In this document: piece after piece, positions 1 through 64,000 of the stretch
Layout: each line of letters opens with the position of its first letter
Position numbering within the stretch: position 1 is the first letter of the stretch
From: Trichosphaerium sp. ATCC 40318
Taxonomy: Eukaryota > Protista > Tubulinea
Length of the DNA: 64,000 nucleotides
Assembly (NCBI GenBank): GCA_038496445.1
Contig: JALMLS010000556.1
Coordinates: 1-64,000, forward strand
Direction of reading: 5' to 3'
Translations under genes and position numbers: made by a program
The notes under the pieces: generated by a model
Databases searched by the model: none
What the model was told of the DNA's origin: nothing
The model's input: only the letters and a program-made list of their open reading frames with translations

Positions 1-3000
1 TTTACTTTAAGTTTTCCAATCTGGCACAGCTTCATTAGCTTCTATAACAGAACAAATACCTCAATTGAAGAGTCTATTGATAATACGCTTAAAATTGTTA
101 CAACTTCAGTTGACTTTATTCGATTTTCTAAGATGACCAAGCGATATTCAAACTCCCTTCAACGTTGTTGCTGTACTTGAAAAAGTCATAGAGGGTAAAA
201 TTGATAAGAAGAATATTGATTTATTCTATACAATTGATAATGACGTACCTACAACATTACTTGGAAGTGCAAGTCATACAACATTCTATCTCAACTTATT
301 GATAATGCATTAACATTCACACATCACGGAAAAGTATGGATTAGAGTTAAAATGAGAGACAGTAGTTTTGTAGAGTTTCATGTACGTGATACTGGAACTG
401 GTATTAATAAGGCACATCACGATCAGATATTTCATCAGTTCTTTACGACAAGGGAGCCTGGATGCGGTATAGTTTTTTCTTGGTCAATTTTCCTATTTTT
501 TTCTTACTTACACTGATAGGTGTTGGTCTTGGTTTGGCTACTTGTAGATCAGTTTCTCGTCTTTTTAAGAATGGTTCAGTAGCACTATTAAAGTCTACGC
601 ATACTCTCGCTCAAGAAAATACAGACAGCAAGCTTGGATCTCATTTTTGCTTTTCGTAAGTTTATTTTCAAAACACTTATATCTAAATAACACCATATTT
701 TTTAGCGCTCAGTATACTTTTAAATCTCCAGTAGAGACTTTTGCCGATTGTGCACAATGGAATTCTTTACCAAGTTTACGCGTGTTGGTTGTTCAGAGGT
801 GTGAAGAACTAGGCCAGGAGCTTTGCAATGTTTTGAAACAACTTGGCGCTGCCGAAGCTAATTTTGAAAGTAACCCTGAGTCAGCGTATAAACAACTTGT
901 GGTACGTCATGAAAAATACTGTCCTACAAAGTAAAGTTAATTTTTTCGAGCTAATTAAATTTAGAATGGTTGTGGTGAAGAAGGCGCTCCTTATACTCAT
1001 CTATTGCTTGACATGTTATTAGAAAGTGATGCGTACGTTTGTTCTAAAATTCAAGAACCTTAATGACTTATTATTACCATCACTCTGACCTATTCGTTTA
1101 TCTACTACAGCTGAAAACACGGCCTCTATTCTATTTACTTTAGACTAATAATTTTTTTTAGTAAAAATGTTGTGAATGGTGCAGCGTATGCACGTCGTGT
1201 TAAACTCAATCCAAAATTGAAAAATATAAAGATTGTTTTAACTCCGAATCCAAAGGATGTACCTTCTATGCAACCAGAGCATGTAGATGTTATAGCAGCA
1301 AAACCTATTTCTAGAGATAAATTGAGCTCTTTGATTGGTAAAAAGAATACGCTCTAATCGATGGTACGTTTCTTATTCTTATTTTTTTCCGAGAAAATTT
1401 ATTTATTCGTTTTCAACTGGTATTTCGCAGTTTTTATGACAATTCATCGTATCATATCTACGGCTATATTAGCGTCATGAGAAAAAACTAACATAAGATG
1501 AATCGTTATGTTCAAAAGCGAATGAAGGGTTTTTGTTCACCTGTTATTGAACTTTTGCAGTTTTTCATTGCAAGCAATTATTTATTGTGCTACTGTTTTT
1601 TTATGGTATTGATTTAATTCATTTGCTTAGGCTCTATCAAATCACAAATGTCTTTATCAGTACTTGTTGCTGAAGATAGTCCAACAAATATATTGGTTGC
1701 GTAACTTTGTAACAACAGTGAAAGCATTTTGGTTTTTCTCTTTTTTTTTTTGGCTTTAAAGTTATGTACTTACAAGCAATTAGTACTCACAAAGACGTTG
1801 ACCAATATGGGTCATCAGTACGTTTTATAATAATATATCAAAAGTAACATACTCTGTAGATCCCATTGTGTGAAGGACGGTAAAGAAGTTCTTGATGAAT
1901 ATAAAAAAAATCACTCAAAATATCATATTGTTCTTATGGATTGCCTCATGCCTGTGATGGATGGATGGGAAGCTACTCAAAAGATAAGAGAATGGGAGAA
2001 AAGTCAAGGATTAGAACATAAGCCAATAGTCGCATTATCAGCTGCTTCTGATCCTGAAGACATTGAAAGAGCTAATGAAGTTGGTATGGACCATTTTCTT
2101 ATAAAGCCAGCAAAAAAACTTGAGCTGGAGAACTTATTCGCAACTGTTATTGGAAACTATAAAGAAAAGAAAGATGCAGATGTATCTGTAAAAGAAGGCC
2201 CTCTATGTAAAGTTCTATGGGCTGATTCTAATACTGTCAGGTAGCGATCTTTTATCATAAGTTGTTTTATGAAAAATAGTTCCCTTTGTTCCTTTCAAAC
2301 GTCTTTACTTCTCTTATCTGATATCAAATATTTGCGTGCTAAATACTTCTTTTAATAGCTTTAAATTGGTGTAATGATGTTACCTAACTTTGAGTTTGAT
2401 TATGCAGAATCTGGAACAGAAGTAAGTTGTTTACAGATATCTTACAGTGCAGTTTCTAACCTTTTATAGTTGGTGAATACAGTAAAAGCACGATACAACC
2501 ATTATGATGTCATTGTTATCGTAAGAACTCTCCTATGTTTAATTATGTTGCCAAAAACTCTAAAACCAGTGACATGGCTTGTCATGCATCCTTTCGTTTT
2601 TTTTTCAAAATGGAAAATTACGCCTTTCAGTATTGGTTTCTCGTTCATATTCCATCCCGCTTTGCTATGCTTGTTGACCTCAATATGGCCCCTTCTAACA
2701 TTTTTTAAAGGCAGAACATATTGCTACTATGACAGGACGTCGATGTCTTGTAGACATTCGTCGCTATGAAAAAGATGAAGGCATGCAATTCCAAAAGCCT
2801 GTCATTGGCTTTGCTACATCGACACACAATGCTGAAATGTGGTACCGATCTGGATGTAAATGTGTCATGGTTAAACCTATTGATTTGCCTCAACTAAAGA
2901 CACACCTCGAGAGTCATATCCACGTATGTCGGACTTGTTTCCCGTCATCAAACCCAAACTTAAGAAAAGTATTTTTTGGTCTTAGCGTTTCTCTTCTTTC

Positions 3001-5192
3001 ACGTTTCTTATGATGTTATTTGCTCATATTTTATACTAGGGAGGCGCTAAACTACCTACCGATAATGTCGTTGTGAGGAGAGTTTATGGTTTGAAGGTAT
3101 TAGTGTTAAGCAATGATGCTGAGTTGGCGAACAAGTTATATCAGGATGTTGTTGATAGAGGACATGAATGTATTATTAGCCGTATAAGAAAACCAAAAGA
3201 GCTCACATACGTCAGTAAAGGGTCTTGTCATAGTGATAGAGACTTAGTACTTTATCATATAAACTTGGACATGAAAGATATTGAGCTTGCTTCACCAACT
3301 GTACGCCAAAACCCAAGTTTCTCTTTTTTCTTCATTAGAAATTCCACGTGTTTAAATTTTTTTTTCGCGCGTAGAGTCCTTGACTGTCTTTGTATTCTAT
3401 AACTCATACTGTGTCTCTTTAGGCAAGACCTATTATAGCTCTATCTTCGAATCCAAGCAAGGAAGAAGAGGAAGCTGCCATTAAACTTGGGTTTGCTGAG
3501 TATGCTGCTATGCCTATTACAAACCAAAAGCTTGAGACTATTCTTCATGAAGTTGAACGTAAACGTGTGCATTCTGTTAATGAGACGCATTTTAAACAAC
3601 CAAGGAACCTATATAAACTTGAGCGTGAGTTCGAGAGTCTAAGACAACTGTTCAGGTACAATATTATCAGTTTTTTACTGTGCTCTTTTTTTTTTTTGCC
3701 ATGCCTCACACCTGTGTTTAGTAAATTCATTCCAATGGAGTATCAGCAACTTATTGCTCCAAGAGGTCTTGATTGTGTTAAGCTAGGAGATTATAGGTTC
3801 GTTTTAGTTCAAAAAATGAATGTTGAACCGTTTGTTTCTTCTTTTTTTTCTCTTTTTTTTTCGAGTTTGTGGAGCTCTACCTATCGCCTAACGTATAGTT
3901 TTGCAATGCAATACAGCAGAAATAACTTGATTTTGATCAGAGATAGGGTTTATACTAATTGTTCGGTTAGGAGACATCGTATTACTGTATTGTTCAGTGA
4001 TATTCGAGATTTTACAACTATGACAGAAGATATGGATCCTAAAGATGTTATTGAATGGATTAATAATTACAACGCCTTTGCTATAGCACCTATTTATCAG
4101 TATGGTGGATTTATAGATAAATTCATTGGAGACTCAATAATGGGTATGTACCAACAAAGTCAAACAGTGTCAACAACAAAAAGTTGGAGCATAATTTTTT
4201 TTTTTCCTTTGCATGCTTACTAACACTCTGCTCTTAGGTGTGTTTGCTAGTGATACAAGAACACAGCAAGAACGGTACAGTGACATTTTTTATTGTTTTG
4301 TTTGTTCAAGTGCATTGGCTGAGACTGTTTAGCGCCTTGTCTGCTGTTAGATGTGCCGTCAAAATGATTGAAAACCTGAATAAAATGTCTGCATCTTTAC
4401 CTACTCTTAAAAGCGAGACTGGTATTGGTGTAAACACCGGAGATGTTATTATTGGTCTTATCGGTACTGATACACGTATGGAGACTACTGCACTTGGAGA
4501 TGCTGTAAATCTTGCATCGCGAACTGAGTCGCTTTGCAAAAAGTAAGTTATCTTCATTTTTTTTTTGGTTTGTAAAAGGCTTACAGCTCCTCATAACCTG
4601 GTTTGTAATTTTCTTGTAGATACAAAGCAAGGATTCTCATTACAGAGAGTACAAAGGCTGATATGGGTGGAAACGCAAATGACTTTGATCTACGTCTTGT
4701 AGACTATGTTTTTGTAAAAGGTAAAAAAAAGCCTTGTAAGATATACGAAGTAATGGATGCTGATCCGTACGTAACCACCCCCAAGCTTACTCAAAATAAT
4801 TCGAAAGCTATAAATACATGTACTAAAACCTACACAGACCTGAAATTAAAGAAAAGAAGCTAGCTATACTCACCAATTTTAACCAAGGTGTCGAAAGTTA
4901 TAAAAACTCACAGTTGGCGAAAGCCAAATCTTGGTTTGAAGTACGTCAATCATACAATGACTCCAGCAAATGCCTTTTTTGAATGTCATATCTTTGTACT
5001 TAAAAACAACCACGTGTTTTTTGTTTTTTAATGTCTTGTCACCAATGCTAATTTTTTTCTTTTTTTTTTTTGTAGAAATGTCTTGAAGTCTACCCTGAAG
5101 ATGAGCCTACAAAAATACTTCTTGAACGTGTTGTTAAAGGTCTAGAAGATCCAACTAATTTCAAATCTGTTACAGCTTTGAATTCGAAATAA
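1..5192 (+). CDS. Hybrid histidine kinase (HATPase_c) - four receiver domains - class III adenylyl cyclase; 5' end lies before the window; multi-exon
   Basis: Spliced translation gives HATPase boxes (QLIDNALTFT, DTGTGI, IFHQF, GVGLGLATC), a canonical REC (VAEDS...LMDCLMPVMDG...ALSA...IKP, ~1630-2140), three further REC-like units, and cyclase motifs FSDIRDFT, DKFIGDS, GIGVNTG, ETTALGDAVNLASR, VKGK. Stop TAA at 5190-5192. Apparent frameshift near 275-285. Confidence 0.85.
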
Positions 5193-5435
5193 TAATACAA
5201 AATGACAGAAGAATCAAGCTATTATACCATGTACTTTAAATGTAATCCAATAAAACAAAAAAAAAATAGCTAATTAAAGAAAAAATACATTAATTAAACA
5301 GTACAACAACATTATCTTAACTAACTAACCTAACCCAATCAAATATATTTTTGACGAAATACAGCAGACTTATCTCAATCTGAGAACCTAATAGTAGGCG
5401 AAAATAATACAGAGTAAACAGGGTAAATTTGGAGC

Positions 5436-6195
5436 TTATTTCTCACAAACAACTTTCAAAGGTGACTTTAACAGTCGGTTACCATCAATCCACATACACT
5501 CTTCCTTAAAAAATCCATTCCTATGCCATAGTCTAGTCTTGCCATGCCGTTTACCATCAGCCCACATGCTGCGTTCCTTAAGTTGTCCGTTATAATACCA
5601 TTTCATTCTTTTACCAAACAGTTTACCATCAACTAAAAAGCATTGTTTCAAAAGTTGTCCACTCTCAAGCCAATATTTGAGTTTGCCATGTCGTTTACCA
5701 TCAATCCACATACACTGCTCCTTAAGTTGTCCATTTTCATGCCATGATTTACACTCACCATGTTTGTTATCATCAATCCACATACACTGGTCCTTAAGTT
5801 GTCCGCTTGCATACCATGTCTTACTCTCACCATGTAGTTTATTATCAATCCACATGCCCTGCTCTTCAAGTTGACCATTTTTATACCATCCCCTAGATTC
5901 ACCATGCTGTTTATCATTAGAAAATGTCCACTGTTCCTTAAGTTGTCCGTTGCATACCATACCATCCCTTAGCTTCTCCATGCTTTTTACCATCAACCCA
6001 CATCCACTGTTGCTTAATTGTTCCACTTTTATACCACTGTATCCATGGTCCTTTCTTTTTTAATGCCTCATTAAAATGTGTATTGATTGCTGCTCTTTTT
6101 GATAGTGTATGAAACTTTGTAAATGCTTCCATGTTGAAAGTACAAATATACTGTTGAAGTTCACGTGGGATATCTAATAAACTCACTGAGTCCAA
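5436..6195 (-). pseudogene. Intronless F-box-like N-terminus + MORN-variant repeat protein, frameshifted
   Basis: N-terminal SLLDIPRELQQYICTF followed by ~24-aa repeats (HGESKTWYASGQLKDQCMWIDxK). Two overlapping ORFs (5938-6195, 5436-6026) are joined by a frameshift at TGGTATGGTATGC (~5950-5966). No in-frame ATG (TTG at 6195, in-frame TAG upstream). Confidence 0.7.
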
Positions 6196-6550
6196 TTTAC
6201 AGTCTACATTTTTATGCTTTGCACTAGACTATAAAAAATTAGCGTGATTACGTATAATCATGAACGAAAGGTTGCTCTGTGCGCTACAAGAAGATTGTTA
6301 CAGAATTCGAAGAAAAAGCTCAAAAAAAACTCCCCAAAATGAGAAGGTTGTCACGAATTTACCCTTACTGGCTAATTACAATAGCATGTAGTGGTTTTGC
6401 GTGTGTTTTACGTACCATATGTACTTAAATTACTAATCACAGTTAAAAAACGTTTGTGAAGTATATACAGTATGTTTCGCAAGGAGGAGAAGCTGTATAT
6501 TGTAATTTAAAATATGTTTATGATTAAGCCAAGCTTGCTTACGGACCCAC

Positions 6551-6794
6551 GTTTTTTCCGAATTTTCCGAAAGAAAAAATTCGAAAAAATAGAATTCGAT
6601 ACAAAAACCGAATGCCTATACCCACCAATGGATCACTATATGTGAGCGAAGGTCGGGTTCTAGTTCCAAGCACAGCGAGGACCCGACCGTAAGTGAACCA
6701 GGCGCTTTCTAGTTTAGTGGACTGCCCTAGCTATGCATCTTTCTACGAATTCTATTTTTTCGAATTTTGGTTTTCGGAAAATTCGGAAAAAAAC
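6551..6794. mobile_element. MITE-like palindromic element, ~48-bp terminal inverted repeats and an internal hairpin
   Basis: 6551-6598 gttttttccgaattttccgaaagaaaaaattcgaaaaaatagaattcg pairs with 6746-6794 with few mismatches. Internal stem ggtcgggttc/ggacccgacc (~6651-6688). No clear TSD. Confidence 0.6.
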
Positions 6795-7409
6795 TATATC
6801 AGTTGTATACACTGTCCTATGTACTAGGAGTTAGTCATGGTATTATTCCGGGTTGCAAAATATGGAAATGAAATCGTGTTTTTTGTTTATGAGTTTACAA
6901 CTTGTTGGCTCCCAGGTTGGTGTCAAGATTAGTATATTGGCACATTACTATAGAAAGTTCTTAAATGATCAGTATAGAATATGGTAGCATTGCGCTTATA
7001 TTGCAAATGTATATGCATACAGCGTGTTGCAGTTTCAAAAGCGGAAGCCATAAATACAAAACATTCCATTTTATGCTGTAGACCTGTAAACAATCTATAC
7101 TCCAATCTATGCTGTAAAGAGGATACCTATCAGTTCTCACAACAGTACAACCTGTAATGTGAAGCTATGATTTTTCGTATTGAACAGTAATGGTGGCCGA
7201 TGCGAGGAGCAAGGGGAACTCATTAAACATTAAAAAAAAAAAAAACCACTATCGCTAATCCAGCATGTTCAATTCCACTACTGCGAGAAGGATTCTTAAG
7301 ATTCCCCTTAAGTTTAATCAAATGTTTATTTGATATTACGTAGCTACATGACACTGATAAGTGTCGTGCTACGAATGTAAGACAGCGCTCTCAGTGTAAT
7401 TGTTATTGG

Positions 7410-7891
7410 CTACATTTCTAAGCCGTGAACCTTAAGCTGGTGTAGTTTAGCGTCATACTGTTGCTGTGTTAAGAAACCAGCCTGAAAGTCTCCCCTGTAG
7501 GCATATTGTGAGCTATAGTTTTAAGGAGCGTAACAAACAGAAAGGCCATTGTAATTAGTTGTATATACGCGTAGAACAATCTTTACGGCGATTTAACGAA
7601 AGATAAAACGGATTGCCTGTTGCTTCGTTTAAAACGTACTGTACGCGATGGAATTGTTGTAAGAGCGCTAGTTGATTCGATTCAACGGCTTTTTGGTCAG
7701 TTTGACGCTTTTCAGTTGTACCTAAGTGAAATTGCGTTACACTACATGTAATCGCCGATTCACATACCATCACGACCTGCTAGCGCATCGTAGTACTCAT
7801 TCTTTTTACGCGCTTCAGCTGCTTTCTTTGCTTGCTGTTGCTTTAACCAATCATCAGCAGGGTTAGCATCTGACTCTCTAGAAACGCTCAT
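7410..7891 (-). CDS. Small hypothetical protein (~95 aa, 3 exons) with SHOCT-like C-terminus
   Basis: ATG 7891. Two GT-AG introns give MSVSRESDANPADDWLKQQQAKK...LLQQFHRVQGDFQAGFLTQQQYDAKLHQLKVHGLEM*. Confidence 0.5.
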
Positions 7892-8058
7892 CTTGTTTTA
7901 GCTCTGAAATTCTAAAAACATTTAAGTCGTGCTAGAAACAAAGTCAGCATTGAAGTGGCCTGGCGTTAGCGCTAATTTGTCCAAAGAAATCTGACTAGTA
8001 TTGACTGCGTGACAACACGGTAGTTATTCTCAGGTACAAATCATTTACCGAATAGCGA

Positions 8059-9523
8059 ATGGATGATACACGCACGTGCGAGAACATAAAACAGAAACCT
8101 GTAAAAAATAAGTACAGTACTACTTTTAAATTATTCTGGTACGTCATTATATCGCTTTCATACGCGTAAACTAATCTATACGAACAGCCTCTTGGTTGTT
8201 TTAAGTCTTTTATACCTTATCATATCACTTCCTTCAACAGCAAGATCATTACGCACATACAAATTCTACGAGGCTGAAAAACAACCTATTGACGTCAAAA
8301 AACCCCCAACGCCTTCTATAGACTATTGCCCACCTTTCCTAAATGACTCTACTCTAAAAAGGGCTAAACTTGTATCTCAGGAACCAGATTTAAGTATTGA
8401 TATTACTGACGCTTTAAACACGTGGGTAGAAAAATATCATTTGCCTGCCATTAAGAATCCTTCATTACCTTCATCAAAATTCTTATTGTATAGTAATACA
8501 CATGCTGGATTTGGTAATAACTTCGAGGCTTTTGTAAGCGCGTTTACCGTTGCTGTTCTTACACAGCGTGCTTTTATTATCAAACCTTATGATCAAGCAC
8601 AGTTTTTTATTGAAGTATGTACTTATATTCAAGGTGAGTTTTTCTCGTCTAACCTCGAAGGTGTTGATTATGATCGAGATTATAAAGCTACAGCTGGTTT
8701 TCTTAATAACACATATGTTACATATCTGCCTTTCACGCAGATAGATTGGCACTGGGTATACTACTGTAACAACGCTGAAGTTGATTTGCTTTCAAAAAAA
8801 GTGATTGGAATGTCAGGAAATCAGTATATTCTACAGGGCATTCTTGCACAGCCAACAATGAGAAAAATATTCTATGACACGTTTGGAACGCATAAAGATG
8901 TGTTCCATCAAATAACAAAAAAGATGTTGGTACCTGTACCTTGGATACAAAAAGACATTGAAGAATTCAAACAAGAATATTTTGAGAAAAATTATGTTAT
9001 AGGGATTCATTTCAGAACAAAAGAACGTGAGATACCAGAAGGATATGAAAAAAGATTTCATAAAGTTGCAAGAGATATTACAGAAAAGATAGAGGATTCT
9101 CTTCCTAAAGGAATGAGAGTAAAGTGGTTTTTAGCTTCAGACTCAAATAAACTAAAACAAAAATGGGAAGAAAGATATCCTGATCATGCCATTACCTTTA
9201 GAAAGGAATACAAACAAAAACATGGAGGCACGTGTTTGCTATGTACATGGCGCGTTCTAACCTTTTTATAAGGTTGTGCTGGAGCCATTGTAGATCTTTA
9301 CTTACTATCTAGTTCAGATACACTTTTACTAACTCTTTGGAGCACATTTGGTTATGCAGCACAAGGGATGGCCGGTAAAATACCTTTTGTTATGTGGGAT
9401 AAATGTCATAGATGGTATAGTGCTTATCCTTGTTACCATGAATGTTTTAATGGATACGACCATGCTGATGGACCTTGCAAAGAGAGATATAATGTCAACG
9501 AAATGTGTTTACCTTGTAGATAA
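8059..9523 (+). CDS. Type II membrane fucosyltransferase (GT37/GT23-like)
   Basis: N-terminal TM, HAGFGNNFEAFVSAF...LTQRAF, VIGIHFR, FLASDS, AIVDLYLLSSSD..WSTFGYAAQG, SAYPCYH. Two introns; stop 9521-9523. Confidence 0.8.
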
Positions 9524-9729
9524 AGTACTCTTCAGTACTATAAGAAAATTATTTAAATAAATCGTATTGAGGTTATCATCGGTTTCGATTTTGTTTCTTT
9601 GGTGGAAGTTTACAAAAAGAAATACCAAGTATCTTTTTGCTTATACGTTCTTACTCTATAAGTATTACTTTCTGATTTCTAGCTTGCACAGCGTTAACAT
9701 TTTCAGAATCTATCACGTGATTTTACAGG

Positions 9730-11200
9730 ATGGTGCTGACCAACGTCCCTAAGAAAACTCATAATTTTATGCTCTTGTACAAACTTTTCTTTTCAGCAAT
9801 CATTTACTTTGCAGTTCTCTGTGGGCGTAAGGTATTCATTACAAAAGTTCTTAGCCCAAATAAAAATGTCCCAGTTTTAAATGAAAGTCAACGTGCTAAT
9901 ATCGAGTTGAAGCCCATCGGTATGTGTAAAAAGATTGAGGTATTTATGGTTACCTGTACTCATCTCTTTATTAATTTTTTAGTCTATCTACAACGCCAAC
10001 TTAGATTTTAACAATAACGCTTTACAGTAGGGGTACGAACGTTGTCTACTAAACCTATTAAACTTATGTGTTAATTAAAAACTGTAACGATTTTTTTAAA
10101 GCTCTAATTTTATCTTTACGACGCGTGACACGTGTTTTTATTCTATTGGTATTCAATTCTAGCCTAATTTTGTTCTAGTTTTGCAAATAGGTAGGAGCAC
10201 CCATCGAAGTATCTTTAACGCAACGCACAAGACACCAACTTTATTTTTGTCAACAGTCGCTAGTACAATAATTTCTTGTTTTAGTGGATGGATTCTTACT
10301 GCCTTGTTATTTATCCTTTTAACAAGTGTATCGTCAGTCAATTTTTAGTTTCCTTGACATCTAATGATAACGGAACTTGGATTTGTTTACTTCCGTTCTG
10401 ACCGTTCATCTTATTCTTTGTCAGGCAGCTACACCTATTCAAGGTATGTCTAAAAAACTGTTAACCAAAAGTCTTTACTTAAGGCTATTGTAGCTGATGC
10501 TGAGTTTGTTTTAAAGTCGAAAGCTCATTTATTGGTACTAGTTTTTTAACTACAAGTTGTGTTCTTATGTCACAACTTCTTGCCTTTTGTATTTTTAGTT
10601 GAACGAACGTCTAAAGTTCGAAAATGGTTTTCAAACTATTCGGATCAATTGGTTTACCCTTACCGGGTAAACTAGGTTTTACCGTTTTCAGGATCAGAAC
10701 AACGGATCCTTACTTTTTAGGTGAACCGTCATGTTAATTCGTTTATAAAGCAAAACAACCTCTTTTTCGATCTTTTTAGTGTGGACGCATTAATAGCCAT
10801 CAGATGAATGTCTTATATTTTATTGTAGGCTATCGAGTTTGGTTTAAATCCTAACAACACGCCCCACAGAAAGCGCAACATAAATAGTTTGCTCTATGAT
10901 ATTTTTTCATGAAACTGAAAAAAATATCAAACACGTGTCAGTGAACTTTCTTACAACTTTGATAGATAAACAGACCACTCCCATCAAAACATTGGCTCTG
11001 CGCAATACGTCATAGTACGTCAAATTCAGAATATACGAAAACACGAATAACGGAAAAATGTATCGGACCTTTAGTAAAAAATATTTGTGACCACAAAGAC
11101 TTCTGCTTTTTTTACAAGTATATTGTAGGTGTACTCACGCGTTTGCTCGTCACTGTCTATTGATAAATTATTGAATGGGTGAATGAAACCGGATTACTTT
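9730..11200 (+). pseudogene. Possible decayed multi-exon gene of unknown function
   Basis: Exon-like blocks bounded by AG/GT (e.g. LNERLKFENGFQTIRINWFTLTG near 10600), but in-frame stops in the candidate exons. No recognisable family. Confidence 0.2.
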
Positions 11201-12338
11201 ATTGTACCGCTATGTGTTGATATACATCAACAGGAATACTAGTTAGTTTTACTTCTCAATATTTTTTGGTTTTTTTCTAGAGTTTTAAACAACACCAACT
11301 ACGCTGAAAATTATAATTTCTTTTCGAAAGGGATGTAGTAGAACCCCTTTTTTATTAAAATTATAAAAATGGCGTTTGAAAATCAGGTTTAACCGCTCCA
11401 AAAAGAAACTTTCCGAAACACACAATCACAAACATCACAAACCTTAGGGTTTAACTTTAGAAACTTATTGGAGGGTTTAGATTTAACAGATTACGCTAAG
11501 GCTATACCAAATATAAAGTACACGTATGGAAAAATCTTGTATGCTTAGCATTGTCGTAGTACACCTAACAATAGCAACTGACGATCGTCTATATATCTCC
11601 GACGGATATTTTTTTAGCCGATTTTACAATCACATATCACTATGGCTTGTATGGTGATAGGGAGAATTAGTTACTCCGTGTACAAGTATTTATTGCCTCT
11701 GTAAGTCTAGGTACGAACGAAATTATAAATTGGAGAAAGTAGGTGCAGCTAACGACAAAAAACCGTCACTTCTCATTTGTGTGGATTTTTTTTTTGTCCA
11801 GTACTTCTTGTAATACCAGAAAATACCGTAACATTAATTTAGGTATTCATACTTCGACTGTATTACGGTTTCAACCCGTTGAACTGAATCACGTTGAACA
11901 TTTCTATTTTAATAGAACAGTGAACTAAAAATTACATTCAAAAAACAAAACACTAGCTGCGATGCACATCAACAGCCATACCAAAAAATTGGTTACAATT
12001 ATATCTACAAGTAGGTTAAATGTACCTAGCCTAAGCTGTTACATGAAGCATTCGACATCTACAATAACTAGAAAAAAAAAGACACCGGAGCAACCACCCA
12101 AGCGCGCTGTACGTTCATTTAAAAATCCGCACTTTTCTGTCTTTTGCGAGAGGTGAAAAAAACTGTTGAGCACATTTTCCTTTGCGCTTGTTTTAGGATT
12201 TTACGCCGCATTTGTGTGTGGTGTAGCCTGCTGAATAAAATAGATATATTCTGTAATACTTTAAGCACGTGTTCACTAAATATTTGTAGTATCCCATAGA
12301 GTTATTCACACTACGTTATGAACCTTCTTTAAACAGGT

Positions 12339-12976
12339 ATTTTGGTACTAATACAAGGCCTATTCTTTTCGCTCTTTGCCTGACTACACACCTTCGAATT
12401 GGCGTAAAACCGACACAAGAATCAAATGTTTTTCTAGTAACGTACGCCAAGTTTGCTTTCTGCAGCCTCAGCATTTTTGTTCAGGGTTGTGCCTGGTAGA
12501 GTAGGGCAACCCTTGGAAACAGCCATACAATTTCACTTTTTTGTAAATACTGCTTTTGCACGTGCTCATTTATGTAGAAATCATGAACAATTCATGCTTG
12601 GAATGTCTCTGTTCACGTCTAGGAAGTTCAAAAAACCGACATGCGAATATAGCACGTATAGGTCACTGGCCAGGTAGGAAGAGAAGTTCATTTTTTATTG
12701 TTGACCGTCTGTTTTTGTTCATTCTTCTTATTCAATTTACTTAGATGGGTGCACATGCTTGATTCACGAAAAAAAGGGCGTCAGTGGAGATATAAAATAA
12801 GATACACCGAGTTAGAAAAATGGTGGGCCGTTAGGGATGAAGTACGAGATGTGTTATCTACACCATTTAATGTTGAATGGATTTGGACTCATAGCGGGCA
12901 ACATTTTAACGTGGAGATTCCTTCATTCGATTTTTACGTCTGCTTAGACTCAGTGATATGGGCGGCATCCTTATAA
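12339..12976 (+). pseudogene. Possible 3' remnant of an unknown gene
   Basis: Protein-like last exon (RWVHMLDSRKKGRQWRYKIRY...) preceded by exon-like blocks containing stops. Confidence 0.2.
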
Positions 12977-13429
12977 CCAAACAGTAATTGTGTACTTCTA
13001 TAAAAAGTTAAAATTAACTATTACACGTGTGAAAGTTTTTCTTGCACATCAGTACATTGCAAAAGTCTACCTTGAACACGCAATATTATAAGCACTCAAT
13101 TTTTTCGCAACCACGTACCACTACTAGTTTACTACATCAAAGCGGCAAATATAATAAAATACCACAAGTCCAGTCAGATTTTGTCATAACATACTTCTGT
13201 GATTTGTAAAGAATTCGTGAATCCTATCTCGAAGTTCTCGCTCCTCTTTCTTAAACGCTTGTTGTAGAGTCTTGTAACAAGTTCACAAACAGATTTAACT
13301 CCCAAGCGTTACAACATCTCGTCACATTACTAGTAGTGCTGTACGCTGAATATTGAAGTATTAAAACGGATAACCGAAACACATTTCATTTGATTTCACC
13401 AAGGGAAGTACTATGTTGTTTGATAGAAC

Positions 13430-13760
13430 TTACATCATTTTATTGTATTGTGAAGTAGTGTTATCATCTTTTCCACCACAGCAGTATACGAAAATGATGA
13501 TAGCAACAATAATTACTACAAGTATAAAAGAACCAACTCCTGCAGCATTATAAACCCATTAAAGAATACCCTCTGAATCACTTTCTACAAGTCCAAGTTC
13601 AGATGGTTGTACAGTTAAGCCAACAGTCTATTACTGGATAAGATTCACATGACGGTATTGTCTGGTCTAGACATGAGTTGTTGTTTAGAGCAATATATGC
13701 GATAACACATTATTGGGTTGCTTTGACCATAAGATGCCAGGTGACATTGTCCCATATGTT
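13430..13760 (-). pseudogene. Decayed Cys-rich single-pass membrane protein gene
   Basis: Minus strand gives AAGVGSFILVVIIVAIIIFVYCCGGKDDNTTSQYNKMM* (TM + tail). The upstream Cys-containing segments lie in shifting frames with stops. Confidence 0.3.
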
Positions 13761-13958
13761 ATAAATGTTCAACGTATTTACTTGTAACCGTTGATGACAA
13801 CAGCATAGCATACTGAAAATGGTGGTAGAGTGCGAGCTCAAAGTCTACTAAAAACACAAACTGGATATGCTCCAAACTCACCAAATTGTTAGATTTTGAC
13901 AAGCAAAAACTGAGTCTCACAAACTTTTGATTCTTTAATTATTTTGTTTCAAGCCACG

Positions 13959-14372
13959 ATGAACATTGGCTCTATAATTCTACTCATTGGCGCATTCCAC
14001 GCATTCTCTGCATGCCTTCCTGGTATTTTTGACCCAGAGTACGCTGCAAACCTTCTTATGAAGCCAAAATATGCCAAGCAATGCGTAGAGGACCCTGTTT
14101 GTGCCTATCTAGCAGATTTCGTCTATAAATTGGTTCTGGGATACGCTATCGGCTACTTACTCGCTGGATTATACGACAACCAGCGTGCAGCTATCATTGC
14201 TGGCATTGTAGGGAAAACTCTCGCTTTCTTATGCTTAAAAACAGCTTATGATAACGGCATTGTTACAGAGACTGCATTTTACGTTGGTGTAACTGATCTT
14301 TTACTTGCCATTGCTTATGTGTACGCATTGTTTACTTTGCGCGATCCTGCCTCCAAGAAAAAACAGCGATGA
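13959..14372 (+). CDS. Intronless small multi-pass membrane protein (137 aa, ~4 TM), C-terminal KKXX
   Basis: Clean ORF from ATG 13959; hydrophobic segments; ends ...SKKKQR. Confidence 0.75.
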   Translation: MNIGSIILLIGAFHAFSACLPGIFDPEYAANLLMKPKYAKQCVEDPVCAYLADFVYKLVLGYAIGYLLAGLYDNQRAAIIAGIVGKTLAFLCLKTAYDNGIVTETAFYVGVTDLLLAIAYVYALFTLRDPASKKKQR

Positions 14373-14941
14373 GATCTTCAGGATACATCAAAAAGACAGC
14401 CTTAGTGTGAAGGTTCCTTTAAAAAAAGACACAAATAAATTCACTTTTTGGAGCTGCAAAAACATCACGTGATTTTGTAAATTTTAGTTAACACAGAAAC
14501 TTCTTTCGAGTTTACGAAATTGTGCATGTACGAACAAAAAAAAGGGTAACGTCACTGCTCATTGCAGGAGTTTGGCATAACTTGCACGTCACACAACATT
14601 ATCTGCTTTGCTAGAAACCTTAGGGACAAGTCACAAACATGTTTCAATTTTTTTTTTGTTACAACACTTCTTAAGTTTTAAACTGTGAGCTTATTTCATT
14701 CTTGGCACAATACGCGATAAACATAACCACCCAGGGAACTTGGAGTAACTATTGTGAACTCGATTGTGCAAGAAGTAATGTACATTAAAACTGTAAACCA
14801 TATGAACCTGCTTTGTATCTACACTAAAGGAATAAATAAAGTTGCTTATTAGTAGTTACACACTAAAAAGCATGCTGCTCATGATGTCATGATTTTGCGT
14901 TTATTAAGTATGTTTCAAGTGAACCAATCTAAATAACCCAA

Positions 14942-16732
14942 ATGACGTCAAGACCTCCAGCGAAAACAGGCTTGCGTACTTCTAGAAGAAGGAGTAGTGT
15001 AGCGACACGTGCGCAACTCAAAACAATAAAAGAAGAGCTAGAGCATGTAGACTGGGAGAAAAGACTTGTGGGGCTAAAGAAACTAACAGGTTCGCTGTTT
15101 TCATCAAGTTTAATTAATTTACGTTTTCTTAATGTCTTAGGTGTTAAATTACGCAAAATGGACCTCGCAGAGTTAGCTCCTGCTATCGCAAAGGTGAGTT
15201 AGTATAAAATTGTGTGTTACACTAATTTTTTGATAGTGTTGTTCGGATATACGAGGAAAGGTCGTTGTTTGTACGTACAAATGAGTTATCACGTGATTTT
15301 TTTTTGATTTTGGAAAATTTTGTTTTTTGAAAGGAGTTTCTTCACTCTGCATTAATAACTGTTTTTTTCCCTTTAGCCGCTACGAAACTTGTCAAGCAGT
15401 TGGTAGGTTGTTAGTATTAGTCGATAAGCTTAGAAACAAATACAGAAAAACTTTTTACGTATTCACCAAAATGCATAAAAAAACATACCAACTTTTTATG
15501 TCTGTGTAGGTTGAAGAACCTGAGTATAACTCGCTTTGTATTGAATTCTTTTTTCCTCCTTTATCAAAACAGCTCGGAAATGCAGGTAAGAAGTGTAAGG
15601 AGAAAGGAAGTAATGCTAATAAATGACTGTAGTGCGATTAGTAAGCGATTCGGCGCATGGCGCTTTACAGGAGATAGTAGCACGTTCGACAATCGAAGCA
15701 ATTTTACCAAACTTGAAAGTATCCATGCGAAGTGGGTCTCCTGCAGTTCGATCCAAAAATATCGAGTACCTAATGGCCGCTATGAAAAAATCATCTGACG
15801 AGGGTACTCACACATACCGCCTTTAATAGAGGACTAACATTGTTTATAGTGATTAAACAAAATAAAAAATCAATTGAATTTGGCACGTGTCACACCTTCA
15901 TTTAAGTTACTGTATTGACTCAATATTTACAGTGATTGCTGTTACTCTCTCTGACAAAAATGGCGCTGTTAGAGCGAGATCGAAAGCGGCCAGGACACGA
16001 TACACTGAAACAGTGCCAAACGCAGACATTAGGCACGTCCAAAATATCAAATAAAAGAAACGGTTTAGTCAACTAACTAGTGCTTAGGCCGCTTGTCAAG
16101 AAGTCAAACGGAAAGGCTCCACAAAAACAATTTAGACCTAGACGTGCATCCTTTCATGAGAGACCACCAAAACCAAAACTTGGCATTGGTAACCACAGGT
16201 GGATAAAAAAATAATCCAAAAAGACTTTCGTTAATGTTTCATTCCAGGCCACAGAGTATGATGTTTGATGTAACTCCAGTTTTGACTGAACAGTGCGTAG
16301 TATTAAGTAATATAAAGCTTTTTCTTACTTCAATGCTTTTAGGCCTAAACAAGATACCTTTAACCTTCAGGAGGTGCGTGAAGCCCAAAAATAAATTCCC
16401 AAAATCACATGACTGACTTTGATTTAATAATTGAAGGTATCAAAGGAAGATCTATCAAATCTATCAACAAAACAAGTATTTGATGATATAAAATCTGCTG
16501 CAAAAGGAAAATCAGGTATTGAACAAAGACTTGATGAACTTGAAAGGCGTTTTAATGCATTGCAAAAACAAAATAATTCATTGAAACAAGAGCACACACA
16601 ACTAGCCAAGGAGATGACATCTAGAACAGGTACAGCACCTACTATGTTACTTTATACCCTTTAAAGCTTTTTTACTTATACCTGGTTATAGAACTTCTCA
16701 CAAAATTGAGCTTTCAGGTGAAGTCTCTTTGA
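14942..16732 (+). CDS. CLASP N-terminal/TOG-like HEAT domain protein with C-terminal coiled coil
   Basis: Spliced DWEKRLVGLKKL...CCSDIRGKVV...SGSPAVRSK...LSDKNGAVRARSK (TOG-type HEAT pattern); coiled coil IEQRLDELERRFNALQKQNNSLKQE. Confidence 0.7.
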
Positions 16733-16972
16733 TAAACTTTATTTAATAAAAAATTCTGATAATTTTTCTTTGGTTTTTTTCTTTGTACATACTATATCCA
16801 GTGGTTATTTATATAAATCTGATTAAGAATTAACGCCATGAACTACACGTGAGTGTCCTTAAAGAAAAATATATTAACGCCTCTATTCGGCAAAAAAGAA
16901 GAAAACTGAGAGCTGCATTTCTTAGACCACAAGAGTGCTCACAGTTTTTGTTTAGTGGCGAGGCATTATAAT

Positions 16973-18864
16973 TTAAGGGGCGCCTAAACAAACGAAAAAC
17001 GTACTTGATACTTTATCAACTTCAATCACAAGTGTACCCTTATCATCACGTCTGGTCATTGGCTCAAAATCATGCCCAAGTCTTATCTCACTTGGCAAAT
17101 AGCTCCAACGAGATTGAAAGTTATTAGAACTTAGTTCATCAATACCATCAAACACACCAATAATTTCAGTTTCCTCAGCTTCTAAAGCGTCCATTGTTTT
17201 ATTAAACAAAGGACTTTTCTCATCAATAACATGGACAACTTGCCACGGTAGTGGCTTTGGAAAATAAAATATTAGAAAGGAAAAAGAAAGCACAAGAAAA
17301 ATGCGAAAAAAGAAAAAAAAGTTTCTATCACAAGCAACTTTTGCGATCACTGTCCATTGTTTAAAGCGCATTCATTAGGTATCGAAGTATAGGAAAGCGT
17401 ACTAATAGTGGTATAGCCATATCTGTCAACCGAACTCTGTGGTTTTGAATATTTAGTTCATATGCTAGCAACATTTAGCCAAATAGTTACAAGTTCTATC
17501 TTAACGTACGTAGTTCAATGAGTTCATATCGCTTTCCAAAGCCTCCTGAAGTTGCTAGGATAAAGTTTGTAAGTTGATGAAGCCATAACAAAGAACAATC
17601 ACGTGACATAATGTTCAATTGTGAGAAAACAAGCTATAAAGTTTATACAAGAAAAGACGCTTTCAAGTACCTTTACGCATGAGTAGGAGGTTAAAATCAG
17701 TTTCACAAATTTGTCTAGTTTACACATTAAGTATAACCAAACAAGCATCCTAATGTACCTCTTTCGCATATTTACAAATCTAAATGTCAAACATGATTGG
17801 CCTTCTGTTTTATAGTCACCATCGGCTTCCGACTCGACACCTTTCATCTTTTATAAAAGAGAAAAAAAAAAAGTGATAGTTTATCAAAGTAAACAAGTTT
17901 GACATTGACACTACGTACCTTCCCAGTATTTTTGATTGTTGTTTATACAAGCGATGTTACTCCATTTAATAGTATGACGTAAGCGACTAAAAGACATATA
18001 AGCAACAGTTAAAACAAAAAAACAAAAAAGTTGATCAACTTTTAAGTTTTTCAATAAACAACACTCTACAAAAAGCACCAATGGGTTTCCAGATAGCATA
18101 AATATGAGGAATTTTATGATGGTTATACCATCAAAGACAGTTATCGAGCTAAACGTACTTGGCACGAGACATTTTTTCAAAAACAAGAGCGACAAGCATG
18201 CCAAACGATAATAGACCTACGTATGCCTCTATAGTAGCTACAATGTTCACAAATAGGCTCTTTGGATATAATCCTCCGTATCCTGATACAATTTAGGTTT
18301 AAAGAAGGCCTACACGATATTCTTTTTTGACATTTTCGGGTTCAAACATCGACATGCGAAATATGGGCTTACCGATTGTACTTATTGTTTGAAAAGAGAA
18401 GAAAAAAGCTTCTCCAAACGTTGTGCTTCCGAAATTTTGCTTTTCTTGGCTGTAGAGCGTGATGAGTTGAAAATGTAAAATTGGTTTTTCTACGCACGCA
18501 ATGCCTATACCCTCTTTATCAATGGAGTAAACCGCAGCGAACAGTAACGCTATTGTGAAATAGCTATCAAAAAATAAGATATGTAATTGAATAAGCTCAA
18601 TACATACAGCATAGTGACAACACCAATCAAATATGGCCACCATAGGTCTAAAAGAGTATACCATGCTGTTGCACTTTATCACCGTTAGATACTACGTTTA
18701 TAAACGCTATCGTACTTCAAGAGCTCGAATGTTCGTATTCCTGTGTGTTTATAATGCAATTGACCTGAACGCGTAACCAAGCGCTTGTGAGGCCGTCTCG
18801 TAAGAGCTAATTCATCCATATCGCTTACGCTGCCAATGGTATTCAATACTGTGTGGTTTTGCAT
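16973..18864 (-). CDS. Inward-rectifier potassium channel (Kir family)
   Basis: RLVTRSG; AFFFSFQTISTIGYG filter (split by an intron); FSR; CLTFRFVNMRK; VHVIDEKSPL; GIDE...FQSRWSYLPSEIRLGHDFEPM. Confidence 0.9.
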
Positions 18865-19053
18865 TGAAAAAAAAGGAAAGTCTACAAAACCCTCCAAACA
18901 GACGGTAATATCACAGCTGAGGTAACCGAGGAACCAATTTGTTATTCACGTGACGGCGCGTTCATGTCGGTCAACAACAGTTTGTCTGTTTTTTTGTAGA
19001 TTACAGTAGAGGTTGTTCGAGTTTACGCGCTTTTCATACCGCGTAGTGAAAGA

Positions 19054-21723
19054 ATGGGTGCTACAAAAAAATGTTGTAAGATTATATGGAATCCTCCACC
19101 CAAGGTAATGTCATACTGGCGTTTATTGACGCGTACGTATTAGATTTAAGCTGATTAATCATACAGGAAAATATTTCGCTATGTTATGCAGTTTTTGCGC
19201 TTATTATGCTATCCATGGTTAGTGTTCTGGACAATGCGGGTACTTACAGTCACTTGACATGTAATTTTTTTGCTAAGTCGTAGTAAAGACCGTTGGGCAC
19301 TTCCCACGCTTCAAGGAGCTGGTTTACAGTGTAGCTCATGCGCAACGAACGATTCGTTCTACGAGCGATGTATTTCAATGTGCTTGAACATCTCCGACGT
19401 AGAAATGGGGTATTTAACAGGACCAGCACCTGGTGTAGCTGCAATACTGGTAAATAAGCGATTTTATTTCTCCGTTTTTGAAAAAAAGACCAAATTCTGC
19501 CTTTAAGAGCCTCTCATAATGTCTCCTTAAGATAACACTACCAATTGGATGGCTTGCTGACCACGCATCGAGGGTCAGAATATTGTTTTGTGGCATTGTG
19601 GTATGGTCAAGTACGTTTTCTTTTTTTTGGTTTTACATTACTTTTTTTTGGAACTTTTTATTTGAATATTGCCGACACGTGTCAGTGTCGCTAAATGTTA
19701 TTATGTCGTTTCTTACATTATAAAGCCGCAACGCTTGCATCAGGATTTGTATATGAATTTTGGCAGTTGGCACTATGTCGTATTCTGCTCGGGTTTGGAA
19801 CAGGTATGCGTTGTTTTGTTTGAAATAGCTTTATCAGTTTCCTTCCTTTGCTTACAATAGTAAGCTACTGTAAATCCAACTGCTTATTCTCTGGTATCTG
19901 ATTTCTTTCCACCTAATAGAAGATCTCTTGTTCTTGCTGTGATTGGTGCAACAGTTTTCTTGGGTACCCAGTCACGTTTTTTTTTATATGTTCATTCTCA
20001 ATCACTAACACTAAACAGGCGAGGATATTGGGTTAGCTACAGGTATTATTAGCCAGTACTTGGACTGGAGAGTATGTTTTTGGGGGTTAGGTGGAGCTGG
20101 TTTAATTGTTGCAATACTTTTTCTAGCAACTCTGCGTGATCCAGTAAGGTACAAAACGTAAAAAATCGAAGTAAAATAATAAAACTTTGCTCCAGAGGTC
20201 AGAAGGAAATTGAACAGCTTGCTGAGACTGAAATATCTTTGACGCAATCAAACTCAAACAGTTCTCTTACAAAGAGTTATTCTACTATATCTATCCATTC
20301 GCAACCTGATAAAAGAGATGATGTCACCTTGCTAACAGAAGAAGAGGTACCAGCAATAATAAGTTCAACTTTTCTTAGTCTATTCTCGAAATCATTTGAA
20401 CAATCACGTGTTTTAAGTTGATTACTAATTTAACAAAAGAATGGTATTTATTATCAACAAGACTAATTCATTGTAGATTGTTGACTTGGATGTTGAGAGG
20501 ATACTCAGAACTTCAGACGACAATCCGAATGTTAACCAAAATAAATCCCCAAAAGCAAAAAAAACCGTTAATCCTGCTGTTCTCAAACCTTGCCCAAAAG
20601 GATTTTTCAGACGCCTATGGTTTCTCATGACTCTACCACCATTCGTATTGCACGTATAAGATCAAAAATTTCTAAATACGCCAAACTAAGTGAAAAAAAA
20701 AAAATTATTAATTCCTTTTGTAGTTTGTGGATAAATACAGTTTTTCGATACATGGCTGGATACGCTCTTGGAGGATGGATGCAAGTCTATTATAGGCGTG
20801 TATTCGGTTTAACTCCTACACAAATATCAATAGCTCTTGCAATTTTAATACCTGCAGGTGAGGGATAAAACCTCGCAGTATTTTCCTCGTATCATTTGTT
20901 AAAACAATTGCTTAGGCGGTTTGACGTCTGCTTTTGGCGGTGGTTGGCTAGCTGACTTCTGGTTCAAGGTAAACATACAGTAAAGTCAAACTTATTTAAT
21001 TTTATATTTGTAGTACGATTATGCCGGAAAGGCATGGTTAAGTGGGATTTCAATGGTAGCTGGAACAGCGTTTATCATCCCTACTTTTTTGGTAATGAAA
21101 CAAAAGTCTTTAAACTGTCTCTTGACTCATGATACAATAGGTTGGTAACTACTATGTATCGTTTGTTTTGTTATTTTTAGAGTATATAACAGCCGAAGCT
21201 TATCTTGGTCCTACCATAGCAATAGCACATGTAAGTAGTAAAGACACTTGCAACAAAAAAGTACTAAAGTCTGCTTAGGATCTTGTTCATCCTGATATGA
21301 GGTCTTTCACAACTACATTATACTATATCGCTGGATCCCTTGGGTCTTTTGGTACCTTGATAGTACGTTTAAAATATATACTGCTTGCTACAGTACCTGA
21401 ACAACAGGACACCGTTTTTCTCTTCTTTGTACTCTTTCTCATTTGTACCATGTTGTAGGTTGGTGCTCTTATGGAGTTCTTTGGTAAGAAGGCACCTTAT
21501 GGAGATGATGACGAAGCGTACGATCCATCATTATCTCTGTACGTCAACAAATCCAAACGTTACGGCAACATCACGTGTAAACGTTTATATCTGACCACTG
21601 ATGTTTTATTCTAGTGTAATTGTTGTTGGTGGTTTGTATGCAGTTTCCACTATTGGATTCTTTATTACTGGTATCCTATTAAGAATGCATATCAAAAAAG
21701 AAAAGAAGCTTTTGAGAAATTAA
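19054..21723 (+). CDS. MFS transporter, Spinster-like
   Basis: Motif A PIGWLADHASRVRIL, CRILLGFG, AYSLVSDFFPPNRRS, second-half GGWLAD; many TM exons; stop 21721-21723. Confidence 0.85.
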
Positions 21724-21876
21724 AGGACAAATTCATCGTATCTTTATAAAGTACGTATTGATTTGTTGTTGCAACAATTTAAAAACGTACGAGTAAATTC
21801 CGCATGTACAAAGCCTAGTTCATAAAAACAAAGTGTAAAGTCTGTTATGGATAATGGTGGTTCTGAATAATGAGTG

Positions 21877-21908
21877 ATTATCCGGATAACCACTGTTATC
21901 CGGATAAT
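21877..21908. repeat. Perfect 14-bp inverted repeat with self-palindromic arms (TTATCCGGATAA x2)
   Basis: attatccggataac-cact-gttatccggataat, between two convergent genes. Confidence 0.8.
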
Positions 21909-21955
21909 TAATCAAGACACACAATCAGAGAATCAAATAGATAATAATTTTCAGT

Positions 21956-22875
21956 TTATTCAGGTACATAGCGCCATGCTTTATTAAACACTACAGAGCG
22001 CACTTTGATTTTTTTGTTTTTCAAATATTTGACTTTGACTGTTTTGTTGGAGGAAAACTCACGTGAAAAGCCTGTAACCTCTACTAGGTAGTGCTGTTCT
22101 TTACCTCGTTCTTTAATAGCAACTTTCCACTCAGAACCTATACATAGTTCTTTGTGGAGTTTACAAGCTTCATCTTTTGGCTCACTAGATAGTTGGAGCA
22201 TTCTGTTTCTACGTAAGGTTTTTGCCAGTCCTAGAGCTGTCAGAGTGAGCTACATATTATACACATACTAGGCTTTTTGTTTATAGGAGAAATAGGGCGT
22301 GTAATAGCATCTACATCATCAGTAGTAACATCAATAACATCATGAGAATCTGTAGTTGGGCTTTCGAATGGTTGAACACTTATTTCTCTGTCATCCACAT
22401 CCCACTCTGTTCTAGGCCTCTATACAAAGCATTAAACGTGAAATATTGACATTTTTTATACCAACTGCATTGGCTCGAAAGGGTGGCCAGTAGGTGCTTC
22501 TTGAACAGTGCTGCACTTGAATCTTTCTTCTTTTCCATTTTCTCCGGCAATTTCAATAACGTACATCTGTCCTTCACGTTTTTTTACTTTACCTACCCTA
22601 TCATAATATAACTCATGAGGTTGCCGCTTTGCTGAGGGGTCATTCTGAGGTAGGAATACTACAGTTTCAGGGGGAAGGTTTGGATTACTTCCGAATTTGG
22701 CAATCATTTTATCAGCTTGTTTTCGTTGTCTTGTATTTATCTATGTCATAAATTACATGTTACCAAGGTCCTGTTACGTACTATTTCTTCAACATCATTT
22801 TGAAACGCTTGTTGGGATTCACTATCACGAACAGCTGTCTCAGGAGTTGCTTCTTCATCACTTGTGCGAGATTTT
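21956..22875 (-). pseudogene. 5'-truncated multi-exon ORF, possibly the C-terminal region of a Ginger/KRBA2-like integrase
   Basis: Spliced ...FQNDVEEIINTRQRKQADKMIAKFGSNPNLPPETVVFLPQND...RVGKVKKREGQMYVIE... No start or acceptor found upstream. Family assignment is by recalled pattern only. Confidence 0.35.
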
Positions 22876-23048
22876 TAGAAAAACCATAAGTATACAGCAC
22901 AAGGTGCGTGTCAATAAAATAGTGTTAAAAAAGGCAAACATAGTGCTCTCAACTGAGCAGGCGCAATAAATGCTGTATCTAAGCATGAAACGAAAACTCC
23001 GCCTAAACTTCCGCCAAACTCATCTGCCTAACCCGAGTACATAAAGTA

Positions 23049-26000
23049 ATGACGGATACGCAACTTTTGCCCTCAACAGGTGAAAAACAGTGCTAGCACG
23101 TGTTTTGTTAACAATGTTAGAACGAAACAAAAAACTCGACGAAATTGATGTTGTTGATAACAACGGCGACACAGCTTTACTCCGGGCAGGTAATTTCGTC
23201 TCCGAGCTTTAATAAAATATGAGTTCATCACCATTTAGTCCGGGACGGAGATAATGAAACTGTATCAAAACTGATCGAAGCCAAAGCGAATATTGAGGCC
23301 CTTGATAAATACAAGCTCACACCTTTACTTCGGGCAGGTAATGTCACAACATACTCAATAAAAGTAGTAACTTACAACACCTTTTAGTACAAAAAGGACA
23401 CAATAAAATTGTATTAAAGCTACTCGAAGCCAATGCAAATATGGAGGCTGTTGACAAGTATGGTTGTACACCTTTACTTCAAGCAGGTAATGTCACATAC
23501 TAGAATCAACAAATGACCTTCCACATAGTCTATTATAAGCACATTCAAATCGTATCAACGCTAGTCAATGCGAAAGCTAATATTGAGGCTGTTGATAACC
23601 AAGGAAATACAGCTTTAATTAAGGCCGGTAAGAGAGCAGAATATAGCATAGGAGATAACTTGTGACTTACATACATTTTAGCGGACCTTGGAGACATCAA
23701 AGTAGTGTTAACATTGATTGGAGCAAAAGCAAACATTGAGGCTACCAATAACTCCGGACATACACCTTTATTTGCTGCAGGTGCTGTTTTATAAGCCAAG
23801 GCTTAAATACGTTACTTAAATTACTATTTAGCAATGGCAGAAAACTACAAAACTGTATCGGTATTAATCAATGCCAAGGCAAATGTTGATGCTGTTTGCT
23901 CTGGAAATACAATGTTGCATAAAGCAGGTGCCATTAGATGAATAAAATAAGTGTAACACTTATATTACCTTAGTTTGGAACGGCGATAACAAACTTGTAT
24001 CAATGCTTATCAACGCAAAAGCGAACATAGAGGCTGTTGATAAATTCGGTTTCACGCCCTTACTTCGAGCAGGTATTGTCATGTGTTGTACAGCAAATGT
24101 ATCTCACACCTCCAGCACAACTCGGAAAGATTGAAGCTTTGTCAATGCTCATCAAAGCAAACGCAAATGTTAATCCTGTTGATGAATTTGGAGACACAGC
24201 TCTACAAAGCGCAGGTAGGTATCACAAAGGTAATGCAAAACTCATCTTTAATGTAGCATACAAACGCCAATATGAAAGTGTATCAATTCTGATCAAAGCA
24301 AAGGCTAACGTTGAAGCTATTGATGAAGTTGAAGAAGATAGAAACAACAGCGATTCAGGTACTGTTTCAATCTGCTCTAAGAAAAAGTTTAATGGTTTTT
24401 TTTTAGTTATAAACCCAGACAATAAACAGTGGCAAAACTTTCTTCGCACGTTGTTTGAAGAAGTGGTATCAAACAATCTTGCTTCTGTTGATTCATTTGA
24501 AACTTTTCTAAAACACTGTCCCAGTGGTGAACAATGCCGTAAGCTATGGGACTCTTGTTCTGAGTACTCCGTCAGTAATCATGAGTGGAGAGAACAGCTT
24601 CAGAAATGGTTTCCTTCTTTAGTACGCTTTTGTTACAAAACACCTATGTGCTAATCATACAACCTACAGCCAACACATTCTCACTTTAACCTGGCTATGG
24701 AAAAAGGTATTTGTTACTTGATTTGTTTTGTATGCCATCCAACGGAAGCTTTATCTCCAGTACGATATATCCATAAATTGTTCATTTTAGGAAAATTAAC
24801 ACAAGCTCTTCCCAGGACTACTGGAAACGAGATGGACTCCTAATGCGAGGTATCTTGAATGATATGCCTGATACCGTATGGCATTATCAACATAAAAAGT
24901 CCATACAGAGACGATACACTACTGGAGGTAAGAAATGACTCTGCTACTCTTTTTGCTGACATACTGTAAGGAGTAAAAAGTAAGAAATCGTGGGATCTAA
25001 ATCCACGACTGAATTACGCACACAATTGGGATAGATCTAAAGCCACGTGCGTTGTGTTATATTTTTGGTGTCTTTTCTTATGTTTATTTATAAGTGGTGC
25101 GATTGTAAAAGCTACACACTACAGAACATTGAATCTTCTTGATACAAATGACAAAGTGGCTGTACGAGAATTACAGATACTCAAACAAGACATGACACAA
25201 CTGCATGGTCACAATGATTTTGATATTATTGAAGCAACTCTTGTATGCAATGATATCTTGACAGAAAACTTTGGTAGAGCGAACAACGTACTGAAACACA
25301 GACATCAGTACGTGTTATTGCACTTTATTTACACACTTTTAAAGTCTAATATGAACTTATTAAGAGACCTTCCCTACTTGTTTAAAAAGCAGGATTGGAA
25401 AAATGATATTCACAAGGACTACAAACAGAGTGTCTACAAAAAATACAATGCAATAATATCGCAAAACACTGACAAGTCATTAGAAGAGGTAAAACGAGTA
25501 TTATTCTAATTGTATTTGTGTATTTTGCTGTTCTAACCATGTTTGTTAAGGTGCCAGTGATATTGATGGTACATGGAACAAGTGAAAAAGCAGCGTACAG
25601 TATTGTAAAGGGTGGTTTTGGAACTGTGAGTGCTTTGGATGCTGGATACTACGGTCAAGGCATATATTTCACAGTACGCTAAAAATAGCTGATTACCATG
25701 TGCTCATATTCACTTTTTTTACCCAAAAGAGGAGTATACAATATGCTTGTTCATACGACACTTCAGGAAAGGATGAAAAAACACTTATCTTGACCCTTGT
25801 AACTCCTGGGAATGTATATCCTGTAAGTAAACTATAGCGTTGGCTGCACAATAACCATTGCCATAGGTCAAACAACAAGAAAACTTAAGAGGACAGCCAA
25901 TAAAACCAGGCTACCAAAGCCATTACGTATTGGTAGATCGTTTAGGTAAACCTCTCAGAGACAAGAAAGTTGCCAATGCAGTCTATGATGAGCTTGTTGT

Positions 26001-26576
26001 TTCGCAAGGTACTAGCATATAAAATGTCATTACATTAACTGCTTATGATTAGATACTCAAGCTATCGCACGTTATATAATTAAAGTAAAACGGAAAGAGA
26101 TCAATAGTCAAAAGAAGAAAAAAATTGAACGAAAAGATAAGAAGAAGAAAGGTAACCAAAAAGAAGATAAAGTCACAGAAATAGATTCAGATGATGAACT
26201 CTCCGACACAGACGATGACAATTTTATTTCAAATAGGTATTAAATACTGTAATGGCCTACCTTTAACTTTAATGCGTCACTGTCTAGAAAACTATGGGGT
26301 TCTAATATGGACGCAACTGACGAACAACAATCACCTAAAAATGTTAAGGTCGAGAAAGAAGTAGAATCACAGGAAGCAATCCATGACATTGAGAAAGTAA
26401 ATAAGGTCAATGTAAGCTTAGATGAGAATTTAGCTAAACCTAAAACAAAGCAAGAAAAACATATTGCCGCCTTAACAGCAGAAATTGCAAAATTGACAGA
26501 GAGTGTAGCCAATATGCAGGAGCGCAATGCGTCTCTATTAGCCAGACTAGCTCAATATGAAAGTCCAACACAGTAA
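23049..26576 (+). CDS. Ankyrin-repeat / PARP-like ADP-ribosyltransferase / coiled-coil protein, paralog A (~8 ANK)
   Basis: ANK exons 23239-23337, 23388-23486, 23529-23627, 23682-23780, 23832-23927, 23974-24072, 24116-24214 plus flanking half-units. ART motifs VHGTS (His codon 25572), GYYGQGIYFT, QYA, GYQSHY, DELVV (Glu codon 25990), QAIARYII. Confidence 0.85.
25217..25825 (+). repeat. Near-identical inverted tract shared with 27556-28164 (gene-conversion-like)
   Basis: About 609 bp with only a handful of substitutions by eye, spanning three introns; flanks clearly diverged. Confidence 0.9.
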
Positions 26577-26826
26577 CCACTATGATAGTAGTGCTCAAAC
26601 AAACTAGAAAAATAAAACAAATTGCGTTTTAAATGTGTTAATGGGACTTGACCTAAATCACGTGATGGCTAGGTTTTCTTATTTATACGTAGGGTATTAA
26701 TACGATCAAAGTTTTCGCTTAATGTTCGATGTGGTAGCAAGTATTAATACGCTTTGGGAATGGCAGTAAAAAAGAAGAGTGTAAAAAAGATAATCTATTT
26801 ACTACAACAGAGCTCACAAAGCTACT

Positions 26827-29800
26827 TCACTTCTCGTCACATTCAAGGCGGGCAAGTCTATCCAATAAGGTAATCAATCTTTCCTTTATGGCGTCGTTGC
26901 TTTTTTCTAAGTTTGTAATGCATTGTTGCTGTTTTGCAAATGCTGTCTTTAACCTTTCATTAGTTTGTTTGAGATTCTCATCTTTTTTGCAAACTTCTTT
27001 TTCGATATCGACATCAAGGGTTGGTTGTTTGTCAGAAGAGTCCAAATGGGATCCCCACAGTTTCCTTGTGTATATTTAAATGAAAAAGAAAAAATTATGA
27101 TGTATTTACCGGCTACTAATAACGTTGTCATCATCAGACAATTCATCATCTGAAATGTTATCACCTCCACTTTTGGAGGGTTCCTTGTTTGTTTCTTCTT
27201 TGGCGATTCTTTTATTGCTATTTTTCTCCTTCCTCATAACTTTAATGATATAGCGAGGGGTAGCTTGAACATCTGAAGGTATTATTAGCAATAGAATCTT
27301 ACTTGATAGAAGACGCTGATTAAACCAGAAAAAATATAAATATGATAAAGAAAAATATGTTTGATTGTACCTTGTGCAACAACAAGTTCATCGTACACTG
27401 CTGTTTTTAGTTTATCTTCTTTCAAAGTCCTACCTAAACGATCTACCAATACGTAATGGCTTTGATAGCCTGGTTTTATTGGCATTCCTCTTAAGTTGTT
27501 GTTAACACTTACCTATGTTGGATTAGTTTACATGCAAGGAAAGGTGCTGGTTGCGTACAGGATATACATTCCCAGGAGTTACAAGGGTCAAGATAAGTGT
27601 TTTTTCATCCTTTCCTGAAGTGTCGTATGAACAGGCATATTGCATACTCCTCTTTTGGGTAAAAAAAGTGAATATGAGCACATGGTAATCAGCTATTTTT
27701 AGCGTACTGTGAAATATATGCCTTGACCGTAGTATCCAGCATCCAAAGCACTCACAGTTCCAAAACCACCCTTTACAATACTGTACGCTGCTTTTTCACT
27801 TGTTCCATGTACCATCAATATCACTGGCACCTTAACAAACATGGTTAGAACAGCAAAATACACAAATACAATTAGAATAATACTCGTTTTACCTCTTCTA
27901 ATGACTTGTCAGTGTTTTGCGATATTATTGCATTGTATTTTTTGTAGACACTCTGTTTGTAGTCCTTGTGAATATCATTTTTCCAATCTTGCTTTTTAAA
28001 CAAGTAGGGAAGGTCTCTTAATAAGTTCATATTAGACTTTAAAAATGTGTAAATAAAGTGCAATAACACGTACTGATGTCTGTGTTTCAGTACGTTGTTC
28101 GCTCTACCAAAGTTTTCTGTCAAGATATCATTGCATACAAGAGTTGCTTCAACAATATCAAAATATTTGTAGCCGTGTAGTTTTGACAGCTTTTCTTTGA
28201 GTATGTTTAATTCTCTTACAGCCACTTTATCATTTGTATCAAGAAGATTCAGTGTCCTGTAATGAGTCGGCTCTGAAATTAACCCTCTTGTTTTCAGTTA
28301 AAAATACATTCTTTAACATCGTTTTTATAGTACTCACTTGGCTTTAGATCTGTCCCACTTGTATGCGTAATTCAGTCGCGGGTTTAGATCCCATGCGTTT
28401 ACGCTATTTAATCCTTTCTGGCCTTCATTTGTTTCTTCTAGATGCGTGAGTTGATCTTTATTACTCCACATGGTGTCTGGCAAGTCATACAAGATTCCTT
28501 GCATTAAATCTCCGTCCTGTTCCCAAAAATCCTGGAACAGGTGTTACTTATTGGATAGATTTTAAAAACTTGTCAATGCCGTACTGGAGACAATACAATT
28601 TTGGGTTCAAATGTACAGATTAACTGACAAATGCCTTTTTCTATTGCCAGTTTAAAATAAGAGCGAGTTGGCTGTTGGTTGCTTGATTAGTTAAAAATTG
28701 TACATAGTTTTGAGATAGCTTACCAAGAGTGGTAACCAATCTAGGATAGATTTTCTACAACATAAATGTTTCCACAACTCATCACAAGGTTGATCACTTG
28801 GAATATGTTTTAAGAAAAGTGCAACCAATTCTTCATCGTTGTTATAGTTATAGTATAAGATAAGACTTAAAAAGTCTTGCCACAGTCTCTTTTTAGGTGA
28901 GATGTGTCCTCCAGTTGCTTTCAATACAATACGAAGCAACTGCTCTTAATAAAAAACAGTAGTGAGTAAAGTAATCTGCTGTATTTAAGTACCTAAAGCA
29001 ACTGAAGTTGAATTTTTGTATTCATCAACAGGATCAAACTTAATATTTGCCTGTGCCTTGATTAACATCGGAATCAGAAAACAGTTATGGTTCTTGACTA
29101 ATAGCATGTTAGGTAATTAAATAATTCTACTCTTGTGTGATATCACCTGCCACAAATAAAGCTGTGTCTCCTTTGTTATTAACAATAGCAACATCAATGT
29201 TGGCTTTGATTACTATTGATACTGTTAAAAAATCATGTTCATCTCTACGTTTACAACTTAGAGCTAAGAGTAGTTAATATCTAGCTGATATCAAGCCGAA
29301 TCATGACTTCACCTGCAATGTGTAAAATTGTGTTTCCACGTTTATCAACAGCATTAATATTTTCACTGGCTGCAAATAAAGTTGATAGAGTTTCATTGCA
29401 TTCTTTCGTTGTTACTAAAATGGTTCTTACTAAATATTGTGGTTGAATTAGATATAACCTGCGTAATGTAATGCTGTGCTTCCATCATTATCAACTATGT
29501 CAGTATTTGCCCCTGCTCCAATCAACATAGAACACACTTCTAAATCTCTACAACGACATACTAGAGAATGTTAAGGGATAGGTAATACAACATGTATCTT
29601 GTAGTATTACGTGAACAAATCAAAGCTGTTTTTCCATCTTTGTTAACAGCATCAGTATTTGCGTTAGCCTTGAGAAGCATTGATACAATTTCTTTGTAAC
29701 CATTTCCTAAATCAATGAGAGGTACTCCTTGGCACATGTGATACATCACCTGTTTCTCCCAAATGACTTCTGTATGCAAGGTCATATTTGTTTCCATACA

Positions 29801-31520
29801 TTGCTACAAAATGTAAGTCATTGTGTATGTTTATCATGGCATACCTGCTTCAATTAATGCTGTATTTCCGTCATTGTTAGTGGCATTAATGAAAGCATTT
29901 GCCTTCAATAATATTTTCACCACTTCCTCATAACCATGTCTTGCTAAAAGTGGCAATGAGTTACACTTAAAGTTGATAAGTCAACATCACCTGCAGTAAT
30001 TAACGCCGTGTTTCCATTGTTGGTAACAGCGTTAATATCCACATTTGCTTTTACCAGTACTGATACTACTTTACTGTGTCCACGTTCCGCTACAAGCAAG
30101 TAAGTTGTGATTATGTTGTATGTCATCTTGTGAGTGTACCTGCGATATATAAAGGCGTTTCTCCATCGTTGTTAGCAGCATTAATATTTGCATGCTCTTT
30201 CATTAATAGTGACACAATATCATCATTGCCATGCCAAGCTTAGATTATATGAGTGAAAGTACATTTCTTCTATGTTGTAAGTGATGTACCTGCCCACATT
30301 AAAGCTGTCATTCCATTTTTGTCCACAACATTGATTTTTGCTTTAGCATTTAATAATACTGATACAATTTCACTACATCCCACTAAATGATTATGAGTTA
30401 CAGGTCTAACATTTTATAACACGATGTAGTAAGTCATAATTTTTTATCGTCTGTACACTTACCACCACACATCAAAGCTGTAGTTCCATAATCATTAACA
30501 GCATCAACATTTGCATTTGCTGAAATAAGAAGGGAAACAATTTCAATTTCATGTTTTCGTACTAAGAGTACAGTAAGAGGTAGAGTTAATATCATCTTGT
30601 GAAATTACCTGCACGTATCAACGCTGTATCTCCGTATTCAACAGTAGCGTCAATATTTGCATTTCCATCGATTAATATTGATACAACCTTACTGTGCCCG
30701 TTCATTGCTAAAAGCAGCAATGTCACAAACAGCATATTTTTACGTCTTGTCTTGTTTTAGTACCTGCAAGAACCAAAGCTGTATTTCCATAAGCGTTGAT
30801 ATTTGCATTTGCATTTACCAACATTGACACAATATCATAATGGCCTTCATGTGCTAAAAAGCTATGTTGAGTTGTCAAACAGTATCTTTGTGAAACTTAC
30901 CAGCAAACATTAAAGCTGACCATTCACGATCACGATCAACAGTATCAACATTTGCGCCCGCTTTAATTAGCAGTGATACAGTATTACTATGTCCTTTTCG
31001 TGCTAAACAGGTAATGAGAATTGATTTATGTGTTTGTCAAAACTTACCTGCAATACTTAAAGCTGTTTCTTCTGTATAAATCTTCATTTTAGATGGGAAC
31101 CTGCGATTAGCTGCAGTGTTTGGATTTGCGTTCGCTTTGAGTAGAATTGATACTGTGTCACTATGACCATTATATGCTAAAGGTTAAAGTAAGTTACAGT
31201 TACTGCATCACCAGGATCATGTTTAAGGCCGTTCAATTGAAATTAACTAACACTTTCAAAGAAAAAAAAAAGGTGGTTATGGCCACTCTATTATTTTTCT
31301 TTACGTAACCTGCGTAAATTAAAGCTCTCCCATCATCACAATTAACATCAATATTTTGTTTAATAATATCCGATAGTATGTCGTTTTTGCCATCACTTGC
31401 TAAGGAAGGTGAACAAATATTACCTCACCTAATTTATTTACCTGCATTCACTAAAGCGATTTCCTTTTGCGAGTAGGTCATCGTATCTACAGCGATCTTT
31501 TTGCCTTGAAGATCCGCCAT
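26827..31520 (-). CDS. Ankyrin-repeat / PARP-like ART / coiled-coil protein, paralog B (~15-16 ANK)
   Basis: ATG 31520; ~15 internal phase-1 ANK exons between ~31400 and ~29145 (one truncated, ~29750-29803); same middle domain; HGT, GYYGQGIYFT, YA, DELVVAQ; coiled-coil end ...LLDRLARLECDEK*. Confidence 0.85.
27556..28164 (-). repeat. Second copy of the near-identical inverted tract (partner of 25217-25825)
   Basis: Reverse complement matches 25217-25825 including intron sequence. Confidence 0.9.
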
Positions 31521-32163
31521 GGTGTATGTACTATTCTTACAGAATTCTATCACTTATTAGCACGTGTCGGTCTGAATGTTGAGATAAAACAACAAAATAC
31601 AAAATGGAATTTATCGCGTGAGTACTAAAATATGCCATCTCGAAAAATCTTGTGTTTTTAAGTTCTGTTAAAAGGATAATAATCGATGATTTGTGGCTAA
31701 ATTTATAGAATTCGTATGCGTAAGTATGGTAATAACGGGAAGAACAAAAATAGCCAAATAAAAACGCCTAAAATAATCGAAAAAATTTGTTATTGGTTTT
31801 TCCTAGCGCTAAATTTTATTCGCTTTGAGTCGTTTTCTTCTACTCTATTTCTCTCCGTGCCTTTAGGTGTATTTAAACAACTAACTCAAAAGTTAATTAC
31901 CCTATCACTCCTGATATATCGCGCAGAAGTTGGTTTATGCGATGCTTACGTCTACGAAAAAATCACGTGATACCTTTTTTACGCTAATTTTTTCCGAATA
32001 AAACCGTAGAAATCAATACAAGTATTAACTCTCCGCGAGATTAACATATTTATCCTTACGTCCAACCATTAACAGCGTTACGGTAAACTGTTTACCGTAC
32101 ACACTAACAATCATCATACTTTTCGGTGTAATTTTAAAACAACTACGCTAGTGACAACGCGTT

Positions 32164-35100
32164 ATGGCGGAAACACCAGGCAAAGAAAACCCAAATAATG
32201 CGACAGATTTACTCCACGCAGGTAACAGCAGGAAATACATTAATTCTTTCTCATGGCTTGCCTGTAGTGCGTACTGGGGATATTAAAATGGTTTCGTCAA
32301 CTTTACTAAAGGCGGATTCGAATAGTGATATTGATGCCCTTGATATTAAAACTGGAGAAACAGCTTTACATTGTGCAGGTAATATCAGCGTCACACGTGA
32401 CGTAATTGCGAATAAGTAAACTTATTTTTTTGTATTTTGTTAGCCAAAGAAGGATACAGTTTAATTGTGTCTGCATTACTAAACGCAAATGCAAATATTG
32501 ATGTTGTTGATAACCGCAAATTGACACCTTTGATGTGGGCGGGTAACATATCAGGCGAGATACAACGTTAACTCATCATTGATTAGCACAAAATGGACAC
32601 AATGAAGTTGTATCAATACTAATCAAAGCCAATGCAAATGTTAATGCTGTTGATGAACATGGATGGACAGCTTTGATGTATGCAGGTAATATCACAGATA
32701 CAATGTGCAACTCACATCGCCATTTAGAACAAAAAGAAACTGTATCCTTACTAATCAAAGCCGATGCTGACGTCAATGCTGTTGATAAAGACGAAAACTC
32801 AGTTTTACTTAATACAGGTAATATTGTTGTGTCATAACTGCAGCTTGCTCAATTGCCTTAGTGCGCGGATGCAAACCATGTACAGTAGAAATTGTGTCAA
32901 TGTTGATTGCAGCAAAGGCCAATGTTGATGCTACTAACAAACGAGGAGAGACAGCTTTACTTTGTGCAGGTGAAAGTCACAAGTTTTTCTTAACTTAAAC
33001 AAGTCACACTTTCTTTTAGCTCAATACGGTAACACCAGTATTGTTTCCGTGTTAATAAAAGTAAACGCAAATATAGAAGTTGCTGATAAAAAATATGGCA
33101 AAACAGCTTTACTTTATGCAGGTAACGTGCTACAAAAAGTATTTTACACTTATTTTATTTGTTTGTAAAAAAAAAAATGCTTGCCCTTATGAAGTCACAC
33201 AAAGACCTATAGTATTTTCGCATCCTTCAGTGCATTTAATTAGTAAAAATCTTCTTTTGCACTCATGCGACAGTACCAACAGCCACCAACAAAACTAGCA
33301 TTACAGCGTATAGCGAGAAAAAACCTTACCTTTTTATACTTTGTGGTTGGGCGTAGAGTAGTAATTCCGTACACGTACATTCCTCAAATATTCCTCAAAT
33401 ATTCCTCAAATTCTACATTCTAAATGACGTTCTCATTTTTGCTTTAGCTGATAACAATGGTGATAAGTTTACTGAAATTTGTTCAATGTTATTAAATGTA
33501 AAAGCGAATGTTGATGTTGTTGATAAACATGGCAAGACAGCTTTACTTTATGCAGGTAACGTCACTTCAAATACCATTCAAAACAATTGATTGACAACCT
33601 ATAGTGGAATGGAGTAACAACAAAGTCATTTCAATGCTAATCGGAGCAGGCGCAAACACCGAAATTGGAGTTGATAAATGCGGATACACAGCTTTACTTT
33701 ACGCAGGTAATACCACAACAGTCTGTACAACAGCTGTCACTCACCTTACAATAAAGCAAGTAATAAAAACTCAGAAGCTGTGGCAATGTTAATTGAAGCA
33801 AAAGCAAACGTAAACGCTGCCACAAAACAAGGTGGAACAGCTTTATATTTTGCAGGTAACTGTGCTTAGCCCATAAATTCCAACTCACGTTTCCTTTAAG
33901 TGCAGTATAGTGAAGATGTTTTTGACATTTCAATGTTGCTAGCAGCAAAAGCAAATACTGAAGTTGTTGATTCATATGGAAATACGCCCTTAATTCTATC
34001 AGGTACCATGTCAAGTTCTTATCCAATTAATTTCGGTTAACTTATGTTGCCTGTAGTACAACAGGGATATAAAAAAAGGGTTTCAATGTTAATTCAAGCG
34101 AATGCAAATATAGACGCAAAGGATAAAGAAGGAAATACAGCTTTACATACAGCAGGTGGCACAACAGAATAAAAACTAGCAGCTGATACTGATATTTTCT
34201 TTAGTCCTCTATTCTCACCTTAAAGTTTTATCAATGCTGGTAAAAGCAAATGCCAATATTGATGCCACCAACAACGAGGGAGAGACTCCTTTGATCTATG
34301 CAGGTACCTTTGTATCACACGATAGACAAAACTTTTTTTTGAAACTCACTTTATTTTTAGCACGTTTAAGTCTTAGGAGTAGTTGTGAGGTGATGTCAAT
34401 CTTGATCGCAGGAAATGCAAACGTTGACGCAGCTGATAATGACGGAAATACAGCTTTATTTCATGCAGGTAACCTGACAGTCGTAAATAGTCTACAAGAA
34501 CTAACATTGCTGTAGTTAAAGAATATAACAATAAAGTTGTGTCTATGTTAATAAAAGCAAACGCCACTATTGACATAGCTAATAATAAAGGAGAGACACC
34601 TCTACTTTATGCAGGTGATGTAACAAGATATTAATATAGACTGTAACTCACTTCTTTCTACAGCGCATGCGGGCTTGAATGCAGTTGTGATGCTACTCAA
34701 AGCAATGGCGAATATTGCACCTATCAGCTTTGATGAAGAAACTCTTAATCATGGTGTGTTTGTCACTTGTTTGTAAATTGACCGAGGACTTATTTTGTGT
34801 TTAGATTCAGGAATAATGACTTCATTATTCTTCACTTTACTAAAAGAAACTGGAGGCATTTTGCCGTCTACAAAACTTTGGCAAGACTTTTTTCGAGTAC
34901 TGTTAATCAACATGATTCACTTACAAGAATCTGGGTCTGTTGAGTTGTTCATTAATGTTTTAAAACTCCTACCATATTTTCAACAATCACGTGATCTATG
35001 GCTCTCTTGTTCATACTTCAAAAGCAAACATAAATCAGGCAGAGATAGAGAGTTAACAGCGGCAGATATTAATACATGGCTGCAACAATTGGTATGCTAA

Positions 35101-37040
35101 GAATATACAGTACCTACTAATACATGCCCAGCCAACACGTTCTTATTTTGAACTGGCAATGGTAAAAGGTATTTGTCATTTAATTTGTACAATATGTGAT
35201 CCCAAGCTTGCATTTTCGCAAGTACGTTACCTGATAATAACACACAAACCAGAAAATCATTCAACAATATCTTCCTAACACTTGTTTTTTTTATTCTCCT
35301 CAGGATTTTTGGAAAGGGGACGGAGAATTAATGAAAGGTATTCTTTACGACCTTCCTAAAGACATGTGGGGTGATAATTCAGAGCAATATGACGATTTAG
35401 AAGCTACCAAATGCATTACAGGTAGGAAGTTAGTGTTTTGTACCTAGTTTTGTTTACAACAAACTGTAAGGATTAAAAAGCAAACACAGATGGGATATAA
35501 ATCCACGACTGAATTACTCATACAATTGGGACAGATCTAAAGTCACGTGCGTTCAATATTGTTGTATTTATTTTTAACTATGTAATTTTTTTTTAAGTGG
35601 GTTTGTATCAAATGCGACTCATTACAGGACACTGAACCTTCTTGATACAAGTGATAAAGTAGCTGTAAGAGAATTAAACATCCTAAAACAAGAATTGTCA
35701 ACAATGCATGGTTTCAACAAATACAATCTTGTAGAAGCAACTCTAGTTTGTAACGATATCTTGACTGAAACCTTTGGAAGAGCCAACAAACTATTGAAAT
35801 ACAGACATCAGTACGATATCCAAAAGAACAAATTATGGTATTGATTGCCCTTGTAATTCTAACCTCTATTTAAAGGGATCTACCAAGCTTGTTTAAAAAG
35901 CAGGAATGGAAGGAAGATAATATTAATAAGGATTACAGAGATGCTGTTTACCAAAAGTATGAGGCACTCGCTCCACAAAATGGATCAACTGATGCTGATG
36001 ACGCTTCAGCAGTAGATGTAAGTAGTCCTGCTCAAATCGTGCTTACAATCTTGTTTTTAGTTACCAGTGATATTGATGGTACATGGAACTAGTGAAGAAG
36101 CTGCGTACAGTATTGTAGCAGCTGGTTTTGGGACTGTGAGCTCTTTGGATGCTGGTTACTATGGTCAAGGCATTTACTTCACTGTACGCGAAAACCGTTT
36201 AAATTATGCACGTGCTCACATTTTTCTTTGAATATCAGAGGAGTATCAAATACGCTTGTTCACATGATGCCTCAGGAAAAGGAGAAAAAACCCTTATCCT
36301 AAGTTTTGTCACACCTGGCAATACATATCCTGTAAGTAATCAACATATAACACACGTTAACTTTTTTATCTTAAGGTCCATTCAAATGACGTCTTAAGAG
36401 GGAACCCAATAAAGCCAGGATACCAAAGCCATTACGCGTTGGTAGACCACTCAGGTAAACCTCTGAAAGAAGGGAAACTAAAAACAGCAGTGTACGATGA
36501 GCTTGTTGTTGCACAAGGTACAATCAAGAAACAAATGATATTTATTTAGTTCTTACTAATGATGAGTTCAGATAATCAAGCCATTGCTCGTTACATCATC
36601 AAAGTGGTATCGAAAAGAAAAGATATCGAGCCAAAGAAAAGCGATACAGCCATGAAGAAGAATATAAACATAAATAAACCAAATGAACAGGTTGTGTCTG
36701 GTAATAATTCAGATGACTCAGATGACGTATACAATTCTGATGACGACAACTTCATTAGTAGCCGGTAAGAATTACACTTCTATTCTTTTTGCTAATTGGC
36801 AATACAAGAAAACTATGGGCTTCTCATGTAGAGCCTGATGAAGAAGAGTCAAACAATAATCTCAATACCGAACAAAAACCAAGTAATGAGGATCTGGAGC
36901 AAGCCAACAGAAACTTATCCCACAGTATTGCAAATCAGAAAAAATACATTGCTGAGTTACAAGAAACCAACAATAACTTACAAGCAAGGCTTGCTGATGT
37001 TCTGGATAAAATAGCTCGCCTTGAAACTGGGAAGAATTAA
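32164..37040 (+). CDS. Ankyrin-repeat / PARP-like ART / coiled-coil protein, paralog C (~15 ANK)
   Basis: ATG 32164; 14 internal phase-1 ANK exons of 90-111 bp (32268-34614); VHGTSEEAAYSI, GYYGQGIYFT, KYA, GYQSHY, DELVVAQ; coiled coil to TAA 37040. Confidence 0.85.
33379..33411. repeat. 11-bp tandem repeat x3 inside an enlarged intron of paralog C
   Basis: (attcctcaaat)3. Confidence 0.85.
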
Positions 37041-37175
37041 CTTTTTTGAATCGTGTTAGAACAATAAACAACTGTTAGATAGAAACCGTGTTAAAATTTG
37101 TAGCTCATTCTTCGTGTCGTCTAGACAATAAAGGTAAGAAATAACAAAACTTGCAAGTTCTGCTAGATTTGGCTT

Positions 37176-37321
37176 GACCTACTAGGGTTTGCACTACATT
37201 TCGCGAAATTTGGCGGCATGTATTTCTTCCAAATCTGTTCTTTTGGAGGCCTTTTGTACAACATTTTTTAGTCAATCGTGGCTAATCAATTTCGAAAAGT
37301 AGTGCAAACCCCTAATAGGTC
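37176..37321. mobile_element. MITE-like element (~146 bp) with ~35-bp imperfect TIRs
   Basis: gacctactagggtttgcactacattttcgcgaaatt versus the reverse complement of aatttcgaaaagtagtgcaaacccctaataggtc. Confidence 0.6.
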
Positions 37322-37526
37322 TTTCTCCGCAAACTTGCTTTCGCGACGTATAATATTATTGTCAATGCACTAAGAAATTTAATGATGGCCTTTCGTAAGT
37401 TTTCTCCGATTGTTTGCTATGATCTTTTTTCCATGAGCATAAAAAAATTTAATCTTACAGTGTATTCAAAGGTTGTTAATAATCATAATCTTGAGCGTGT
37501 TTTATTTCTAATTGTATGGTTACAGT

Positions 37527-37920
37527 TTAGCTCAACTGACCTTCAAGTTTACCATACGCTGAACGTAACATGACTTTTTACATTCCATTTTTAAAGGTGA
37601 GTTTACTCTCGTTACAATACTCTGCAAGAATTTCAGCTACGTCTAGTGACTTGCTTCTTGGTACGCATTTGATGATGCCTATGTGAAGTAAGTTGTGTGG
37701 CAATTGATAGGTTGACGTACTGGCACATTGAGCAACACTTAAGGAAAGGTTTTTGTCCTCCAAAATTTCTTCCGTTCGTCCAACCTGCGTTGAGCCACCC
37801 TTTCTTTAAGTCCTTGATAACATTCGCTTCTCTGTCAGTTGCTGCTCTTTTACACATATATTTCTTTGCTCCCACACTCATGCTGTTGTTGGTGTGATTG
37901 TTGTGTTGTATTTTAAACTC
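37527..37920 (-). pseudogene. Disrupted left copy of the small foldback-borne gene
   Basis: Same EEILEDxNLSLSVAQCASIIKC... sequence as the right copy, but AAA>TAA at 37578-37580 and an upstream in-frame stop. Confidence 0.55.
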
Positions 37921-38145
37921 CTTTATTCTGTGTGCGTCACGGATTATTTGTTGATAATCAAACACGAAAGCTTGCGGTAAAGAAAAATCTAGTTTTTCCA
38001 GATGCTATTCAATAATGGTTTGCGTAAGTACGGATATATATACACGTGTTTGAAGCCTGTTAATCCAGAAGTTACAGTTTTTCTAGAAGTAACTGATTCC
38101 CAGAATACAGCTCCAAACGCAAAATTCAAGCAATGTTAATGTGAC

Positions 38146-38696
38146 ATGAATTCTCAAAACAAAGACTCTACTGTTAAATTAATCAGAAAAAAAGACTATG
38201 CTTTGAAAAAAAGCTGGTACGCCTTTAAAAATGCACCACACGAAGCACACAAAGATAACATTCGCCAACGGGTTTGTTCATCAAATGTTCTAAAACAGCA
38301 CCATTAAATAACCTACAGTTTTAAAACACAACAACAATCTAAACAGCGCAAAGAAAGGCACTTGTACAAGAGCAGCAACTTACTCAGAAGCGAATGGAAT
38401 CAAGGACTACATAAAGAAAGGGAGAACATCACAAAGAAGGAGGAAAAAACTGAAGAAATTCTGGAGGACCAAAACCTTTCTTTAAGTGTTGCTCAATGTG
38501 CCAGTACGTCAACCTGTTAAGCCTCTCAATTATCTTATTTCTAGGCATCATCAAATGCATACCAAGAAGCAAGTCACTAGACATAGCTAAAATTCTTGCA
38601 GAGTATTGTAGCGAGAGTAAACTCACCTTTAAAAATGGAATGAAAAAAGCCATGTTACGTTCAGCGTATGGTAAACTTGAAGGTCAGTTGAGCTAA
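38146..38696 (+). CDS. Small hypothetical protein, possibly DUF4476-like helical C-terminus
   Basis: Two introns give ...TEEILEDQNLSLSVAQCASIIKCIPRSKSLDIAKILAEYCSESKLTFKNGMKKAMLRSAYGKLEGQLS*. N-terminal frame uncertain. Confidence 0.45.
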
Positions 38697-39393
38697 ACTG
38701 TAACCATACAATTAGAAATAAAACACGCTCAAGATTATGATTATTAACAACCTTTGATACACGTTACAGTAAGATTTGTTCTTTTTTTTTGGTTGAGTTG
38801 ACAAAAGAAGATGTCTTGAAAAAGAAGAGCAAAAAAAAAAGTTTAGCAATTAAATCGCATGAACAACTGACGGACCTAGTTTGATTCTTTGAAGATCTAT
38901 TGTGTATTCGTTTACAACTATGATTAGTACTGCTACTACAATGTTTAACACAAAGCCAACACCTCCTATTACTACCATCACTGAAAATGACCACCATACT
39001 AATTACTCTGTGAGGATATATCCATAGGCTAGTTTGTATACTCTACTGGGTTTTTTGTGCGAAAACAATCTGAAAAACCATCTTTATCTAACGAAAAAAT
39101 GCTATTTCAGGTGTACACGAAGTTGATTTAGCACATACAAGTATCATGGTATTGTGATTACATGGACACGAACACGTGTCATCGTACGAAAATAGGAATA
39201 CTCGAGGTATCAACAATGTGGCAAGCGCATTTGTGCTACACAAAAAAACCGTTAGATACTCGCACTTAAATGATGACACATAGGCAAAGGGGTTCTTGTA
39301 GGTGTACAATTGTTTAAGGCTTGATCTCATATATTTACGAAAGAAACTGTGTTTATCACTGATTTTCGCTTATTAAATATTTTCAGAACAAAA

Positions 39394-40232
39394 ATGAGAA
39401 TACAACTCCTCTTCGCCCTCATAGCTTGTGTTACCTTCAACGCATGTTCAGCACTTCCACCTCTTAGAGTACCAAATAAATTTACTTTCGAAAGCCCTTA
39501 TGGCTGTGGCGGAGTATCGTACGAGAAATCTGGCCTGTTTATTGATCCAACGTACAATCAGGTAAAATAAAGCGATACTTTAAACAATTTTTCTACTTCT
39601 ATTTACATCTTATTAGCCGTACATGCTCTTCTACAACGCATGTGGTTCTAAATCTGCTTCAGTAACGTTTGATTTGGCTGGAGACGATATGTCTCGTTTT
39701 TGGTACGTTAGGAGAGTGAGGAACGCGAAGCGTATCTCTAACAAGTTTTTGCGTATCACGTGATACCAACAGTCATTGTTTTTTGACATGTTTTTTCTTC
39801 TAGCGACATGGGAAACGTGTCTTTGTTTGAAGTGTCTGCTCACAACACAACTGACCCTCGATTGGCTAACTGTAATACATGGTTTGATTTAACTGTCGGT
39901 CATACATACACTGTACTTTTGAGTAGAGATGACTTGAGGTAAGTACATACCTTTCTTGGTTTTTTTTCAATACCGAAGCTCCGCTTACTTCGTACAGAGC
40001 ACTCTTTGCTTTCACTGTTAATGCTGCCGGACCATTACCTATTACATCAACATCTACACTTGACATTACTTACGGTAAACAAATAATACAGTTCTATAAG
40101 AGCGCTAATGTTGATTTTTCTTTTGTAGGCTTACTCTTGAACCAAAAAATAAGCGTTGAAAGTGAATCACCAAATTTCGATTGGCAAAAACCAATTGGTG
40201 AATTAGATGATGTTCTCATAACACAGAAATAA
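39394..40232 (+). CDS. Secreted hypothetical protein
   Basis: Signal peptide MRIQLLFALIACVTFNACSA; several GT-AG introns; stop 40230-40232. Confidence 0.65.
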
Positions 40233-40895
40233 ACATATTATTTTTTACTACACAAATCTGGAAGTATGTCTCATATTTTCTAGCTTCGGGGGTAACCTTT
40301 CTCTCGTGACAGCAAAAAATTAACTGGTGTTACTTACCTGCGCCCTCTCATCATATTATAATAGTTTAGGATCCTTGCCCAGTACAACAAGTTTGCCCTA
40401 ACGGTCAAGTGACTTTGACAGGCAAGTTAACAGTCAAAAAATTTTGTAAGTTGGGTTGATTTTTGCTTTCGCTACTGCTACTTGTTAAGCAACTTATTAG
40501 AGGTTAACTGATACATATATTTGTTTGTATGTATATTGCATTGTTTTATATCTATTTTATTCTACATAAGTAACAGACACGATAGAACCCATGCCCAATA
40601 ACTTTACTAACAGTACATTTTTGTTTTCTATCTGAATTTATATGTATGCCCTACAACAATTGGTACCAAGAGAAGAACCAAAAGCTGCTAGTTTTATTTC
40701 AGAATGATTCATACCATAGCACCATTTTTTGCCTTCATAATTCGCGCTCTATCCACCTATCCACCTAATGTGGTTGCGTTTGTATTGCTACACACAACAT
40801 AATTCATTTGAAGATACTAAACTTGGTATGCTCCTTCTCGCTAGTTCAGTAAGGCTTGTTGTATGTTAAACTTTTTTATTTTGAGGCTCTTCTAC

Positions 40896-43800
40896 TTATT
40901 TCTTGGCTACAGCAGGATGATGTTGTACATAGTTTTTCAAGGAAGGTGTTACAGTATTTAACGCTTCCAAAAAATCATTCATTGACTAAGTAAGAATTAA
41001 CAAATTTTAAGCATAAAACTAACAAACACGTACAACAATCGGAGCTTGTTTGTCGCGCCTGATAGCGTTTATTGCAGCTTCTCGGCATAACCCTTCAATG
41101 TCAGCGCCTGAAAATTCCTAACCAACATAAATAGGAAGGTCTTACTATCCCTAAAGGTACGTACTGACGTCTTGTGTGCTAAAACATCGAAATCAATTTT
41201 ATCATCCAGAGGCATATTCTTCTTTGTTGTATGTACATGTAAGATTGCCTTTCTTCCTTCAAGATCAGGTGCTGGTACTTCTATAAGGTTATCTACACGT
41301 CCTGGACGTAATAAAGCCTCATCCAGCATATCTGGACGGTTTGTAGCAGCAACAACAATAACACCTTCCATAGCCTAATATTATGTTAACATAACAACCA
41401 AGTTTGTATGAAGCACGTACCTCAACGCCATCCATCTCATTCAACAGCGTTGATAACACTCTATTCTGTACACCAGAGTCATGAGTTGAACCTATCAAGA
41501 AGTAAATACACGAACAGTCGCAAGCATGTCCAATCCACACTTGATCTTTTTACAACAATGGAATCAATCTCATCTATAAATACAATAGCTGGTGCTGCCA
41601 TTCTAGCTTTTTGAAAAGTAGTACGAACTATGCGTTCTGCTTCCCCTACATATGAAGAAAATACAGCTGCTCCAGACATTGATATAAAAGTTACTTTTGA
41701 CTTCGCAGCAACAGCCTTAAAAAAACTTCAGAAATCGGCTTACAAAAAGGTGTATACCTTCACCATAGTTGTTTTGCTACATCCAGGAGGTCCATACAAT
41801 AATACACCACGTGATGCTCTAAAGTTGTGTTTTGCATAACGAGCAGCATGTTGGAAGGGGCTAATGATAGCTTTCTGAAGAGCCTATCCAAAGAAATTAC
41901 TATGTGGTTTCTAGTTTAAAGATATGTTTATTCCTTACTTGTTTAACATCCGACAGCCCACCTATATCATCAAATGCTGTTTCAGGAACCTGAGTATGAA
42001 TTCCACGTCTTAAAGAAGGTTGTGTATGTGCTAGAGCATATGTAAAGTCTGCTTCAGTGATTTCAGCATCATTAACTTCAATTCTAACAAAATTAACAGG
42101 TAACCTAGTCAAAGGTACAACACTTACTTTCTATCAATCGCTCTCTTTAATGCTGATTGTGCCGCATTTTGAACGAGATTAACCATATCAGCTGCTACAT
42201 ATCCAACACACTGAGCAGAAATAACATCTAAATCAATTGTCACGCAAAACGAATGAACAGCAGTCAAAAATACTCACCCAGATCTACACTTACTGTAGCT
42301 AATTTCTTGCAATGAATCTTTAATATTTCTTTACGCATAGATGCATTTGGCACTGGTATCATAACTTCTTTATCAAACCTACCTATTAGGAAACCAAAGT
42401 AAGTATCCTACAGCAATATCTTTAAGCTCAAATTACCTGGTCTTCTTATAGCAACGTCCTAATTGCTCATTAGTTATCTCCGACTAATTATAACTATTTA
42501 CTTACCAATAAACTTGGATCATGAGTAGCCGCTAGAATAACAAGTTGCGAGGATTGTTGAGTCTGAGCACCATCAAGCAAGGTAAGAAGTTGACTTACAA
42601 TGCGAAGCATATGTTGATCTTCTTCGCTTCTCTTAGAAGCTACAGCATCCTTAATTCAATTAGAATACAGCTATTGCTATCTAATAACAAAAACACAGTT
42701 TATCAACACGTACAATAGCGTCTAAGAAGAGAATACAATGTCCTTGGTTCTGAGCAACTTCAAATACTTTCCTTAAATATTCTTCACTTTCGCCAAGGTA
42801 TGTGCCGTAGATAGCATTACAATCAATAGTTATAATAGGCGTATTTGTTTTTGATGCTACAGCTTGAACAAGTACTGATTTACCAACTACAAAAAAGTAA
42901 GCTTCCAAGGATATCACAGAACCTCTGTTAGGTGTACCTCCTGAAGGACCAGATATGATAACGCCTGAAATTTGGAACTGTTAAGAAATCACATATGAAT
43001 CTACTTGTACACGTGCCTGAGGGCTTAAAATGTTTGCTTAGTTCTCCTGCATCACTCGAAAATGTTACTACATCACATAGTAATTCTAATTGTTTGTCCA
43101 TCCCTACAATATCCGGAAAGTCTGGCATACAAACCTAAAAGAAATGATATTAACAAGAAGAGTACTAATAAAGTGAAGTAACAAAAAGGTGTACTACCTC
43201 AAACTTGTCGCTTGATTGTTTTTTGCTATTCTCGAAAGCCTGAGGGGGTAGTATTTCTATCACAGTGTTTGATCCGACTCTAACGTATCCACTTGGAAAA
43301 GTAGAAGCGATCTGAATGCAAGTCAGTAACCGTGACAAAAACCAAAGTAAAAGAAGAAACCTTAATTGGATTGCTCTTATCTCCATTTATAATACACCCA
43401 TCAACCAATACAAGCTGTCGTAGCCATGAACGTATCTGTTGTCTCTTTATAATATTTTTAGAGCGAGATCCAGAGCCTTTGGAATCGAGAGGCGACGCTT
43501 AACAGTGAGTTTCAATAAATAATTATTTTGCTGCCAGGAGTGTTTTTTTCACGTGAATGAGCGCTTATGGCGTACTTGTTGGTTGCACTTGTATTTTTTT
43601 TGCCGCTTTTATTGATTTAGGCTCTATGGTACAAATCTCAACGCTGCTACCATAAACATCCTTTGGAGTGGTGGTTTTGGGCTTTGTTGTTGGTTCTTCA
43701 CCTTGTTTAGTGTGTTTGATAAAGGTGTCAATTTGAACATCACTGTTGCTTCGATTGTGCGTAGGCCAAGCCTTTGCAAGCGTTGGTAAACTGAGAATTA

Positions 43801-44041
43801 TCCAACTACGCTCGTACCAAACAGATAAACGTCTACGACAGCTATAAGTACCTACCAGACTTACTACACGCGTATGCGCGTTGTTAAAAAAAAAAAAACA
43901 ACGTACTTCGTCAGTGTTTACTATTGTCGCTTTAACTACATCACCCAACTGGATTCCAAGCCTCTGAAATACTTCTGGACCTATTCGGCATTTACCTGTC
44001 CCTTCATCTTCATACCGCAAAGGTATAAGCTCAAGCGCCAT
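40896..44041 (-). CDS. AFG2B: Double AAA+ ATPase of CDC48 family, SPATA5L1/AFG2B-like
   Basis: N-terminus [20 protein letters not shown]...AWP...VQID resembles SPATA5L1; D1 GPSGVGKS; D2 [32 protein letters not shown]. Confidence 0.8.
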
Positions 44042-44102
44042 ACCTGGCGTAGTAAAGACTTTGATAGAAACTTTAGAGTGTCAAAGCTTTTCCATAGAAT
44101 TA
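44042..44102. promoter_or_regulatory. Putative minimal bidirectional promoter region (AFG2B-like / merT-like)
   Basis: Only 61 bp between divergent ATGs at 44041 and 44103. Confidence 0.45.
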
Positions 44103-44547
44103 ATGACGCAGCCCGTTATCAAATCCGCAATTTCATCTGGTATAGCTGCTTTCACAGCTATTGCAGCAACTTCTTGTTGCTGGGGGCCTGGATTAGCCGC
44201 ATTGGCTGGAGCTAGTGGTACATTTACTTTTATTCGCCTTAAACCGATCATATCGGGTTTCTTATACGTGCCAAGGTCCATTGGGGAACTCGCTTAGTTT
44301 TATTAAACCGTTAACGCCGTATTTCTTTGCTGTTGGTGGAACAGCGTTAGGTTACGCGTGGTATACACATTTAAAACCCAAAACAGACTCTTGCTGTAAA
44401 GCTGGCTCTGCGACGAAAGTACCATTCACACAGAGTCGCGCCTTTCTCGTACTAATGACTGCAACATTCCTTATTTCTATTGGCTACGAATACGCTTACA
44501 AACCATTTTTTTCAACATCTGAAGAATCTTGTGGCTGCGAGCATTGA
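44103..44547 (+). CDS. merT: MerT-like mercury/heavy-metal transport protein, one intron (44218-44275)
   Basis: Spliced ...FTAIAATSCCWGPGLAALAGASGPLGNSLSFIKPLTPYF...LGYAWYTHLKPKTDSCC...KVPFTQSRAFL; three TMs, TM1 Cys pair and loop Cys pair. Confidence 0.8.
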
Positions 44548-44638
44548 TCCACAATTATAATAACTAAAAATCACGTGACAAAATGAAGTTGCAACTACAT
44601 TATAATACACTATTTTCATCTCTTCGAGTTTCGGCTTA

Positions 44639-45475
44639 CTACATAAAACCTTGAATTACAATATCGCAGATTTGTGACTGTGTTAGTTCTTCTAGTTTAA
44701 GCTCATTCTGTTTACAATACTCGCGTACAACTAACTTCTCAAGACTCTTTTGTAATTTCTCCAAGCTATTTGCTGACAGCGAAGGCCATAAGTACTTTAC
44801 ATCACTGTCACTATATCCTTCTGGCCACAGTAAAGACTTGGTAGTCTCTAAATCCTCCCTCAGGGCACGCAGTATAACTACCAATCGATAAAACGAAGCT
44901 TTTGTTGAAGTTGTTGGAAGCCATTGCTGATACAGATTAAATGTGAAAAAATCATCTCCTGTCGCTTTAAGAACTTTGTCACCAATGGTGGGAAGCTGTA
45001 GTAGAGATGATAGTATCAACTTTATGTCACACTCAAGTATTTCTATACCATCATGCTCTGGGTGACGGTACATCTCGTCAATGATTGATGTACGAGTGCA
45101 TGCTATTGTTTGAGGCTTTGTGTCTTTTGGCCAAGTTAACATTAATGAGGCTACCTCTAAGGCTGCTTTTTCTACCGCTTTCCGTCCCTTAAGAGCCGTT
45201 AGAAAGTTTATGAATCGCGTTTGAAAAAGCAAAATGCGTACGTTTCTTCGTTTAACATTCCAAACCGATGTATGTACTACCTTGGCGCGTAGATCACCAG
45301 TACAAGGGTTGAAAAGAAAAATTACACCATTTATTGGCCTTGTAGTTAAATTGCCTTCAATAGTCTTGTGTATGGTAACACGATAAACGCTCGACTCGTC
45401 CAGTACCCATAGATTTTTATCTGATGTCAAATGATTATAGTCATTGGCTACTTGCTTGCAATCACTGTTTGCCAT
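44639..45475 (-). CDS. Stand-alone divergent Prp8 RNase H-like domain (PRP8 domain IV), one in-frame 54-bp intron (45188-45241)
   Basis: VYRVTIHKTIEGNLTTRPINGVIFLFNPCTG...HTSVW...GDKVLKAT...FNLYQQWL...FYRLVVILRAL...WPSLS...LTQSQICDIV is colinear with Prp8 domain IV. Own ATG and stop. Confidence 0.9.
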   Translation of the reverse strand: MANSDCKQVANDYNHLTSDKNLWVLDESSVYRVTIHKTIEGNLTTRPINGVIFLFNPCTGDLRAKVVHTSVWNVKRRNVRILLFQTRFINFLTALKGRKAVEKAALEVASLMLTWPKDTKPQTIACTRTSIIDEMYRHPEHDGIEILECDIKLILSSLLQLPTIGDKVLKATGDDFFTFNLYQQWLPTTSTKASFYRLVVILRALREDLETTKSLLWPEGYSDSDVKYLWPSLSANSLEKLQKSLEKLVVREYCKQNELKLEELTQSQICDIVIQGFM

Positions 45476-45854
45476 CCTATGTGTTGTTTTTGAAGCAAAA
45501 AGACAGAAAAAGAAGGTAGTAGAACTAACTTAAATCTTAGCTAAGTACCAGTTTTGTTCAAAAAAAAGAGTTTTTTTTTCGTGTTTCAAGATACACATAT
45601 TACATATTGCAGCTATTATAACGTTAACTAAAGCTAACTAGTTGTTTGAACCTGTTACACATATGGATAGCGAAGGTGTTGTAGTACATTTCACTGAATT
45701 GTTAGAAGTCGACTTAGGTTAATCAGCTTTCAGAACCTAAACGGTTTGTAACCGGAAAAGTTATACTTCTACATTTGATAGTATTAGTACTGGTGTTTAA
45801 TATAATATTTTCATGTTTGTTGCAGGTTTGGCAGAAGTATCAAATTGCAAGATG

Positions 45855-45932
45855 TTGCAAGAACTAACAAATCTGACAAACTTGCAACAACTAGCAGAAA
45901 TTACAAGATGTCAGTTTTGTTAGTTCTTGCAA
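45855..45932. repeat. 24-bp inverted repeat within a TTGCAA-rich patch
   Basis: ttgcaagaactaacaaatctgaca ... tgtcagttttgttagttcttgcaa (one mismatch). Confidence 0.7.
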
Positions 45933-46565
45933 GAACTGACAGCTTTGATAAAAACTTGCATAACCAGTGCAATGTGAATGTATCACATTCTATAACTCAT
46001 GACAATGTACCTTGCCTGCTGTCCTAATGTACATTAAGGCAAGATGAAAAACCACTGTGTCAAAGTCACAGCATCTACCAAGACGAGCGCAGTATCTCAC
46101 GTAGGTGCGCTCTCATTACTACTCACCCAGGAGCTATAAAAACGAGTACTAATTAATAATTATTTACATGTTAACTTACTAGCACCACGCGCGAATGCTG
46201 GCATATTCAGGCGTACAGAGGAGTATTAAAAGTTGCAAAGTGTTGCAAACTTGAATGATACGAACAATATTGAATAACATAGTGTACCACAACAGTAGGT
46301 GTAATGACCTTGTCTATATTGGTGGTAGTACAGGTGAGGTATCAATGAAGAAGAGCTTTACAGATTTTACAGCACAGTATTAAAGTCTTTAGTTGATAAT
46401 CAAAGTCACAGTATTACGCCAGTTTCTTTTCATCATGACAATATTCTTAGTACGTCAAAGTCATTTCGTTGTGTCAGTTGATCTACATTGATTGAGGTTG
46501 TACACGGAATAAACCTCACTACTCCAGCAGTTTACTCTAACATCAGAACCAGTGAAATACTATGC

Positions 46566-47821
46566 TTATTCTAGCGTAAAAGTAACACTAGTATCATCCA
46601 GACCTTCGGCAATTGTATCTCTATCTAGTTGTATTGAAACAGTATTTGTAAGCAATCCATGATCCACATGACCACCTAAACAGATATGTTATTTATTTAC
46701 AAATTGACACATGCATAAAGTTGTTAGTACCAGCGTCCATATTCCTTAAATGTTTGCATTGTGACTTGAAATCGACAATGTAAAATAGATCTATCTTTGG
46801 CTGACCACGTGATAACAAAAAATAATTATCAGTAACTAGTCCATACGTATACTCAGCATCATCTGCTCTTTGCAACATGTTAAAAGGTCGGCAAGGTAGG
46901 TGCACAATATAACACAAAGGGCGTACTTTATTTTCCATTTTGAAAAGGTCGCCGTTGCTTTAAACGTCACTGACGAAAGTGGCTTCATCTCTCTGAAAAA
47001 ATTGATCTTATTCCCACCTCCTGAAACACGGGCGCTGTAAGCTATATACTTTCTAGAAGATCCTCCCCATCTCATAGAGCAGTCACGATGACTCCAATAA
47101 AATTGTAATCCTCCACCTGTAACGAACTTATTGCAATCTTGTTCTGTTTGTCCGTTTCCTTAATACAACAAACATGTTAATAATTTAGAAGCACAACTGC
47201 AACTTGCTCTACAAGATGAGCGAGTTCAGTTACAATTTCAGTGAACTGTTTCTATTTGTTAAATAAGGCGAAAAACTTTTGTTACAAAAAATCAGCGTAC
47301 CAAGGAGGATGTTTACAGTTTTTGACGCTGATAAGTTTGTAAGCTGAAGGGTAAAAGTAATAGTGTCTCCCAAAGCTAAACGGGATTTGTCTACTGTTAG
47401 TTTTGGCTGTACAGGCGGATGAGCTCTGGTGTAATTGAGAAATCGCTGTTTCCAACATGTTGGGTTTTTAAACGGTCTCTGAGAAGTTAAAACCGGTGCA
47501 GTGTAGTCTACGTTAGTGATCCATCGGCCTCCTTCTCGTTTAAGAAGGAATCCTGGATGAGCAAGTTAGTTAATACAAATTGGTTTAATAACGCTTGCCT
47601 TTGGCTCTCCTGTCTAAGTACATACAGTAACCTCGTCTGTACCATTGTTCAATCGCGATGTAGTTGTTTTTGCCGAAAAAAGCGTTAAACAAGCGCATCC
47701 ACACAGCATCGTTAGAGAAAAGAGCTAAGCAGCGCTTTGAGGTGACAGAAATATTGTACAAGCTCCATAGATCCAAAATAGAAGCAATAGGTATGAACAG
47801 GTCTTGTGGGAGGTGTTCCAT
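46566..47821 (-). CDS. F-box protein with beta-rich C-terminal region
   Basis: MEHLPQDLFIPIASILDLWSLYNISVTSKRCLALFSNDAVW (F-box), WKQRF, ITFTLQLTN; five exons. Confidence 0.75.
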
Positions 47822-47912
47822 GTTTAGTTATTTATACCAACTGTTGAATTAAGCTAGCTTGACATTTTACCAAATTTGAAAAATTGCTCAGTTTAACGTT
47901 TCGACCTTGGTG

Positions 47913-50900
47913 ATGGCATATCACGCGCAAAATGTACTGGCTGTCGCGTTGTATTTGTCAATTGTAGCCTCTGCCGTCGCCAACGTAATTATTCATCCCA
48001 AATACACTACTATAACACAAACACAGCGAAGGAACGAATACAGTGGAGTATTGGAAGTTTTACAGTCTGATAACTTTAACACACAAGAATCATCACTGTA
48101 CCATTTACTTCGCGTCGAGAATCCACACCATCACGCGGGGAAGGTTTTTCACTTAGAAATTAACGATACGATCAATTTATCTCATGGGGATCACATTCGC
48201 GTCAACGCATCGCTAGGCACGTTGAGCGTTAAAATAAATACAGGATATCACGTTGGAAAGCAACATTTACGAGTACATACAATCTTACAGCATTCAAAAC
48301 GCAACACACAACGTACTCAACCAACCCGCAATCAAACCATCCAAGAATACGCGTCAGTTGACGTTTCAAAGGTTGTACAAACATCCATCGCGCTCAACAA
48401 TCGTTTTTGATACCTTGTAGCGTATTCTTGCTATTGGTGCTTCTGCTGACAACTTTACATCACCAACGCATGTGCGATTGGGTCGTATTGCGGCAATAGT
48501 TGTCGACTTTGAGGATACAAATGTGGAGGTACACTAATTCTGGTTTAAAAAAACCATTTTGATTAAATACTGTCCTTAGTGCTCTACGGGAGAGATATCA
48601 AGAACTCTGTGGGGTGGTATAGAATCTGTACAGCACGTTTTCAATAGAAATTCTTTTGGTGAAGCAACTTTTGTTAGAGATACAAGTACGTCTTTTTTGG
48701 TTAGAAAAGTCCGTATAGGCTCACTGAGCGAAATGACTTTGGCCAAATAATAAGTATTCATTAGGTGCAAATGCTCATGTTTATCGTGTTAAGATTGGAT
48801 TAAAACAGGGAAAAGAGAAACTATGCAAACCAGCTTTGTGGTATGCATTTATAAACCGCACTGCATCGGTTCTTTTTTGATTAACTTTACGTTTTTTCAG
48901 GTCTACACTGGCAATCATAGAAGCGGAAAAGAATGGTGTAGAACTACAAAATTATCAGCACCACATGTTTTTTATACCAGGAACATCTCATATTCAAAAT
49001 GTACTCCATTTTAATTGTTTTTTTCAATCTTACCAAGTATTTTAAGATGTGTAAATGGAACGGGCTTGGAAATGTTGGTTGTGGTGTTTATTGCACTACT
49101 TGGATTAGTAGTTGTAAGGATCGTAATGTTATCTCTCATGAGCTTGGACATAATCTCGGACTTCCTCATGCTGCAAGAAATATGTGGTTGAGGGTGCGAT
49201 CAACGCTCTGTTTTATCTATTTTTATAGTTACTCACTGCTTAATCAATAAAGGGTGATGTTATTGAATATGGCGATCCTACAGCAATTATGGGAAATGTT
49301 TGGTCTATTTCCGATAAGACATTTTTCTTCAATGCGCCTCATAGGTAAGTACATTTTCGGATTTGACATTTTGACACATTTTATTCATTGAATATGTATA
49401 GAGTTATGTTGAATTGGCTTAAACACGTTACTACAGTGACTAGCAGTGGAGTATATGAAGTATTTCCTTTTAATAACATGGCATACAAACTTGACAATAA
49501 GATACAAGCACTTCGTATACAGAGGCATGATATCAGTCAAAAAGGTAGATGTAGCTCTTAAGTTGGTGCTAAACTTTTAACTCTCTTTAGTCGTACCTTA
49601 CTATTACTTTTCCTACACTATTGGGGAAGGTTCAATGTACAGTGGCTCATGTGTTGTTCATATGGTATATGATCCTCGTCGCAATACAGAATTTATGAGA
49701 ACAATGGTAGCAGGTACGACACTCATACGTAATGTTATTTCTGTGTTAATTTTTCATGTTAGGAGACGTATTCAAAGACGTTGGTGGAACCTTTTCAGCT
49801 CAACTGATGTCAATTGACAACGAAAAGATGGTGCTTAAATTTGATCATGGATGCAGTGCAAGTACAACTGAAATAGATATCGTACCAAGCAATGAAATAT
49901 CCAAAGTATGTAGTAACTATTATGTATTTTATTTCTACTTACTTTTTACAAACAGAAGTATCACGTAGTATCCAAGGAAAACCAAACTAAAGTATACATA
50001 CATCAATCGGCTTCTCAAAAACCTAGTATATCATTTGATTTCAAAATAACAAACAAAGACACTGCAGTTTGTCCTCAAAAGAATTATACTTTTTCAGCAA
50101 AGGTAAAGCTAAATTTTATCAAAGATTTACTAACTCAAGATGTAGGCGTTAAACAATGCTTTCAATACTACTGTAGGAATAGAATTTGATCCTCCTCATA
50201 TTGTATTAGAAGGGACGCAACAGTGTAGTGTAAAAATGATCATAAGAGCCAAGGAGGTTCGTTAAACTTAAAACAGTTTCCTGCTGAAAAACTAAACAAA
50301 ACAAGGGTGTTCTTGGTGATTTTGCTTCAAAGATTAACATGAAAGCAATGGTAACCGGGAGCTATGGTGCTAATCAAACAACTGAGCTTGATTTAACATT
50401 AGCTAACCCGCCAACGTGTACCAACATAGATAGGTAAGTAACAAAACAAACGCCCATATATTTTAAGTATCACCTTTTTTTAAGTCATTTCATTAGGGTT
50501 ACCCCAACGCTAGATATTGACGACAAACAGTTAATGATGACTGTTGGGCATCATTACACGTTGGTTGGTTCAGTACACAATAATGATCCAAAGTTATGTG
50601 GTACAAGAGCCTTCACAATAACACATAACAGTAAGGGTCTATTCTTCTCTTTTTAAAACTTTATTGACATTACAACCACAGGCGATTGGGTTAAAACACC
50701 TCAAAAAATATCAGTTTTTTCGGAGAAGGTGGAAGAATTCTTTATTGAAGTAACTGCACCTGATAGCTTACCTAAAAACGCTTCTAAAATAATCACGTAT
50801 GAAAATGACATACCAAAGATTTAGACCTAACATCGATTTAGGATTACTCTTAAAGATGATCTCTTAGGCACTGAAATTACATCTAACCTTTCAGTAAATG

Positions 50901-53900
50901 TTTTGAGTGGCTGTAAAAAACAAAGACCGCTGTTAAAGCTAGATAATCCTAATATAAATTTAGCAACGAGAGCATCAGGTATAGATTTATTTTTGCGCTT
51001 TTTCTCATTTTTTTCAGGATTGGTTTACGCCACTGTTGAGAATATCGATTCTCTCGCTTGTCCTCCCAGAGAGATCAAGTTTAAGGCATCGACAAAAGAT
51101 ATATTATTGCATAGTACCGTATACCCATCTACTTTGAGAGTAGACCCAGGTAAACCGACATAATTGTTTTTAGCCTTTTTTACAAAGAAATGACAATACA
51201 TCACTAACGTCGGTTTTAAGGCTCATCAGTTGTATTTGCTGTTACTATTACCACCCCCAACAAAGTTTCAGAGATCAAGATAGGACAAATAAACGTAGAA
51301 GCTGAAACTGGCGACTCAAAACTTCATGTAAGATGAATTAGTGTCACATCGATTTTTTTTACCTTACTAATTGTATAGGCTACTATTAATGTCCGTACAA
51401 CACCTATCATTTGTAAAAGATCTCCTCCTATAGTATCAATACGCTGCCCTCACGTTCTTTTATCAGAGTACGTCCAAAATACATATTGAAGTGTAACCAA
51501 ATAGCTTTCTTTACATTACAATTTTCACTCTTGTACAAAGCTTGTCTTTTAACTCCTCACCTTTGTTTAGAAAGCCAGAATCTATGTTCAGCTGTGCGAT
51601 AACAATTACTAACAAAGATTCGCAAGAGTGTCCTTCATTTAAGTTCAAACTCGACTGGATATCAGGTAAACTACAATATTTGATTGTTACGAAGAATTTA
51701 CTTTCTTTTCATAGAAAGTACACTTCTTAGCGCCAGTAAGAATTCAACACAAGAACAATTAGTAATACCACAAAACGCTTCAACAGTACACTTCAAGATC
51801 AACTACAACCGTAGTGGCATACCAGATTTCATAGCAGGACAAGCAGCAGCTGTAAAACATGCTTTTAATTACTCTGATGACAGTAATCACTCAGCCCACG
51901 TGTACGCCTATTTTAAAGGAAACAGACAAACCGAGATTAAAACGGATATGTTGTGTACTTAATCTCTTATAACTGTTTTTAGATTAAAGCTCAACGAAGT
52001 AACAACTTACTTTGTGAAATGTAAATATAACAGCCCAGAGATAACGATTTTAAGCAAGGACCATTACAACGTAACGAATTACAGTATACTATCAGGTACT
52101 CTAATACCAGTTCTTATTTCTAAATTTTCTGTTATTTCCATTGGTTGCCCTTTTGACGCAAGAGATGATAGCTCTTGATTTAGTTTACTTGTAACTAAAC
52201 CATTCTTAGGAGCCAGAGCATCATGGAAAGTTCAGATTAAGTCCAAAACAGCAGGTGACTGTCCATTTAGTTACTATCAGCTTGGGTTTAATGATACCGA
52301 TGAAGGCTCTAGACTAAATAAGCTAGGATGGAAGGTATTAACACGCAAACACTCTGTACAGCGTAGCTGACTATCGTATTTTTGTAGATTGGGTTTTCCA
52401 GTGCAAAGTTATATCCTGGGCAAAAAAAAGATGTCACCTTATTTGCACAATCTCCTGCTGATGTTAATGGTAACTTTACGTTTGGTCTGAAAGCATATGA
52501 TACACATAATAGAACTTTGAGCGACTCTCTTTCGCTTGGTGTTTCGGTAAACCTTTTTCTTTGAAAAAAAAAAACCAAAAAAGTTTTTGCATGCTTTTTA
52601 GGCGTACACTTGTGTAGCCAAATGATTTTGATCTAACTATAAGAGTGATTTGTACTCAGGAAACAACGCCGATTTGATAATAGTTATACATGTTCTCGCC
52701 AAAAACACATCAACAACTTTTTTCTTATTCTTTCTGATTTTTTTCTTAATCGCTTCTTTTTGTTTTTAGGTGTCAAATTCTTGTGTTATATTTAAACCAA
52801 CATTGGAAATGATCTCTGATGTAATATCAATACCAATGGGAGTATCCAATATGATTAAATACAGCGTAAATACAACAAGCAATGATAAAGGAAATTGTAG
52901 TCATTACAACTATAATTTCAGACCTGGAATATATCCATACAAAGGAAGTATGTTCCTACTACTTATATTAATAGAGTTTAACTCTTTTGTTTGTTTTAGT
53001 CGGTGGGCTTATAGATGCCCATTTAATAGTACAAAATAAGACTGTACCTGGAATATCAGTCAAGTTTGGACCAAGTGAAAGTCTCGTTGTGTACGTGAAC
53101 TATTTTTTTTCGGAAAGCAACATCCATGTCGACTTTATGTTAGTTCTTTCGCATAAAAATTTATTATGTGACGGCACTGGGCTGTCATTAGGTCTAGTGT
53201 CGCATACCTATGGGCAGATATTTATTTGTTTTTTTCTAAAACCTTTATCTCCACACCTTGAACAACGAGCCCTAATGTATTTAGGGACGTTGTTATCGAA
53301 ACAAAAGAAAATTTACCTCCGGGAAACTATACTGTAGCTTTATCAAGCAGTGATCAATTCAGAGAGCCAGGACATTCTGAAACTGAGAAGCTCAGATTTG
53401 AAGTTATGTGCCCTCTACCAAAGTCAGTAGGTAATTTATCTATTTGGCATGATACTAGTAAAGTATTCGGCTCATCAGAAGGAATCACACTTACGTACGT
53501 TGACATGGTTGTTGTTTTAGTTTAAAGTACTAAAACGCGCTTTGTGCTTCTTACTACCTTATTGTCTCTCATTTGTATGTTTATTATTGTAGTTGGGTAG
53601 CTTGTACAATGCCTAATGAGTGTTGTTGTCCATGTAAATGGGAAGTTACTAGAGCAGGAGGTAACGGTTTCTTTACTATTTTTATTTTTTTTGTTGTTTT
53701 TTTTTGTAAACCTTGTTTTAGTTGTTCTTGGCGTTACACCTTATCATAACCTCACTGTATCATCGAGCTTATCTGAATCGGGTATAGAGTACGAGTATAA
53801 AGTTGTAACTATTGATCGTTTTGGACGACGTTCTGATGAAAACACGTGTGGTTACAGCATTAAAGCGTACGTAGCCTGATTTTCTAGTTTTCGTTCCTAC

Positions 53901-54402
53901 AACGCCAATGGCTCCTTTATAACCTTTTTTATTTAGTGTCTCAAATGCAAGTAACAGTATTTTGATATTGCTCCTCGCACTACTAGGTAAGCAAAGCGCT
54001 TTGTTTCCAAACCAAGGGATGTGTCAAAGAAATTTGTGCTTCTTAACTTAAGCTTTTGCTGCGCAGTTATTTTAATCGCCATTGCTACAATTTGTTTATA
54101 TTTGCACTACCAGAATAGTCTAGAACATACTTGAGTTTCTATAACCTTCCTTGGGTTCTAGAAAATCCACAACTTTCGAGAATTTCTCAAACCAATGTGT
54201 ACTGAATATTAATGTTTCTTCTAGGTTCTCTTATCGTACCTATGTTTCTTTGTAGTGGAGAGACAATAAAACATTGTCTACGAGCTCGAGGTACGTATTG
54301 GGATTGTACGTTATATTGTTACTGACTATTTGTGCCACCAGGAAAATGTTATTTTTGAAAAGAAACAAAAATGCAACAAATTTCTTAGACCAACATATGT
54401 AA
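47913..54402 (+). CDS. Membrane-anchored peptidase M11 (gametolysin-like) metalloprotease with repeated NEW3/Ig-like domains and an FN3-like domain; 3' end approximate
   Basis: Signal peptide; HELGHNLGLPHA zinc motif (~49137); EYGDPTAIMG Met-turn; FNAPHR; repeated (I/V)xNxDxxxCxxxxF units; YEYKVVTIDRFGRRS; C-terminal TM. Confidence 0.8.
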
Positions 54403-54999
54403 ATAAACAAAAATATTGCGTAATCTTTCACTAGTACAAGGAAGGGGGAGCATCGCTTTTGAGACAGTTTCGAAATTTTGATATGTCGACTTCTACTTAA
54501 ACGTTTCCGCCTCTGTATGGGCTTTACATGCGTAGAAGAGCCAAGTTCGACTATTTGTATGCTTTTCAGGAGCGTTGTGAGCGAGAGGAAAAAGCCTAAA
54601 AAGGTGTGAGGTTTCTTTGTAAACACGCCAAAAGCGATACTTGGCGAGAGTCGCTTTGCTCGCGTAACAGAGTTACTTCAACCAATCAAAAAAAGAAAGT
54701 TGTTTTCAGTTCAGTACTACAATGAGGTGTGCTTTCAATGCACCGGTTTTATACTTAATTGGTACGTTCTCTCAAGCCAAAGGCAGGAATAGCCTTTCGT
54801 ACGAGATTACGGTAATGAAGTTCCGTTTCACAAAAGAAGTACATATAACTACCAAAAATAGGCAAACTCATAGTTTAGATCCAATTGTTGTGAAGTGGTA
54901 GTGTAATTGAGTACACAGTCTACTCCAATTTTAAGAGATTCCGAAAACACGATGCACAAAAAAGGTTGTTGTACACTAAATTAGTACAAACTCCTTACT

Positions 55000-56262
55000 A
55001 TGGCAACGGGTAGTAGATTGTGCGTATTTATTGCACTCTTGTGCATTACTTGCACTATTGCAGCAGAATACCAAGTAGATGACTACAAACTCGGTAATGG
55101 GCTAAATGATTCTCGTACAATCATCAACGCACTGCAAAGCATCCAACCAGGAGATACTCTTCTATTTTCTGAGCGTTTGTACAAAATTAAGCAACCAATC
55201 CTCATAGAAACGTCTGTACACCTCAGAGGCGTAGGATATAGTACTATTCTGCGATACACTGGCGACGTAGACCAGTACGGGCACTACGCAAACCTTTTGG
55301 GCCGCGCTATGCGAGTTGGAATACTTAACGTATACGCTGACGACGTTACTGTAACGGATATGACAATAGATCAAAACTTTAGAGGGTCTGGAAGGTCAGA
55401 TGGAGAGTCCGCGATAATAGGGAGTCTTCTTATCGGTGGCGCTTACACTGGCGCAAAGAAAAACGTCCATAACGTTCATGTTCGGAATATCCGATTTTAC
55501 GATTACTACGGAGACGCTTGTTCGAATCACTTGACAAAGACAATTGGAGCAATTATAGAGGACTGTAAGTTTATATCTTCTTATATCGTAGGAGGATGGG
55601 AAACTGCTGGTACCTTTGGGGAACAAGCCATCAGTTTCAGTGTTGGCGAGGATATCGTCATCAGAAATAACCTTATTCAAGGCGCACTTGATGACGCTAT
55701 TGCAATTCATCGATCGTCTTCTAATGTCCTTATCGAGAATAACTTTATATCTACCACTGGAGGACGTATTCTTGTTGGTGGTACAAATGGCGCTATTGTT
55801 ACTAACAATCGTATTGTTTATATCCAACAAGGAGCTTATGCTATTTTAATAACTTATGAACATCAAGCTCGTCACGTGACATTGAATAATAATATTCAAG
55901 TCACAGACAATACAATCATATCTAAAGACCGTGATAATCGGTTGTTCTCGACAGGTATCTTCTTATGGGCGTCTGGTGAAGATATAACTGTTACCGGTAA
56001 TAGAATTATTCAAGCAAGTGGATTAGGCGTTGCAGGTATAAGAGTAAAAGCTCGATGGCACGAAAGTGGTTGGTTCTCAACCAGGGATGCTACTATTACT
56101 GGTAATACTGTAAACGGGTTTACGCATGGTGTACGTGTACAACTACCTGAAGAAGATATTGATACTATTGACGTTGAGGGCAATATCTACGGAAATAATA
56201 TTAAATATGAGTACACTTCGTTAACTATGACCACAGAAAGTCCTACTCCAAACAACGCGTAG
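55000..56262 (+). CDS. Intronless secreted right-handed parallel beta-helix (pectin lyase-like) protein
   Basis: 420-aa ORF; signal peptide; G(N)GLNDSRTIINAL...GDTLLF start; IRNNLI/IENNFI/ITGNTV repeats; DDAIAI. Confidence 0.85.
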   Translation: MATGSRLCVFIALLCITCTIAAEYQVDDYKLGNGLNDSRTIINALQSIQPGDTLLFSERLYKIKQPILIETSVHLRGVGYSTILRYTGDVDQYGHYANLLGRAMRVGILNVYADDVTVTDMTIDQNFRGSGRSDGESAIIGSLLIGGAYTGAKKNVHNVHVRNIRFYDYYGDACSNHLTKTIGAIIEDCKFISSYIVGGWETAGTFGEQAISFSVGEDIVIRNNLIQGALDDAIAIHRSSSNVLIENNFISTTGGRILVGGTNGAIVTNNRIVYIQQGAYAILITYEHQARHVTLNNNIQVTDNTIISKDRDNRLFSTGIFLWASGEDITVTGNRIIQASGLGVAGIRVKARWHESGWFSTRDATITGNTVNGFTHGVRVQLPEEDIDTIDVEGNIYGNNIKYEYTSLTMTTESPTPNNA

Positions 56263-56992
56263 TCTGAATAACAAGTCTTCAATAAATACAAGTTCAAGAA
56301 GTAGCACTCTTTGTTGGTTTTTACATAAATTTCATCATTCCTCTCTTTTTTCTTCAAATCCGTCATTTATAAGAAACATTTACTGGAAAAGTTCTTTGTC
56401 GTAAAGAAGTCGCCGCAAAGCTTTGAAGGTATCACGTGAGCAAGGAAACCTAGTCTCACATTTCTTCAAAAGGAGGGTAGGTTACCTTCCTTTGTTAGAA
56501 GAACCATTGCGCCAGCTAGACAACAAATACGCGATTGTTTGGGAGATAAGACAACGTCTTAGTGGCTATCAATAGCGCACTTATTGTGTATATTTGTACA
56601 TTAAAAATACTACAGTACACTTGTGCGGAATTACAATACATTCTGTAAAGAAATGAATTTTTCAAGAAAAACAAAGAAAGAGGGAAAAAAAAAATTTTGT
56701 AAAGAAAATGCAGGTTTCAAGGGGTTGGGTTTGTGGGCGTTGTTGATATTAGCCACAGTTAATCGTGTTGGTGTTTCTTCTGTCTAGTTTGAGTTCAGCC
56801 TCACGAATTCAAACGCCTGAAATGCCAGACATATTCATCCATTACATTTATTCTTGGTTATCAGGTTTGGGTACAAAGCTGTCTTTTCTTACCATTTGGT
56901 TTCAAAAGAGGAATATGGAAAGACAGCAGGCTGCTTTTAAGGTTGTCAAAACAAAGGAGTCAAGGATTTAATAGTAATATTACAACATGCTT

Positions 56993-59739
56993 TTATTTAT
57001 CCAATAAATCTCCCCAGCGTTCTGCTGTTGATGTCAACACGGTTTTGAAACGTGTGTCAAGCGTTTGCCATTCTTCTGTTTTCATAAAAGTGTTCAAGCG
57101 TTTTATAATATGGAACATAGTAACTGCACGAACATTTGTTGCCATGTATACATCACTTATTGTAAACAAAAACAAAGCATTGCTGTCATCAACGGCTTTG
57201 CATATAATTTCTTCCAACTAGAATAAATAATAAGTATGTGGAATAGATTCTCAGGCAGTCTGTTACCACCCAAAAACGAATGTCAACTATATTACAACAG
57301 CTGAAAAAAGAAACTAAAAAAGTTCACAATATTGCCGAACAACAGCACAGTTCAAACTTCCTTCGTCTCTTGGAGGTTTTTAAAAACACCCATGCGTGAA
57401 GTTTATAAGCAAAATAAAACCTAAGGTGTGATGGCGGTAAACAAAAAGCGTACTATATGTGAAAGACCTTCCAGACCGAATATTTTGTTTGAAAACATCA
57501 AAAGCTCAACAGCAAGCTGACCTTGTTCTTCACTTATCTCAACTTTATCTGTATACAAGTACTCCAAAGTAGCTTTAAACACTTCATCACTAGCTCCTGG
57601 TATCCTTATAGTTTTTGATCGTCCTTCGGCATACCCAGAAGAGAGCATTGTTGAGTAGTAATCACAACGTGAAAGAAGAAACTTATGTGCATGAACAATT
57701 GTTCCCTGATCAGTAAACAATTAACATAACTTTTTTGTTGCAAACTGAACTTACGCTATCAAGCTCTATGTCAATATCACTGTATTCAAGGCTATCAATA
57801 AAACCATGTATGTAGTCGGTTATTTCCTCCTCAGGTAAAGGAACTAACTCTTTGCTGAGATAAATATCGCACAGCCTTATAAGGCGCTTTGGGAATCCTA
57901 GATAAAACCCAAGAATTAGCAAGATGTGACGTTGTTCTTAGTCTTTAATACCTAGGCTTTCGGCCATGTCTTTTGTTGTTCTAGCCATTATATTAGACGT
58001 TATATTAATGCTGTCAGTGTAGAGATAAATCAATAAAGGAAGGAAATCAGAGCTTAATGTAAAATCCAAAACTATCCGGGCTTTGTTTCCAGTTAAACAC
58101 TCAAAGAATGTAGCTCTTGCTAGTATTAGAGCGTGAGCTTGTATTTCTTTATCTTTTAAAACAATAGTTACTTCTTGAAATACTCCAGTGCAACCTAATA
58201 ACGAATTGTAAGCACGTGAGACAAATAACAGAACAAAAGGACATAGGTTCTTTTGAATGTAACAAAAATGTGATTTCGAACCTGTAATTGGATCTAGATC
58301 CATTTTTATACTTGTTATATCCTTTCTCTCTCTTGAATCAGATATCGCAAAATCAGAAATGAACTTTACAATCACTTTAGCACCCTACAACAACAAAAAA
58401 AAAGTCAGACTTTTTCGCATTTCAAAAAACAATATCACGTGCTTTTTTTCTTATTAGCTTAGGTGGAAATTCAAGATTTTCATTACCACGAAGTATTAAT
58501 ACATTTAACTTCTTGAGTTGACCAACTTCCGCTGGTAATTTTTCGATTTCGTTGTCAGCCAGGTTAAGTTCGCATAACTTAGTCAACTTTCCGATTTCTC
58601 GAGGAATGTGTTTAATCTACAATCTTATTAGCAGTTCGTTACGCGTTTTAAAGTGTTTTTACATAGTTTCCTGCTAGTTTTAGCTCTTCTAGATTTGTTA
58701 AGCGTCCAATTTGCGGAGGGATCACTGATAGCTTATTCCCTGTTAAATATAGCTCCCTCAGGGAGTACATATTTAAAACAGGTAACGGTATCTCTTTAAT
58801 AAAGTTCTGGCTGTTTAAAATAAGCTTATACGTAAAGTATTGCTTCATACCTCAAAGACAGCATTAAAACGCCGTCTTTAAACTCATCGGTGCTTGTAAT
58901 GTAATAAATGCCTTCGTCTACATGGCATATCCGCTTGGGTGGTTCAGACATCGAAGAAGCTCTGCTGAGAATATAACAGGCAACGTTTAGTGTATTTTTT
59001 GGCGAATTTAGAAGAATGTAAAGTCGAACTTCAGAGAAGGGTCAAGAATAACATATATCGCTTCTGATTGAATTCTCTTCTTTCACGTGGCTTAATGTTT
59101 CAGTAATTGCTTGACATAATTGACTTGGATATTTATCCATAAAAACTACTATCTTAAGTATAAACCTGATAGAGGGGTTTTTTTTTTCTGACATTGGCCG
59201 CCAAGGAATTAAAACGATATCAGCTGCACTCACGGAAGTCAAGCTGTCTAGTCGGGGTGTATACTTGCTGCACAAACCTTTCAAGAAAGATACCGTTACC
59301 TTGTACAAAGCATCATCTCAAAACGAGATAGTCTACAAGATATCTCCTTTTCGAACTATAAATCCAAGCGTAACAACGTTATTGACGATCACTACACAAC
59401 TTAATATTCGGTTAGTACGTAGTTAAGCTAAATATGGAAATAGTACATAGAATGTGATACCAAGAACAAAACGAATTTTCCGAGTTCCACCGAGAAAAAT
59501 CTTCGTTGAATTGAAAAGTGAGACCAGATACGATTGCCCTAAATGTTGTCTAGGGTTACATGTATTCATATATACAGTATTTTATGTGATGGCACGACTT
59601 GTTGGGTACTTCCTCTTTTACGCTTACCTTGCCGTACTATCTCAGAAACCAGTTTTTCTTGTAAAACTTTTGGTAGCGATTCACGTTGTTCCCCTAGCGC
59701 CACACTAAAAACCACGCTCGCAAATGTTTGACATCCCAT
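56993..59739 (-). CDS. LRR + tandem BTB/POZ (+BACK-like) protein
   Basis: LRELYLTGNKLSVIPPQIGRLTNLEELKL LRRs; IQAHALILAR...YLYTD and VHAHKFLLSRCDYY...LEYLYTD BTBs; putative start MGCQ at 59739. Confidence 0.8.
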
Positions 59740-60835
59740 ACTATATCCAGTTACTAGAAGCTTAGCCTTTCTAGTGTACTATAATCTTTTTGAGGTATTT
59801 TGGTAAAAGTTCGGGTAAAACTCTTGTAGTGTAAGGGAAGTCTTCCCATCCCAAAAACTTGTGCATCTTGAGAGTTCAAAATACTCTGTTAGTATTTGGG
59901 AAGTCCCTTTTTACCCGTCTTATAGACGTTTATATTGTACACTTTATGATAGTCATGTGATAAAACCCAGCACCCATTCTTTTTCAAGAGTCAATTTTTG
60001 TTTTGACTTGCGCACCAGTGTGGTTTGTAGCGCGATTGTGTTTATTATGAATACAGTCTATTCTGTAGCACGTATTTATTAGTATGTGGTATGATAGTTA
60101 TGAAATTTTAAAATTTTAGGTTTGCAGTAGATGGGTTCTTGTTGTGTAGTTTTTTTTGTCGGATCAATGTCTCGGGTTTTGCTGCTAGTTGGGTTCCGAG
60201 TTACAAAAAATCTCATCCTGCATCCAACCTATCTATTCTTCTATGCTTACGAGTAATAGTAAATAACCAATTATTTCAATTGGTTGCGCTAGAAGCACTT
60301 TAGTTTGGGGACATGGCGAGGGTTTTGTTGAAAAAGTAAAAACGGCATATAAGGGTGTTGTAGCCTAATCGAGATAGTGAAGAACAGTTTCATTTGGAGC
60401 GTGCAGATAGGATTCACTTTTATGTGTACCGCTAGCGTTGGTAGTGTGAGTGATACAAACTTTTTCCTCCAAGGATGCGACAACTCTTCCTCCTTCTTTC
60501 AATTTGCCTGTGTGTATTCGCAGCAGGTTCAAGACATTACATAGCACAAAATGTTGATATACGCAACCGTCCTCATGTTCAAGTACGATCTAACGTCATC
60601 ACCAAGTAAGAAAGTAACACGTTTAATAACAGGGTACAATCTCAGCTTCAGACTTCTTCTATGACCAAGACGCTCAAACCATTGGATGGTACATAACCTT
60701 TTTATACAAAAACACCAAAAATGGCTAAACACTTAGTTGAACTTCTTCGGTTGGAGAAAACTAAACTGTGCTTTTCCACGCGTTTCTTTTCTTTTAAATT
60801 TCATACACCCGAACTACAAAGCATTCACTTTGCTT

Positions 60836-63800
60836 ATGGATAATACCGTGACGTGGTTATTGTTTTCGTTTACGTAGAAATCACAAAGGCATTAAAAACT
60901 TTAGTCAAATCACAAAAGATCGCTCGATTTGTGACTTGTGCTTTTTTTTCGAGTCTCGAGGTTCGCTTTATCTCACTTATTCTAGGATATACAACGGAAC
61001 AAACGCTGGATCATTGAGTGAGGCTTATATTTACAAAGAGGTATCACGTGATTAAGAATTCTGTTTAAGCTGCGTACTTACTTTGACGCCAGAATATTCG
61101 CCTTCGTAAGTGCGAGAGTAGTTGTGAAGCTTTTGGAGAAGAAAGAAACATACCAGTACTCACATCGTCTGGTAATACAAAAGCGGACCGTAATGGTTGT
61201 AAATGTTGGAACGTGAGCCCCAATGCAGGTAGCGGACAAGTTACTGAACTCTGCTTCAGCGGAAATAAAATATGCTTGTACGTATCTGTCTTTGCGACTA
61301 AATCTTTTTAACACGTTGAATAGCGTTAAATTTAAGAGTGGCGAAGAATGGATTTTCGATCATACCAAAGTCCAATTGAGCTCTAACTTCCCTGACAATG
61401 CTTTCTTGGAAGATCAGTATGTTGTTTTTACCCAAAAAAGTTTATGTAATTCTTATTTTTCTGTTTTAGATCTTCACGTGATGGTTGTACAGATGAGTGT
61501 GCACAAGTTTTCGATATTGTCATGGTTCTTGATGAATCTGGAAGTATCGGCCCCGCACAAGTATGCTAGGATATATTTGCTTTCTGCTTGGGCAACGTTT
61601 TGCTGTGATATGTTAGTACTGATGTTAACTTTAGTGGGAAGATTTGCTAGGATTCGCCAAGCGACTTGTAAATGCATTCAAAGTTGGTAGAAATGATGCA
61701 AACTTTGGTATGTTCATGTGAATCCTTCAACCGTAATAGTTGTTTACTTGTATCTTACTTAATTTTCTCAGCATTAAAACTGTATGCTGAGACTGGAAGA
61801 AGTCTTTTGCCGCTTTCTGGAAGTAAATCCACAATTATAAATCAACTCAACAGTAAGTACTGCCTTCTACATCGTTTTTTGAAACGCTTTGTTTAACATT
61901 TATCTTACAGACATCAACAAAAAAAATGGATTCACTTGTATCGGATGTGGTATGGAACTAGCGTACAATGAGCTTCAAAGCAATAAAAGACCAGGTGTTC
62001 CAGGTGTATGTGATTTATTTACCAACTTCTTCTTCATTTTGTGGATAATTAACACGTGATTTTAGCTTATCTTGACATTGACTGATGGTGTAAACAACAG
62101 ACCTTGTGATAGAAATGCATGCGGGGGTGACTGTATACGGTACTAAAACAGCTAAAGGGCGATTTATTGCTTGTACACACTAATTGAACGTCATAGTGAT
62201 GGTGATTGTAAATGTTGTAGAGGAACTCCTCCGTACGGAACCGGTTTTGTTGAAAACCTTATTTACTCTGACTTGTTAGAGATTTTGGACCTGGTGGACA
62301 AAGATGTCAAAACTGTGGAGGAAGAGATGAACTTGAGCTATGGAGTGATAGAGCAAAGAGTGTATGTTACTTTGCTTTTGTTTAGCCGCAACTGACATGT
62401 GTTTTGTTCTAGGCTGGATACAAACTTGTTTCTATTGCTGTCGGTGATAACACTTCTCCACTTGATCTAGAAACTATCTCAAGTGGGCCTGCTGATATTA
62501 TTAAAGTCGATAACTTTGCTGCTCTTGATGAAAAACTTCAAAACATTCTTTCTGTTATTTGCCCAGGTACATCCAACATTTTGTTGTAAGATTAATCTTT
62601 CTAGTGAACAACGGAAATGATTGCGGTGTTGCCTGTAATGGAGCTTGTCATTGTGGACAAGAATGTACATGCCCTTCAAGTATGTCAGAAACGAGCACAT
62701 TCATGTCTTTTTTCTCTCAATGCTTGTTTTTAAAGTCTAAGTTCTTGTTTAGAATGTGAACCAAAGGACTTCTGTCATGAATCAATATGTGTCAAAGCTG
62801 CTGGATTCGCTTGCGTAGAGACTGAGAAGAATTGTAACGACAATAACCGATGTACAAGAGATACTTGTGATCCTAAAAGTAAGTTGAAACAAAACATTCG
62901 ATTCATCTTGTACTCATGTATTTGTTCCTTAGAACCTGGTGGTTGCTCAAATGACCCAATAAAGTGTGATAGTAAGTCAAAGTGTATAATCGATGACTGT
63001 AGACCAAATGTTGGTGTAAGTTGAGTAGAAAACTCACTTTATCAAAACCAAGCTAACTCGTTTTGTTCACTTAGTGCACAACAAAACCTGTAGTCTGTCC
63101 GGTGGCAAACAAATGCGAAGTACCAATATGTGATCCTATAACGGGATGTAGTACAAAGGACATCAAACAAGAAGATTGCAAGATGCAAGCCCCAGTGGCT
63201 ACTAGGGTACCTATTTGATAGCACCTTTATTTTTTGTATCTTCCATAGCTAAGGTTTCTCCTTTAGAACGAATGTTGGGAACATTGGTGTGATGATGGTA
63301 AAGGTTGTTTAAGAAAACAAAAGGATTGTAGTGGTGATAACAAATGTAAAAACTATGGCTGTGATCCTACATCAGGTAATCATCATTATTCTTTCACAAA
63401 ATTCGATGATTTTGTTTTGAAGGTTCTTTACTTACGCTTAAAACCAGGCTGTACTATGGAAGACAAGGACTGCACTCAAAATGACAAGTGTAAAGAATAC
63501 TCTTGCCTTCGTACGTCTTAAGAAAAAAGCTGCTTCTTTTTTTGTATCACGTGTTTTGATCATAATTCTTCTTTTTTTTGTGTTTACTCATATGCTTAAC
63601 TTTTTTAACATTCAGCAAATGTCGGTTGCCGTGCTGAACCAAGAACTTGTGACGATACCAAAGTTTGTACAGAAAATGTGTGCCTTTCCAATGGAACGTA
63701 CGAACATCAAAACAACTGAAGAACATGAATTTGTTTTGACAGTTTCCTCTGTTTTTAGCTTTGTTAGTTATGTATTAACACTATATACACTAGGTGTATA

Positions 63801-64000
63801 AACCCTGATCTAAATTGCAGTGTATGTCAATTTACGGACACTGCGCAATTTGTTGACTGTGATGCAGTGTTTAAGGATGAACTCGATGTACTATGGGTTG
63901 TTGCCAAACAATTTCTAAGTCAATTGTTGTTTTAGGCCAACAAGTGTTTGGAGGCTTATTGCGATACAATGGGTACTGGCGCAACTCCACCAGAAAACTG
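60836..64000 (+). CDS. vWA domain + slime-mould-type Cys-rich repeat extracellular protein; start uncertain, runs off the window
   Basis: DIVMVLDESGS (MIDAS), GFTCIGCG, LTDG; repeats CNDNNRCTRDTCDP..GGC, CSGDNKCKNYGCDPTSGC, CDDTKVCTENVC. Confidence 0.8.

Follow-up and report, generated by a model that had tools for sequence, protein, structure and literature searches.

Genes A, B and C, which occupy positions 23049-37040 of the analysed window (the whole stretch of 64,000 nucleotides), are very probably three of about 100 genes encoding modular ADP-ribosyltransferases (ART) in the marine amoeba Trichosphaerium sp. In the full proposal, an N-terminal array of ankyrin repeats (ANK), encoded by symmetric one-repeat exons in variable number, would form a fast-evolving surface that determines which protein ligand is bound. 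A helical middle domain would connect this array with a PARP domain, which has an intact H-Y-E triad and would use NAD+ to place ADP-ribose, as mono- or poly-ADP-ribose, on the bound ligand or on itself, and a C-terminal coiled coil would pair two chains in parallel. Segmental duplication, frequently into inverted pairs, would have enlarged the family; gene conversion would keep the enzyme half uniform, and selection would diversify those ankyrin residues that contact the ligand. Gene structures, expression, domain identity, predicted fold, triad conservation, family size and the selection contrast are directly supported; ligand binding by the ankyrin arrays, catalysis, dimerisation and a role toward viruses, bacteria, prey or non-self amoebae are what we infer. 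A conserved PARP enzyme combined with fast-changing ANK contact positions makes a sensor-effector reading of these genes plausible. No paper describing the ANK-PARP family of Trichosphaerium was found in the literature.

Gene models and expression

The segment contains three intact, intron-rich paralogs with uninterrupted reading frames and GT-AG introns of mostly 40-65 nt. Gene A (23049..26576, + strand) has 21 exons and encodes 850 aa, gene B (26827..31520, - strand) has 26-27 exons and encodes about 1083 aa, and gene C (32164..37040, + strand) has 27 exons and encodes 1093 aa. The original prediction had placed both ends of the segment exactly: gene A starts with its ATG at 23049, and the stop codon of gene C ends at 37040. 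Gene B adjoins A tail-to-tail and faces C head-to-head across 643 nt (31521..32163), a spacer between divergent start codons that may be a shared promoter region. All three genes have the common order ANK(n) - middle domain - ART - charged linker - coiled coil.

Transcript evidence consisted of spliced contigs from three public runs (X1, X3 and X4). Between 24215 and 26287, 13 GT..AG joints of gene A were seen in these contigs. For gene B, the joints 28532-28584 and 28672-28723 were recovered, and the exon 28531-28338 is continuous in X3/X4 contigs. The final 444 residues of the gene C model agree without a difference with P0001, a protein derived from public transcripts, which confirms eight further gene C junctions. 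All three genes are therefore expressed, as seen from spliced contigs for A and B and from P0001 for C. The first exon of gene A (31 nt) and a few ankyrin exon borders in B and C are predicted, and a 54-nt exon of gene B (29803-29750) is doubtful. The suggested comparison of spliced models with RNA-seq has thus been made, confirming 13 introns of A, parts of B and the C tail, and models and transcripts together bear out the predicted trio of +, - and + paralogs with a common layout.

Ankyrin arrays and middle domain

The ankyrin array of gene A (23121..24358, + strand) is encoded as one repeat per 96-102-nt phase-1 exon, a pattern that recurs 9-10 times. With one exon per repeat, the arrays comprise 9-10 repeats in A, about 16 in B and about 15 in C (about 10-16 per gene). 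Single ankyrin exons of gene A match Pfam Ank_4/Ank at about 17 bits, which is below the cut-off, single exons of B and C exceed the Ank/Ank_2/Ank_4 cut-offs, and the spliced array of one paralog reaches 130 bits. Repeats in the same array of gene A, B or C share only about 60% nucleotide identity; they are old and form no freshly homogenised cassette system. Internally homogenised arrays occur in some other paralogs (L008, L011, L019, L021 and L022). The ankyrin parts differ in length and sequence and the enzyme half is conserved, in agreement with the variable arrays noticed originally.

The middle domain of gene A (24407..25046, + strand; exons mid1-mid4) has no Pfam match. Its equivalent in the paralog P0002 (residues 1-95) is predicted to fold into six helices (pLDDT 88.5), and this model has no counterpart in the PDB (best Foldseek E 3.3). 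The middle domain is a helical, family-specific domain without recognisable function.

PARP catalytic domain

In gene A the PARP-type ART domain (25095..26087, + strand) is spread over six exons. The spliced models give VHGTS..AYSIV..GFGTVS.LDAGYYGQGIYFTRSI.YACS..TLIL..VTPGN.YPV..PIKPGYQSHY..VYDELVV.QD..ARYIIKV, which matches the reading proposed earlier. Against a curated cut-off of 26.7 bits for Pfam PARP (PF00644), P0001 (the gene C product) scores 36.5 bits and P0002 30.9 bits; the H-Y exon of gene A by itself scores 18.7 bits. The DNA of this exon is 100% identical in A and B and 86% identical in comparison with C. An AF2 model of the catalytic domain (pLDDT 85.4) includes a helical insertion ahead of the HGT strand. 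Its top Foldseek matches are all PARP catalytic domains (E about 1e-10), so the check recommended for the ART fold came out positive. Solved PARP12, PARP14 and tankyrase domains match with Z about 18. In VIA alignments, Z is 18.6 for PARP12 (175 residues at 2.5 A) and 18.3 for tankyrase 1, with 175-185 residues aligned at an rmsd of about 2.5 A. A family profile retrieved only PARPs from the PDB, the nearest solved relatives being PARP12, PARP13, PARP10 and PARP4, not PARP1. In the profile alignments, the family's HGT falls on HGT/HGS of PARP12 and PARP4, its H corresponding to theirs, GIYF falls on G(S/I)YF of the same proteins (Y on Y), and DELVV with its E falls on DEFVV of PARP4. Pfam score, predicted fold and profile alignment to PARP4/PARP12 identify a true PARP-type (diphtheria-toxin-like) ART with an H-Y-E triad, as originally predicted.

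The triad residues are H582 (25572-25574), Y613 (25665-25667) and E688 (25990-25992) in gene A (+ strand), H839 (27809-27807), Y870 (27716-27714) and E945 (27389-27387) in gene B (- strand), and H841 (36082-36084), Y872 (36175-36177) and E947 (36499-36501) in gene C (+ strand). Among sampled paralogs, HGT[ST] is present in 33/34, [IV]YF in 34/34 and DE[LM]V in 35/36. Some distant relatives have Q in place of H. The H-Y-E triad is needed for PARP activity but is not sufficient, and it does not distinguish mono- from poly-ADP-ribosylation. Of the NAD+-consuming effector envisaged at the outset, the PARP domain stands; an H-Y-E PARP would be expected to transfer ADP-ribose to targets and not just to burn NAD+.

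Linker and coiled coil

The remaining part of gene A (26088..26576, + strand) comprises the linker, which is basic/acidic and contains the conserved SDDELSD.DDDNFISNRKLW, and the C-terminal coiled coil; in the final exon, Pfam matches are of the coiled-coil type only. The coiled coil in the tail of gene C is predicted to form a homodimer with an ipSAE of 0.36, compared to 0.00 for the best of three controls. This mark is reached by 21/30 solved same-chain pairs and by 0/23 solved single chains. The three prediction runs share 100% of contacts, with a partner pLDDT of at least 71. These values are model scores, which coiled coils can pass through memory of solved examples. Pfam scans found no NACHT/NB-ARC NTPase between the ANK array and the ART, no TIR domain in P0001 and P0002, and no death-like domain in the exons of A, P0001 and P0002. 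A TIR-type NADase was therefore rejected as the effector; the enzyme is a PARP-fold transferase.

Family size and duplication

In the 70-Mb genome of Trichosphaerium sp., strong copies number about 103 for the H-Y exon and about 100 for the first ART exon. The family had been described as locally expanded, but this count, one of the recommended checks, places copies throughout the genome. Many are paired or clustered, frequently as inverted pairs. About 35 copies were sampled and all have the identical layout, with ANK exons numbering from 1-2 to 20 or more; the loci fetched represent 24 of about 100. A search of 1.84 billion representative proteins with the first ART exon yielded only two related clusters, and the viral contigs of IMG/VR contained no relative. 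In intron structure and base composition, the genes resemble the host. One of the copies on contig C147 is a fragment.

Genes A and B share an inverted repeat with 717-nt arms (25114..25830 and 27551..28267) that are 96% complementary. The core of the left arm (about 25308-25822) matches B at 98-100% identity, three introns included, and the right arm is read as a gene-conversion tract.

Selection on arrays and enzyme

Selection was estimated by pairwise Nei-Gojobori pN/pS, with 50-120 substitutions per pair and no site models. In three recent duplicate pairs, pN/pS is 1.4-1.6 in ANK exons and 0.4-0.55 in the enzyme half, which is under purifying selection by this measure. Gene B and its 94.8% identical copy B' on contig C147 are 95.3% identical in exons and 97.4% in introns; their pN/pS is 1.63 for ANK, compared to 0.49 for the middle domain and 0.40 for the ART. 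Amino-acid changes affect 29/87 codons at six DARPin-type contact positions, compared to 30/399 elsewhere (Fisher p 3e-9), and surface pN is four times the array-wide pS. The excess over neutrality for the whole B/B' array is marginal (binomial p 0.04), and the strength of the signal lies in its positional concentration. The left flank of B' is not colinear with the window, and B and B' are probably paralogs rather than alleles. For L010/L009, pN/pS is 1.59 in ANK and 0.55 in the middle domain plus ART (p 1e-4). For L021/L022, the ANK value is 1.36 (p 3e-10), with array lengths that are unequal and an alignment that may be partly out of register. The proposed ANK versus ART comparison thus yields values above 1 at ligand-contact positions and well below 1 in the ART. 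Of the predicted variable recognition module with a conserved effector, the diversifying ANK and the conserved enzyme are upheld by these estimates, and an immune function is still a candidate.

Functional interpretation

A special case of the explanation given above is an innate-immune repertoire, in which the ANK arrays would recognise proteins of giant viruses or intracellular bacteria and the PARP domain would disable or mark the invader or the cell. The family is large, clustered and lineage-restricted, and its predicted binding surface appears diversified by selection with the effector conserved. Contact of the amoeba with giant viruses seems frequent, because its genome contains 1581 gene models of giant-virus origin (PMC10521059), and a parallel exists in vertebrate PARPs, which evolve rapidly in host-virus conflicts (PMC4038475). 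However, an NTPase switch, a TIR and a death-like domain are all absent, and allorecognition or prey handling would fit the selection signature equally well, so we put forward the immune role only tentatively. Self/non-self recognition among amoebae, analogous to fungal heterokaryon incompatibility, would have ANK detect foreign alleles and PARP trigger rejection. The repeat domains of fungal NLRs, whose ANK, TPR and WD repeats are hypervariable (PMC4986451), show the same selection pattern, and this reading posits an organism that fuses; Trichosphaerium is multinucleate and has a complex life cycle (PMC10521059). The probable paralogy of B and B', with the non-colinear flank of the latter, and the lack of an NTPase domain in the family speak against it, making it rather unlikely.

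Alternatively, the proteins could be tankyrase-like housekeeping regulators, with ANK binding conserved endogenous partners and ADP-ribosylation controlling turnover. The combination of ANK and PARP is indeed the tankyrase logic, H-Y-E is kept, and A, B and C are expressed without a known stimulus. This is nevertheless improbable given about 100 copies, the absence of SAM, pN/pS above 1 at contact positions, the mere two clusters related to the first ART exon, and the restriction of true tankyrases to bilaterians (PMC2964712). The weak Pfam PARP match (18.7 bits for a single exon, 31-36 for the whole domain), the Q for H in some distant relatives and the fragment copy on C147 might instead point to dead or merely NAD/ADP-ribose-binding pseudo-enzymes, or to a repeat family that expands neutrally, derives from a virus or is selfish and serves no function in the cell. 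Such a reading is very unlikely in view of H-Y-E in nearly all sampled copies, the enzyme-half pN/pS of 0.4-0.55, intact frames with spliced mRNAs, host-like introns and base composition, and viral contigs in IMG/VR that contain no relative. Returning to a sensor-effector function, one possible and still speculative form is a germline repertoire of novel design comprising about 100 ANK-PARPs, each a dimeric receptor-effector chain without an NTPase switch: ANK would capture a particular non-self protein, whether giant-viral, bacterial or from a foreign amoeba, PARP would ADP-ribosylate the captive directly, and gene conversion would keep the enzyme uniform.

The known PARPs with ankyrin targeting, for example the tankyrases, are conserved housekeeping genes of which a genome has one or two. 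Here, the same principle is found in a family of about 100, with diversifying selection on the binding surface and purifying selection on the enzyme, a combination that in evolutionary terms marks recognition systems in genetic conflicts. If the proposal is true, ADP-ribosylation by a directly fused receptor would join the known designs of eukaryotic innate recognition, and the Amoebozoa, which host giant viruses and intracellular bacteria, would gain a testable candidate system for defence or allorecognition. The family also amounts to a library of ankyrin binders that nature has built on a fixed scaffold, and it is a clear case of gene conversion limited to one half of a gene.

Comparison with known systems

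Tankyrases (PARP5a/5b, PARP clade 4) likewise have an ANK array N-terminal to a C-terminal H-Y-E PARP, and the catalytic domains of tankyrase 1/2 match the model with Z about 18, rmsd about 2.4 A and 21-23% identity. Both groups have an oligomerising element beside the enzyme, which here would be the coiled coil. However, the ANK-PARP family has a helical domain before the catalytic domain, a coiled coil after it and no SAM. Tankyrases also lack the helical insertion before the HGT strand and comprise 1-2 conserved genes instead of about 100 fast-diverging copies. They are confined to bilaterians (Citarelli et al. 2010, PMC2964712). Pfam scans, which agree with the original prediction, found no SAM in the middle-region exons of gene A (E up to 1) or in P0001 and P0002, which span the middle domain, ART and tail (E up to 0.1). 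Because SAM is absent between array and PARP domain, the ANK-PARP genes are not tankyrases.

Ankyrin repeats and PARP also occur together in other protists, Amoebozoa included, in the clade 1A ankyrin-WGR-PRD-PARP proteins of Dictyostelium, fungi and ciliates (PMC2964712). Membership in this group was rejected, because WGR (PF05406) and PRD (PF02877) had no match in the Pfam scans of gene A exons, P0001 and P0002 and the profile is nearest to PARP12/13/10/4, not PARP1. The best profile and structural matches are the clade 3 mono-ARTs with antiviral links (PARP12, PARP13/ZAP, PARP14 and PARP15). These have H-Y-I/L or degenerate triads, whereas the ANK-PARP family keeps the glutamate, and they are targeted by zinc-finger, WWE or macro domains, where ankyrin repeats would serve here.

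An analogy to NLR- or TIR-type receptors had also been drawn. It fails for the NTPase switch and the TIR domain but stands as an evolutionary likeness. Fungal NLRs with ANK, TPR or WD repeats (PMC4986451) contain a NACHT or NB-ARC NTPase; the Pfam scans found neither from the ANK array to the ART, so that the ANK-PARPs do not qualify as NLR/STAND proteins by domain content. Unlike in fungal NLRs, the repeats of ANK-PARPs are N-terminal and joined to the enzyme through a helical domain, and those of A, B and C are only about 60% identical among themselves. Internally homogenised arrays, as in L008, L011, L019, L021 and L022, are a feature in common with fungal NLRs. Fungal NLRs likewise form large clustered families with a conserved effector part, and change in their repeat domains is likewise focused at ligand-contact positions; by our pairwise estimates, the ANK-PARPs share with NLR/STAND proteins an expanded clustered family and a diversifying repeat domain.

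Gene Structure and Expression

The three ankyrin-PARP (ANK-PARP) paralogs of the window, genes A (+, 23049-26576), B and C, are well supported as expressed, intact, ankyrin-targeted PARPs with an H-Y-E triad and a predicted capacity to form dimers. The assembly that contains them comprises 70.3 Mb in 642 contigs; for the published Trichosphaerium sp. draft genome, 70.87 Mb and 37.7% GC were reported (PMC10521059). In the cluster, each ankyrin exon is 96-102 nt long and codes for one repeat, and phase-1 GT-AG introns of approximately 45-55 nt lie between these exons. Contigs from three public runs (X1, X3, and X4) mapped to 24000-29999 are spliced, with 13 GT..AG joints in gene A (24215-26287), and thus represent transcript assemblies. 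The same runs contain two joints of gene B, whose exon 28531-28338 is continuous. Based on the transcript joints, gene A reads through 21 exons and encodes 850 aa. Every exon of A was then transferred to its paralogs by phase-matched, AG/GT-bounded alignment, and the resulting models of B (26827-31520, - strand, 1083 aa) and C (32164-37040, + strand, 1093 aa) are open throughout. Independent confirmation of C comes from P0001, a 450-aa ORF on a JGI transcript contig that is identical to the last 444 residues of the model. Doubtful elements are the 31-nt first exon of A, a 54-nt exon of B (29803-29750), and the borders of a few ankyrin exons.

Some transcript contigs differ within the middle domain of gene A. 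A 59-nt segment (GT..AG, 24466-24524) of one exon is removed in those from X3 and X4, leading to a frameshift and an early stop, and is retained in X1, so that the variant is possibly an unproductive splice form. Most introns measure 40-65 nt, but two are far longer: one of 326 nt in gene C (33122-33447), which contains a threefold TCCTCAAATAT direct repeat, and one of 133 nt in gene B (31177-31309). Neither contains a recognisable decayed ankyrin exon. Elsewhere in the window, two open frames were characterized by eye only. One of 196 aa (5436-6026, - strand) consists of MORN-type looking GQLKEQ.MW.DGK.HG units, and one of 420 aa (55000-56262, + strand) looks secreted and resembles a right-handed beta-helix.

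Individual ankyrin exons of B and C exceed the Pfam cut-offs for Ank, Ank_2, and Ank_4 unaided. Those of A do not reach the cut-off one by one, but they follow a pattern that recurs 9-10 times. In a paralog (L027:2-784), the array reaches 130 bits in Pfam once spliced. Within the arrays of A, B, and C, the repeats share approximately 60% nucleotide identity with one another and are, judging by their sequences, old. The arrays of some other paralogs have been homogenised internally and show 80-90% identity at shifted registers.

The Catalytic Domain

The exon that bears the triad H and Y (H-Y exon) scores by itself only 18.7 bits against PF00644. Spliced products exceed the cut-off of 26.7 bits: that of gene C scores 36.5 bits and the paralog P0002 30.9 bits. 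The window was absent from the matches of a whole-genome PF00644 scan (E up to 0.01), since no single exon is long enough. From an alignment of 42 sequences of the wider clade, AlphaFold2 built a model of P0001:45-340 that has a pLDDT of 85.4 and contains a helical insertion ahead of the HGT strand. In Foldseek, every top match of this model is a PARP catalytic domain (from PARP4, PARP1, PARP3, and tankyrases; E ~1e-10), and VIA-align gave Z 18.6 to PARP12 and Z >18 to PARP14, tankyrase 1/2, and PARP15. In these alignments 175-185 residues superpose at ~2.5 A and span model residues 34-283. The catalytic domain thus covers six exons (25095-26087 in gene A), including one first taken as a separate "pre-ART" exon.

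Profile searches of the PDB likewise retrieved PARPs only (PARP12, PARP13/ZAP, PARP4, and PARP10), which bears out the ART fold of the original prediction. The H-Y-E triad that it had proposed was also recovered in the profile alignments, where the HGT of the family falls on HGT/HGS of PARP12 and PARP4, GIYF on their G(S/I)YF, and DELVV on DEFVV of PARP4. The Y of GIYF is what we take to be the triad tyrosine, after PARP1 Y896 and tankyrase 1 Y1213. The triads accordingly read H582/Y613/E688 in A, H839/Y870/E945 in B, and H841/Y872/E947 in C.

Middle Domain and Coiled Coil

Pfam detected no SAM, WGR, PRD, TIR, or NTPase domain in any piece or in P0001 and P0002, and the predicted lack of SAM thus stands. 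The middle domain between the ankyrin array and the ART domain was folded for its first 95 residues only, because MAFFT misaligned the exon fragments of the whole domain. This part adopts a confident six-helix fold (pLDDT 88.5). It had no Foldseek match among solved structures (best E 3.3), and Atlas structures yielded only unspecific helical models. The middle domain also lacks a Pfam match and an ESM Atlas lead, and a profile search of the PDB returned nothing (best E 0.28). MAFFT repeatedly placed its third piece (DFWKQDG.LM.GIL.D.P.D.W) on the first (WQDF..V..F.TFL.H.P....LW); the pieces so aligned are 24409-24621 and 24816-24926, and the equivalent pieces of paralogs behaved likewise. This placement hints at an internally duplicated helix pair.

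In the tail, the acidic motif SDDELSD.DDDNF.S.RKLW is conserved and precedes heptad repeats. For two copies of the gene C tail, the prediction is a parallel dimer in register, with ipSAE 0.36 (best of three controls, 0.00). Of proteins solved as one-chain pairs, 21 of 30 attained this mark, and of those solved as single chains, none of 23, although such a pass can reflect memory of solved coiled coils. Contact agreement over three runs was 100%, and the partner pLDDT was at least 71.

Family Size and Relatives

The genome contains approximately 103 strong copies of the H-Y exon (E <1e-13) and approximately 100 of the first ART exon. About half of the copies lie on contigs of ~65 kb or less, and some equal-scoring copies may be haplotigs; the true locus number is uncertain but large. 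The original prediction of a locally expanded family holds with respect to the expansion, which is, however, not merely local, as copies are found on other contigs too. In the 24 of ~100 loci examined, which hold ~35 copies, the order of the pieces is the same in all copies, and the number of ankyrin exons per copy ranges from 1-2 to 20 or more. The sampled copies are frequently arranged tail-to-tail or head-to-head. Their triad motifs are highly conserved (HGT[ST] in 33/34, [IV]YF in 34/34, and DE[LM]V in 35/36). Over the stretch compared, the transcriptome protein P0025 (MMETSP0405, taxid 498012, Trichosphaerium sp. ATCC 40318) matches a paralog on contig C270 residue for residue.

Beyond this organism, a search of 1.84 billion representatives with the first ART exon yielded just two genuine clusters, both of them Trichosphaerium-type transcripts. 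A third match, the animal adhesion-receptor repeat protein P0003, was judged spurious. A wider clade of 43 proteins, mostly from metagenomes and other transcriptomes, has the signature GFGTVSSLDAGYYGQGIYFT...PGN...GYQSH...DELV in common. Some members carry Q instead of H, and P0020 contains LRRs and P0049 ankyrin repeats. One distant relative of the ART clade is present as two inverted 295-aa ORFs (1521-2408 and 3809-4696) on a single ENA metagenome contig of 6263 nt (L026), which echo the inverted pairs of the Trichosphaerium genome. Among viruses in IMG/VR, searched with the family alignment, 17 pattern matches were obtained and none was confirmed.

Duplication, Gene Conversion, and Selection

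A gap of 250 nt separates genes A and B, which are oriented tail-to-tail and share sequence as a 717-nt inverted repeat. Across ~25308-25822 they are 98-100% identical, three introns included, whereas in the flanks of this segment exons are 76-85% and introns 27-57% identical. From this sequence pattern, we infer a recent gene-conversion tract that is limited to the enzyme core. A 94.8% copy of 25636-31836, extended by three shorter pieces to 33609, lies on contig C147 (58000-67900; locus L004) and carries a copy of B (B') together with the beginning of a C-like gene; of an A-like gene, the 3' part alone is present. The left breakpoint of the segment falls within the H-Y exon of A, adjoining the A/B conversion tract, so that the A-like copy is a fragment. 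The C147 segment is probably paralogous, not allelic.

B' has an open frame with all indels in-frame. Its exons are more diverged from B than its introns (95.3 versus 97.4% identity). The Nei-Gojobori pN/pS is 1.63 for the ankyrin exons, with 83.5 non-synonymous and 14.5 synonymous changes, as compared to 0.49 for the middle domain and 0.40 for the ART domain (ANK versus middle + ART, Fisher p 0.015); taken alone, the ankyrin exons exceed the neutral expectation only marginally (binomial p 0.04). Replacements are concentrated at six positions per repeat, equivalent to the contact positions that are randomised in DARPin design and with a register checked against Pfam Ank: 29 of 87 codons are affected there and 30 of 399 elsewhere (p 3e-9). 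At the contact positions pN is 0.149, which is 4x the array-wide pS and 5.7x the intron divergence.

A second pair, L010/L009 on contig C41, has pN/pS values of 1.59 for ANK and 0.55 for middle + ART (p 1e-4), with ankyrin exons 92.2% and introns 96.4% identical. In both pairs, pN/pS is thus above 1 in the arrays and below 1 in the middle and ART domains, in agreement with the originally predicted variable recognition module and conserved effector. For L021/L022, the ANK pN/pS is 1.36 (p 3e-10), but the array lengths differ and the alignment is perhaps partly out of register. The pair L011/L007 was left out, because its arrays are non-homologous.

Comparison with Known Systems

At the level of the family, a variable, positively selected binding surface is joined to a conserved and conversion-homogenised enzyme in many clustered copies, a signature suggesting that these genes serve recognition in a genetic conflict of some kind. 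Viruses, bacteria, prey, and foreign conspecifics are candidate opponents. No published description of the family was found, and the Trichosphaerium genome paper mentions neither ankyrin, PARP, nor ADP-ribosylation (PMC10521059). New here are the exact gene structures of the cluster, the conversion tract, and the direct test for diversifying selection on recent duplicates. The family differs from tankyrases, because SAM is absent, and from NLRs, because an NTPase domain is absent; nor does it belong to the clade-1A ANK-WGR-PRD PARPs (PMC2964712). In the sequence of its catalytic domain it resembles antiviral mono-ART PARPs (PMC4038475), and in its evolutionary mode the hypervariable-repeat receptors of fungi (PMC4986451).

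Follow-up and report, generated by a model that had tools for sequence, protein, structure and literature searches.

A transcribed, solitary Prp8 RNase H-like domain gene in Trichosphaerium sp. ATCC 40318

Gene structure and transcripts

The window, a 64-kb stretch of Trichosphaerium sp. ATCC 40318 DNA, carries at 44639..45475 on the minus strand the whole coding region of a solo Prp8 RNase H-like domain gene (solo-RH), as identified from the ORF list, Pfam, a PDB phmmer search and an AlphaFold2 model. A single open frame extends from the ATG at 45475-45473 to a TAA stop codon at 44641-44639 and comprises 278 codons unspliced and 260 codons spliced. Coding exon 1 (45242..45475, minus strand; residues 1-78; placed by contig joint and script) encodes the N-terminal strand, the Asp motif, the beta-finger and further strands. 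Coding exon 2 with the stop codon (44639..45187, minus strand) encodes residues 97-278 of the unspliced frame. The exons are separated by a phase 0 intron of 54 nt (45188..45241, minus strand; GTACGC...CTAAC...AAG). This GT..AG intron, for which a ctaac branch motif had been claimed from the letters alone, contains the motif; it is in frame and stop-free, so that the frame of the unspliced RNA stays open, and it accounts for an 18-residue insertion of the window protein relative to every Prp8 alignment. Searches, alignments and fold prediction were run on the uninterrupted 278-aa frame including these intron-encoded residues.

Similarity to Prp8 begins about 10 residues past the ATG and finishes 4 residues ahead of the stop codon, which bears out the earlier description of an ORF that starts and stops near the domain borders. 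The ATG has A at -3 and G at +4 and is the first in-frame ATG downstream of a stop codon located 18 codons upstream. An AG dinucleotide lies two bases upstream of the ATG. Apparent Prp8 similarity upstream of the ATG was rejected: alignments overran the start by 9-11 codons, the match was trivial, and the stop codon lies 18 codons upstream. An A9-CTC-T8 palindrome at 45555-45590 of the window, some 90 nt before the ATG, falls in a gap in RNA coverage and is a possible promoter or terminator.

For RNA evidence, contigs from four public runs were placed on window positions 43000-48500. X1 and X2 represent one sample and X6 belongs to another study. X1 is cDNA, as shown by a SMART template-switch oligo at 44083 on the contig of the neighbouring gene. 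Contigs of X1, X2 and X6 each skip exactly the 54 nt of the intron, with flanks of 225 nt (X1 side), 175 nt (X2) and 24 nt (X6). The introns of both neighbouring genes are likewise skipped. RNA coverage is restricted to exons and drops to zero in the intergenic intervals 45576-45759 and 46680-48500. The gene is thus transcribed, spliced contigs being present in runs of two studies, and the predicted spliced ORF of about 260 aa holds, with 260 aa after removal of the intron.

At the 3' end, contigs are colinear through the stop codon into the 3' UTR (X1 record 2, 44595-44813; X2 record 7, 44275-44813). Because the stop is read colinearly, the solo-RH protein is 260 aa long and ends 4 residues past the domain; its 3' UTR measures at least 44 nt (44595..44638, minus strand). 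At the 5' end, contigs terminate at 45465 (X1), 45470 (X6) and, at lower depth, 45415 (X2), and no contig of the four runs includes the start codon (45475) or the 5' UTR. The 5' UTR of the neighbouring gene is 20 nt, and short leaders are therefore normal here. The ATG at 45475 is in this way indirectly supported as the true start. RNA evidence against upstream coding exons, which the sequence-only reading had asked for, was obtained in part: X1 and X6 contigs stop no more than 10 nt from the ATG, but the ATG itself is uncovered.

Five contig variants fall in the solo-RH gene (three synonymous, two not), too few for a selection test. At 45395, X1 and X6 contigs carry G instead of C (C>G), which changes codon 27 from GAG (Glu) to GAC (Asp) and the LDESS motif to LDDSS. 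The exchange E27D is conservative and restores the second Asp of the canonical VDDTN motif. The LDESS previously read at this position is hence true of the assembly, with LDDSS in the X1 and X6 contigs. The second non-synonymous variant sits near a contig end. X2 was observed to keep Glu at codon 27 though it is from the same sample as X1; the Glu/Asp difference reflects allelic variation or else the presence of two nearly identical copies.

The flanking region was annotated in the same way. A MerT-like small membrane-protein gene (44083-44600, plus strand; Pfam MerT, E 5e-5, below the gathering score) is convergent with solo-RH, and its 3' end overlaps the solo-RH 3' UTR. It is expressed in all four runs, its transcript start is marked by the SMART oligo at 44083, and its 58-nt intron (approximately 44217-44274) is spliced. 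Next to it lies a gene with a weak CDC48_N-like start (42928-44041, minus strand; E 0.004), whose 49-nt intron (approximately 43312-43360) is skipped in an X6 contig. On the other side, a short element at 46100-46230 recurs in contigs of all four runs with dissimilar flanks on both sides; compared with the transcripts, the window copy seems to contain about 40 additional nt. This is probably a repeated, expressed element. Short repeats, both inverted and direct (ttgcaag / aactaaca motifs), cluster at 45800-46010, a stretch matched by an X1 contig in which 57 nt are swapped for 13 other letters; this is probably a repeat family.

Domain identity, conservation and predicted fold

Among the large proteins of the spliceosome, Prp8 is the most highly conserved, and its RNase H-like (RH) domain with the beta-finger plays a central part in switching from one catalytic step to the other. 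The window protein matches one Pfam family only, PRP8_domainIV (PF12134), at 170 bits (E 7.9e-50), above the curated cut-off of 25 bits. In the PDB phmmer search, residues 11-274 align to human Prp8 1766-2012 (E 1.5e-50), which is the crystallised RNase H-like domain (3E9L, 7PJH). The assignment to domain IV and to no other part of Prp8 was therefore upheld. Identity to canonical domain IV is about 38%, and the best identity to any Prp8 is 39-41%.

Conservation is unevenly distributed, as had been noted for a nearly invariant finger in a strongly diverged remainder. Within the beta-finger (residues 30-50; 45326..45388, minus strand; located by alignments and by model strands 32-37 and 43-48), 19 of 21 residues are identical to canonical Prp8. 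The conserved block around it (residues 23-73; 45257..45409, minus strand), which was delimited by identity counts against canonical Prp8, consists of strand 1, the Asp pair, the beta-finger and the two strands after the finger. Here 35 of 51 residues are identical to canonical (0.69), versus 66 of 208 (0.32) in the remainder (Fisher p 2e-6). In the site table, no position known from yeast finger alleles has changed (human V1788, T1789, H1791, K1792, N1797 and L1798). D1781 (the first metal-site Asp), T1864 and the gate Arg R1865 are also retained. The LDESS motif (45389..45403, minus strand; canonical VDDTN, human D1781/D1782; read from contigs and site table) has Glu for D1782 in the assembly and Asp in X1/X6 contigs, and Q1894 is replaced by Ser. 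Codon 102 (45170..45172, minus strand; site table), the equivalent of human Trp1839, encodes Glu, and V1874 is replaced by Arg. The AAR2/Aar2 interface has W1839 and V1874 as its conserved core, and W1839A abolishes AAR2/Aar2 binding in human and yeast (PMC9629490); both core residues are thus replaced by charged ones in the window protein.

An AlphaFold2 model calculated from a 52-row alignment reached a mean pLDDT of 87.5 and a pTM of 0.85. Confidence is low only in the intron-encoded residues (pLDDT below 50-60) and at the extreme N-terminus. The RNase H-like fold with an inserted beta-hairpin (strands 32-37 and 43-48) was recovered in the model, and Foldseek superimposed it on 3e9l with a TM of 0.91 and an rmsd of 2.4. 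The fold is accordingly predicted to be intact.

For the remainder of Prp8, the 64 kb were searched by tblastn with 14 full-length Prp8 proteins, and only 44654-45448 was found, in line with the earlier statement that no other Prp8 sequence is visible in the window. Additional tblastn queries were 50 domain-flanking fragments (word search) and the remaining hits of the exhaustive search. Again, no other part of Prp8 was detected in the 64-kb window; leftover hits (E 0.2-10) were at the level of a shuffled control, in which 212 queries gave 67 HSPs with E<1. Weak matches at 48050-48121 and 47061-47258 (E 0.2-0.65) were discarded as chance, one of them running through stops. The N-terminal, RT-like, linker/endonuclease-like and Jab1/MPN features of full-length Prp8 are absent from the window chain, the 5' side of which is partly covered by RNA. 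Three defining features of full Prp8 were looked for, namely companion domains, extreme conservation and the Aar2 interface core, and the window protein lacks all three; the window gene is therefore a member of PF12134 but does not qualify as Prp8 if that name means the U5 protein.

Domain IV proteins in other protists

An exhaustive search returned other proteins with domain IV alone in Anaeramoeba flamelloides, Bolivina and metagenomic eukaryotes. Two A. flamelloides assemblies each contain a 265-aa protein (P0058/P0199; KAJ3431121.1 / KAJ6235765.1), encoded by single-exon, isolated genes on Mb-scale contigs (6.2 Mb). P0075 (257 aa) is intronless and was found on eight metagenome contigs of up to 113 kb with unrelated neighbours, and P0099 (260 aa) on a 7.2-kb contig, also with unrelated neighbours. 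P0067 and P0081 are on transcript-sized contigs. P0062, from the foraminiferan Bolivina argentea, is possibly N-terminally incomplete, and P0069 (360 aa) combines domain IV with a ubiquitin domain. In Pfam searches, other Prp8 domains were absent from all of these solo or fused proteins. Two further architectures were recorded: in P0074 (861 aa), domain IV has a degenerate finger and precedes a stretch of about 600 aa containing Cys-rich, LRR-like repeats, and P0194 is a 555-aa RH-Jab1-PROCT protein beginning at the domain.

Between the two Anaeramoeba solos, 7 synonymous and 8 non-synonymous changes were counted (dN/dS 0.27), and their flanks are 6-7% diverged; the Anaeramoeba solo is under purifying selection. 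In A. flamelloides, the solo copy exists alongside a canonical Prp8, which is full-length and contains an intein (PMC10710043). The Anaeramoeba entries are auto-annotated only, as 'pre-mRNA-processing-splicing factor', and no discussion of them was found in the literature.

The skew towards the finger block is shared by all seven other solos (identity 0.43-0.69 in the block vs 0.26-0.46 in the rest), while four divergent full-length Prp8 proteins have no such skew. Counting the window protein, W1839 is lost in 8/8 solos and present in 39/44 other rows; many of these rows are near-identical canonical sequences, so that the site counts are descriptive and do not represent independent samples. 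V1874 is replaced in 8/8 solos, and R1787, V1788, N1797 and R1865 are kept in 8/8. With borders flush with domain IV, the finger skew and the loss of W1839, the window protein fits a provisional group of solo Prp8-RH proteins. Literature searches brought up no account of a Prp8 RH protein standing alone, and one-domain copies of Prp8 RH in protists are seemingly undescribed so far. Standard annotation hides such proteins under the label 'Prp8, partial'.

In domain trees, every solo is placed on a long branch away from the canonical cluster. Three weakly supported solo groups emerged from a careful tree of 30 rows (window protein, P0081 and P0062; P0058 and P0067; P0069, P0075 and P0099). The solos are split off together by a single branch in 12% of bootstrap trees, and a single solo clade was not rejected by the AU test (p 0.37), with long branches throughout. 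The trees are compatible with one ancient origin as well as with several independent births, and long-branch attraction may play a part. Recurrence of the architecture in unrelated protists suggests repeated or ancient invention.

Maintenance, function and comparison with known systems

For an estimate of frame survival without selection, substitutions were simulated on the two exons, kept separate, in 2000 replicates stopped at 60% identity. None of the 2000 replicates retained the 260 codons stop-free, and the real protein is only about 38% identical. No orthologue near enough for dN/dS was obtained from a word-indexed search or from exhaustive phmmer against 1.84 billion representatives. 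Both protein searches found nothing above about 40% identity over the domain; the collections seemingly do not contain this genome, so that the absence of an orthologue is weak evidence. Bolivina P0062 was considered as an orthologue and dismissed: FNPC and WN[VI] motifs are in common, yet identity is 36% and tree support weak. Queries of the ESM Atlas by features and by structure gave nothing useful. The gene does not look like a processed pseudogene or retrocopy, having a spliced intron, an open frame and no A-run after its 3' end. Of the interpretations offered by the sequence-only reading, that of a maintained paralogue has been strengthened: the gene is transcribed and spliced, its frame is too long for neutral decay, conservation is concentrated on the beta-finger block, and the fold is predicted intact. 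The anatomy and maintenance of the solo-RH gene are put forward with high confidence.

Three other accounts of the gene itself were weighed against this. High divergence, with a terminal branch of 1.35-1.43 substitutions per site, and the failure of word and exhaustive searches to find a close orthologue would suit a transcribed relic, i.e. a partial Prp8 duplicate heading to decay, but an intact 260-codon frame against 0/2000 under neutrality, a functional intron, non-uniform conservation and a confidently predicted fold largely refute this reading, which is highly improbable. The alternative interpretation of the sequence-only reading, a piece of a split second Prp8, found no support, given the identity of about 38%, the lost Aar2 contacts, the absence of any other Prp8 piece in 64 kb and, in Anaeramoeba flamelloides, a like-built protein beside full Prp8; the split Prp8 and pseudogene readings are both unlikely. 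More broadly, the RH domain could be one piece of a Prp8 encoded as separate genes, or an assembly artefact excised from Prp8. The RH domain of a sole Prp8 is expected to be near-canonical, whereas the window copy is 38% identical and without W1839; furthermore, cDNA contigs reveal its own stop and 3' UTR, the flanking genes are ordinary and expressed, and a Prp8 remnant was not found in the 64 kb, all of which leaves such an origin an extremely slim chance. Finally, the two exons could be the terminal exons of a larger gene whose upstream, non-Prp8-like exons were missed, with the domain fused to something else. A 5' end outside all contigs, the AG two bases before the ATG and the domain-IV fusions known among relatives would allow for this. 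It is nevertheless very unlikely, as X1 and X6 contigs from different studies end within 10 nt of the ATG (X2 at 45415), coverage is zero at 45576-45759, the ATG context is good with an in-frame stop 18 codons upstream, and the leader of the neighbouring gene is only 20 nt.

In cryo-EM structures, the finger of Prp8 lies against the RNA helices of the catalytic stage. The RH domain is a movable platform bound by Prp18/Slu7 and by the Yju2 C-terminus (PMC8022279). A free RH domain such as that encoded in the window would no longer enter Aar2-dependent U5 snRNP assembly and may still present the finger/sheet face, which in Prp8 contacts catalytic-stage RNA helices and step-specific factors (Prp18/Slu7, Yju2). 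It could then act in trans, as an extra docking site or as a competitor for such ligands. The splicing modulator or decoy suggested by the sequence-only reading is likewise a candidate role. An Aar2 decoy was dismissed, both W1839 and V1874 being replaced in the window protein. That the window gene is an independent, expressed and selected Prp8 paralogue with a docking or competitor function has, taken as a whole, about an even chance of being right, and the proposal that solo-RH works on the spliceosome via its finger face is tentative. Extended to all solo Prp8-RH proteins, this would make each of them a second, detachable beta-finger able to dock on catalytic-stage spliceosomes or to capture factors of the Prp18/Slu7/Yju2 type, and together they would constitute an unrecognised class of trans-acting protist spliceosome regulators; we regard this extension as speculative and rather unlikely.

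Two rival functions were considered. The domain may have been neofunctionalised as an RNA- or protein-binding module outside splicing, with the finger block kept merely as the structural core of the fold. An identity of about 32% outside the block and the loss of the Aar2 contacts and Q1894 are consistent with this, as are relatives in which ubiquitin (P0069) or an LRR-like region (P0074) is joined to the domain, contexts that are not spliceosomal. However, the surface-exposed finger is canonical in 19/21 residues, including positions known only from splicing alleles, and the fold alone does not require finger conservation, because the fold persists in divergent full-length Prp8 proteins whose finger is far more altered. 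A role outside splicing is therefore possible but improbable. A decoy or mimic, serving as bait or sponge for foreign (viral or bacterial) effectors aimed at the spliceosome, appears distinctly unlikely: P0074 does join the domain to an LRR-like region, but an effector is not known, the window gene carries no fused sensor domain, and the finger of P0074 is degenerate, unlike that of the window gene.

A free-standing, selected RH domain with the finger and without the Aar2 contact amounts to a natural experiment on the finger face alone. Should solo-RH turn out to bind spliceosomes or step-specific factors, it would represent a splicing regulator of a new kind and could serve directly as a probe.

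Compared with known systems, the window protein resembles the RH domain of human Prp8/PRPF8 (1755-2016; 3E9L, 7PJH) in its PF12134 match, its predicted fold (TM 0.91), the finger (19/21) and the possession of D1781, T1864 and R1865. It differs in being a separate protein of 260 aa, whereas the human domain occupies approximately residues 1760-2015 of a 2300-aa chain, in its identity of about 38%, and in having Glu at W1839, Arg at V1874, Ser at Q1894 and polymorphic Glu/Asp at D1782. Like the window protein, the Anaeramoeba solos span domain IV from Met to stop, with the finger block retained (35/51) and W1839 lost; unlike it, they are intronless, and they are about 31% identical to it. P0075, P0099, P0067, P0081, P0062 and P0069 share domain IV as the sole Prp8 part, the finger skew and the loss of W1839, and are 27-37% identical to the window protein. 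Full-length Prp8 paralogues and divergent Prp8 proteins (nucleomorph, Mikrocytos and others; P0086, P0083, P0080, P0084) are similarly diverged, with 41-49% identity to the consensus, but all Prp8 domains are kept in them, divergence is even, and their fingers are more altered than those of the solos.
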